Shown here one piece after another: positions 1 through 64,000 of a DNA stretch of 64,000 bases (within the stretch, counting starts at the first letter, position 1; every line of letters starts with the position of its first letter). The DNA is from Vicugna vicugna (Eukaryota): positions 186,001 through 250,000 of the forward strand of contig MU057487.1 in assembly GCA_013265495.1 (NCBI GenBank), read 5' to 3'. Position numbers and translations under genes: made by a program. The notes under the pieces are model-generated. The model saw nothing but the letters and a program-made list of their open reading frames with translations. It was not told the DNA's origin and did not search any database.

Positions 1-152
1 AAGACATCAGGTGTTATTTTCAAACCCTCTGTCAGCAGATAGCGAGTCTTTTACTACATGGCAAAATTGTTCATAAAGTTACACTTCTGTTCCTTTGAAA
101 TGTTTCCATTTATAAGTGCCCAAGGGCAGTCTTTCACTATAACACAAAAAGA

Positions 153-263
153 CTAGTGGGGTGAGGCCAGGGATACAGCTAAACATCTCAGGATGCATAG
201 GACAGTCCCCACAAGAGGTATCTCACCCCGAAATGTCAATAATGCTGAGGTTGAGAATCCCTG
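153..263 (+). mobile_element. MER20-like hAT DNA transposon fragment (3' half)
   Basis: gaggccagggat..gctaaacatc...aatgtcaataatgctgaggttgaga.ccctg resembles recalled MER20 consensus. Confidence 0.75.
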
Positions 264-851
264 ACTTCACTGTTGCTCATAGCTCATCCCACAGCTCACA
301 TCACAATAGCCTTCCTTTCACTGAGCCTTACAGTTCAATTGTTCAACTCAATATTTGAGCGTCAAAGGAAGATTGGCACTATATTGTATTTCTAGGATGG
401 GAAGAAAACACCACTTTGAGGTTACATGATTTACATCATTAGTTGAGTTGGAAGAATGTTTGATTCTTTATTAGAAACCAGCAAGCGTGCTGGAGTAGGG
501 CTTTACACAAGAATATCACGAGGGTTAAGGAGTCTTTGAAAGATTAGAGTCACCTTTGTTTCACGTCAAAGAGCTTTATCTTTGCCTTGTTTGGTCATTC
601 CAGTCCCGCGCCTATCTATTCGGCTGAGTGTCAGTTACAGCTGGCAATTCCACATGCTACACACACACATTTTAACTGTGGCTGCCAGACATCAGTAAGA
701 TTCACAGTACAATATTCTCGACAATGTGTGCCTGATATTTTGAAGACCATCTGTTTCATTTTAATCTACAATAGGCTTTGCCAAGGCTTTTGCATGTCAA
801 ATGACTTAAAAGAAAAAACCCAAAACCAAACCTTTGGGCTGTGTTAAAAAA

Positions 852-1330
852 TGTTTTATAATATTTCTATCGAGATACAATTCACGTACCTTATAAAACC
901 CAGCCATTTAAAGTGTACAATTCAGTTTTTCAGTATACTCACAGAATTGTGCAACTATCACTGCAATCTAAGTTTAAAACATTTTCATCATCCCATAAAG
1001 AAATCTCACACCATTGGCCATCACTCCACATACCCCGGCACCCCTCTAGACCTGGGCAACCGCTAATGTACTTTCTGACTCCATAGATTTGACTATTCTA
1101 GACATTTCATATAAATAGAAGCACATAGTATTTTACTACTGGTTTCTTTCACTTAGCGTGTTTTCAGAATCCATCATTTTGTAGCATGTATCAGTGCTTT
1201 ACTTCTTATTATGTCCAAAGAATATTCCATTGTAAGTATATACTACATTTTGTCTATCCATTTGTCATGTGATAGACATCTGTGCTGCTTCCACTTCTGT
1301 CTGTTGTAAATGATGCTGATAAGAACAAAG
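852..1330 (-). mobile_element. Old L1 (L1M-type) 3' end fragment
   Basis: gagatacaattcac...catttaaagtgtacaattcag...ggcaaccgctaatgtactttctg...ttccattgta typical antisense L1M 3' UTR. Confidence 0.8.
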
Positions 1331-2183
1331 GCAATGACTTTCCTACTGAGTTCATTGAATTCCTTGATAATTTTTTAACAAAGAAATAGTTGCATTTTCT
1401 ATGTTTACTAACATTTTAGAGAAGGAAATAGCAGCCTTTTTTGTGTTTTTTAATTCACTTGGCTCAAGAGATTTTGGAATTTAACACTATACGTTTTGGG
1501 AGAAAGAAAAACAAATCTAAAATGGGAAATACTACAGTGACTTAATTACAGGATTTAAGAATCTTAAAGTTCATGTGTACTTAAAAAAGACTCCTAGCCT
1601 TTTCTTAAAATCTGTTGAAATGATTTCACTCTCTCCTTTGAGAACTTTGTGTTCAAAAATTCCTTTCTCGTGGATTATCAAAATTGTACTGGCTGCTATA
1701 GGCCCCTTCTCATCTGCACTCAGTAAACTAGCCTCTCCCCACTGACATCTTGATACAGGGTGAAATTCTTCACCACACCTTCCTTGCATGATAGTATGAG
1801 TAGCTCCCATATTCACTTACCTAGGTGACATGTGACTGTCATACAAATGGATGGGAATATAAGGGTGTGAGTGTTGATCTGCATATTAGATTAAGAGGAA
1901 GCTTACTTTCTCTTTTATAAATAATCTCCCACTTAGTTTACATTCCAGTGTCTTCTTTCCACATCTTAATGTATATCCTTGCCTATTCCTGGAATGTGTA
2001 CATGCCACACTGGACACCACTAACAGGCCAGTGATACTGATAAACTTTTTTCTTTTTGGCGCAACCTTTATTTTTAACATGTTTAGGTCATGGCCAAACA
2101 ATTTTGGGTATGTTTTCTTAGAAACATTACAGTGCTATTTAAAAGTGGTAGCATAAACTAAATCACCCATTTGCTTTTCCAAG

Positions 2184-2582
2184 TGTGGTTTATGAGTCAG
2201 GGTTTGACCAGAGAAACAAAACTAGTAGGAGATACTTAGGATTTACTGCAAGGCATTCATTGGCTTACGTGATCGTGGAGGCTGGTTAGGGAAGTCCCAG
2301 ATCCGTACGACAGGCAGGCCATTTGGAAGGACAGGCTGGAACACGGGTAGGAGTGGAAGCTGCTGCCCACAGATGGACATTCTTCTGGGAAGTTTTGCTT
2401 CCACTTCAAAGGCCTTTTAACTGATTGAATCAAACCCACTCAGGTCACCTAGAATAATCTCCCTTAAAGTCGGCTGATTATATAATCATATCTACAAAAC
2501 ACTTTCACAGCAACACACAGTGCTTGATTGAATAACTGGGACTACAACCTAGCCAAAATGACTCAGAAAACTGACCATCACA
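2184..2582 (-). mobile_element. MLT2-like ERVL solo LTR
   Basis: gtcagggtttgaccagagaaac...attggcttacgtgatcgtggaggctgg...ctagccaaaatgac...accatcaca. Confidence 0.75.
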
Positions 2583-2917
2583 GGTGACAATTATCTCTGT
2601 GGTCACAGACCAGTCAGAGTATCAGTTTACTTTCCATTCTTACGGAGACAGCTTTTGGTTTAAAGTCAGCTGCTATACGCCACCTCAACCTTTTTTTATT
2701 TTTAAACAAAGTGTAAGATGCAAAATTATAATGCAACTCTTTGCTCTACAGTCTACCAAACTTACAGCAGCTTACACTGCTGCCACTGTGTGGGTGGACT
2801 TTTCTACCATAAGCCTTTGCCCATGACCACTACCAGCTTGGCTAGAAAACTTTTGTCCATTCATTCTCTGCTTTGTTCTTGATGAGGACACTGAAGATAA
2901 TTTAAAAATAGGCTACT

Positions 2918-3005
2918 TGTAGTTGTTCTCAAACTTTTTGGTCTCAGGACCTTCATGTGCATCAAAATTACAGAGGACTCTATAAAGAGCTGCTGTTTAT
3001 ATGGG
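2918..3005. mobile_element. hAT-Charlie-type terminal fragment
   Basis: gttctcaaactttttggtctcaggacc terminal motif. Confidence 0.45.
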
Positions 3006-5494
3006 CCATGTTTTTGCCAGTTGGTGCTGCTACAGAACTCTCTCCAGGGGCTGCAGACTGTCCACATTTTGGGGGGCTTACCCGCTGATGCTCATCTGAG
3101 GAACCTCTTCCTCTCAGGAGCCCACTGACTCCAGGTTAGGAATGCTTGGGTGGGGGTCTGGTAAGTACCCCTTTATGTGATGGTGGGTAAACTTTTCCAG
3201 TACCTAGACATACATGGGAAACTGAATGTGAGTGCAGGGTAGAAATGGTCACCTGCCGAATATTAGGGGCAGTCTGATTATCACCAAGGATTTAAAAAGC
3301 AAAAAGCACTGGGGAAGTTTTAATTAAGCAATATTCCACCAAGATGCTTTAAACGGTTTAATAGCTAATCATTTATAAACATTCTCATACAATAAAGCAA
3401 GATCAGGCACTAAAGTACATTCTCTTTTAGGACACAGGTTTGCTCTTGTCCAAGAAGACAACATTCTGTGACAGCCAAAGGAAAATATATTCAGTATAGC
3501 CAACAAGCAGTAATTCTTTCATCTTAGTCAATGGAAATTTTCACAAAGAGTCTGGAAAAAATAACTGGATGGAGCACTCAATGAGTGGGAAGCTGGGAAA
3601 CAAAGGGGCGTAATGTGCCTTTATAGTTCTGCGCACAGAATTAGGGACGTGGCAAATATACATTGAATGGTTCTGAAAGAAAATACGCACAGGTAATCCC
3701 AGTAACTATACCCCAAATAAATTATTAGTAAAGTGAGGAGGAAGTGGTTTCTAAGGAAACCTGGACATAAATGTTTGCTCCATAAGGCACTGGAAGGGTT
3801 GGTCACTAATCAGAACTGTGAAGAATACAAGCCACAGATCTGAAAAGGTCCCGCGTATTGAAAATATGTCCTTGCTCAAAATTGTTCTTTGAATAGGCCC
3901 TGTCAAGGGGGTAGAACATAACAGCAGGTTTACTAGAAGACAAAGATACCAAAAGGGGTTTGGATGGAATATTTGAAAGGCAGAAAAAAAAAGTTACTGA
4001 GTAATTTAATAACAACAGTCACCTGTACAAAGGATCATTACACAGATAATGGAAGTTAAATTTTATTTCTATTTTGCATTGAAAAGGCATAAGCTTTGGT
4101 TTCAGTATAACAAAATCAGTTTTAATGAATAAAATCAGTCTTGAGTCACTGATATTAAACAATGGAATAGGGTCCAAGGGACAGTATGGGACCTTAAAAG
4201 ACAAGGTATTCACATCTCTGAAGGGCTGATTGAAGGCAAGGGAATGCTGGAGATGCCAACATTGGCCCCAGCCAAGTACTCCTGCTATTTTCTGTATGTG
4301 ATACTGTCTGTTTTGTAACTCAAAGGCAACACCACATATCTACTGTGAGACCTGAACTTCCTTTGAGGTTATCAATTACTCACATGGCCTTCCTCTAAAG
4401 GGAAGCTTGCAAATGGTTCATATTCAACCCTTACATGTGATAGCATTCATGTGAGGTTCACAGTGTAAAAGAGGTGCATGGAAATTCTTGTAAATTTTAT
4501 AAAATACATGGTTGATTGATCCCACTTTGAAGAAACGTTATTGAAGATTAGATTTCCTTTATCAGAGTAGACAGGTTTAAAACGCATTGTTTGTACTGTA
4601 CCGTTTTAATGACAATTCTTTATATTGGTATGCCAGTTAGAAATTATGAAATGGCATATTATTGTGAGATTTTTTTTAAATTCCAGAAAAACTGAAAGAT
4701 ACCTTTTATTTGTTTCAACTAACCTGAGGTCTTTTAGCATAGGTGATCTTTGCATTTCTCAAAGATTATCCTGTAGGTTAATAAACATAAAGAACTCAAG
4801 CACACTAAGTCTTGGGAGAACTGGTAATTGAGAGCCGAAGTTTTAAAAGATACCATTCTTTCGTCCACTTAACAGGGTAGCCTGTGTTGATGATTAGTCT
4901 TGCACTGGTAAATTCAAGTTAAGTTTGGTAATTATTTGTAAAGTTTTTGTGGTGAAATGTTGACTTATCATGTAAAGAGTTTTTAGCTTGTTGTTATTAA
5001 TATGATATGAAGGGACCAATCCCTAAAATTGGATCCCTAAACCACAGGCCATTCTGTGAGATCTCATACAAAGAGAAAAGTTGGGGCTGCAATAAATACA
5101 GTAAAGCTACCTGAGTTTGAAGCAAAACACTAAGGAATTATGAGTATGTATTTCACATTGTATATATATGTCTTTTCAGTCCTAGCACGCTCAGTGGATT
5201 CATTTAACAGAGATGTACCCCCTGATCCAAACACATTCAGCTCTTGAATTACCTCAAGTTTTTATCACTGGTGCATTAGTAAAGAATCCATTTAAGAACA
5301 ACTACTAAAAAGTACAATGATATTTCAGAGAATATAAAGTGATGGAAGAAGGACATAAAAAAGTCCTTCATTTGCAGCCAAGATGTAGGGACTAGATTTG
5401 AATTTGTTTTGAACAATTATTTAAGAGAACTGTCACAACTGTTTTGAAGAAATAATAAATATCTATAAACAATTTTGACATCTTTTGTTGAGAG

Positions 5495-5589
5495 ACTAAA
5501 ACAAACAAAAAACAAAATCCACACAGTATGTTCTATGCATCAGAAATTACATAAATCCCCAAATTTTAATTTCCACTAAAATATTTATT
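5495..5589 (-). terminator. Probable distal polyadenylation signal with GU/U-rich downstream element
   Basis: AATAAA at 5589-5584 (plus-strand tttatt), followed on the minus strand by gtgtggattttgtttttgtttgtttt. Confidence 0.6.
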
Positions 5590-7477
5590 TAATTGATAAT
5601 ATTTTACAGAAATAAATAACAGCAGTTTTTCTCTAATACAGATAGATATATTTATAGATATATTTGGATTTCTTTTCTTTTCTCTTCTTCTTTTTTTTTT
5701 GTTTACAAAATTGAAGCATATCAAAGTGTTTCCCTAAAACTTTACCTCAAAAAGGAATATTAGGAAACAAACAAAAAGAAATACTGAAATATGTTCATTA
5801 TTAAACTGCAACCATGGGCCTTCTGAATCTCAGTAAGGTATACGATTTAGAGAAAGAACATGAGATTTGGAGCCAGGGGACCTGGGCTCCACTGTTTACT
5901 TGGATGTATCATAGGCACGTTTTTCAATATCTCTGAATCTCAGTTCTCTACCTTTAAAACAGGAATGATATTAATTATATCAACTTCACAGGACTGCTGG
6001 GCAAATTAAGCATGTAAATGTATAGGAAAGCTCTTTATAATATGTAAAGAGCTACAAAAATAATAGTTCTGTTTCATTTCATATAAAATAATCAATGCAT
6101 ATCTTCTTTCAACTGAAGAATAAGCACCAAAAATGTGTGTGTGTTTTCTTCAGCTGAATTATGTCACCCTATAAACCAGAATAAGAAAATGCACCTTAAC
6201 TAAGCACCAAAGCCTCTTGGATAAATGTGATCCAGGGGATATTTCTATTACGGTTTTCTGGGTAACTAAGTAGGAGCTAATGAGTCCTGAGGGTCATTTA
6301 AAACTCTGAAGGCTCAAAGAAAACAAAACAAATCAAAAACATTTGTATTACATCGAATGGCTAGGATACAACAAACTACTCCTTATTTAGCAATTTCAAA
6401 GTTCATTACTTCTTCACAGAAGAAGAAACACTAGGTTATTATTACTTGCAGTTATTTGCTTATGTGAATATGACATTCTCTTGTTCCAAAGATCAAACAC
6501 TAGTCCTTGAGGGAAGTATTAGTGGAATGAAATAACAAGCACTATCATAAATCAGATATTAGTGGTTAAAAGTCTAGTTACACAAGAACACGGGAAAGGA
6601 AAAGAACCAAAGACATCAGTATAATAATGATAAAAAAAAAAACCCTGCCATATTTCCATGTTATAATGAGAACTAAAATTATAAAATTGCAACATTTGCA
6701 GATACATTGATCTCAAAACATGTACAAACTTAACTACAAAAAAAAATAAAAATAGAAAAAGCAATTTAGATAATTTTAAGGTAAGTAAACATTAATACAC
6801 TTTTAAAAAAGCTAAAGTTAACTGCTTAGACTGACAATACTTAACACATAATAGAAATACTTAAAGTGCTCAATGTTTTAATTTTTAGTAGCAAGATACA
6901 GGGAAAGGAAATAATTGCCTAATATTAACTTACTGGTAGGAGTTGCATTACTGTAAAGTTATGATTTACGGAGTTACAGTCTATACCTACTCAAAGAACT
7001 AGAAGTTAATATAATTCACTATCTTTTAAAAATATTACTAACAAGACATTGGTGAATCATGTGCTAAACATACTGAAAGCTCTTCCAAAAATGAGATCTA
7101 AGTTGGTTGAATATCCTGGGTCATAGAAAACTAGACTAGTTTACTTACTCTCTTATTCCAACTCTTTCAAAGACTAATCTTATCAAAAGAAAAGTACACA
7201 TTTCCTCTCAATTCCCTCAGCTAGAGCTACTCTTTGGAACAAAAATAACTATTTTATTAGGAGTGTAAAATTAAAAATCTTTATAGATCTTCTGGAAACA
7301 GAATACTGAAAAGGACTCAGTACTTACTAGGACACTGTGCAACTAAAAAGGAAATAAATTCATTCAAATGAAAACAGTGTTTACTGACATCTACTGGATT
7401 GTTTTACTTAAACTTTATTCTATAAACTATGAAAGTTTTAAAATACAATAAAGTCTGTGGATTGAATCAAGTGTACT
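5560..7477 (-). other. SHPRH: SHPRH 3' UTR (about 1.9 kb, distal end inferred)
   Basis: AU-rich sequence after the stop with U-tracts; ends near the AATAAA at 5589-5584. Confidence 0.6.
5848..6060 (+). mobile_element. MIR SINE inside the 3' UTR (antisense to the mRNA)
   Basis: ttggagccag..cctgggctcc...tctctgaatctcagttctctacctttaaaacaggaatgata MIR core. Confidence 0.75.
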
Positions 7478-7574
7478 TCATTCAAGGTCTTCAGTTTCTT
7501 TGGTAAATAGGTCAGCCAGATCCGCCACGGTCAAGACAGAGGCCTCTGAATGCTTCGCTGATGAGTTCGTGTGA
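7478..7574 (-). CDS. SHPRH: SHPRH terminal exon 30, coding part: (S)HTNSSAKHSEASVLTVADLADLFTKETEDLE*
   Basis: cccgcag|TCACACG ... GAA TGA (7480-7478); matches the SHPRH C-terminus as I recall it. Confidence 0.93.
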
Positions 7575-8853
7575 CTGCGGGATTTTCCAAGTGAGCAGAA
7601 TCAGAAAGAAACCCCAAGGAATGAATTACTATATTTGTCTTTATATACTGTTCTTGTCTTATAATAATATAAGACATAATAATATAATAAGAACATTATG
7701 TTCTTATAGTAATATAAGAACATATTTGTTCCTAAGTTTTTGTAATTGAGCTGTAAGAACCTCCCAGAAGAAAGTAGGCAATGGGATCACTATTACAACG
7801 TGTTAAAATCAGTGAAGACTTCTGCACGTCGTTTTCAAGCTTTGCTATAAAATGTTTCTCTCTGCACAAAGAATAAAACAAAGAAACAAAACCCCTGCCA
7901 ACTACTATTAAGGCCTTCACCTTACAATTTACCTTCTTACTATCCAAAATTAGTTTCAAGAAAAATTTAACTCTTTTAACTACCATTTTATTGAGGCAGC
8001 TTAAATACAATCACTGAATTCTGTTACGTATGGAAACACCACTAATAAAAAGACTTTATGTTTGAGGCAAAAGACTCTAGTGGTAGCCTCTTTCTTTCCA
8101 CCAGTGAAAGAGAATTTCTGATTTCTAACGGCTTCTTTGTTATGCAAAGTACCTTTGTAGAAACAATCCCATCTAAGAAAATCATCTCTTCTGAGTATAT
8201 CTTCCATTCATACCTATCTCACAAGGATTCAGTAAGGCATTCGTTTGTTTCAAAATGACTTTAAAGAAAATAAATTATAGGATAAATATTAGGAAGGTTT
8301 ATGATTCCAAACTTAAATTCTTAAAATTAAGGCTGTTCCACTTCTGAAATTAACATCACAATTACCAGCCTGGTTTTAATCCAGGCCTTCCTACCTTCGT
8401 GTGACTAACAAGTGTCATGAATAAATTTAGCAGCACCGTAAGTTTCATCTTACAGATACCAGACTAAAGCTTTCAGGTTGGGCATGAAGATAGATTTCAT
8501 TTAAAAAGTAAGCCCGTGTGGCAAAGGAATGTAAGATAGCGTTTTCTCCCCCAAAATACACATGGGTGATTTAAAGTATACTAGCTCTGAAACGAAGTTT
8601 CTTTAATAGTAGGATACTTTATTTTTATACATTACAATCCCTATTAATAAATTAGGTCAAAAATAGAATGTCCTGAGCATTAACTGGAACATCTGGAATA
8701 GGTAGAATGTCGTACCTTGCTTTTAAAAAGTATTTGCACTTACATCTTTTGGTTGACTAAGTGGTCATCTAAGTGAAGAAGTCCCACATGCTGACACAAC
8801 ATTTATGTAACAGGAAAGGTTCCCTCATCGACTTGAAGGGAATTGCTACCTAC

Positions 8854-8934
8854 CTCCTCTCAGCAGTCTTCAGCATTGCTTGCATTCTTTCTTCTATTGT
8901 CGCTTTAATTAAGAATCTGTGTACAATAGTGGGT
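8854..8934 (-). CDS. SHPRH: SHPRH exon 29: (K)PTIVHRFLIKATIEERMQAMLKTAER(S)
   Basis: cttctag|ACCCAC ... GAGGAG|gtaggt; 81 nt. Confidence 0.95.
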
Positions 8935-9119
8935 CTAGAAGGTACGTAAAATTGTAAGTTTAAAAACCTCTTAAAACAAATTAGAACAGACAAACTTCAT
9001 ACATTATGTGCTGTATTGTCAGTCAGTTGGTATCTTTTGGGGCAGGTACTAACCCAGTTGCTGGTGGTGGGAGGGCTGGCCAACAGTCAATAAAACCAAC
9101 TATTTATAATCTCAATGAA

Positions 9120-10390
9120 CTAATATCTATTGAGGGGAGATACACAATAAACACACAGAAAATAAGATATTTTCAGGTATAGACAATACAATGAAAAGAC
9201 TGACATATGAGATGAAACATGACTGACTGATGGGAATGAAGCCGTTAAGCAAGAGAGGAGGGAGAGGAGCATCTGAACAGAAGAAGCAGTAAATAACACC
9301 AGGTCCTGGGGAAGAGAATGTGCTTGGCAGAAGCTTAAAATGTTTTGAGGGGCAGAAAGAGGACTAGGGTGGCAGAAACATCCTGTAAATGAGGGGGAAA
9401 GAGGCCAGATCATGCAGGGCCTTGTCGGACATGGTGACAATTTGGATTCTTGCCATCAGTGTATTTTATGCGTGATGTGAACTATGCTCGATTATACTTC
9501 AGAAGTCCTTTTGGCAGCTGTGTTGGGGATAGACTGTTAGGCAGAAAGTAGAGGCAGAGAAGCCAGGGAAAGTTCTGTAGTAGTCCAGGTAAGAGGGTGG
9601 ATTGTACTTTGAATATATCAGTGGTGACAGTCAGTAGTCAGCAGATTTGGAATATTTTCGGAGGTGGAGCTGGCAAGACTTAAATGATGGTTTGGAAGTG
9701 AGGTATGAAGAGGGAAAAATGGAAGAGTCCTAGGTTTCTGGTCTGAGAAATGGATAATAGTGCCACACTGTAAGATGGGGAAGGCTTGGGGTAGGTGGGA
9801 GTGCAGTAGGAATAGTTGTTTTTCATCCATGTTAATCTTGAGTTTGCTATTAGATAGGCATCCAAGGGAAGGTGTGGAATCTGCTGACACACGTGCAGAG
9901 ACAGAAGTGGGTGGAAGAATCTGTGACAGGGGCTAAAGGGGCACGTCTGGTTTGGGGCTGCACATTTGAGTCATCCACATATAAACGCTACTTCAAGCTC
10001 TGGGACTGGATGAACTCACCTAGGGAGTGCAGAGAGAGGAAAAAGAACCCTGAAGGACCATGGGCAAGAAGTAGGTCATTAATAACATTATGAGGCTCAT
10101 TTCAGTGGCTTGGTGAGGACAAAACCCAAAGGGAAAGGCAGAGAGAGAATGGGAGGTAAGGAAGTAGAAGTGGAGGCAAAATGTAGGGGAGTGATTTTTT
10201 TAAAAAGATAGATAACATGAAGACATGCGATAACATTTATGTGGTAATGTACTGCCAAAGGAACGTGCTTGAGCATATGGGAAGGGACAGGACCCAGGGC
10301 AAGTAGAATGGCTAGTTTTTGAACGGAAAAGGAGACTTCTTCCCCTGTGATGGAAGGGATATACTGTGGCTTCCCGCCTGTTACTATAGA
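9120..10390 (-). mobile_element. L2 LINE fragment
   Basis: Purine-rich antisense-L2 motifs (ggccagatcatgcagggcctt, tagtccaggtaagag, gagtttgctattagataggcatccaag). Confidence 0.7.
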
Positions 10391-10539
10391 TGAAATATCC
10401 CTTCTCCTCCCTAAAACCAATCTGTATGCATGACTATCCGATCGTCACCTACTGGAGGGCCCTGCCCCAGCACTCTCCCCCATCTCTTGCTCTACTAGTT
10501 TTTGTCTCTAATGAATCATACTCTTGGGAGTTCTCTCAT

Positions 10540-12360
10540 ATGGAAGGGGGAAAAACAAAACCTCTCTTGTTCTTTCTTGTTTCCTTTTCTCTGCTTTTTG
10601 CAGCAAAACTCCTAGAAACACTAGTCCTACCAGCCAGAGAGGCAGCAGCACACTGTGGTTATTAAAAGGGCTGTGAAGGAGGAACGGCTGTAGAAACCTG
10701 CCACCACTTTCACTCGCTATGTGACCTTGGACAAGTTACTTAACAAAAAGGAAACTGTTCGTTAACAACAAATAAATAAAATCCTATTCTCTCTTACACT
10801 CAAATCAGGTCACTGCCTCCACCATTCCACCAAAACCGGCTTTGATCTGCGTGCTGCTAAGTCTAATGATTGACTCTCAAACCTTACCTTACTGGACATT
10901 TTGACAGTACATGACTCAGGTGAGCATATCTTCCTCCTTAAGTTACATTCTTTACTTGGCTCCCAGGATAACTCTCTCCTCTAGTTTTCTTCCTGACTCC
11001 CTGTTCGATCGATCATTATCGGTTGCCTTTGCTAGTTTCTCCTCTTTTCCCGCAGCCTTCAACTTTGGTGTGCTCAGGATTTCAATCTCTGGTCCTCCCC
11101 TCTACCTCCACTCACTCCATTGGAATCTCATTCAGTTTTATGACTTAAAAATACCATTATATGCTGGTGACTTTCAAATGCATTTCTCTCTTGAACTCTG
11201 GACTTACATATCCATTTAGTGAACTGAAATCTCTGGATGTCTAATCACATCTCAAACTTGTATCTAAAGTAAACTTCTATCCTTCTGTCCTACCTGGTAG
11301 TATTCCCCAGTTCAACTGGAAGCTTTTCACCCTTCTAGTTGTCCAGGCCAAAAAGCACGGTGCCGACCTTGACTCTCACATCCCACATCCAATCTGTCAC
11401 AAATACTATTGGTTCTACCTTCAAAATATGCCAGAGCCCGGTCACTTCTCACCATTTCCACCGCTGCTAACACGTCTGTCACCTTCGGCTCCCACCAGGG
11501 TTACTGCAACAGCCTCCTAACCAGTCCTCCTGCTTCCACCCTCACTTGCTCGTCTCCCCCCAAGGCTGGGACACAGCACTCAGGATGGGTCTTTCAACAC
11601 TTACAAGTTAGATCGTGTCACTCCTTTGCTCGAAGACTTCCAGTGGCCCCCTCTCTTGTATGTAGTGAAAGCCAGGTCTCCATGGTGGCTCCTGGGTCCT
11701 ATACAACACCCCCTGCTCCCGCCCACCCCCCAGCTCTCTGACTCCACCTCCTACTGATGTCTTCCTTGCTCTCTCTTCTGCAGCAACTCTGGCTCCTTGC
11801 TCTTCATCACACATGCCAGGCGTACTCCTGATCTAGGGAGGGTCCTTGATGTCTACTTGAGCATTTTCCCCTAAGATATCTGCACTTTTTCTCTCTTTTC
11901 TTTATCTCATTTCTCTGTTCAGCTTCTCCATAAGAACTTCCACGCCTTCCTGCCCAGCCACTCGCACTCTTGATCCTTCTTATCCTGCTCCACGTTTCCA
12001 GCTCCTGTCATAGCATGTATCTTACTTATTATGTTTATCTCCTGTGTTTGTGCACAGGCAACTCCTCTTTGGCTGCGTGAGCACCTTTTCTAGCCCAACT
12101 TTGAAATAATTATTCCTTCAAGATTCAACCTAACAAAGCCTTTCCCGACTCTCTAGGGCACAAGAGATCACTCCCTTCTTTTGTTATCACTGTACTTGTA
12201 TTATATTTTTGCACAGTCTACTATAATATATTAAATCATCAGTTTTCTGTACCACAGTCATCTCCCTGGGGAAATGGACTGTCATATACAATTTGAATCT
12301 TCAGTATCTAGCATAATGCCTATCATATGGTAGGCATTCAATCAATATTTATTTAATGAG
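10540..12360 (+). mobile_element. L2 LINE fragments, with a MIR piece at about 10630-10745
   Basis: Pyrimidine-rich L2 motifs (catctcaaact, ttactgcaacagcctcctaac) and L2 3' end (ggtaggcattcaatcaatatt); MIR gctatgtgaccttggacaagttacttaac. Confidence 0.7.
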
Positions 12361-12963
12361 TGCTTAATATGGATGCATTGAAAAAAAAACCATTCATCGC
12401 ATATAACATCCAGTAAGTAATATATCTAAGAGACCTTATAAAGGATAACTGTCCATTCTGATATTTGAGTCAAAGTAGTACATATTACATAATATTTACT
12501 ATTAGGTTATTTTGGGCCTTAAATTAAACTAATTGTCTCTCAGAGTGGATCTGGAAGGCTGTTTTTTCCAAAGGGAAAGAATTTAAAAAGGAGTTATTTG
12601 CTTTCAGCCATGCATGAGATATGCCTTCTTTTAATAAAGGTTCAACCAGTCAAAAGTGAATTCTTCTCAAAGTTATGACAGATCCCTTCAACTTAGTAGT
12701 TGTACTACATATTTTAGAAAACTGTTTTGATGAAGTGATCAGGGTAGTTTTTGAAGGAGGAAAGACAAAAATCTGGGAGAATTTGGGGGTCTGCTGCTTG
12801 GAGGAGGGAGGGTTGGAAATCTCAAAATGTCTTCTGGTCATATAGTTGAAAATTTAATAAGGGTGCAACTAAAAATGAATAGGTTATGATGAACATAAAT
12901 GACGAGTTTAAATGTATCCTAGAAACTTGACCAAATGTTACACATGATAATTTTCATTCTTAC

Positions 12964-13142
12964 TTTGTCTGTCCAATCCGGTGCACCCTTCCTATGGCCT
13001 GAAGCTCATGGGCAGGGTTCAATATGGGCTCCACCAAGAGAACATGAGTTGCTTCGATGATAGTTAATCCATTAGAACCTGTGTGCAGGGGCAGCAGCAA
13101 AATATTGATTTGGGGATCATATTTAAATGCTGAAAGGTTCTC
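12964..13142 (-). CDS. SHPRH: SHPRH exon 28: [34 protein letters not shown]...[12 protein letters not shown] (motifs V, VI)
   Basis: tttttag|GAGAAC ... ACAAA|gtaaga; 179 nt; [11 protein letters not shown]. Confidence 0.96.
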
Positions 13143-13906
13143 CTAAAAAAGAAAGGTACATTTAAATTTTAGCTAGATAGTTAAAAATAAGAGCAGTATA
13201 TTTTAGCTCATGTTAAAATACCTAATGGTATCCAGGTCATTATGAAACGTAGTAATTAAGATAATGAAATGTAAAATTACCAATTTTAGAAAGTATAAAT
13301 TTGTTGCTTGACTTAATGAAAAAAGTGTCACACAATCTCTCTTGTTCTTTATAATATATAGTGGAATCACAAGATACATGCATTTGATGTATGCAAATTA
13401 AACTATATGAGCTTAGAGGAAGAGGAGAAAGAATGTGTTAGAGTGAGTATGAGATAAGAGACATGAAGCTGCTAAGTTTTCCCTTGGTCGTTTTTTTGGT
13501 GTTTGTCTCTAAGCTGTGACCTGTCATTGTGCCAAGTGTGAGGTAAGCACAATTTGACCATATGCAGTTTTGCCTAAAGCAGTGTCTTTAGAATTTAATC
13601 CCAGGTGCATGAGGCTCCTGTCCATTCAAAAGGTATATCTTAGGCCATCTTTTCCTATACTAAAGAAAAGGACCTTAAGTCAGAAGATCTTTAAATATGG
13701 TTTGCTGTGAGTACAGCTGAGTAGGTGAAAAATAAATGCAGTTTCTTTATTTTGCCTTTAAATGTTAATTTTATAATTAATCAAGAATTCAAACCCTGTT
13801 TATGTGGTTTATATGACATGACGATAAATGCAATAAAGCTAATTAAGAGCAATTTCAATTTGCAACTGAATCCACTCAAAAAAACATGAATGAAATCTTG
13901 ACGTAC

Positions 13907-13993
13907 CTGAAATGTCTTAACACGACTGATCTGTGCAAATTCCATGTTGTTGTCAGTGAGAGCTTTTGAAATAATATCTAATACATCTTGCCA
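13907..13993 (-). CDS. SHPRH: SHPRH exon 27: WQDVLDIISKALTDNNMEFAQISRVKTFQ
   Basis: ttcttag|TGGCAA ... TTTCAG|gtacgt; 87 nt. Confidence 0.95.
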
Positions 13994-14686
13994 CTAAGAA
14001 CATACAAAAAATTAGAAAACAAACATTTACACACAGCTTTCATATAAAACAGATTTGAAAAGGGACTAAACCAAAATAACCTTTATACCTCAGAATTAAG
14101 TAAACAAAAACAAACTCTTTAAGTAAAATACCATTAATATTATCTTGTTCTAGCTTGAAAGATTTTTTTAAATCAAATGCTGGTTAAAGACATGGTAAAA
14201 AAGAAAAATAAGAATCTTTAAGAACTGAATTAAGATAAACATAAATAATAGAAAATAAATTATGGAGTGCTTAAAGGATGTGGTATTACTTATCTTTGAA
14301 AAATGAAAACTAGAAGTTTTATTCAATTATCTTTTATTCAATAGATTATTTTAATTTTCTTTTTCTTTACCAAGTTCATCTATGAAATGACTTTTAAGAT
14401 TACAGATTTCAATTTAAAAATATTAATAAGAAAATCCCTAAGTAAAGTTAATAAAAAAACATGAAATGTAGCTATAGGAATTACCTTGTGAAGCATCATC
14501 AAATTTCTCTAAAAATATTTCTGTCCTATGGACATACATTTTTCTGTGTTACGATTTTTTTTCTGTCAGTAATTCTAATTCTCAACGATATTATGGCAAA
14601 CACTAACAATTAGTTCTCAAATATAAACTGATTAGAAACAGAAAGTCAGCCTGAGTTAACACTGAGGATGAAAATGTTGACTGTAC

Positions 14687-14779
14687 CGTTGAGAAAACAA
14701 GCGCTTTAGCCCCGGGATCTCTAAGCTGGATTCTCATCAGAGTTCTGACCACAGCTTCTACTTTTGTAGAATGGCTACC
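14687..14779 (-). CDS. SHPRH: SHPRH exon 26: GSHSTKVEAVVRTLMRIQLRDPGAKALVFST (start of HELICc)
   Basis: ttcacag|GGTAGC ... TCAACG|gtacag; 93 nt; STK and LVFS motifs. Confidence 0.95.
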
Positions 14780-15414
14780 CTGTGAACACAAAGATAACAC
14801 ATTATTATCAAACAAAATCTAGTTAACAATGGACTGGAAAACAACATAAAACACTTTTATCAAAACTATATGATAGGTGCATATTTATCCTTTTTCATAT
14901 TGTATTTGCCAAAAATTTTCTTTTGCCTCAAATTGTAGAAGTTATAGATTTACACCCTGAGAGAATCAAATTTAAAAGCTCACCAGAAAGTACTATAGTG
15001 CTATGACCTGAGGATAAGATTTTTTAATTAAGTGGCTAGGTTTTGTACTTATAAAATTTTGTTACTTTAGAAAACCAGAATTTGTATTAAAAAAACACTC
15101 ACTTCAGATATTATGGCACTGAAAATATTCAGAACACAGTGAATCAAAACGCCAATGTAAGCACACAGTAAAGGGTCTAATCCACAAAGAATCCTTTCTT
15201 ACAATGGCATTATAAAGGATCAACGATGGAGGTACAAATGACGTCCACTTAGACTGAAGCAGATTTATACAAACTGAGGTAAACACTTAAAGAATGCTTT
15301 TTGCATTTTCCATAATCATTTCCATCATAAGAACATGAAAATGAGAAAAAAATGAAGAAATAAAGCAAGTGTTTTTGTAGCCTTCACTGAGAACATTTCC
15401 CTCCTGGAAAGCTC

Positions 15415-15650
15415 TGAGAGATGGTATGACATAGAAATTAAGGGGATGGATTTTGAGTGAGATTAATCTAAATTCTGCCAGTTCTGTGTCTCCTTAGTTA
15501 TACAGTCTAACTTTTCTAAGCCTTAGTTTCCTCATCTGTCAAGTAGGGGTGACAATTATATCTACTTCCAAAGGTTGTTGTGATGGTTAAATGAGAAAAC
15601 GCATACAAAACATTTAGCCCAATATCAGGCAAACAGTAGCTACTCAGAAA
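15415..15650 (+). mobile_element. MIR SINE
   Basis: ccttagtttcctcatctgtcaagtagggg...ggttgttgtgatggttaaatgag. Confidence 0.8.
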
Positions 15651-18600
15651 CTTACTGTCTTTCCGAGACATTAAATACGAGCACTACAATGACACAGGTT
15701 ATCCCACAAGGGAGGCAGATCTAACTAAAAAGAAGTGACAATATTCCCACATTACTCTTCTCCTCAAATCACCACGTCCCCCTCAAATCACCACCTCCCT
15801 TCACTATATTTTTACACGAAAAGGTACTCAAAGGTAAAAACATAAACAAAGAAGAAAGCTACACTAATTTTAAGTTAACAACATAGAATTATGGGAGAAG
15901 TTTGAAAATTCTCATACTAAAATCCTGAGTCTACACTTATTTCTCTGGACATTCAGACTTCCAATTATATTTGAAACGTTAGAAAATATAAGGGATCTAT
16001 TTCAGTCTAAAAATGATCTTAAATAAGAGAAAACAGGAAATTAGCATAAAATGGTCATTTAGGAGTTTAGACGGAAACCCATGCTTCTTGTAAGGACTCA
16101 TTTTCAAAGATACTTTCAAGTAAAATGCCAGGAAAACTATGAACCCGTCCATCAATTAAGCTGCTTCTCACAAAAATCCAAAAGAAAACAGAATAACCTT
16201 TTATAAGCAACATCCCAAGCTGGAGTGCTAACTCTGAGGGAAAAGACCAGAACATCCCCTTTTACCACAGTTTGGCCAGTTCAGTGGTAGCCCTCAATGA
16301 TCTCTTCCAAATGCTACAATTCTGAACCATTTGGTCCCAGGCCGGTTACTTCTTACTACGAAAGAAAAATAATAAGGAAATCTAGAAATCCTAAGCTCTG
16401 CTTGGCAGAAAGCTACATGGGGAGTGAGACGATCTTAATACTCTTTTCTTCCAGATGGACATGAAGTGCTACTGAGAATGAGAACAATGAAGAAAGAAGA
16501 GGGTGGCCCATGTATATCTGTGGCTCTTGGTTTGAGTATGCAGGCTATGCACAATTTTTGAAAACAAAGGCAATAAATTCATAATTTTTTATGTCAGACC
16601 AATGTGTTAAGGCAATTTCTTATTTTGGACTACTTGAAGAGATTTAAATGATTATAAATTATCACTAGAAACGTTGCTTCAAGTTACAAGATATAAAGTT
16701 GAAAATCCACTACCTGAGTCTGTTTTAATAATAATTCATAATCTGTTGTTAAATGAAAAGAAAATGTCCTAGACAATGAAGGATTACTGATCTAAAAAGT
16801 AACACAGAAAGGAGTTCTTGTACTTGATTTATACAAATAAAAGAAAAATAATGCCTATGACTAGAAAGTTATTGCTGCTTTGTATTTTTCTTTGATGATC
16901 TCTACGATAAAAGTGAAAACTGGGAACTCTGAAATGGGGCATGGCAATCCATGACTCTGAACCAAGAGCTTGTTCTTCACCAATCTAGTTCTTCTTCCTT
17001 TGGCCCTTTATTTTCTCTGTTTACCTAATCTGTCCACATTCCTCTCCAATTCCTTTGTCTTTATAGTATCTATGGATTCTCATGGTCATGCTCAGCTCCA
17101 AGGGTAGAATTAAGGGCTAAAGTGGCTGCTGTGTCCTGAAGAACATCAGTAAAAAGTCAACACAATGGAGGTGATGAATGTACTCAGTCTTGTTTTTCAT
17201 CAAACATTAGAAAGAATATTCATGTTTATAGACTACTTTATGTTAACAGGTAGACTATATCTTTAGTGATGTTATAGATACTATATACTTATATACTATC
17301 TTTAATATCTTTATAATGTTTTAATGTATTAGTACATTTCTATACAATATATATTCTATACATATGAAATACACACACGCCAACATACATGGAACATGTC
17401 AAATGATGTCTTACATTAATGGGCTTGCCAGACACTTATGACTCTAAACTGAAGGCACAATGAAGTCATTTTCAGAAGTGTAAAAACTTTGAAATTCGCC
17501 ATTCACATACTCATCATGTTAAAATCTTTTGAAACAGTATAGCACAGTGAAGAAAGAACTGTAGAATGAGGATCACATGGATAATGGTGCCAGATAAGGA
17601 TGACACAGAAATGAAGGAAGCCAGATAAAAAAATGAGAACTTCTATTATATTGGGATGTGTGAAGATTCTTCCTAGAAAAGCAAAGTTTAAATGATGGAG
17701 GATTAGGATTACATTCCTTTCTGCATTTCAATCACTCTTTTTTGGTTCTATAATAAAAAGTATTTTTATTATAATATTGTACACACCATTTACTGATTTC
17801 TTCTAGATAGGGAAGTCACATCTATAATCACATAACAAAATGTGAATGTATAAACATTATAATATAAAGATGATACTATAACAAAAATTAGAATGTAGAA
17901 GGGTAAAGAAAGAATGAAGGAGGAACAGATGCACTAATTTCCTCATATTTTAAAGTAAGGAGTCAGTAGATACTGTCTGAAGCTAGTATTTCAAGGAGCA
18001 AAATTTATGTGTATTACTGAAAGTCATGGAGGTGACCTCTATAACTAAAAATAGAAATTGTTCACAGTGGCAAGGTAAACGAGGAAGAATGAAGGAGAAC
18101 ATTACTTCCCACTGTGTGCCATTTGTTATATCCTGAATTTATTTATTTTTCTCTTTTGTGTGAATTACTTCTACTAAAAAATATTGTATTTTTTGTTAAC
18201 CCTTATTTCTTACAGATAGACAAGGGTTTTGGGGAAAGGGTGGAAGGCTTGGAATTCTGGGACCCTTTAAACTTATTACATCTGTGATACAACTGGGACT
18301 GTGTCTGTCACAAGTGAGCTGGTCTTCTGAACCAGGTCATTACCCTAATGCTGCATGCTGCTGTACCTGCAAGACCTCTTACTGCTCTAGGCGCAAATGG
18401 ATGCCTACTGTGCGCTACCTGCCGCAGGTAATGAGTTTCAGCTTTGTCAGAAATGGGACAATCACATCTGAGGCAGAGCACAGGTAGTATTTTAATCTTT
18501 CAGTTATTACCTGGATTGATTTTTTTTTACAATCTTTTAAACATACTACAAGAATCAAAGAGATTAGAGATTTCTGAAGATTCATCTAACTGAAGAACAT

Positions 18601-20044
18601 CACTTTAAAAAAAGAAGAATTTATACAACTTCAGCTCCCTTCTCCTCTCCCCCTCCAAAAAAAAAAAAAAAGAGAGAGAGAACTATGGTCTGTAACCAGT
18701 TATATGAGCAACTGGGATTATAATTTGGTGACAGGTCAGGTTTTTCTTTAGATTTCCTTGCTGGTTTGTAACTTAACAAGTAACTTCAATGCTTCCTATT
18801 GTTTAGTATAGAGGAAGTCATCTCCTGCTGGTATTTTCTGACTTTCATTACTTTTATTCTGGACTTTTCTTTTTGAAGGAAGCTAAGTCTTTCAATGTGC
18901 ATGTGCTGTCCATAGTAGTTTTAGCTAAGTAAGATCACTTAACATTGTTTTATTTCTGTCTGCACCTGTTCACCATGCTAAAAACCCATGTTGGCAGTGA
19001 CAGATACAATTTAGTGCAGCTAACACAGCTTGTACGATTGATCCGACAAAGTAGGAATACTTTTCAAGCATATGCCTGGGGCAATAGTTGGATTCTTCAC
19101 ATGTTACTTGAATAAAGTTTAATGGAAACTCCACCCAGGCAACCTATGTGGGAAATTTCACAAGTGTACCAGGCCACAGAAATATCATCCTGTTCTTTAA
19201 ATACTCTGAATAGTTATTTCAAAGAGGTAAGTTAGTAACTGCAAAAAAGTTAAACATTTTATTTGGATCCAAACATTTTATTAGGGATGTTATATATAAA
19301 TACTAATCAGTTGTTTATCTGTCCATCCATCCATCTACTGATACCTGTTACATGCTAGGCATCGTTCTAGATACCAGGGATACAGTAGTGACTGAAACAA
19401 CCCCACCTCATGAACAATGTCTTTTCCACAATTACTGGAGTTTACACTCCACAAATAAAATTTTTCATTAAAATAATTTATAGTTTATATCTTGGAAGTC
19501 TTTATTGTACGTTCAATTTACTGCAAGCTATTGCTAACTTCAACATGAGGCTCACTAACAGTTCGAGAGCTAATTTGGCTAGTGAATAGAAATCGTTTTT
19601 TGCAATTGTATTTGCTCATGACATTTTCTAACAAAAATACTTAACTGCATTCTAAATTTACCAGTTAATAGTCATGTACAAGTATTATCTTATATAAAAA
19701 TATTTAGATAAGCATATTTAAATATAACTACATACATAAAAATTACCTATTTTATGCCAACTTGAAACTCAGTCAGAATTTTGCAGTTTTATTACACCCA
19801 GATGTTTATTTTTAATTATATTTAGAAATTACAAGAGAGACTTCACATGTCACCTTTGAATCAACTGAAGAAAAACTCAAAAAAAAAAAAAAAAAGCAAA
19901 GCAAAGAAAAGAAAGGAAACAACAGGATTCTACACACAGAATTTGACACGTGGTATTACCAGGCTTCTCTGGGAGTCTGAATGTAGAAATACCATATTTT
20001 TCTTTTTTTTCCTCTACAAAAAGGTTGTATAAAACATCAGTATT

Positions 20045-20190
20045 ATCAACAGGTTTGCTTGTTGTAAATCCAGATTCGTGGGCCAAATCCAAGATCTAAT
20101 GAGTCAAATTTATAGGAATGGAGACTGAAAAAATTCTTTATTTCAACAAGAAGACCAGTTGATTATCAGACACTCAAAAGTTTGAGAAGA
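20045..20190. mobile_element. MER5A-like DNA transposon fragment
   Basis: gcttgttgtaaatccagattcgtgggcc...aaagtttgagaa. Confidence 0.55.
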
Positions 20191-22109
20191 TGAAGCACTG
20201 TGTGCATGTGTGTGGGATAAGGAGGGAGGGTGCTGTTCTGCTGTGGCTACTATATCCATGTAGTGAATTTTCTCTTAGATAGAAACTTCTTGTGACATAA
20301 GCACTTTGTCCATTACAGGGGCAGGGTTTCTAATGACAAAACTGCTTTGTATGAAATCTAGCCAAATTTAGGACACAGGGAACATGCCACGTGGGGCTAT
20401 GTTCTGCCAGGAGGCCTGCTCCACCAGCTAAAATGCCTGGCAGTTGTCAGAACTTGCAGGGGGAATTTTGTTTACTCTGTGAAATGCCCAGTAGGTTCCA
20501 AGGGTCATTTAGGAATACTGTCACACTGCAGTCAAGATAGATACAGTTTTTAACCTAAATGCATCCACTAATGAACATATTTTATTCATTTTACTTCTGT
20601 GGTCAGTCACAATGTAGGATTCCTGACATTGTGAAATACCAGCAGAAAAAAAAAGTCTTATTTATTATTTAATCCTATTTTTATGTTCTCCAAATATCTT
20701 TTATCAGAGATCAGCTATATGATTAAGCACCATGTATGATATATTGTTTGCTGTGTTGGAGAGACTTGACACGGATGCTTAGAGTAAAACACACACTTTA
20801 AATAAAAACATTAATGAAATAAAAAATTAATTCACAGGAGTGTTTAGTAATGATCAGGGATTTGATAATCAACAATAAAAAAAGAACCCTGAAATTTTGG
20901 AATAGTATGAACTAATATTTATAAAATTTCAAAATAATGTCTTCATTTTTCATATGGAGCCATCTTTTTATTCCTCAACTCTAAGACAGGTGATGTGACC
21001 ATTTAGTGGGATAGTTTCAGATGGTCAGAAAGTGCAGTGAAAGTCTGAGAAAATAATAAGCAGATGTTTCAAGGAGAAGGTGGCAGAAATGTGACAGTTA
21101 GAAAGTAGGACAGGTAGCAGAAGGCAGAGTGGCACAGAGAAATGGTGACAGAAACAAAAGTAAATGCAAGCAAGAAGCAATGTGAGAACGTGGAAAAGTG
21201 ATAAAACTTGCTTGCATAGTAAGTACAATATTCACTTATGTATTTAATGAAAGGGAAATATAAGTATATATGCATCCATGACAAAAGAGAAATTAACTTT
21301 AGTAAATTCTGTATTCTTACAGTTTTTTTACATGATCCTTCAATTAATTCATGTGTTCATCAATACTTATGAAAGACAGGAAGAGTCAGAGCATAATAAA
21401 CAGTATCTGTACACTGATATCCCTGTCCTAACAGGACAGCAAACATAACTGTCCCGATCTCTCCCCTGGGTGTCTAGGAAAGCTGCCATAAAATGAACAG
21501 GTGTTTGGGTTTGATGGGCTCAGTGACTCAGTTTCATAGAGGCTGTGCTGTTTACTGGGAGCTAGAGCAATCACTTCCTAAACCTTGCTGCATGCAGCCT
21601 GACACAGCAGTTCTTTCTTATGCTCGTTCCTTGTACTGTGACGAACGCTTCTGGCTGAGGGTCAGCAGCCCTTCTTAGGCCAAGAATGCCATCTGTGGCC
21701 CTTGGGATGCCCGAGGCCAGAAGAAAAGATGGAAGGGAAAAAAGAAAGGGCTGATAAGAAAGACTATTTTTATGGGAAGGAAAGGGAGAAAGAACTACAG
21801 AAGTAGGAAGAAAGGGGAAGAAGGGGACTGAGAAGGAAAGCAGTTCTTTGTGTGGTGAGTAGGTTAAAGGATAACCAACTCTGGATATTATACACCATCC
21901 ACCTGGACCACCTATTCAACATGCAGGCCTCGCTGCTTCAACTTCTAGCATCTCTTCTCCTCCCCCTCACTGGGGTCACCCACTTCTACAGTGACACGGG
22001 GAGTACCTAATACCTGTCCTCTCTGAAAATGACTAATGAAGATCTGTTCTCTGGTAAGGACATCTACCCTTATAGCTTGGTTGCTCCAAAGCCCAATATA
22101 ACCTGTTAG

Positions 22110-24015
22110 TTATTTGATTTCAGTGAGATCTCTACTTTCTCTCTGTACATCAACACTCTCTGTCTTTTTAAGAAACTGTATTACTGATTATACCTTCTCT
22201 CTCCTATTTCTTCAAACCATTCTTTACTGGAGATTAAACATGCTCAAGAATCTTTTATCTTGAATAGAATAAAACCAAAAAGCACAGAAGCCTTTCTGCA
22301 CTTCATCTCTCCCTCTGGTTACAACTCTCACTTTTCTACTTCAAAGCTAAATTTACAGAGTAGTTGGGCATTTCTCTCACCACTTACTCACTTCCTGTTC
22401 CCTCCTAATTCCCTCCCAATCTGCCTTTTCCCTCTACATTTCTGTTGAAAGGGCTCCTTCTGAAATCATCAATGGCCTTCACTAGCCAAATCAGTCCGTC
22501 TTGTAGCTGAGCCACCTTCAGCATCACTGCCTCCTGACTGACGCCGAGTCGGCCTGTGGCCTCTGTTGACAGGATACTCTCTGGGACTGCCTATGCCTCT
22601 CGTTGCTCGTTCTTGGTCTCTCTTTTCAGCTTCTTTCCCTTTATTCCTTTTAAAAAGCTATGGAGTGCTGTAGGACCCGATCTGAAGCTAAATTCTGTGT
22701 TTCTTTCCTTAGGTAATCTCATGTACTCTCATGGCTTCAAAGATCACTATGGCAATGACTCTGAATTTTGTATCTTTAGCTCCACATATTAACACTTTGC
22801 TGGACAGTTCTACTTGGATGTCTAAGGCACTTCAAGTCTAAATGTATCCTTCTTCCAAATAACCTTATATCAGTAACTGTACCTTTATCCGCCTGATTTT
22901 TCACATCAGAAACCAGGGGTCACCTACAAAATCTCCTTCATCAACCCCTCCAACATTCGACCCTCTTCCTCTTACTCATCAACTTTATAAACATCTCTTG
23001 AACATATTCCCTTCTTTCCTTCTCCACTACCACCAATCTAATAGAAGTCATCATCACTGTGGTAGCCTCCTAAACTGGTCTCTCCAGAACTTTTTCTACT
23101 CTAGTATTTTCTATTCCTGCTAATCTCATTTCCATACTGTAGCAAGAGGAATCTCAAAAATCCAAGATTGATCATGATACTTCTCTGCTTGTAACATGTT
23201 AATAGCTTTTTCTTTCTTTCTCTTTCTTCCTTCCTGCCTTCTTTCTTTCCTTTTTTATAAAAGGAAAAACATCTCATGTTTTCATGGATTGGAAGACTTC
23301 ATATCTATATTTTATAACTGAAGTACAGTTGATTTATTAATGCCAAACTTGTATCTTTCTTTATATGAAAAGAAAATTCTCAACTCTTCAGCTGGCCCTT
23401 CAACATCTGGCCCTTCTTCAGTTTCCAGACTCACTTCATTCCATTCTCCTTTGTGCTTTCTACACTGCCCTGCTCAGTTCCATTTGAGTTCCCTCTTGTT
23501 TCAGTACCTTTCCATGTACTGGGTTTTTTGCTTGTTTTGTTTTTTTCTGTCTTGCAGCCTCCTCCTGATGAGATCCCTTCTACCGTCTCTCCAGGTTGGC
23601 TGATCCAGGCATTCTTTACACACCTGCTTAATTGCCCTTACCTCAGAGAAGCCAGGTTTGATTTCCTTTTGTGGTGCTTACCACAATTATAATACATTAA
23701 TTATTTGTTTAATACCTGTGCTTTCTGCCTCAACTAAAACTCTGTCCCCTCACTGCCAAACTGTAAAACCCATAAGGGTTTTACAGCAATCACACCTATT
23801 TTATTAATGAGTGTATGATGACAAACTCTGTCCCCTCACTGCCAAACTGTAAAACCCATGAGGGTTTTACACAATCACAAACTGTAAAATCCATGAGGGT
23901 TTTACAGCAATCACACCTATTTTATTAATGAGTGTATGATGCATCTGTTAGGCCCAGAACACTGCAGAGTACACAGTATATGTCCCATAAAATATACAGA
24001 AAGAATGAGTGAATG
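22110..24015 (+). mobile_element. Degraded L2 fragments, with CT-rich tract at about 23205-23255
   Basis: ctctcatggcttcaa..atcactat, cttggatgtct, tagcctcctaaactggtctc, terminal gaatgagtgaatgaa. Confidence 0.6.
23737..23941. repeat. Complex local duplication (A-B-C-A-B-B-C) containing three copies of a palindrome
   Basis: Near-identical blocks read directly from the sequence; see findings. Confidence 0.9.
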
Positions 24016-25059
24016 AAAGCTCATTCCAACTTTGAGATTCTGTTTATCTCAACATACATGAGAGCACTGGTTGATATTTTCAGGTTTCACTCAAGGAACA
24101 GTGGGAATAAACAGCAGTTAGATATTCCTTAATTGAACTACAGTGTTCTCAGGAAGGCTCACTCCTGGCAGTTTCAACTTGTGCTGAATTCTACTCACAA
24201 AATACAACCCAAAAATAAGTGAGAAGAGAGCGTGAGGGACCCAGAAGGAGAAGGAATTAATGAAAAATATTCTACTACCGCTGCTGAGTAGCTCCATCAC
24301 TCTGCCAACTACTCCTTCTGGCCTACATTCCCTACTACATTCATATATTGAGTTGTCCTTTGTCTAAGGTTGGTTAGAAAAGAAAAGTTTAAATAAAACA
24401 AAGAACAAAAAGTCTAGTAAAGGCTTTTCATTAAATAAATACCCCTTAGGCAGAAAGTCCAATTACAGATCCTATCTGGATTTCAAATTATAGTCTTAAT
24501 TATAGTCTTATTAAAGTTCTCAATGAAGCAGGGGAAAAAATTAGGACAATAAAGCCAAGTTTTGGCTATACCCTGAAATATCAATCCATGCCGTCTAGAA
24601 GTGAGCTACCTCCTTCCAGTGATAGTCTTCACTGACTTCAGTAACCAATTAATTTTGTCCTTTACTTTGGTAGAGCACATCCTCTTCCCCAAATACCCAG
24701 GACTGAAAGAAGAATGAAGAAAAAGAAACCTCTAATTTAACCAGAGTTCTATCGATTTGTAGTGGACAGAAATACCATAAAAATAATAACGGACTGGAAT
24801 TCTAAGCTGTTCCTTTTTTTGCCATAGTGGGCATGACTATTGCTAACTATGTTTGAGAAAGCATTCTTGTGTTTCTCCCACAAGGAACGAGTAGATGGCA
24901 AAGCTGAGGCTTTCAGGCAGTGTATCTACAGAAAGACAACAGTGGTGATTCCTCGTTCACTGTGCCAGCCTTGTTCAGATTTTGATGCTGTCTCTGTCAG
25001 GTACTAATTCCTATTCCATTGGTCTGACTATGCTTCTACATGCTCTTAACCAACTTTAC

Positions 25060-25248
25060 CTTCACAGGGATGTCCTCTTCCTGGCTGGCTTTCTCTGAAG
25101 TGAAGACATATGAGATTTCTTTGTGAGATGTGGTCTGGCGGCAAATGGCACACTTAATTGAGCTCCTATGAGACCCCACGCTGTATTGTTCGATAATAAT
25201 TGAAATGCACTCATTACAGAAACAGTGCCCACAGGTCAGTACTGCCCA
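25060..25248 (-). CDS. SHPRH: SHPRH exon 25: WAVLTCGHCFCNEC...KCAICRQ...EEDIPVK (rest of C3HC4 RING)
   Basis: tttttag|TGGGCA ... GTGAAG|gtaaag; 189 nt; CGH..C..C...C..CR RING ligands. Confidence 0.96.
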
Positions 25249-26805
25249 CTAAAAAAGAAAACACGCAGAACATGCCTCAGTGAGATGCTACCAAAAATGA
25301 CTTCCAATCTATAAATACATTACAAGGAGGAGAAGGGAATCATAATTTCATTTACTAAATATTTCATGATATTAATATCCTCTAAGTCAGTCTATAAAAA
25401 CTAAGGCGTTTTATGTTTAATAGTTAAACTATTTTTCCGTCCAACCAGAGTAGGCTTTCATAATCTTTAGTTCTGCTCACCCTAACATGAACATAACAGT
25501 CAGTTTGTCATCATTATTTTGTAAGATGTTGTTCTCACTTCAGTATTTAGGAAAAATGAAAGTTACCCTTCAGCACTCTAACAGCAGATGTAACAGAGGG
25601 ACTGAGAACAACATTAATTGGAAGAAAATATATTCAACATATTCTACACAATTTATTAAGCAGATTTATATTTTCACATGTTAAAGCATTTATTATTTAG
25701 AAAATGAGATGGAAATGTTAGATACAATAAAATGACAGTTTAGCTGCATGGATCTCATCAAAACTACAAGGAAAGAAGAAACTACTTATAACACCATGAC
25801 CCTTTCCATTTTTATAGTAATTTTTATCAAAATATTTTTATCACTGATTTTTACCAGAAATCACCAGTATTTGTACATTACTATTCTTCTGCTCAGGTCC
25901 CAATGTATTATCTATTATTTTAAGATTTATTATCAAGAAAATATCCTTTAAAATCTTCTTTTCTTCATAAATCATGGAAACTAAAATGAATGTTCTTTCT
26001 GATTATTGCTGGTCGTAATGTGGAACTCATATATTTAACCTTCTCTTAGTTCCATGGAAAAAAACAGCCAAGGACACTTTTATTCATTTAATCATAACAG
26101 GTTTAACTTTCAAATTTTGAAAAGCACTGCATATTCTGATATTATATATACTGACTGATCACACAAAGTAGGAATTTATAGTATCATAAATCACAGGTGG
26201 TAAAATAAAAATAAGAATCTCTTTGAGGAGAACTAATACAGTGCATCAAGTTTATAGATAGCTGTAAACTAATAATCACAAAGAAACATACTTAATTGAT
26301 ATAGGTCTTCTAAAAATTACATATAAATTCCTTTAGGATTGCATTTATTTTTACTTTAAAGCCTGGCGTTATTAGATATTAATAATATTAAGTAAGAACT
26401 ATGTTACTACACCTTCATGATACCTTAAGTAAATCTGTGTATGCTGTATTGTATTTCTGTACAATTAACAGATAATCATGTGAAACTGACAGAGTCAAGT
26501 TACTCAGACTCAATCCTATAACTGGACATAATACTTAGATTACGTACTTTAATGAAAAAGATGGGGTTATTCTAGAAATATACTTTCATCTATCACTTAA
26601 GGAAAAACACTGCTCAAACACACACAGCACAAAGCAGATCAGTTAACCTCTGGCCCTGCTTTTAAGATGGAGGTAATACTTGCGTTGCATGCAAAGCTGT
26701 TGTGTGCAAGAGAGAGAGAGGCAGAAACAGCCATAGTGTATGTAAGAAATCTTTGAAAACTGTAAAGTGTTTTATAAATGCATGTGATATTTATTATAAT
26801 TTCAC

Positions 26806-26877
26806 CTGTTTTCCCAGCTGCCGAGCACAGATTGGACAAGGTTCTGGATTGATACCTCCTGATGTTTTGTCCTGAGA
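26806..26877 (-). CDS. SHPRH: SHPRH exon 24: SQDKTSGGINPEPCPICARQLGKQ (start of RING)
   Basis: cggatag|TCTCAG ... AAACAG|gtgaaa; 72 nt; CPIC. Confidence 0.94.
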
Positions 26878-27739
26878 CTATCCGAAAAAGAAGAATTAAA
26901 AAATACGTTTGTTATATTTTAAAACCTGGTACATGTTTTACAACTAATTTATAAAGTAAATGCTGGCAGTTGCAATTAAAAAAATATAATAATTGAGATG
27001 ACCTAATAATTTCTACATTACCTAATACTATTATTCCTAGGATTTACAGATAACATTCATTCAAGGAGTAAACTGAAAACCTGACACAATTTTTCATATA
27101 GTTTGTTAAAGTTATCACATTACTGTACTTGTGATTATAGAAGGAAAAATACAAATATAATTTAGATAAGTTCTCAAAATTTTATTTTCATGCTACATTT
27201 TTTTATAAAGAAATATATATTCTGTATGTCTGTTTGGCACGGGATCACAGACATGGGAAGAGGCAGCGTTTATTTACGTAACTCCCTATTAATACTGGTT
27301 TCTTCTCAGTATCCTTTTTCTAATCTCACTAAGGCAAAGCAAATAACTAGAAAGGAGAAATACTACTGATTTGAGACCGATCTATGCCTACAAATTATGT
27401 CAAAGTATAATAGCTTTTCAAAATCTCCTTAAAATTATATCAAAAACTGAAAGATCTTCAAAAAGGTCATCAAATTAAAACTGAGGAAAACAAAGTAAAT
27501 CAGACTTACAGACTACGAAAGTTTTTAAGTCTGCAGTTTCACTAACCAAATAGTTAAACATGAAAAAATATTGTTCTTCATTATCCTTTGACTTTTATAA
27601 GCAGTTAAAAAAAAAAGGCTAAAATTGTGCACAGATTCCGCAACTCTAATGGTTAAAACAATTTCATTACCTATAATGTAAGTATGCAAGCATTTTAAAC
27701 AGCTGACCTGAATTACTCTTTTCCTCTGTTAATTACTGA

Positions 27740-28145
27740 TTTCTTTCAGGTAACATGTAACAGACCACCTAAAATCTTAGAGGCTAAATAAACTTTTATT
27801 TCTTTTGATTCTACAGGTGCCCTGGATAATTTTGTGATGGGCTGATATGGCTCAAGCCTGATGGTCCAGGATGGCCCCGCACTCATGTCTAGTAGCTGGG
27901 AGGCTGACGGGTCTGGGAGAGGGCTAAGGTGAGGTCTTTGCTCCCAAGAAAGGCAATCTGGGCTTCCTCACATAGTCTCATAGTTCCAAAAAACAACACG
28001 ACTGGGAGAACTCCAATGTGCATGGACTTTTCAAGCCTCTGCTTGTGTCACAAGGCCAAAAGCAAGTCATATGACCAAGCCCAGAGTCAGTGTGGGAGGG
28101 GACTAACCAAGAGCATGCACACTAAAGCAGCTTGGTCACAAAAGC
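27740..28145 (-). mobile_element. MLT1-type MaLR LTR
   Basis: taacagaccacctaaaatcttagaggctaa...ggccaaaagcaagtcatatgaccaagcccagagtc. Confidence 0.65.
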
Positions 28146-28439
28146 AGCTGCAGACAATACTTAATGAGTAAGTATGGTATAGTTATGGGACATAAGTTGG
28201 TATCATCCATATGTTGAATTATTTTAAAAAAATTAAAATTCTAAGGATATGATCTATGTAGGAAAACTTATTTGGCTAAAAATATAAGAAAAAATATTTA
28301 ATCTATAAATGAAGGAAAGTAAGGAAATCTGCAAACGACTAAGCATAGGACAAATCCAGCCCACCACCTGTTTTTGTAAGTTTCATTGTAACATCTCTCT
28401 TTTCCTGCCAAAATAGTAGTAGTCATTGTAGTAATAATA

Positions 28440-28665
28440 TAATAATATTAATAGCAAATACCTAGAAAGTGCTTAATAAACCAGGAAATACTTTGGTACT
28501 TTACATATATTAATTCACTTAATCCTCAAGAAAGCCCTAAAAGATAGTGTTACTATTCTGTCATTTCCCAGATGAGACAAAGATACAGAACTTGAGTAAA
28601 GTCCTGTATCTAGAAAATAATCACATCATGATTCAAACGTGCACAGTCTACCTTTAAACTCCCAT
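28440..28665 (-). mobile_element. MIR SINE
   Basis: tactttacatatattaattcacttaatcctcaag...catttcccagatgag. Confidence 0.65.
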
Positions 28666-29392
28666 GTTGTTTTCCTATAATGAATGTCCAAGTTTTTCCA
28701 TTTTGTCATCACTGGGATTTAATGATTCACCTAAATGTATTTTGTGTCAATTTTCAAGATCAGTTGTAGTCTACTGCTTTCCTTCATTTGTCCTATCAAA
28801 AAATCTACTATCATACGTTGTTCTGATAAATTACTCTGCCAACTGTCATTTACTCTCGAAGAAAATGGAATCACACTCATCAATGTCTAAAATAATACTT
28901 TGCTCACAACTTAGAAAATGTGTTGTGAAATTATATTAATAATTCATTACCATGTTTTCTTATTTAGTAACTTTCCAAACACACTTCACAGCTTCAAATA
29001 ACAAATTAAAAAAAATCTATGTATGCATTAATGGATGCATGTGTCTATATTATATAATGAAATCTTTGCCCAGAGGTATGTTCTAATACTTCCAATATTC
29101 AAGGCTTCAAACTAAAGTCTGTTTAAATTGTGCTATACTCTATGTTGCACACCTTTTATATTATCTACATAACATACTTTCTATAGTTACCATCTCCTTT
29201 TGTGATCTGCATAGCTATTGCAGACACAGCTAATGTTCTGACCCATATAACTAACACAAAGAAAGACAGAAAGATTAAAAAAAATCACCACTACCATTAA
29301 TCAGGGGAATAACAGATTAAATGAAAGGAGTCACCAAAGTGGTATATTGACAATACAGTATGAAAAAAAGTTGCATATTTTAAAAGCAATAC

Positions 29393-29494
29393 CTTCTCCA
29401 AGTTAGTTAGGTAAAGAAGCTGCCCAAGCTTTTTCTGAAGCTGTGATGTAGCAACAGCTTTATCATTCAGTAGTTTTATACGGTTTTGTTCCAC
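29393..29494 (-). CDS. SHPRH: SHPRH exon 23: VEQNRIKLLNDKAVATSQLQKKLGQLLYLTNLEK
   Basis: tttttag|GTGGAA ... GAGAAG|gtattg; 102 nt. Confidence 0.95.
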
Positions 29495-30573
29495 CTAAAA
29501 AACAAAACAAAACAACTTCTTTATTCTAAGATGGTAAAATTAAATTAAACATGCACAATTCTTCCTTAATATTCATGTGTCCTATTTTAAGAAAACTCAT
29601 TTACATATGAAAACACAGATTTGTAAAATGGATACTAGATAATGTATTTCAAAAAAAAAATATATATATTATAGAAAACAAAATTCAATGTAGAATTCTG
29701 TTCAATAGGAAGGTTCCCTATATTCCTGAAGTAGGATAAAAATCAACCAAAGGCTATTTATGTATGACTTTTCAGTAATACATTCATGGGATAAAGAAAA
29801 ATAAAATGATACACTACTTTGGCCAGAGTGATTTTAAGAAATCCAGGGAGAATCTCCCTGAGCCCCTCCTGTCTGTGGCCCTCTCAGTAGAATATGGTAA
29901 ACAGAAAAAAAGTGTAAAAATAAGAGAAATTTATTTCTACAGGAAAAATGTATTAATAAGTCTGAAAAATTAAGTGAAACAGTATATAATGAATATTTCT
30001 AAGTTTTTCTAAGTCATGGTCTCCAAGCTTTATAGAAAAGAGTTAAAAGATTAAAGGAATAAAAACAAATTATAAAGGAAATAATATTTCCAATATGAAG
30101 AAAAAAGGCTGGTGGAGTTATTTTTTAATCCTGAGATACAAAGAGGGATTTATCAGATGATAAATTGTCAATATCTGTTCATCATTAGCAAAGAAAAACA
30201 CTGCAAAATAAATTCTTAGTCATTCTTGGAAAAGATTTTTTAGTTCTGAAAAAGCTAAGGTAATGACATATATCTAAAAACTGACCAAGAATATCTGTAG
30301 GTTTTGGCATCCAAAAAGAGCTCAAGAATAGATGAATACGCAACAGAGAGAAACAAAGACACAATACACCAAAATAGTGAGTGCTAAGCATGTATCAGAC
30401 ATGAAATGGCTCATCTTCGACCTACAAAAACAAACAGCTTCATATGGTTCAAACTAGGAGTAGATGTGAAATACTTATTTACTGAAGACATCACTGCCCC
30501 GACCCTGCTCTGTGGATCTTGGATTTCTGTGTCATCTATTTGCCATGTCTTTTGTGATGTACTTGCACGTTAC

Positions 30574-30717
30574 CTCATGTGGCTCAATGATGTGAAGAAC
30601 TGGTGGATTGGGCTTTGGCTCCCTAGGGTCACGAACTCTCAGTCGTTCTGTAGCCATTGCAAGCTCATCAATAGCAGACACACGATTCCTCAGAGCCATC
30701 CAATATTCGTGAAGCAA
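30574..30717 (-). CDS. SHPRH: SHPRH exon 22: LLHEYWMALRNRVSAIDELAMATERLRV...IIEPHE
   Basis: cctccag|TTGCTT ... CATGAG|gtaacg; 144 nt. Confidence 0.95.
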
Positions 30718-30984
30718 CTGGAGGAACAGAAAAGACAAAGACAGTCGTAATGCACGTAGTTAAAACTCGTTAAAACCCCCAAGATGTGAGGTCTTAAGAC
30801 ATATACAGTTTTTTTCATTAAGTGTCTACAGTACACGTGGTTCTTGGGCCATTTTTAGGATGAGCAAGTGTGACTGAATAATCTCCACAGGACACTACCG
30901 TGTATTGCCTCTTCATATCCCAAGATTTCTTGATAGGACCAAAGATCTTTACAGATCAATACTAGACTGGTAGATTCTCTCCTT

Positions 30985-31420
30985 TATTTCTTAAAGAAAC
31001 ACTTTCCATTATTAGAATATTTCACATATTTGAAATAGTGTGTATATATGACAATGAGAATTCTAACATAAACAACCGAGTCCATGTCCTCCAATTTAAG
31101 AAAGAAGGATAATACCAGTTCCTTAGAAAGTCTCTGTATTCCTTCTCAGCTGTATTACTCTCTTTCCTCACACATCTTCCTTCAACCCCCAACAAGGGGG
31201 TAATTACTATTCTGAGTTGGACTTATCATTCTGTACTTTTCATTGGAGTTATACTAATCTACATATCCTTAAGAATCTGGTTATATATGTTCCTGAAATT
31301 TATAAAAATGGTATCAACCAGTATAAAATTTTTGATATGTTTTCTTCATTAACATTATGCTTTGAGTTAGATTCTGACTGACGTGTGTAGCAGTAGCTCA
31401 TTCACTTACACTGCTGTAAG
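30985..31420 (-). mobile_element. Old L1ME-type fragment
   Basis: aattactattctgag...tataaaaatggtatc...ttcattaacattatgctttgag...tagctcattcac. Confidence 0.55.
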
Positions 31421-32447
31421 AGGGTTTAATCTGCAATGTTATGGAGAAAAAACGCACAAGGATCTGGGAGAACTACATAGTAAGCATTCTTCTGACAAAG
31501 AGCATGTGGCCAAATGGGGCTCAAAGAAAAAACATAGGTGCAAGTGAACACTGTATACAGTACTGTCGTCTTCCATGACTTGCTATAATTAACTGTGTTG
31601 ATCTGTTTTTGCATTTAAAATAGTAATGTGAAAAGAAAAAAATGATTATGAACCAATGATTTTGACTCTATAAAAGTAACATTCCCCAATTTATCAAATG
31701 CATAAATTGGTATTACAGATAGCATATCTTCTCTTTCTTGATATAAATTTTTATCCTGTTTTAAAAGGCAGGAACTTAAAAGATATAAAATGGAATTATC
31801 ACTTTATAAATTAAAAAAAGGACACTTCTTTCATTTCTTTACCCATCTCACTTACAAAGTAGGGTAAGAGGTTAACAAATCCACATATAAAGAATCATTC
31901 AAAATTAATGAATTCTGGAATCTTATCTCAGGTACATAGTTATAGTATGATTAAATTATTAACATATAAATACTAATGGTCACTTTGTGCATTATTAATT
32001 GCAAGAGTTTCCACTCTTGTAGGTTGAGAAATATTTACTATGTTCTCCACTCTTTAAGGTTGTTGATGTTTGGTTGTTATTCACAGAGGAAAAGCAAAAC
32101 AAAATAAAAAAAAAAAATGAAACAAAACCATACTCTTACAGAACAGCAGTGTAAGATCAAGCTAAGAATTGAATGATACACTTTCAAGGCTAAATAAAAG
32201 GTTTCATATAAATTTCATTTTAGTAATGATTTTCTTTTAGTAATTTAATAAATAGGACTTCCTCATTTGTTCAGTATTTTGTATTTATTATTCACCATTA
32301 CATTTTAGGGAAAGATAAATTATGTTCCTGAAGTTTCTAAAGCAGATTTTTTAAAAACTGAAGAGAGAAAAAGGAAAGAAGCAATTAAAATTAATGTAAA
32401 AGGAAGAGAATTTTTAACATTGGAAGGAACTTTTAAAATACTGCTAC

Positions 32448-32673
32448 CTTATATTCTTTCTTCCAGGCTTCAAAGAGATCCATTGAAGTACTTCCTTCAT
32501 CAATGAATTCAACATCAAATCTATGTGACTTTGCAAATGATAGCAGAGCTTTCATAGATCGCTCTGTCTCACTTATTGCCCACAGACCCCGGCTGGTGGT
32601 AGGTATCCGATCATCCACCAGTCCTTCTTCATCTTCTATCATCTCCTCAAATATTGCAGTCTGGCCTTTGACT
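32448..32673 (-). CDS. SHPRH: SHPRH exon 21: VKGQTAIFEEMIEDEEGLVDD...FEAWKKEYK
   Basis: tcttcag|AGTCAA ... TATAAG|gtagca; 226 nt. Confidence 0.95.
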
Positions 32674-33229
32674 CTGAAGACGTAAGAGAACAAAATAACA
32701 GTAAATACTGTCCGAGGGTAACAAGTACTATACAAATCGTATCGGCAGAGCAAATAGGAAACAAGATCAAAAAAAAAAATTTTATAAACAACTTTCAATG
32801 TCATGTCTATAAGATCATGCTTGCAAATCTTTGGAAAAACCATACACAGCAACTCTGAAATGCTTAAAGTATCATAAATTTGACAACTGTTTTTCTTGAG
32901 AGCAATCTGACATAAAAAATGGCTATAAATTCCAGGCTAAAAATCTTGCTTTGAGAATTAAAATAACACAAAACACTTATTACCACCACTATCAGCCACA
33001 CAAGAACACAACAAAATAACCCCACAAAATAATCTAAGAGTACACTGCCAATTTCCCTCTTTTTTTTTTTTTTGGCAATCAGAATTTAGCCTTTCCTCAA
33101 TTTTCATGTTTGTAAAATAGAGATAATTTTGCTAACGCCAAGGCCATGTCTTCACTAAGTAGCTTAATCCCTGACACAAGGATGAAGACTTCAAATTTGT
33201 GTTGGAGAAACTGTATTAATGAGACCTAA

Positions 33230-33450
33230 CATTTTATAGAACACTTACCATGTATTAAACACAATGCTAAGCAATTATGTACATTTTCTCACTTAATATT
33301 CATAAAAAACTGTGAGGTAAGTGTTGTTATTATCTTCATTTCACACATAAGGATACTGAGGTTCTGAGAAGCAATCTCCCACAATAGTGGGCAGGGATTT
33401 GAGTTCAAACCTGTCGAACTTGAGAGTCCGTGTACTCCCCAAGCTGTCCC
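33230..33450 (-). mobile_element. MIR SINE
   Basis: cacttaccatgtattaaacacaatgctaag...tgtgaggtaag...actgaggttctgaga. Confidence 0.75.
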
Positions 33451-33676
33451 TCAAGTACACGTTATTACATGACATGAGCATCTGGGAGTAAACGTTCTAC
33501 ACGGGTGAAAATGAGCATGTTAAATGATCAAACGCTAAAGCTTACTGAATTGATTTAATAAGAGAAAAAATAAGAGAAATGTTATTGTGAGGAAACTATA
33601 GTCCTATAAATTAAAACATCAAGTCTTGTAAAATGTTTCATTTTCCTGATGGGAAATAATCAGTCAGAGAACTTAC

Positions 33677-33739
33677 GTGTGAGAAAACAGCTTCGATTCA
33701 TACTCTGTGAACAATTCATCAGCCTTACAAAAGACACAG
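33677..33739 (-). CDS. SHPRH: SHPRH exon 20: (C)CVFCKADELFTEYESKLFSH(T)
   Basis: tttccag|CTGTG ... CACAC|gtaagt; 63 nt. Confidence 0.93.
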
Positions 33740-34039
33740 CTGGAAAATAAATTATCAGAGAAATATTCAGACACACCCAGCAAACAGCTAATTTTTAAAA
33801 GAGGGTTAGTATTTTATGCTTCACATTTTCTTTACAAGAAATAAACCATTTTAGAAAAAAAAATTATATGGTCCTCAGGTATGTGGTCCTGGAGAGTTTT
33901 TTTTTTTTAAGTTAGATCAATAATATCTCTACTCTAAATTCAAACGAGAAATGTTATACGTGAGCCATCATTTCTTCTCTCAGAAGAAATGTAGCTCAAC
34001 TGAATGACGCTGTTTCATTGTATGACTTCTATCACCTAC

Positions 34040-34213
34040 CAGTTGAGAGGAAGTCTGGTTGGTCGGAGATGGCAGATTGTTGCAGACTCGATAACGTGAC
34101 GAGATGGAGGTCCCTCTAGATTTTTTACAGCCTCTCTTACTTGCTTCTGGAACTTACTTAGCTCTTCCATTTGTGTTGTTAGTAAGAACTGAAGACCTCT
34201 GCAGTCATGGAAC
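34040..34213 (-). CDS. SHPRH: SHPRH exon 19: (K)FHDCRGLQFLLTTQMEEL...SATICHLRPTRLPLN(C)
   Basis: gaaccag|GTTCCA ... AACTG|gtaggt; 174 nt; an alternative in-frame acceptor starts at 34198. Confidence 0.9.
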
Positions 34214-35564
34214 CTGGTTCCCATCACCAGCACCACACACAAGAAAGAAGAGAACAGTCGGTCAATTTCCTAAAAATTCAAAAAGTGGTTGGCAAAGTGT
34301 TGAAAAACTGTATAACATTTTACCTAGTCACACTTGAGTGAATTTACTTTAGGAGTGCATTCAATTGGTATCTACTAGTAAACAAGGAAAAATAACATTG
34401 GGTGGTCTATTACAAAAGATAACAAAAATGCCTGATAGTTCCTGTCCTTGAAACTGAAAAACTGCACAAAACCTATGTCTCTGATGTCTCTGAAAGATCA
34501 GGATTGCCACATTCTTTCCTTTTAATGCTGATTGACTACAGATGTCCCTCCTGACATTCATGCTTTATGTGGCGAGGTGACTGCAGGATGAAAAGTAAAG
34601 ACAGAAAATTAAGAAATAAGAAAGTAGCCAGGAGCTATATTCCCTATTACAAGGAAATTATATAAATGTACATATATTTTTATTATGCATTTACTATACT
34701 CCAGGCCCTTTGCCAAGTACTTCTTCCACATACTCTCAATACCATTGTGCCCAGTTCACAGATGAAGCTTAAATGAACTAAAGTAATTCAATGAAAGTTA
34801 CAAAGTTATCATGTAGCAGAGTTGGGAGTTAAACCCAAAGACAATACTCTTAACTACTTTGATAAATTGTAAATGAAATGGGCTAAGAAAAAAGTATGAA
34901 TGTGTGTATGGGTTTATGAAAGGAAAAAGAAAGCCTAGAATAATTAGAAATTTAAAAATGGAAAATATAAACAGGATTTGTTTGCCTTTTAAGAATACAT
35001 CCTTCTTTGCAAAATGCCTCACAACATTCTCTCCACATTGTTCGAAAGAGCCCGCTCTCCTTTCTGGAGAGTATTTCACAACACTAATCTATGTTTCTTT
35101 CTGTCCATGGAACTTATTAAACATCATTCACTTTAGTACTTTGTTCAGTTTTACACATACTCATATTTCTCACATTATTTATGGCTCTTGTCTTTTATTA
35201 GGCTTTTAGAAGGTAAGAATTAGACTGTATACTTTTTAAAAAACACACATAATAGACATAGAATAGCTGCTCAGTAATTTCTAAAAAATTTGCATAGAGA
35301 TACTTATGAGGTTAGGTATCAAAACTATTTACAAAAAGAAAACAAAGTCTTTTATTTGTAACTTATTAGAAACTCAAGTTGTTCTTCAGAAATTAACTTC
35401 TGAACCAATGGGAAGAAACAGCTTTTGAAAAATTCTCTCCACTAACTCATGTCTGAGCATGTGAGTAGGGACTGAAAAATATTATCACAGATCAGCATTT
35501 AACAAGTCTTAGCGATGTTCTCTCTTGCAGGTCCTTTAAATGAAAGAGAAGAAAACATAATACA

Positions 35565-35810
35565 GTGTAATGCATAAACACCATACTATATGGTAGACAA
35601 CACTTACAAATATTAATTTACTAATCCTCACAACAATGCTGTGTGCTTTTATAGATGAAGAGACTAAGGCAACTAAGGCACGGAGAGATTATATAACTTT
35701 CCCAAGGTCACAGAGCTAGTAAGTCGTGGAGTTCAGATATGAACACAGGTAGTCAGCCAGACTCAAGAACCTACCTGTGTGCGCTCTTAATCTCTAAGCT
35801 ACATAGCCTT
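35565..35810 (-). mobile_element. MIR SINE
   Basis: taatcctcacaacaat...tatagatgaagagactaaggc...cccaaggtcacagagctagtaag. Confidence 0.8.
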
Positions 35811-37272
35811 TCTCCAGAATCATTAACAAGTGAACATGAGTAGTTTGGTTTTTGAAATATGTCTTATTAAAAAAACACAGCAGCAATGTTAAAATGAAAC
35901 TGATACACTGTAACTGGCTATAATTCAATAAAAAATTTTTAAGAAATTAAAAAAATTTCTAAATATATGTAATATAAAAATATTAAAAGTGTGCTTTCTT
36001 ACTTTCTATTTATGTCTAATGTTTTTTAAAAGCATGTTTGTGTAATGAATGGTACATTTCATGTTTTCTATTGGTCCTTATACAGAACTGGGACCTCAAA
36101 ATATTTAATTGGGGATACATTCTAATATGGGGATTTACAACTTTTAGATGTAGTTCCTGTATGACTTAAGAAAAACAAGTTCAAGATATTTTAAAGATAT
36201 TTATCAGCTAATGCCACAATGATGGTAGAACATAATAGGATGTAACTTTTAAACTGGATAAAACAAATTATGACTTAAACGACAATTTATCCTGAAATAG
36301 TGATTCTTGGTCTTAACAGGGAAAAAGAAAGTATACTTAAAAGCATAAAGTACTGCATGTATTTCAGCAACAAGAAGCCCATCAGGTCTATACGGTAAAA
36401 AAAGATGATTGCATTAAGGTACACCCAAGTTAACAGTGACACGCGGAAAATGTAGCCTATCTCTTTAGGGTGTAAGCAGACATTTAGAAAAGTTTTTAGA
36501 AGAGTAAATGAAAACACATTAAAACATTTCAAAGATATTCTTATACTGAACTTTTCGATGAAAACCAACTTTAGTCCCAAGGCGGACCTTATACTGGGAT
36601 GTGATCTGAGCAGCAATAAAGATCCTCTCTCTGGCCCCCTACCCAGAATTGACAGTTCTGATACAACACCTAAAGTCCCCACATCACACAGACATTCCTT
36701 CTGGTTAAACCACTGAAGGTGTTTTTGATAAAGAGTAAATTTGTTCTCTGGGAAGAATTATTCACCACTTATACTTCAAGAGCAACAGTCCAACTTACCT
36801 ATCTTGAAGAATGGTGAGTGTTGATAAAGAAAGACGGGGAAGACAAAGCAGGTAACTCTAAAACATAACACCTGGGCCACTGTGGCACTACAAGTTTAGC
36901 TCTCAGGGAAATATGAACGCCTTACCCCAGGGCAAAATTCTCCAAAACAAAGTCTATTTCGAAACTTTGCTTAAAGTTGGCTTTAAGTAACTTTGTCAAA
37001 CAAAGATACAAAGAAAATACTTTAAGCAGATTAAAGAACAGGAGTTAAAAAAACACTGAAAAGAGAACATTTTAAAATGACTAATATATAGCAAAAAAGG
37101 TTTCTCTTTTATACCTACACCTAATTTTGGTCTGAAGTATACTCTTAACAATATGCAAAATCCAGATGTTCACAGCCATGATATATTTGGGTATTTAGTT
37201 GTAATTCAATATCAAATGATCTGAATATTTGGGGTGACTACTCATATACTCTACTTCATGCTATTTTCTTAC

Positions 37273-37415
37273 TTCTCTGACATAGAAAGCTTGCCAGTTT
37301 GTTGCTTATAGTTGCTGGTTATTTCATTTCGCACTCTTTGAATAAGCTCCTCTTCAATCCCAAATTCTATTGCTCTGTGGATCACATTCAGCCACCAAGG
37401 AGAATTAGAATAAAT
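37273..37415 (-). CDS. SHPRH: SHPRH exon 18: IYSNSPWWLNVIHRAIEFGIEEELIQRVRNEITSNYKQQTGKLSMSE(K)
   Basis: tttacag|ATTTAT ... GAGAA|gtaaga; 143 nt. Confidence 0.94.
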
Positions 37416-38072
37416 CTGTAAATAAGACAACAGCTGATCAATGAATGTTTTTTTTTAGTACTCACTATGTTTCTATCACTGGAAAGGGTCCTGTGAAAAA
37501 TTCAAAGGAAGCAATAAACGCAAATTCCAAGGGGACTACGATAGCGGGGAGAACAGTATACCTACTCTGCATACAATGAATGAGTACAACTTCTGCACAC
37601 ATCATTAAAGAGAACACCTGTTTCCTGACTACTCGGGATGAGTGAGAATTTGTTGTATGTACCTGTGTAACAAAGCTATGCTAAACACTTAAGCAAAATG
37701 AAAATTCAGTATTCACTCTATATACCTGAAAAGGTAACATGTTTCTTTCTCAGCATAATAAAAAGACATCATGGTTGTCCTCAGCTAACTGAACTAGATT
37801 CTATTAAAAGAATAACCTATGATAACTAATTAAATTATATGCCCAAATACTAAATAATTAATGTATTAGGGAGAATAATCGAAAAGTAAAAGACAGCGTG
37901 TTTTGTGTAGCCTCCTCTTTAGACTTTGCTACTTATTTCACGAAAGAGAAACTTCGGAAATGACAAATGGCACGTATTCCCTAAGAAAAATATCTGTGGT
38001 TCTAACGTTTCAACATCTTAAAAGAAAAGATTTTAGAAACATACACATCTAAGATCAAAAGTAGGTTACAGA

Positions 38073-38351
38073 CGGAAACAGACTCGCAGACATAGTAAAC
38101 AATCTAATGGTGACTGGGGAAAGGGGATGGGAAGGGATAAAGTTGGCAGTTTGAGATTTACAAATGTTAGCCACTGTATATAAAAATAGATTAAAAAATT
38201 TCTTATGTATAGCACAGGGAATATCTTATAATAACCTTTAATGAAAAAGAATATGAAAATGAATATATGTATATATATGCATGCCTGGGACACTGTGCTG
38301 TACACCAGAACTGGACACACTGTAACTGACAGTACTTCAATTAAAAAAAAA
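38073..38351 (+). mobile_element. Relatively young 5'-truncated L1 3' end with A-tail and target-site duplication
   Basis: gaaacagactc.cagacatag...tatagcacaggga...tgtaactgacagtacttcaattaaaaaaaaa; TSD taggttacaga at 38062-38072 and 38352-38362. Confidence 0.85.
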
Positions 38352-38650
38352 TAGGTTACAGAAATCTCTACTTTCTTCAAAAGACAACTTGTTATATACC
38401 CAAGGTCAGAGAAGACCCCATCACAGCCTGAAGGAAATGAAGAAGAATAGCCTGAGAATAGGTGATCATGCATCTGTTCAATCAATAAACACAGCTAACA
38501 GCAAACTTTCATTGTGCTCCAGGAACTACACGAGGCGCTAAGAATTCCAAGGTGAGCAAGAAAGTTCAAGTTTCTCCCCAAACCGAAACACAACCCAAAA
38601 TGCTACGTGGAGACACAGGTGAGTGAGAAAAGCCGCGCATGTGGCCGCAC

Positions 38651-38758
38651 CTTTCTGTGGAGGTCACGGATGGTCTGCTGCACCGGCAGCAGGGCGTGCT
38701 GCGCCTCGGCGACCTCTGAATTGCACTTGCTCATGTAATGCTCTCGCAGCTGCTTGGC
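38651..38758 (-). CDS. SHPRH: SHPRH exon 17: AKQLREHYMSKCNSEVAEAQHALLPVQQTIRDLHRK
   Basis: aacacag|GCCAAG ... AGAAAG|gtgcgg; 108 nt. Confidence 0.92.
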
Positions 38759-39201
38759 CTGTGTTGAAAAGGGAAACAAATATAAACTTCCACTCCAGGT
38801 CTTGAAAATAATTTAGTATGATGTTTTAAGGACAGGATGCTTATTTTATTTATTTAAAGCTACTTAACTCGATTAAAGCATAAAACTCTACAAGTATACT
38901 GTAGAGAACATAAAAGCCACATTGAAATTCCTCAGATGTATACTGAAGAGAATATATCTGTAAGTCACCTTTACTTATATTTAACTGTAGGTTTCATAAC
39001 TAAAGAAATTCTAAGGATTTGCCCCCTGAATTTCCCACTAGTTTTTTAATTTAAAAAAAGGGAGGGGGAAGAGCAGTAATGTTTCAAACTGTGAGGCAAA
39101 GCAAGGATTCCTTTTAGAATTTCTTGTTTGATTCATTAATTACAATTTCTTGAAATTACTTCAGTTTAGAAATAATACTTGAGAATATATACTAACACAG
39201 A

Positions 39202-39817
39202 TTTTATGGACTGAACTGTGTTTTCCCCAAATCTATAAAATGAATCCCTAACCCCTAAATGTGACTGTATTTGGAGATAAGGCCTTTAAGAAAGCAATTA
39301 AATGAGTCAATATAGTTAAATGAGATAATAAAGGTGGAGCCCTAATCCAATATGACTGGTGTTCTTAAAAGAAAAGAGCGAGACATCTGGGATACAAGCG
39401 CACAGAGAAAGGGCCATAGGAAGACACAGTGAGAAGGCAGCCATTTACAAGCCAAAGAGGCTTGATCTGTGTGTCTGCTTTTATGTCAACACTATACTGT
39501 TTTAATACTATAGCTTTATAATACGGTTTGAAATCAGGGAGCACGATGCCTGAAGCTTTGTTCTTTCTCATGATTGCTTTGGCTATTCAGGGTTTTTCCT
39601 GCTTCCATCAAATGTTTGGATTGTTTGTCCTATTTCTGTGAAAAATACCACTGAAATTTTGATAGGGATTGTGCTAAATCTGTATATTGCTTTGGGTAAC
39701 ACGGACATTTTAACAATATTAATTATTCCAGTTAGTAAGCATGAGAAATAAAATTTCTGTTGTTTAAACCACCCTGGCTGTGGTATTCAATTATGGCAGC
39801 CTTAGCAGATTAATACA
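39202..39817 (+). mobile_element. MLT1 (MaLR) LTR interrupted by an L1 ORF2 fragment
   Basis: ttatggactgaactgtg...gtgactgtatttggagataaggcc; 3' part aaatttctgttgtttaaaccacc...ggcagccttagcagattaataca. Confidence 0.8.
39462..39743 (-). mobile_element. Internal L1 ORF2 fragment
   Basis: ORF 39365..39571 begins RKNKASGIVLPDFKPYYKAIV, similar to L1 ORF2 [21 protein letters not shown]. Confidence 0.85.
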
Positions 39818-40089
39818 ATAAGGATTTAAAAATTGCTCCCTTTCTACTTTTCAAGACAAGAAGGATCACTTTATTTGCAAGTAATACAAGTGCAGAAAAA
39901 TTTTATTCTTATAATTTTCCATTAGGAAACTTAGGAAAATTCTTCAGTTTTGTTCATTTAACTGTAATACTTCACTGACTCTTGAAACTATTTTATGAAT
40001 GAAGAAAGAGGACCAAAGGTTATATGAGACAGTGGAAGGAAAACTGGAAAGACTACTGAACTGAAAATTCCAATGCTTCCACTTAGTAG

Positions 40090-40165
40090 AGGGTTAAGCC
40101 ATATGAAATTGCCAATACCAGACCATTTTCGACTTACAAAATTGGCAATTTCATGAGGTCAACTG
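40090..40165. mobile_element. MADE2-like mariner MITE nested in a MIR (about 40030-40285)
   Basis: About 75 bp with perfect 14-bp inverted arms atgaaattgccaat / attggcaatttcat. Confidence 0.75.
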
Positions 40166-41255
40166 AACAGATACATCTCTTTGAACTAGCCATTTCACTC
40201 CCCTCGGCTTCAGTCACTTCACTTGCAAAAGGAGGTGGCTGCAGTAATTATTTCTTGGATCTTGTCCAGCTTTGAAATACTGTAGGTTCATATTCCGTGA
40301 GAGTTAGGCAAAAGCGATAAAGCAGTCTCCTTCCTCAGAAATACATCTGTATAGTATGAACTCCTCATGCTGCATTTATCCTTTTTCTGTTACAACCTTC
40401 CAATTAATTTCTATAAAAATTCCTTAGCTAAAATTATTTGGTCATTAGAGCTGTCTACTAACAGATGGGATTCCCAGAGAATTTCTTGTCACTGAGGGCA
40501 TTTAAACAGAGTGACTGATTACATGTAAGGATTAGATGCCTACACTGGGAATAAAATTTCACTCAAAAATTTTCAACACTTCGATTGCCATCTAGCATCA
40601 AGAGAGAGTTGTACACACTTACACAATCTCATTTTTTATCCTGCTGATTCAAATAAAAACTCCATTTACAGGTTCAATACATTTCAAACATATCTATTAC
40701 TCTTTTGTTTTTAGATTTGCCATCTCTTTTTCATCTTTAACAAGGGAAAAATCCAAGGGGGAATGAACATAATAAGCATTTAACAATAATTTATAACATT
40801 ACTCTTTCTAAAAATGAGAGGCAATACTGATTGCAGAGGGAACTTCTTTGAGAGGATGTAAATAAAACCACTGAAAATTTAAGTCTATTTACTGCCTATT
40901 TACAGAAAGATGGAGAAAGTACAAAATTTTAATTTTTACTGGACTACATCTTTTGTAGATCTGTCATCAGATGAACAAGATCTCCTTTTTAATCTGTTGT
41001 TTATTTACATCTTGTGCTGTTGGCTACCCATAGCCATATCTACAACAGGCAGTTGCCAGAGAGCTGCAAGGAGGTCATGAGATAATACGGAGTACTGCTA
41101 TCCTACGCCACCCAAAATCACCACAGTAAGTTTGGAACATCAGAGCAGCAAGAAAACATGTTTATCTTTATATGCCCTAGGAAGTATCAATTAGATGGAA
41201 CATGAAGTCTGAAAAAAAATTCTTTTATAGATAGAATGAAAAAAATAATAATTAC

Positions 41256-41348
41256 CTCTTCCTCAAGTCTGCCATCTCTCAGGGTAGGAGGAATCCCTGG
41301 GTGCTTCGCTATCAATAATTCCATCAAGTTATGGGTGGCATGAAGTCT
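41256..41348 (-). CDS. SHPRH: SHPRH exon 16: RLHATHNLMELLIAKHPGIPPTLRDGRLEEE
   Basis: tttgtag|AGACTT ... GAAGAG|gtaatt; 93 nt. Confidence 0.94.
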
Positions 41349-43356
41349 CTACAAACACATAAAAGGCAATGATTACGACAGCCAGTGCAGCGAACTCTTA
41401 AGAAGAGAGGGAACCTACCATTAGTAAAGTATACAGAGCACTAACACCACATTTAAGATCGAATCACTGAATACTTTTTCTCTAAAACAACTGAATACCA
41501 ACTTTCTCAGAGAAAACCAGTAAGGTTTATGGTAAAGACCTTAATTTATAATTTTCAATTAAAAATACAGTCTTATGAAACATGTTTTTGTATTTAACAG
41601 AGTATGTAATATAGGTACACGTCTTCTGTTATACATGTACTTGTCCATACAGGGAAGTAAGAGTATGCCAAGTAAGTCCAGAAAAGTAGAAAGGCTGATT
41701 GCACACAGTGATTCCTCTTCTCCTAGGAAATACATCTGGAAGAATGTAGAAATATTACAATAAAAATAAGAATAATGGAATACACAGGAAAACAGGGCGG
41801 TGGCCTGGACCTGCGGAACTCAAGAGCTGAAAAGGGAGGAGCTGGAGGTGGAGACGGTGGAGAAAAGGAGAAAACTCCATTTAAAATCTCTGTATTAAAT
41901 ATAAGTCAGGCATCTCACAGTGATATTGAGTCTGTGCTGGTTTGAGGCCTCCTCTGGAGTCAAGGACTATGAGAAAAGAATAAAGCAAAGTAGTTTCTAA
42001 CTTGAGGCTTTATTTGGGAAGGTAGCTAAGGGCTAAAGGATGATTGGGAAAGAGTCCAGATAAGATCTGATTCGTTGCAGTGATTTGAGACTATAAAGGT
42101 TTACTCTGGCCACAAATTATGGGCCACAGTACATATCTTTGTAGAGTTAATCTTTGAAGAGTTACCTCAAATGTCTTAGGTCTTCCATCATGCCTTCATA
42201 GATAATATAATTAGTAGCACTATCAGATTTAATAGCAAAAGCAAAAGTATAAACACCACCAGCTTCTCTTTGTGCGCTTGTGGAAGAGGACTTCTGTTGC
42301 TTTCTGCACAAGTGGTGGAATGGACTGAAGGCAATACTTGTCTCTCTTCCCCCTCTTACACAATTTATCCCAGCAGAGCAGTGGTGAATCTGACTGGACA
42401 CAGCAAGACATTTGGTGGGCCAGGCTTTATCAGGAGGTGGGGTTATTGTGACTAAAAGGCAAGAACCAGGCTAATTAGCTTACTCTTCATTCTTGAACTC
42501 AGGCAGACGAGACTTATTTGTCTTACTTTGCTTCCTTTATTTGGGAGCACAGTATCTTTGCACTTCCTCCTTCTCCCATGGGGTAAACACATTTGCTTAT
42601 GGTTCAGGACCTTCTGTAATCCTTATCCATGCAATGCAAGTAGACTTGTATTTACTTTTCTCTCCTTTTTCTTCTCCCCCATATATTCCTGCTGAGGCAC
42701 AGGTGAACATGTAGGTCCCAAGGTCTAGATTCTGAATGGCAAAAAAAGCCTCACCTGGGACTCATTTGTTAAGTTTACACAAAGATTCCTAAAAGTGGTC
42801 CTTATTTACCATTGAGCTAGAGAGCCTTGTCTATATGGTCCACTGGACAGAACCAAGAAGACAAAGAGATTTCATAATTAAATAAGTGTTATAACTCAAA
42901 TACCCAAATCTCCTTAAAAGACCTCCAAAAATTAAATTAGATCACTGGATAGTTTTTTATTACTTAGTTGCATTGCTGAGTTTAACTCAATTTCTATTCT
43001 TTGTGATGAATACAATGTGAATAAGCATGTTGATGTTAACATACAAAAGTGATTAAAACTGACCTCATTCTTTGAAATACAAATATTTTCACCTGCTTTT
43101 CTAATGTAGATTAGGGTTATCTAGCCAGCCTTGCAGCCAGTATTGGCCTGAGCAGACAGGATAGCAATGATTCTCAAACTTTCGTGTATAAATATACAAG
43201 TCATCTTGGATGCTTAATTTTTAAAAGAACGTGAATTCTAAGCTCCATCACCAGTGATGAGGACTCAGTCCATTTGTTACCCTTTGTCCTTTTAAATATT
43301 CAGAAAAACTATTTTGTAAAAAGCAAGTATTTTCAGACTGTTTAATTTTTACTTAC

Positions 43357-43445
43357 TTGCAGTGAATCGGTTTTGAGTTTTTCCTTGTGTTCCTCAGACG
43401 AACGCAACACTTCTCTGTACAATTCTGCTGCCGAGGCATACTCAC
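43357..43445 (-). CDS. SHPRH: SHPRH exon 15: GEYASAAELYREVLRSSEEHKEKLKTDSLQ
   Basis: tattcag|GTGAG ... CTGCAA|gtaagt; 89 nt. Confidence 0.94.
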
Positions 43446-44073
43446 CTGAATAATCAAAATATATTTAAAAGCAGAAGAAAATCATGTATTTAGCTCCCAG
43501 TGTTATCTAGTTATCGATCATCTAAAAATATCTACTGTAGGGATACAGCAATGATTACACTCACCAATTAATTTTTTAAGAAAAATAGTTTAACTTGGTG
43601 TTAATATAATTGCCCCAGTAAAGAAGCTGAGGATAGCACCTTCTTTTTAGGTGAACTCCAATCAAACACAATGTTTTAAAATTATACTGAAAAACAAACT
43701 CTGAATTAACTTTTAATTTAAAAAAAGTGTTTTTTTTTTTTGTTGAAGTTAAATGACTACCAATCAGTAGTCATTAGGATATTTGAAATTAAGGACAAAT
43801 TTTTGGTACTTACATGTATTTATAAACAAATATTCAAAACACTATGACCAACCGATGCATAATTCTCAGAAAATAATGCACTCTTATTGATAGGCATTAT
43901 TCTTGTTGGTAGTAGGCCAGAATGATTTACAGTTAAAAACTACATTTCAAAAACTTAAGAATTCTTTCTATTTCTGCTGACACAAACCAAAATTAGTCTG
44001 AGATATATGCTGTGTTTTATTATACAAAATGAGTAGCTCATTCAAATAAAGTAATTCAAAAAGTATCAATTAA

Positions 44074-44402
44074 AGCACGTGTTGGCAAACTACGGCCCGT
44101 GGGTGTTATGACTGGATTTTCATAGGGTCCACAAGTTAGAAATGGCTTTTTCACATTTTTAATTGCTGAAAAAAATTTAAAAGAATAATGATGTTTTGTG
44201 ACATGTGAAAATTACATGATATTAAATTTCAGGGCCCATGAATAAAGTTTTATTGAAACTCAGCCATGCTGACTTATTTATGTACTGTCTGTGACTACTT
44301 CTGCATTACAATAGTAGAGCTGAGTAGTTGCCACAGATTTTATGGCTCACAAAGTCTAAAATATTTATTATCTAGTTTTTTCAGAAAAAGTTTGATGAGA
44401 CT
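44074..44402 (+). mobile_element. MER58-type hAT-Charlie element
   Basis: gttggcaaactacggcccgtggg...aataaagttttattgaaactcagccatgc...aaaatatttattatct...cagaaaaagtttg. Confidence 0.8.
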
Positions 44403-47270
44403 TCGATGAAGAAGAAATGAAACTTTTTTTTAATGGCTTGAATAATGGAACCTATCTTATTTGCTGCCTGAGGAAAAACACAGAACTGGTAATTTATACA
44501 TACAATTAAAAATCTAACATGGCAAAATCATGAAATACAAAAAAAAAAAAAGGTAAAGATGTTCTAGTTTCAGTTTGCTACGGAAAAAAGCTGTTTTCCT
44601 GATCACCACATACACTTTCATTTTTTTAGACATTAAACTAGTTTCATTAATATCATGGATTTAGAACTTTATTCACAGCCATCTTGAGCTTTCCATAAAT
44701 ACACCTTTGTAAATTTTGTTGTTGGCGCTCTCTCTCTCTCTTTGTTAAAGCTGCTTTTATATATGTATATTTCATTGTGGTAAAATATACATAAATTAAA
44801 ATTTACCATTTCAATCATTTTTAAAAGTGTGCAGTTTGGTGTTGTTAACTATATTCATATTATGCAAAACGTTTGCTTTTATACCACTGCTTTATATCCA
44901 GTTCTATCAGTTACTTAATATTAAACTTTCTAAATCACACATTTTCACAGTACTTTACAGTCATCCAATTTCCGTGCACTCTAATAAAGGAGAAGATGAT
45001 TTTCACGATAACAAAGTTGCTATATAATGTAGAAGTAACATTTAATTATCTTCACACAACGAACTCTCTTTTTAGTTTTGAAGAGTCTTGTAAAGCTTTT
45101 CAAAAGACATATAGATTCTATTAATATTTATACTATCATTTATACAGAATAATTCATTTAACAATTCTCCCCTCATCATTACTATATTTTTAAAAGAAGG
45201 TATAATGACTTACAATAAAAGCAGTTGAAACAACTATTCATTATAATACCATTTTTTTTTAATGTTTGGTTAAAAAAAGACACGTTTTATGGGGAAGACA
45301 CAAAAATGTGTATATTCAATACGCTACACAAGTTTAAGCCAAGTTTGGAAATACCCATTCTTTGCCACTTGGTGGCACTAACATTTTCAGGAAAATAAAT
45401 CGTACTGGTTTGGTATCTCCAAGCTAATTTTCTCCAAAAATACATGTTCAGAAACAAAAAGTGTTTGTGATGATCAGGAAGAAGCTTTCTTTCACAGCAA
45501 ACTGAATCCAGAACATCCATAGATATAAATTTCATGTACACATTATATAAAATTGAAATAATACCATGTTTTTAATACCACAATCAGTGAGGACCTCAGA
45601 ATATGCAATGTATTAGAATATGCATATATATTGTTACGTACAATATAAACAAATTCTTTTAGTTTGATATTCATTTTAGATTTATTTTAGAAGTCAGATC
45701 CTCACTATCTGATCTCTATATTAAAAGAATTTAAATTATGTAAGTTAAGTATGTAATGCTACTTTTAAAAAGGTGTACTGTTTAATACACTACTATGAGT
45801 TAAGCCATGGAAACTTAAAGTACTTAATCCGTTACAATTAAGTTTATAATTACAATCAAATGAAGCACTGTTCATTAACAGACTTTCAAATAGAAATTTC
45901 TTTTAACAATTAGCAACAGTTTCCATCCACAGACAAATAACCACGGTGGGAATGCAGTGGAAACTATCCGAAAAGAGCAGTGATGCACCTCCTGTCACAC
46001 TGAGATGTGCTATTTTGCCAAACAGGAGCCAACTATGTGCTGATCCTGCTGTAGTGCTACAGTGTCTGCAAATGATCGTATGAATAGCCCGTTTTTCCAA
46101 TTCCCATATTATGCATAACTTCACAGCTGGGAAAAAGAGACAACAAATCTGAAAAGGAGACTAGAAAAAGGCCAATCGCACTGTTGCTCTTTCAAATTTT
46201 TCAGTCTTTATTCTCTTTGTTTTCCATGTTGGATAGTTTCTATTGCTATTCTACTTTTCAACTTTACTGACTTTTTTTCCTGCAGAGTCTTAACTGCTAT
46301 TTATTAAGTATCTTTTCCATAACAGACAATGAAATTCACATTATTATAAGCCTCAATTTACGTTTCAGTGTGTCTATTTAACATGTCTGATCTTTACTCC
46401 TGAACCTATGAACTACAGCTCTAATGATTCTCACATTTATATGGAAACGTGTTTACTAAATGGTGCTCATTAAGAGTCAGTTATGCACCTTGTGCTTTGA
46501 GCCAAGACAGAATAACAGAATAGATTTACCCTCCTTCCTGAAACAACTAAAATGAAAGACAAAATAAATAAAATAATAGTTTGTAAGACACTGGACATCA
46601 AAAAACAATCAAAAAAGCAGTGATCTTGAAGAGACAGGCAACTCCAAGTAAACATCTTTCCATGAAATGTAGGATTCCCTTCCTAATGTGCTTAAATTTG
46701 CGCATAATATGTAACACATTAACTATATCCACATCCATCATATGTGTGTATGTCTGTCTCTCTCTGTTAAGAATTTAAGGTCCATAAGATCAGAGACTAT
46801 TTTGACTACTTTATTTTATTGTATCATTTTTAGTACCTAGATCATACCCAGCACACAGGAGACATTCTAATATTTGTTGAAAGAATGAATTTACAAACAT
46901 TAGTTTCTAAATCAATGACCAATATTCATCTGAATGTGTCAAAATTTAACTGTCTTCCATTTCTAGGCATTTTGGTTGTTTCAGTTGTTATTATAGACCA
47001 TGATCAATAATTTACAGCCAAATCTGTGTTCACATTCTAATTTCCCTAAAAAAAACTTTGAAAAGTGGAAATGTTTGGTGAAAGTACATGTAAACTTTGA
47101 AGGTTTTTGAAATGTTTTCTATAAGTGCTCTCTATTAAGTTGAACCTATTTAAATTATGATCAGTACTGTGTGAAAGTGTCTTTCTTGGGAGATTTTGAT
47201 TTCTACTCTAACTAATCTTCCTCTTCGAGTACTTAGAAGAATCAGAGATAACAAAGCAATCACCTTCTAC

Positions 47271-47392
47271 CTTTAATGATGTGGATGCCTGCTAAGCCAT
47301 TGAGAGCACAAACTAGTTGCCGATGTGCTTCTTCACATTCAGTTCCACATTTCTTCTGCAGAGATGTCAGCAGCTCTTCCATTGTCATGGTG
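47271..47392 (-). CDS. SHPRH: SHPRH exon 14: (S)TMTMEELLTSLQKKCGTECEEAHRQLVCALNGLAGIHIIK(G)
   Basis: ctttaag|CACCATG ... ATTAAAG|gtagaa; 122 nt; an alternative in-frame acceptor starts at 47419. Confidence 0.9.
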
Positions 47393-48429
47393 CTTAAAGA
47401 AAATGCAGATTGTTCAGAACTAGAAAGAAAATCCTAAGTGAGAGCATTACAATACATAAGATCAAGAGTACCAGACTCTTAAAGAGCCTTTGTGACAGCT
47501 TCAGCATCCTTCTGTTTACCTCTATTTTTGCCACCATCACTTTCAACTTAATTACCTCTTACTATTCTGAAAATAGTATGGGTACAAGGATCTAAGACTG
47601 AGACTGAATCCCAGCATTAAGCTTAATTAACCTGTATGAGCCTGATTCTTCTTTTAATATGTAAAAAAAATGAAGATTCTCCAAGGATTAGAAGAAACGC
47701 CTTTTCTACCAGAAGGCAGTCTAACATTAACCACTTCATATTGAAATTTCTGCCATACTCAAACTGTGCACAGCAATTCATATACACCTCTTGTGAAATA
47801 TATCATGTTTGCTATTTATTATACAGATCCATAGTCTTTGTCATGCCTTTTATTTGTCTATGAACAGCTTAAAGGCAAGGAAAAAAGTCAAATTCCTCTT
47901 TATATTTCTTATAGCACTTGAAAGGGTTCTCTTTTTAAAATCAGGTGTTGGAAAAAACTGCCAGTTCTTGAATCACAGTCTGATGAACAAAAAAAACTTT
48001 TGGGACAATAGATTATTGTGGGCATAAATATCTTAATGTATTAGAAAGGAACAATCAAAGAATATAGTTAGCACAATTATAAAGAAAATATTTAATGGTA
48101 CTCTCATTCATTTAATTCTGTAATGTGGGAACCAAAAAATATAATAAGAAAAGAACAAAAGGCTTTCATATCTGGAGTATAGCAAAAAACAAAACAAAAC
48201 CCAACAATAGTCCTAATTTTAAAAGAAATGTTCAAAACCATGAAAATAATTTTGATGATGTGATTCTCTTTCACAAATGGTGTTCCACGCCAAAGAAAAA
48301 CCACTACACTAAAAATAGCTGATAACTCAGAGATACTAAGTGAAACTGTGAGCTAGGAAGCTAACTGCTTAAATATTGTCTATTATTTCTATATTACCAA
48401 TTGCAGTATAAGGAAAGTAATAATAAAAC

Positions 48430-48686
48430 CTTTTCTGGAGTGGCAAGAATTCCCCACGAACAGCCTGTGGGTGGCAGCAGGCCTGCCTGAGCCTTAGCAA
48501 TGGATACAGGATGGAGGTGACAGTCCTTCTGTCCAGGCTGCTGAGCTTCAGGGCCCAGTCAGAAATCTTCCTGAGTTTTACCACCGCATCCTGGCAGCAC
48601 ACTTCGTGCTGACGGTGATAGAAATGTCTTTCCACTGGAGAAAAGTGGAGCCAGTGGATTTCTTCTGTTTGAGGAGGTATCTGGAT
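48430..48686 (-). CDS. SHPRH: SHPRH exon 13: IQIPPQTEEIHWLHFSPVERHFY...LLRLRQACCHPQAVRGEFLPLQK
   Basis: tgtacag|ATCCAG ... GAAAAG|gtttta; 257 nt; SNF2 LRQACCHP motif; follows a 109-nt intron. Confidence 0.95.
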
Positions 48687-48795
48687 CTGTACAGAGGAGG
48701 AAAAAAATTACTTCACCTGGAAATTTAACTTTCCATTCCAACTTTTTTTTTTCCCCCTCTAATACCCTTAATCAGCAAAAACTTAAGCTACTGAC

Positions 48796-48959
48796 TTGGT
48801 CAATCACATCTTTCTTTGCAGACCTCCACAGAATCTTGGCAATAAAGCTGTAGAGGAGCTGAGGATTCTTCTTGCAGTAAGGACGATAGAGAAGCCGAAC
48901 CCACCAGTGTTTGACACAGTAAGGTTCAATGCCAAGAAAGACCACTAACCCAAAAAGAT
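48796..48959 (-). CDS. SHPRH: SHPRH exon 12: DLFGLVVFLGIEPYCVKHWW...LWRSAKKDVIDQ
   Basis: gtttcag|ATCTT ... GACCAA|gtcagt; 164 nt. Confidence 0.95.
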
Positions 48960-48991
48960 CTGAAACAAAAGAAAAAAGCACAATGAGAAAA

Positions 48992-49272
48992 CAGATGGTC
49001 CCTGACTTATGATGATGTAAAAACGGCATTCATTGGAAACCATACTCCAAATTTTGAATTTTGATCTTTTCCCAGGCTAGTGATAAACGGTACAAACTCT
49101 CCTGAGATGCTGGGCAGCGAGTCACAGCTTCCAGTCAGCCATGCAATCACAAGGGTAAACAACCGATACATAAACACCCATCCTGCACCCAGACAACCAT
49201 TCTGTTTATCACTTTCAATACAGTATTCAGTAAGTTACATAAGATATTCAACACCATATTATAAATAGGCTT
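48992..49272. mobile_element. Tigger-family (MER47/Tigger5-like) fragment next to the exon 12 acceptor
   Basis: cagatggtccctgacttatgatg...aattttgaattttgatcttttccc...cacaagggtaaacaaccgatac. Confidence 0.65.
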
Positions 49273-49704
49273 TTTTTCTTTATCTTTTCTGTTTCCTCAT
49301 ATAGAGAATTCTTCCTTTCTTCTTTACTTGGTTCAGGTAATGTTTTAGATCTTGATTTAGCTGTCACTTTCCTCTGTGTTCCTATTGTGTGATGTCACAG
49401 AACAAGACATCTTTTTTTTCAAATCTATTTTAGTTAAAATTTTATATTTATTTCATATGTGAAAGTTATCTTGATCGCAATCTTATGTTTGTTTTAAGTA
49501 TTCAATACACATATCTCTCCCTCTAAGCTATAAGCTTAATAATGCCAGGGACCTTATCTATCTTTTGCTATTATACCTCACAAAGGAAAAATGAGACAGT
49601 AAATGCACCAAAAATTGCTTCAGTTGTTTAAAGTCAACACTTTTAAAGAAACTAAAATAAATAGATGAATGCATAAATAGAATATAAAAACAAAAGCATC
49701 AGTG

Positions 49705-49925
49705 GCAGTAGCTACCATTTATTGAATATTTAGTATCTGCCAGGTACTATGCTAAATGCTTTGCAAGCTTTATTACAATTAACTTTAAAACACCTTATTT
49801 TACAAATACAAACAATAAGGATTTGAATGATTAAGTAATTTGTTTATGGACATACAACTAATAAGTCAGGATGTAAACCCAGGTTCATATACCCCCCCAA
49901 AGCCAATGCTCTGTGTACTACATAA
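49705..49925 (-). mobile_element. MIR SINE
   Basis: gctaccatttattgaat...tgccaggtactatgctaaatgcttt. Confidence 0.7.
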
Positions 49926-50179
49926 ATAAGTATATTATAGACATGGGGTTGGAGGGTGAGAGGAGAGGGCAGTGCCCTTTTGCCTATTTGACTCTCCAAG
50001 TAGACTGGCATTATTTCATCTTGTCTCTAGAAACATACTAAAGGCCTGGCAAATCATGTAATGAAAACATCCTAGCCTCATCTCTTTGTTTAATATGTGG
50101 CCAATTTAGGATTCAACAATCTCTTGGTTGTAGCTAATTAATAAATCGTCAAATCTGACTCATCTCTATCAGTTTAGCA

Positions 50180-50375
50180 TAGCAGTTCTCAACTGAGGTG
50201 GAGGTGGAGGGGTGAGATTTTTGCCCACAGGGGACATTTGGCAATGTCTGAAGACATTTGTGGGTGTCACAACTGCAGGAATGTTACTGTCATCTAGTGG
50301 GAAAAAGCTAAGTAACCAAAATGCACAGGACAGCTCCCAACAAAAATGGCCCTAAATGTCAACGGGGCTAACTCC
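50180..50375 (+). mobile_element. MER20-like element
   Basis: cagttctcaact...ggggacatttggcaatgtctgaagacattt...gtcacaactg...tgcacaggacagc. Confidence 0.8.
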
Positions 50376-51998
50376 AGATACAGCATAGTAAGTCACATTA
50401 GGCTAAAATTCCCACTCCAACAACCACAAAAAGAACAGATACATTATAAGAGTTACTAGTGTTAAAGGCATCAGAGGATTATGGAAACAAAGATGAAAGA
50501 TAAACTAAATTTCCAGACAGTCTGGAAAGGCTTGTTTTTTTTCAAAGGTAATTTGGGCATGAGAAAACTTCTGGGGTGATTATCTTGATTGTGGAAATAA
50601 ACTCACAAGTGTACACATATATCAAAAGTTTATGAATTTTACATTTTAAACGTTTATAGCTTCACTATATGTCATTTATACCTCAATAAAGGTGTTTAAA
50701 AAATTAATAAAAAATTTGTTGAATGGTCAGTGCTCAAAACACCTGTCAACGTCTTATTTATCCAAATTAAACTACCCAGGGAACTGAGGAATTAATGCTC
50801 ATATTCTTCCACCATTAAAATTAGAAAAAAGTAAATTTGACAGTCCTTTTCCTTTTTCTATATCTTTTCAGCTAACTTTTGAGCTGAATGAGATCTCATT
50901 AACACCTAAATATCAACAAACTGGGCAGGTTCCAAGTGTGACATCACACCACTAAATTTGGTCTTTTAATTAGCCTATTACTCTATAAATATGTATCTTA
51001 ATGTAACTTACTAAAATTATACAAGTAGTTAAACATATACTTAACAGCTTCCTAAAAATCCCTTTTTCCTCTAAAAATAATTATTAAAAATATATTTTTC
51101 AGGTCAGAGTAATGGATATTGATATTTTTGTTTTAGCAAAATAGCTTATTCTTACTCTGCTAAAACAAAAAATATATGAAAACTTGAATTTTCAGAAGGG
51201 TAAGTTTTGAGAATGGGTATTTGCCACAGGACTCCAAGAATATTTATATTTTATAATTTAACTACATTTTAATGACAACTTTTCAGGAAATTTATTATGT
51301 AAAACTACATTTACTTAAACTTATAGTTTTCTATTCACAACTTAAAATGGAATTTTTTAAAATGCAGTGTTATGTTCTTTGTTAGTAAGTTTATGAATGA
51401 GATTAACATGGAAGCTTGAACTATAAATGTGTGGTTGGGAGGGAGGAGATGACTAGACATAATCATAGTGTTCAAAAAGAGAAATGGTTAAAGGAATAAT
51501 GGTTTAAGCACATGATGTGGTATTATAAAGCTATTAATATTTTATAACTTTTACAATTAGTAAAATTATAGTCCTACTATTTATAGATCCAGTCATTGAA
51601 AATCATGGTCCTACTTTTATAGACATAGCCAAGTGAAATTAATTCCCTTTTCCTCTCTCTCTCTTTTTCTTGTTGGGTTCTTCATGTTTTCTGCCCACCA
51701 TTTCGGAACTCTTGAGTTCAATTCAGGCCTATGCCTACTTCTTTAAGCAGGCACAGTTACTGTTCAAATTAAGACAGTGGGACTATTCGCTATATATCTG
51801 TCCTCATATATACAAACAAAAATCACTTGATTCCATGTAAAAAGGTTAAATGTTTGAAAGCATTAGGAGTTGAATACAAATACATGTATAATCACTTAAA
51901 AACGGATTTCAGCAAAAGCTAAACATAATGATACTTTTTGTTAAAAAAAAAATCAAGCTTTTCAAATATATGCAATATGTGAGGAAACCATGCAATAC

Positions 51999-52077
51999 CC
52001 TCCAATCCTCTTTGTACTGGAGTGCCACTGATGCACCAGCGGTTAATCCCACTCAAGCGCTGAGCCATTTCTGCAGC
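51999..52077 (-). CDS. SHPRH: SHPRH exon 11: AAEMAQRLSGINRWCISGTPVQRGLE (motif III SGTP)
   Basis: ccatcag|GCTGCA ... TTGGAGG|gtattg; 79 nt. Confidence 0.95.
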
Positions 52078-52898
52078 CTGATGGGAGAAAGATATGAAAT
52101 AAAACAGAAAGGAAAAAAAGGAAGAAAAATGCAGAAGTCAGCAATATGTTTTCTGAAAACAGCCCACAAAAAGCTATGCTTCAGGTCAGATGCATTTGCT
52201 CTCACTGAACAGTTATCACACCCAATATTGAACATCATATTCAATGGGTTATCTTCTAGTACAGTGGTTCTCATTATCAGGAGGCTGCCATGTGTCCCTC
52301 CAAAGAGGCAAAGTAGTTCCAGCATGTATAGAATGAAAAGGCTCCCTGACTGACTGATACATCCCCAAGACCACCCATCCTCCAGATGGACCATTGTGCT
52401 AATTAAAATACAATTTTAAAATTCAGTTCAGGTTACAGACAGGCCAAAGAAGACAGAATAAAGACATCAGACAAACAGTCTGAATAAAAATTCTATCCTC
52501 TAAAGTAGTATTTTTCTATCACTATTTGGTCTCTCTGATAAAAGGCCAAAGTCATCAGAGCCTATACAATGAGCATTCTAAACAGCAGAAATGCTTATAA
52601 AAGTCCCCAAGTAGAGTTTATTTTGATCTGCATCACATATAAACTGCCATCTTATTCAAATATACATGAGCACTGCATACAGAGTAGTGATTCACAGAGT
52701 ACCAAAATAATTCCTAAGGGTTATGTAGTTCATACACAGGAGAAATGCAAAAATAGTGTTTAAAGAAAAACTTTTAGCCAATGTCAATGTTGTGGGTTAA
52801 CTACACTTAAACTATTACGTTTTCTACAGAAAAACTTCCCCCAGTCCCTTTCCCTTGTCTCTTCCCCAGCCCTCAAAAGATTCTGCAGAAATTCTCAC

Positions 52899-53150
52899 TT
52901 TTACAGCAGGACATTCAACCATCTGGGCTTCATCAAGGCAGATCCTCCACCACTCCACAGCTACTAGAGGGCTGGGAATGGCCATGTAGCGCTTCTGGTT
53001 CCTTAAGCGACGCCCATCCTCACTATTGCTGTGCGGGATATCTACATAGTTTAGCTCTGAACGAAGGACATCATAAGTAATGATAACTATATCCTGTTCT
53101 GCCAAAAAATGAGGCTGTAGAAAGCCATCTTTCTTTACTCCTTGATATAC
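52899..53150 (-). CDS. SHPRH: SHPRH exon 10: VYQGVKK...IVIITYDVL...WWRICLDEAQMVECPAVK (motif II DEAQ)
   Basis: ttcctag|GTATAT ... GTAAAA|gtgaga; 252 nt. Confidence 0.96.
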
Positions 53151-53915
53151 CTAGGAAATAATCAGCACAGACACAGTTGTTACAGCAAGGCACTTTAACA
53201 ATAATCAAAATATTCATTCATTTATACCCTTACTGAGCTCTATTTGTTTAGAAAAAAACATACTATAAGATACATTCCATACCCATCTAGAGAGAGTCGC
53301 ATTTTAGAGTGGAAGACTAATAACATACACAGTGTGAAAGGAACTGTAACAGAAGTGAATGTGACTGCATCACAGAAGAAAAAACAGTTCTATGGCTAAG
53401 AAAGTAAATTCAGAGAAATTCAAACTTGAGTAGATCTGGAAGTACATTTAGGAGTTATCACAGGTGGGAAAAAGGGAAAAAGGACTTGAAGGTAGGTAGG
53501 CAGATGGAATTAATAGCTCGTACAAAAGCACAGTGGTGTGAGGAAGTAGGACAGTAAGAACTATTTACTTGTTATTTATTATTATTCTGTAGGGTTTGCC
53601 TGCCCTACAGAACAGAGCTCCTCTACGACAAAGACGGTGTTTTATGCATTACTGTACCCTCCATGCCTGTGACAGTGGCTGGAATATAGAAACTCCCCAG
53701 TAACATTTGTGTGGAAAGAAGGAAAGAAGAACAAAGTATAAAGAATACTAACATTAGTGAACAATAACATTAAATGACCACTTACTATGCGCCAGCACTT
53801 TATCACATCATTTAATCTTCACAAAGTCTAAGAGAGGATAACATTTTCAGAACTTAGCACAGTTCCTGGCACATAATAGGAGCCCAGTAAATGTCTGTTG
53901 AATAAGTAAATTCTT

Positions 53916-54013
53916 TTTTTTTTTTTGAGTTATGTTTTATTTGGTGGACAGTTCTCAATTCTGAGGACTAAGCCCAGGATGACAGTCTCTCAGATCACTG
54001 AGGGAATGCTCCC
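53916..54013 (-). mobile_element. Short retroposed insert (LTR-R-like sequence) with AATAAA, A-tail and TSD
   Basis: T13 at 53914-53926; tttatt at 53936-53941; 17-bp flanking repeats (15/17 identical) at 53899-53915 and 54014-54030. Confidence 0.75.
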
Positions 54014-54442
54014 TAAATGAGTAAATTCTTAATTTACAGATGGGATAGCTGAGGCTTCAGAGGAAGATTCCAGAGCTAAGAGCTGTAAGAGCATACAAGT
54101 AGCTACTATTGTACAATGCCGCCTTTGAACTGCATTTCTCTCTGAGATTATAAATGCTTATACAAAGACTTTTTCATTTATATGATCAGGAATTTTTTTC
54201 AAAAGCTTTCACATCTTTCCACTCAAAGTGCTTTAACTCCTTATGTCAGAAAAGAATAAACAATCTACTGCTCTTTTTTTATTCTCAATTTCCTCTTCAA
54301 GTTCTACTTTAATGTTATTACCTCATTCAGTTAATTTTGGGGATAAAAAAACAAAGTGACAAAGATCATAACAATTATCAAAATTATCATGAAGCAAAAA
54401 TGTACATTTTCCCATCCTTTTAAGGAGCCCAAACTGCCTTAC

Positions 54443-55102
54443 CAAGACTCGCAGAGAGGAAGATCTCACATGCCTGTTGATTTCATCCACCCACTGATGA
54501 CAAATGGAACTGGGGGAGATGATCAGAGTTGCTCTTGTTGATACTGGCTCCATCGCAACAAGGCAGTGGGGGCAGTAGAAAGGTTTAACCTTCAGATTCT
54601 TCTCTTCATAATTCACACATTTTGCATGTTGCCACAAGTGGCATTTCAGGCACTGAACGCGAGGCTTACGGTCTACCTGGTCAAGCTCACCACATATGCA
54701 CTCAAAGCGGTAATCGGATAAGTCATAGGGACTCATGGTATTAGAATGTGGCATGTCACCACCAGCAGGATTTAGAGATTCAACTTGGTCCTTTGCTGTA
54801 TGTTCTTGTTTGACTTCAAAGATACATGTACTTTCAGGTGTGGTAACATCAGTAATTCCAGAGTCACCAGTAGCTAGACAGTGATCTTGTGAGTTGAGAT
54901 TGATGTTAAGCTGATTTTTTTCCTTCTTTGTGGATGGAACAGGCTTTTTCCTCAATTTATTACGACTTCTCCTGGTCTTATAGTAATAATAATAAGGATC
55001 ATCATCATCATCAGAGGTGTTTGAGGGCAAGTATTCAGAATCCGTGTCCTTGCTCCCTGATTTTCTGGATTCTTTCTGAATTTTCCTTGGACTCCCCACT
55101 GC
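54443..55102 (-). CDS. SHPRH: SHPRH exon 9: low-complexity linker, PHD finger (CICGE...VQCLKCHLWQHAKC...CPHC) and helicase motif Ia (TLIISPSSI)
   Basis: ttcatag|GCAGTG ... GTCTTG|gtaagg; 660 nt; lies in ORF 54323..55099. Confidence 0.96.
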
Positions 55103-55584
55103 CTATGAAAAATATTATTTCAACAGAGTGATATATCTGAAATTAAATGCCCAACTTCATGTGCTCTACATAAAAATCTAAGAGCTAATCTTTGTTACCC
55201 TTCCTCTGAGGAGAACCACTCCTGATCAGTGGCTTTCAAACTGCCCTCTTTCAGAGCTCCCCTCCGTTTGGTCTGCAGGCCCAAAAGCAAAAGAAAGTTC
55301 TACTGCTGTATGATTAAGATTTGGAGTGAATAGATTAGGAAGATAAATTAGAAAGACAGAGGGAGCTACTAATCTTGGTATCAACCTCTTATAATTTACA
55401 GTCTGCCTAGATCAATAAAAGATTGGTAGTTTATAATACGTAAGTATACAAACTAGGGCAATTATAAAAATACCATGTATCAAAATAAAGCATTTAAATA
55501 AAGTAAAAATTAATCTACTAGTTACTGCAATTAGCAAATAAATTTCTTCTTTCTTTCTTCTTTCTACCTGTGTCCCCTCGTGCA

Positions 55585-55920
55585 ATTATCTACTGAATGC
55601 CAATTCTACGCCAGGTAGCACGTTAGATGCTGGGGATACAAATATGAGGAATATTTAGCTCCTGGTCTCAAAGGGGTCTGTTGGAAAAGAGAGAACAGTA
55701 AAAAGTAAAATGATGCTATAGGAATGCATAAGAGGGGTGTATAACAGAAAGAGGCTGTGATGGGAGGTAGGTGCCAGGAATAGCTTCTTAGAAGTGATAT
55801 CATAGCCTAAGTTGAACAGAGGAGTGAATGACATTAACACGGAATGACTGGCATTAACTGAAGGAGATTTTCTTTTTTTTGGTAGCAGAAGAATTACTAA
55901 AAGCACAGAAGTTCATTGCA
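55585..55920 (-). mobile_element. L2 3' fragment
   Basis: tactgaatgcc...gccaggtagcacgttagatgctggggatacaa...gctcctggtctcaa. Confidence 0.65.
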
Positions 55921-56594
55921 GTCTTCTACCCTAGCTGGGGAGAAAATGTTGGAGACTCCCTACTCCAGGAAGTGAGCTTTTTCACCTGCCATTTCTTTCA
56001 CAGTAGCTAAGCTGGTAATGCCACACTCTGACTTACTGTCTTAGTCTTTTCTTGATTTATGTCTGCAAATTTGTAACTATTTTTTTAAAAAAGCAAATTG
56101 AAGTTATTGGCACAAAAGAAGCAGTTTTATAACAAAATATAAAGATTTTATAAGATAATGACATGGGAAAAATGAGAATCTATATAAAAGATTCAAACTG
56201 TATATAAAGAGCTATGCAAATGTAAGGTATCAGTATTTCTAAAGTATGGAATATGCTTTTTAACTGCTGACAACAGCATGAGAATAAGAGAAGTTGTTAT
56301 AAACTATAATATGCTTAATGAACTAATTTTACGATTCATTCAATAAATATTTACTGAGTACTTGATATGTGCCAAGTACTCTTCTCCAGGCTTAATGGTA
56401 ACCAAATTAAGTTTCTACTCTGATGGAACTTACATTCAGGAAATAGAAAACATAAGTCACAGCTGTAAGTGCTTTTCCTAAATTTTTTTTTTAAATCAGA
56501 CTGTAAGAGCTTCAGTGTCAAGGTCAACTTATTCTATTATCTGTCAACTTATTCTGTAAGTCATCACATACGGCTACTTAATAAATGCTGTTAC

Positions 56595-56851
56595 CTGCTT
56601 TTTTGTTTTATCATACATATTCTCTTCCTTGTAATTCTTCCCCAATGTAAAAGTACCAGAAAAACCGTGGCCTTTGATCTGTTTCACAAGACCTTCAAAA
56701 ATCAAACACTTCAGCATCCGTTTCAGAAGACTCCTGTTCCGCTGTACATCATATCTATATATAGAACTGACATACTTATAGATGGAAAGAATGGAAACTC
56801 CTTTTTTCCCATTCATTTCTTTCACAGCTGTCAGGATCATCACACGTGTAG
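56595..56851 (-). CDS. SHPRH: SHPRH exon 8: H15 (linker histone-like) domain, PTRVMILTAVKEMNGKKGVSILSIYKYV...GFSGTFTL
   Basis: catttag|CTACA ... AAGCAG|gtaaca; 257 nt; H1/H5 globular-domain pattern. Confidence 0.96.
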
Positions 56852-57469
56852 CTAAATGTAAAAGGACATGCTAACTCAGTCAATACAATAAAAAGAAAAC
56901 AAAAATCAGTTATCTTAATGTGCACTGAGAACTAAGAAAAAATAAATCAAAGATTTATTAAAGATATGCTGTCTGTGTATCATCATTTTGAAGAACTTAC
57001 AATGAAAATTTATCTCAACACATTAAGAATAAATTACTGTAGTGGAAATAATTTAATGAAGAATTACACTGATATGCTAATCTTACAAATCAACTACCAT
57101 TTAAAATCATATATTAAAAAACTCGCAATTATCTACATATATGCTACCATTAGTAAGAGAAACCTTCATTTGCTAGCAGAATTTGAAGTAGGTACACTTA
57201 AGAATAAACAAAGCCCGGTTTAAACTGTAAGCTAAAGAAATTTAATATAACAAATTAAGCAAAAAAACTACCTGGATCAAGTCAAATCAAAGAATAAATC
57301 TTTACTGCTGTTAAGATACATGCCTCATAATTGAACTCATTTATGCAAAGTATAAACAACTGTAAACACAATTATTCGTAACAATTACAAGGTATCTCTA
57401 GATAAGGACTACAAGAACTAGAACAAAGATCACTGTAAAAGGTTTATCTTCAAGAGATTTCATACTTAC

Positions 57470-57578
57470 GGGGGCACTGAACTTTTTCTTTTGGTTCAAA
57501 TTCCATATTCTGGGTTTCTGTGTTTTTTACATTTTCTCCAGAATAATGTGATGGAATGAAATAATTCACCACTTTTCC
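57470..57578 (-). CDS. SHPRH: SHPRH exon 7: GKVVNYFIPSHYSGENVKNTETQNMEFEPKEKVQCP
   Basis: atatcag|GGAAAA ... TGCCCCC|gtaagt; 109 nt; lies in ORF 57450..57722. Confidence 0.93.
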
Positions 57579-57967
57579 CTGATATAAACAACATTCAGTA
57601 GTCACACAGTGTTTTGCTTTCAGTATTCTGAGCTGCTTATTAAAATTAACCCTCCTTCTATTAAGGAGATGTAAAAAGAGTTGTAAAAAATTATGAAAGA
57701 AAGGGCTAAATATGCTAGTCATACATACAAACTTTATTTTTTATTTCAGGGTTTACAGCTAGCCATCACTTTTAAAAACTGTGCATATTATCTTAAATTA
57801 CCTAAATTTTAAGTGTGGAATTTCTGAAATTAACTTTTTGAGTCTTGTTTAAAATAGTATTAACCCAATGAATTTGCAATAACAATCAAAATAACTTAAA
57901 ATTAACCTATCTAATGAGTAGAAAATCCCAAAAGGAAGTTACTGATAGTTAAAACTCTACTCCAGTT

Positions 57968-57991
57968 AAAACAAACAAACAAACAAACAAA
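57968..57991 (+). repeat. (AAAC)n microsatellite
   Basis: aaaacaaacaaacaaacaaacaaa. Confidence 0.85.
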
Positions 57992-58771
57992 TAATCCTCT
58001 ACTCCAACTCATTTTTCTACAAAGGGAAGAGACATTCCCTACCTTATCCCCTAGTCAAATCTGACAAAGGCTAATTTTGCAAGCTTTACCCTATCAAAAG
58101 ATCACACAACCACTGAAGCTGTGAGCATGGTGGGCCCTACAGGTAATTATAGTTATGCCTTTAACTAGTGGCCTCATTTTGAGAGGATTTAATGTGTTGA
58201 TATCAGATTCCATTATTGGAAAATATGAGCTACAAGCTATATTTGTCTCGATGGAGCTTTTTTTTTCCCCTTATAAACTCTAAAATTTGTATTTTTAAAC
58301 ACAATTATATACTTTGGAACAAGGACTTAGAAGTTTGTTTCATCTGGCAATCTAATTACTAAGCTATTTGTCCTTTAACAAAATCCTAATTATTTGACTC
58401 TAAGATTTACACATCTGAGACTCACATAATTTTTGAAAAATAGCTCTCAAAAATATTTAGTAGTAATAGTGAGATCTGTAGTAGTGACAAAACATTTGAT
58501 GAAGTAACAGAATTTTCCTAAGGGAATTTTCTACCAAATAAAAGGAGAGAGTGTATTTCCTTCCTAGTTGACCAATATCACTTTAAAAAACCCTGCCAGG
58601 CCATGAACATCCCGTTTTCTGTCCCTACTTGAAGTTAACTAACAACTAATATAAATCATTAGCTGCAGAGTAAACTGAAAGTTGACATTAGTGCCAAGCA
58701 AATGCTCGACATATGACGCTCTTTGAGAACATATGTCCCCGCTCTCCCAAGCCCTACAGTACTCCTCCTAC

Positions 58772-58922
58772 CTCAGGAAGAGTGAGAGCATCTTGTTTGA
58801 CATCTTGTCGAGTATGCGTCAGAATCAGAGCCAAAACCTCCACTGTCTTCCCAAGACCCATCTCATCTGCTAAGATTCCACCAAGCAACTGTGGCCCAGC
58901 ATTTGGGTACTGACGGATGATG
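58772..58922 (-). CDS. SHPRH: SHPRH exon 6: helicase motif I ([13 protein letters not shown])
   Basis: ccctttag|CATC ... CCTGAG|gtagga; 151 nt; SNF2 Walker A motif. Confidence 0.96.
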
Positions 58923-59586
58923 CTAAAGGGAAAAACAAGAAAAATACATCGTAGGAATGCAAATAAAAATTATACTGTTCCTAAAGAGAACTGGAAGAAG
59001 TGCATAAAAGTCTAAGTTTTTTAAAACTGTATGTTAGGGTGCAATAATTATAATCCCTAGATCATGAATACAAGAACTGTGATAACCAAAAAACTGCCTG
59101 AGCTGACAACAAAAGCCTGCAGAAACAGAATTGGTACTGTCATCATTTTTTTCTCTTCTGTAAACAAAAGGAAGCATGTCTGCCTTCTTTCTGTGACCTT
59201 TATGAGCCTGTGAATAAAAAAATAAGAATGCCAAGAACTACTGATTCATTAACTATATTTAATGATTCCTAAAACTATTTTATAATAGAAATTAACAAAT
59301 TTAATAAAAAAAACAAAAACTGGCCCATAATGACATTTTTACTTAAAATTATAACCTCTTTAAACATCAGCATCTTAAGTCTATTTTATTGCATTTATTC
59401 ATTGAAAAATGACAAGTGTTATCAATTCCATGTCTATCCTTTTTATAAAAGTATCTTGAAAGACTTTAACTCATTATTCCTTCTTGAGGCATTTCCAAGG
59501 CTGAAGACATATGCTACTAATCTCATATAGATGTTTTTGTAACATTTATTTTTAATATCAAGCCCATAAATAAAGTTTTGCCTTAC

Positions 59587-59665
59587 CAGCCTGTATATGG
59601 ATTGTAGTAGAGTTTCAAACCCTCAGATGTAACAACTTCTCGCCATAGAAAGTGCAGGGCATTTT
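59587..59665 (-). CDS. SHPRH: SHPRH exon 5: (E)NALHFLWREVVTSEGLKLYYNPYTG(C)
   Basis: tttctttag|AAAATG ... GGCTG|gtaagg; 79 nt; phase-consistent. Confidence 0.93.
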
Positions 59666-60399
59666 CTAAAGAAAAATAAACCCGTAAGAACAAGTTTTGG
59701 TTTGTTTTCCTTTCTGCCAGATAACCACATTAAAATAAAAATAAGCTGGCAGTTAGGATACCCTGGGAAACCACATACACATGGGGAAGAGGCTACGCTC
59801 CCTTTCATCCTTTTCTTCAGGTATTATTCTTTGGATTCCTTTGCTTTGGGCACAAATATAAACAAGTGATAAGATGGAAAAAGTACAGAAAATGACAGAG
59901 GATTAAGAGGAAAAGAAAACTAATACATATAACCAAGTCTTACCAAATAAAGGGAAGAAGCTTATCTTTTGTAAATCCTTCAAGAAGTTACCTGAAGTCT
60001 TTAAATACTGCAACAGATACCTGATACTGGGCTAATGCGTTAACTTAAATCAGACCTAACCTTTTATATGGGCCTAAGTGGGAGGAAAGGTTCAACTGAG
60101 GAAAGAATATCTAGAACTGTAACACTGAAGTACTGAATGTATTTCAACCAGAATCTTTCACTATCTTTCCCTTCATATTTTAAGTTGTTTAAATCAACTG
60201 CTAAGTTGGAAGTATGTTCTCTACCCACCATGAAACAGCAAGTCATTTTTTCTTTCCTTCTTTAGGGATTAAAAATGAAGTAGGAATACAGACATATATG
60301 TTTTAGAAAATGAAAAAAATTAAAAGATAAAGAGATTCAATTTATGCAAACCATAGGGAACAGAAAAATTATGAAATTACACATTAGATTTAATCAACA

Positions 60400-61030
60400 A
60401 ATCCAGTCTGGACAAAAAAGAATGAATTACTGATACATGCAGCATGGATGAATCTCAAAGACATTATGTTGAAAGAAGCCAGCTCCCTCTACCTACTCCA
60501 AGCATACGTATTTTCAAATACGTATCTTGTTTCTCAAAAACAGGCAAAACTAATTTACGGTGACTGTGGTTGCCTCCCAAAGGGGCTGAAGCAGAATTGA
60601 CTGGGCAATGATGAAACTTGAGGGGGTTATGGAAATATTTTGTCAGCACTGTATGATAGAAATATTAAAAGAAACAGGAAAAACTAATTTTAATAGTTGT
60701 TTTTATTTAGCCCAATATAATTAAAATGTTAGCAATATGTAATCAATATAAAAATTATTAGTGAGATAGTTCACTTTGTTTTTGGGTACTACTTGAAATC
60801 TGGAATGTATTTTAAACTTATAGCACACAATTTGGACAGCCACATTTCAAGTCTCCAAAAGCATGTGTGACTAGTGGCTACTTTTGGGAATGTCTGATTC
60901 TATGTGTTAACTGAGTTGCTAGTTACACAGATGAACAGATTTATCAAAACTTATCAAACAGTGCCCTTAAGATCTATGCATTTTACTTTATATAAGTTAT
61001 ACGTCAGTCAACTTACATGGTTAAAAAATT
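60400..61030 (+). mobile_element. Old L1M 3' fragment interrupted by a MER33/MER3-like hAT element (about 60646-60890)
   Basis: aatgaattactgatacatgc..catggatgaatctcaaa; inserted gccacatttcaagt...gtgactagtggctac; L1 resumes with tcaaaacttatcaa..gtgcccttaagatctatgcatttta. Confidence 0.6.
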
Positions 61031-62111
61031 TTTTTCATTTTGGAGAAAAAATAACCCAGTCTATGGGAAACTCTGTAGCACTAGCAATTTCTTAAACAAA
61101 TATAAAGAAAAAAACTGGAGAGGATTTAAAAACTGTGGACTAAAATAACAATAAGAGATAGCAACTAATTCCAATATATGGATGTTATTTGGTTACAGAT
61201 CTGGACAAACTATAAGAGAGAGAGAAACAGAGAAAGGGGAGAAGGGAGGAAGAGAGAGAGATTTGGTGATATTAAGGAATTATTGGGTTTTTAAAACCTA
61301 TTATATGTACCTATATTTATTTAAAAGAACCTTTATCTTTCAATGAAATAAACTGAAATATTGAGATAAAATAATAAAATACTATTACTTCAAAAAATTC
61401 AGAACATGGGAGGAGGAGAAAGAAGAAATAATATTGGCTATGAACTGGTATTTATTTTCCAAAATAAAAAGTTTTAAAAAATGAAGTTTGTTGGTTAAAA
61501 AAGTGGGAGAAATAAGAGCTACTCATCATTAATTAAAATAAACCTATATAGGAAGAATGAGAGATAGCCAACACTTCATTTCCTAGAATCATGAAAAAAT
61601 CTCACCTTGTGCCCAACTCTTTAAAGACAGTGAAAAAGAAGTGACCCATAAATCTAGTATCTTATGAAAACACTTACTAGATGACATTTCATTTTATTAT
61701 TTATTTTGTGGCATAAATGTCTCTTACTTTTGTAAATTTGCTTTCTGCCCCTAAAATTCATCATTAAATTGTGAAGCCTCTTACAGATATTAGCAACATT
61801 CCCATTTGGTCAGGTTCCAAAAAGCATTTCTTAATTGGAAAGGTATGTAAAAAATTTCTTGGCTTTTAAAAATTCCAATCAACGTAGTCTTTACTTTGGC
61901 AGGAAAAACCAGTTTAAACTTCTATGGATGAGGAAACTCACCAATGAACTTCTGTACATTTCAAATTTGAAAGATTTCTTAGAAAATAATTTTGCTCATA
62001 GTAATACCCATTCTATCCTATCTTATCAATATGATTTATTTACTGATCAATTTCCCACTCTCATATAAACCCTCTGATCAATTTGCCTTTCTTTAAGCAT
62101 CTTATACTTGC

Positions 62112-62330
62112 CATTAGCAGGAGTACTTCTAAAACGCTCTTGTTGTAGCATCCAATTGACAGCCTCTCTTTGGTATGGTCTCAACACAGGAGTCAGTGCA
62201 GGATGCTGGACATTCACGTGGATGGACTGTGTTTCTTGCTGATGCGTTCGTTTCACAAAGTGATAGAGCTCATCAATGTCCTGTCCCTCTGGCTCACTCT
62301 CTGAATCTTCCTCATCCTCTTCCAACACAT
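62112..62330 (-). CDS. SHPRH: SHPRH coding exon (human-numbered 4): DVLEEDEEDSESEPEGQDIDELYHFV...LRPYQREAVNWMLQQERFRSTPAN; start of SNF2 ATPase region
   Basis: Acceptor tgtacag|AT; 219 nt; LRPYQ motif; ends G|gcaagt (GC donor), required to keep frame with the next exon. Confidence 0.93.
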
Positions 62331-64000
62331 CTGTACATCCAATAACAAATGTACTCAAAACAACGTGATCCACATTTATGACTATAAGCAATTCTTACTC
62401 CAAGAATACACCATGTACTCTCCCAACTCTGGGGCCTTGCTTAGTGTGCTTTCTGACTGGAAGGCCCTATTGTTAGTTCTTCACTGATCAAAAATCTACC
62501 CATCCATCCTTTCTTTATGACAATTCAACTGATTCTTTTTCTATGGCATTTTCTTCTGTTTTCCCTGGTCAGAATTAGTATTCTCCTATGTTCGTGCAAT
62601 AGTATTATACTTTGGATATAGCAATACATTGCAGTCTGTCTGGTAGCACAATCATTTGTGCGTATTCATCCCTTCTCCACTGAACTGAAATGCTCTTTGA
62701 CAGCAAAGGCTGTCTGTTGTTTTTATAGCTCCTCAGAGCAGCTGGCATGTATTTTATCCATTGCAGATATTTAACAATCATCTGAGGAACTGAATGTGAA
62801 TATCTTTTGCAGTTTATAAAAGGATAATTTATTTCACTTTTACATGTTAACATAAAATCTATATGCAGACAAAATTTTCTGTATCTAATAACACAAGGCT
62901 TCTCATTTTATTTCTTACACTAAAAAGCATAGGTATCTGGTAGTAGCAGCAGCCAATCAGAATATTAAGGGCTTAAGCCATCAATATAAATTTGTAAGAA
63001 TTTCAGATTCATTTGTTGGGTACAATTGCCCTGTGGAAGAAGAATCACGCCTATTATAAAAAGAAAAACATTTTCAAACTCTTGAACTCATTTACAAACC
63101 CCTTTAGCCAATGGTTTATTTCTCAATGGTTTCAAATAGGTCTATACATATTTATAGGACACACCTCATATGCTCTAAAATGAAGACTACCACAAAATAC
63201 ATAATTTACTTTTTTCAATTAAAAATATGCCATAAGATTATGCCATGTAAGATTTTCAAAACTTTACAATTAATGTATAGTTATATATGCCTTGTTATTT
63301 CAGACTGTTACTATAGGTGTATAATCTAGTAATAACTAAATTTGAAGTTTTCTCTTGAAACCCTTTGAAGTTTTCCTTTGAAAAGTTCAAATTGTATTAC
63401 TTTTAATAGGCAGAATAATGGAATTCTTATAAAACTCGAGATGTACTTAAAAGCATTCCTTCCAATTCTGAAACCAGTGATTTTCCTTAAGTCTTTAACA
63501 TGCATTTACTATTATTATTATCATGAAGCTTTGCAAAGAACGTACTGCAGAAATAACTCAATAAACAAACTTAGAAACTGATTTCCCAAAGATTCCAGTA
63601 TAAACATGTTCTATAATTTGCACCTGAAGTAAGGCTCACCCACCATGAGCAGGACTTGGAGAATTTGAGCCGTTTTTCCAATAGCGTTTGTTGATGGGCT
63701 GCATCAAGCCATCCACACTCTCCCTTGGGAACCAATGGCAGACAACTCTGAAACTGCAGTCCTGACCAAGGATGCAGCGTCTTGCCAAGAAATAGTAGTA
63801 AAGCTAACTGGTCTTTATGGGGAGCAGGCTCTTGAGATTATTTGCCAGACTGCAAAGGAGAGGTGGAATAAAGGCCAGCCAAGATTATCTGGCCATGACA
63901 AAATAAAAGCACAGGAATAATGCAAAAATTCCAATCAGCTCAGATCCCTTTAAATTCTGCCTATTGACTTCACCAACATTTCTTGAGTACTTACTATAAG

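Follow-up and report, generated by a model that had tools for sequence, protein, structure and literature searches.

A silent valine codon shortens the predicted circ-SHPRH reading frame in Vicugna vicugna

The SHPRH exon chain was placed by tblastn across a 64-kb window of Vicugna vicugna DNA, the window being the whole stretch analysed (64,000 nucleotides; assembly GCA_013265495.1, contig MU057487.1, positions 186,001 to 250,000 of the forward strand); all positions below count from its first letter. SHPRH is an SNF2-family helicase and E3 ligase; four minus-strand exons in this window are its helicase-C exons, the counterparts of human exons 26-29, and their residues correspond to 1506-1651 of the 1683-aa primate SHPRH. 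A protein search matched 729 proteins at E ≤ 0.001; 120 of these were listed, and the named ones among them are SHPRH, often at 100% identity, and a profile search gave a Pfam Helicase_C match on exon 28 (E 1.5e-08). Exons 27 and 28 show 100% identity to several artiodactyl and rodent SHPRH orthologues, and the nearest SHPRH relatives of the Vicugna vicugna gene among the proteins listed are camel models. The locus is an ordinary SHPRH orthologue in a non-human placental mammal, the human locus being already known. The features are as follows.

25060..25248, minus strand: exon 25 equivalent, upstream linear exon, from tblastn
14780-25059: intron 25, ~10.3 kb, from the exon 25 position
14687..14779, minus strand: exon 26 equivalent, 93 nt, with the acceptor of the predicted circle, the tail frame, TGATGA and the ATG; aligns to sheep and primate SHPRH; splice sites ..TTCACAG/GG (acceptor) and ACG/GTACAG (donor); translation GSHSTKVEAVVRTLMRIQLRDPGAKALVFST
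14758..14760, minus strand: tail-frame TAG, predicted to end the circle ORF after 139 codons
14734..14739, minus strand: TGATGA, two tail-frame TGA overlapping the ATG at 14737-14735; circle positions 41-46
13907..13993, minus strand: exon 27 equivalent, 87 nt, 100% identical to orthologues across 29 aa
12964..13142, minus strand: exon 28 equivalent, 179 nt, core of the helicase C-terminal domain
8854..8934, minus strand: exon 29 equivalent, 81 nt, donor of the predicted circle, ..GAGAGGAG/GTAGGT
7580-8853: intron 29, ~1.27 kb, from the position of the last exon
7481..7579, minus strand: coding part of the last exon, ending ..SHTNSSAKHSEASVLTVADLADLFTKETEDLE, from tblastn

The initial annotation had described at this locus a circle conserved in size, and its geometry was reproduced on recomputation from the sequence: the exons sum to 440 nt (93 + 87 + 179 + 81), all four lie between AG and GT, and TGATGA and the ATG lie at 14739-14734 and 14737-14735. 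The DNA thereby holds what characterizes circ-SHPRH, namely the exon 26-29 equivalents, 440 nt and canonical splice sites where the circle would be joined. Selection on the helicase domain of linear SHPRH would keep the four exons, which code for part of the helicase C-terminal domain here as elsewhere; nothing differs in the linear reading, and the finding concerns only the shifted-frame reading after a hypothetical back-splice. Back-splicing of exon 29 to exon 26 would yield a 440-nt circle in which the reading frame is moved by one base (440 mod 3 = 2). The predicted junction, 8854 to 14779, reads ..GAGAGGAG/GGTAGCCA.., and an ORF started at the ATG would run through 132 residues of linear SHPRH before entering exon 26 in the shifted frame, which would add a short tail.

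This tail frame translates as VAILQK-stop-KLWSEL-stop-stop. The predicted ORF consists of the 132 residues common with linear SHPRH followed by RVAILQK; it ends ...TAERRVAILQK at the TAG at 14760-14758, for a total of 139 aa, as had been claimed. With this TAG open, the next stop would come at codon 147, in the TGA of TGATGA, which corresponds to 146 aa. SHPRH-146aa is characterized by an ORF that, after one lap of the circle, stops at the TGA that overlaps its start ATG; here the TAG intervenes. The middle base of this TAG, the A at 14759, occupies the third position of a GTA valine codon in the linear frame GSHSTKVEAVV..., i.e. Val1512 in the 1683-aa numbering. Since this residue is encoded by GTA, the ORF would be 139 aa long.

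What the initial annotation stated on the human circle agrees with excerpts of reviews, in which human circ-SHPRH comprises exons 26-29, measures 440 nt and encodes 146 aa, with TGATGA (UGAUGA) as the overlapping stop and start of the ORF. According to these excerpts the human product shares residues 1520-1651 with linear SHPRH, a span that contains the ubiquitination sites K1562 and K1572. In the 1683-aa primate SHPRH the start Met is residue 1520 and the Arg of TAER residue 1651, so that the published numbering fits. The predicted Vicugna vicugna ORF maps to the same human residues, with K1562 and K1572 kept as ORF K43 and K53. It thus resembles SHPRH-146aa in the 132 shared residues, and the locus resembles human circ-SHPRH (hsa_circ_0001649) with respect to the gene, the four exons, the 440 nt, the TGATGA with its ATG and the AG/G junction codon (Arg).

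The predicted product differs from SHPRH-146aa in its 139 codons and in the residue after the Met, an Arg where human has Lys. The second tail residue differs as well: a published human junction siRNA reads ..GAGAGAAG/GGCAGCCAUUC, so that the human tail begins R-A-A-I and that of Vicugna vicugna R-V-A-I, because of a silent GGC/GGT difference in a glycine codon. The locus spans 5,926 bp of genomic DNA, as compared with 6,959 bp from the human coordinates quoted in the excerpts. Accounts of circPPP1R12A, circ-AKT3 and the UGAUGA virusoid, likewise in excerpt, describe circles of a length not divisible by three, whose ORF re-enters the start region in a shifted frame, with a stop overlapping the ATG. 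The Vicugna vicugna circle would share this arrangement; however, its overlapping stop would be left unreached, termination being predicted 20 nt upstream of the ATG. A literature search for circ-SHPRH in camel, mouse or chicken returned matches that only cite human work.

The tail would be set wholly by third-position bases of codons that are selected in the linear frame. Only three codons can close it, those of Val1512, Val1515 and Val1516, which gives possible ORF lengths of 139, 142, 143 or 146 codons. GTA accounts for 19 of the 89 valine codons of Vicugna vicugna SHPRH, and under the gene's own codon use, taking as given the AGA of the Arg after the third Val, the probability that all three sites are open is ~0.26. 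A shortened tail is therefore the expected state under neutrality. Exon sizes and the L-M-R/K stretch are conserved as protein features and GTA is common, so that exon sizes, L-M-R/K and codon together are no more than what orthology and the genetic code predict. Val1512 is a valine in 110 of the 111 SHPRH proteins with the exon-26 motif (120 listed), an amino-acid comparison that carries no information on third-position bases; in most lineages Val1512 could still be restricted to codons other than GTA. Val1516Ile occurs in a colobus monkey and in three rodents and alters the tail frame again.

We consider that GTA at Val1512 probably reflects neutral synonymous drift in a tail without selection of its own. 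Frames, gene identity and codon counts are read directly from the DNA, and the drift reading builds on one species, these codon statistics and a single residue of the human tail. Within this best explanation, the tail is probably unconstrained, and a circle would be made and translated. The tail had been proposed to be either unconstrained or lineage-variable: its variability is borne out by the human R-A-A-I and by lineages devoid of the start Met, while its lack of constraint is our inference. The further proposal that the locus tests whether the 146-aa product is functionally conserved went too far, as the loss is confined to the last seven residues, all frameshifted, and both K1562 and K1572 are retained.

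Of the 111 vertebrate SHPRH proteins carrying the exon-26 motif (120 listed), only 66 have the start Met. Lys or Arg replaces it in horse, two emballonurid bats, bilby, koala, birds and reptiles.

A different view of the locus is that no circle is made in this species, or none translated, and that the 139-codon ORF is a paper construct on linear exons. This is possible, but we rather doubt it. A blastn comparison of intron 29 with intron 25 found inverted matches of 23 nt at most (best 14-23 nt, E at least 0.13) and thus no reverse-complementary match of at least 24 nt, so that intron pairing, the usual route to back-splicing, has no visible basis here. Pairing of flanking introns is, however, not a defining feature of circ-SHPRH, and proteins can drive back-splicing in its place. 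The junction-derived tail is also absent from the 247 proteins fetched, none of which reads RVAIL or RAAIL; the nine that depart from the usual ..TAER-SH.. all have alternative or truncated ends. An exon 28 query for a retro-copy of the circle finds only its own locus in the Vicugna vicugna genome. Absence from sets of predicted proteins is nevertheless weak evidence, and both the canonical splice sites at the two circle boundaries and exon sizes equal to those of the human circle argue for a circle. It is improbable that the human exon also reads GTA, in which case the human ORF would be ~139-140 aa, '146' would stem from an overlooked stop and the two species would not differ. Human SHPRH does have Val at this site, for which GTA is possible, and a table excerpted from one review gives residues 1520-1651 'besides 8-aa' of unique C-terminus, a sum of 140, whereas 146 aa needs 14 tail residues; the secondary literature, as far as these excerpts go, is thus inconsistent on the human tail length. 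Published primer and siRNA tables cover the first 11 bases of exon 26 and end before the Val1512 codon, and full-text searches with a window 13-mer, a 15-residue ORF stretch and four siRNA 12-mers yielded no usable human exon 26 sequence. Three other reviews, again in excerpt, place the human stop at the TGA of TGATG(A), which gives 146 aa and argues against a human GTA.

The 146-codon ORF might instead be selected in mammals, this lineage having suffered a real truncation that alters or weakens the circle protein. The near-invariance of Val1512 and the functional human 146-aa product described in the review excerpts would agree with such selection; but the linear helicase frame accounts for the conservation of the valine, the 132 shared residues with both lysines are intact, the start Met is dispensable in several mammals and the human tail already differs at its second residue. 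Taken with this evidence, a selected ORF appears decidedly unlikely. Very unlikely indeed is that the A at 14759 stems from misassembly or is polymorphic in a species that normally has GTG and 146 codons: GTA is common in this gene, and six sequencing runs, probably of DNA, contain 0.94 of the words sampled from the 5.9-kb locus; this share is not specific to the position, and the runs may include the assembly's own source.

The wider question is whether the UGAUGA overlap and the 14-residue human tail are themselves evolutionary accidents, the ORF flipping between 139, 142, 143 and 146 codons across placental mammals and the ATG being lost altogether in some lineages (horse, emballonurid bats) and absent from the outset in marsupials, birds and reptiles. 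We regard this as evenly balanced. If they are accidents, the protein encoded by circ-SHPRH would not as such be kept by selection, and any activity would rest on the 132 residues taken over from linear SHPRH. The selective maintenance of proteins encoded by circular RNAs is debated, and circ-SHPRH is among the most-cited examples. As the length of the ORF depends on three valine codons, they provide a simple, countable test, for which the neutral expectation under the codon use of this gene is about one open ORF in four. Vicugna vicugna contributes one lineage with a shorter predicted ORF yet with the 132 shared residues intact. A single silent base in a single species is a small datum and not a discovery, and its value lies within a tabulation of many species together with evidence of back-splicing.

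Scans of other collections gave little related material: the metagenome scan for related mammal DNA returned 13 loci of only 52-81% identity, which were unusable, and that of prokaryote genomes three unrelated loci. In a word search of sequencing runs, which we did not count as evidence, 20 runs hold part of the stretch; four of these, all from one study, are recorded as RNA and hold 0.30-0.36 of the sampled words.

Most of the SHPRH gene lies on the minus strand of the window, where tblastn with full-length orthologues placed its exons from approximately 63.7 kb down to 7.5 kb. The equivalents of human exons 26 to 29, each bounded by AG and GT, total 440 nt:

14779-14687, minus strand, exon 26 equivalent (93 nt)
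13993-13907, minus strand, exon 27 equivalent (87 nt)
13142-12964, minus strand, exon 28 equivalent (179 nt), Pfam Helicase_C
8934-8854, minus strand, exon 29 equivalent (81 nt)

Exon 28 matches Helicase_C with an E-value of 1.5e-08 and is single copy in the window's own assembly (2.03 Gb, 12,405 contigs searched). A protein search with this exon gave 729 matches at E ≤ 0.001, and among the best 120, which were listed, many named SHPRH proteins are 100% identical to it. Of the listed proteins exceeding 1200 aa, the best scores against the window came from three Camelus dromedarius models (92.2-92.9% across tblastn segments), which are nevertheless not identical to the window gene; the remaining ones reached at most 90.0% over such segments.

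When the four exons were joined head to tail, TGATGA occupied circle positions 41-46 (14739-14734). The open reading frame (ORF) starting at its ATG follows linear SHPRH for 132 residues (MRIQLRDPGAK to LKTAER), crosses the putative back-splice with the junction codon AG/G (Arg), and runs on as VAILQK, now reading exon 26 in the shifted frame, up to a TAG at 14760-14758, for a total of 139 residues. In the linear frame exon 26 reads GSHSTKVEAVVRTLMR..., and the TAG combines the final TA of a GTA Val codon with the G of the next codon, GAA. The tail frame translates as VAILQK, stop, KLWSEL and two stops; were the TAG open, the ORF would have 146 codons and close on the TGA of TGATGA. The initial annotation had claimed that the circle is conserved at 440 nt and that its ORF is cut to 139 aa by a codon silent in the linear mRNA. 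This observation is confirmed: the exon sizes and their sum, the TGATGA position, the 139-codon ORF and the TAG position are all correct, and the shifted-frame and linear translations agree with the 146 codons and the GTA origin of the stop, respectively.

The primary report of human circ-SHPRH is that of Zhang et al. (Oncogene, 2018). In review summaries, the human circle (hsa_circ_0001649) comprises exons 26-29, 440 nt, and its ORF begins with the ATG and terminates, once the frame has shifted, at the TGA contained in TGATG, yielding 146 aa; by the coordinates quoted in one review its locus spans 6,959 bp, compared with 5,926 bp in the window, whose locus is therefore distinct from the human one. 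As summarized in PMC8740365, the protein shares SHPRH residues 1520-1651, including K1562 and K1572. This agrees with a 1683-aa primate SHPRH (P0117), in which MKIQLRD begins at Met 1520, TAER ends with Arg 1651 and lysines occupy 1562 and 1572, so that the window ORF is the exact positional counterpart, with both lysines kept. The junction codon is also the same, as judged from published human primers and siRNAs (..GAGAGAAG/GG.. and ..GAGAGAAG/GGCAGCCAUUC). The human features given in the initial annotation (exons 26-29, 440 nt, TGATG(A) stop, 146 aa) thus match the review summaries, with one exception. A table in PMC8740365 describes the product as residues 1520-1651 'besides 8-aa at its C-termini', that is 132 + 8 = 140 residues, whereas 146 requires a 14-residue tail, and the secondary literature is therefore inconsistent on the human tail length. 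Taken literally, this table would mean that the human ORF also stops early, which we consider improbable, as three reviews, in their summaries, let it reach the TGA. The human SHPRH protein has Val at position 1512.

The tail is what the G-S-H-S-T-K-V-E-A-V-V-R-T-L-M segment encodes in the shifted frame. By the genetic code, none but the three valines of this segment can give rise to a stop, which limits the ORF to 139, 142, 143 or 146 codons:

Val1512, followed by Glu: GTA gives TAG; window codon GTA
Val1515, followed by Val: GTA gives TAG; window codon GTG
Val1516, followed by AGA Arg: GTA gives TAA and GTG gives TGA; window codon GTC

The terminal TGATGA is doubly secured by two in-frame TGAs. 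The 89 valine codons of the window SHPRH (1,389 matched residues) are GTG 33, GTT 21, GTA 19 and GTC 16, making GTA at any single valine approximately a one-in-five event. Under this usage the probability of all three sites being open is 0.26, and a shortened tail is thus expected if selection acts on the linear frame alone. The circle locus is an ordinary orthologue of the known SHPRH locus with a neutral-looking synonymous difference, and the main use of its ORF is as one entry in a tally of the three valine codons across many species.

Provided that the circle forms and is translated as described for human, its product would be a 139-residue protein made of SHPRH 1520-1651 plus RVAILQK. The activity of the human protein, as outlined in PMC8740365, is that of a decoy for the E3 ligase DTL, with ubiquitination sites K1562 and K1572 in the shared span. 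Since the window ORF contains this whole span, the loss of seven frameshifted residues would probably be of little consequence. The stop would lie 20 nt upstream of the ATG and would not overlap it, so any UGAUGA termination/re-initiation coupling would not apply to the predicted circle, which might, speculatively, lack it.

The proposal that the tail is lineage-variable is partly borne out by three differences at the sequence level, in tail residue 2, the start codon and Val1516, the human comparison being drawn from secondary literature. Exon 26 starts with GGC in human (siRNA) and GGT in the window, which is silent for Gly and changes tail residue 2 from Ala in human to Val in the window. 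Among the 111 of 120 listed SHPRH proteins with the exon-26 motif, the start Met (Met1520) is found in 66, including one frog (Discoglossus); of the others, 43 have Lys there (Przewalski's horse, bilby, koala, birds, turtles, crocodilians, lizards and two unnamed proteins) and two, both from emballonurid bats (Saccopteryx, Rhynchonycteris), have Arg. Judged from these proteins, the ATG is largely placental, replaced in some placentals and not vertebrate-wide. Among the listed proteins, Ile replaces Val1516 in those of a colobus monkey, three heteromyid/geomyid rodents and one lizard, which rewrites their tail frame; Val-Val (1515-1516) is kept in human, gibbon, orangutan, chimpanzee and bonobo. 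At position 1512, Val occurs in 110 of the 111, protein data being silent on the third base and hence on the frequency of the stop-making codon. Thirteen metagenome contigs (L001-L013) encode SHPRH-like helicase C-terminal regions (52-81% identity); they presumably represent DNA of non-mammalian eukaryotes and are useless for a mammalian comparison.

The introns around the circle exons are very unequal, with 10.3 kb for intron 25 (14780-25059) and 1.27 kb for intron 29 (7580-8853). No inverted match between them exceeds 23 nt (best E-value 0.13), which leaves the common intron-pairing route to back-splicing without visible support; protein-driven routes may apply. The 93-nt exon 26 (14687-14779), which bears the ATG of the circle ORF, has a weak donor in the window (ACG/GTACAG). 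Four annotated SHPRH models (P0008, P0012, P0032 and P0036; two Camelus dromedarius, one Camelus ferus and one black rhinoceros) skip it in frame, joining ..EDIPVK straight to WQDVLD.., which may reflect either a genuine isoform or an artefact of gene prediction.
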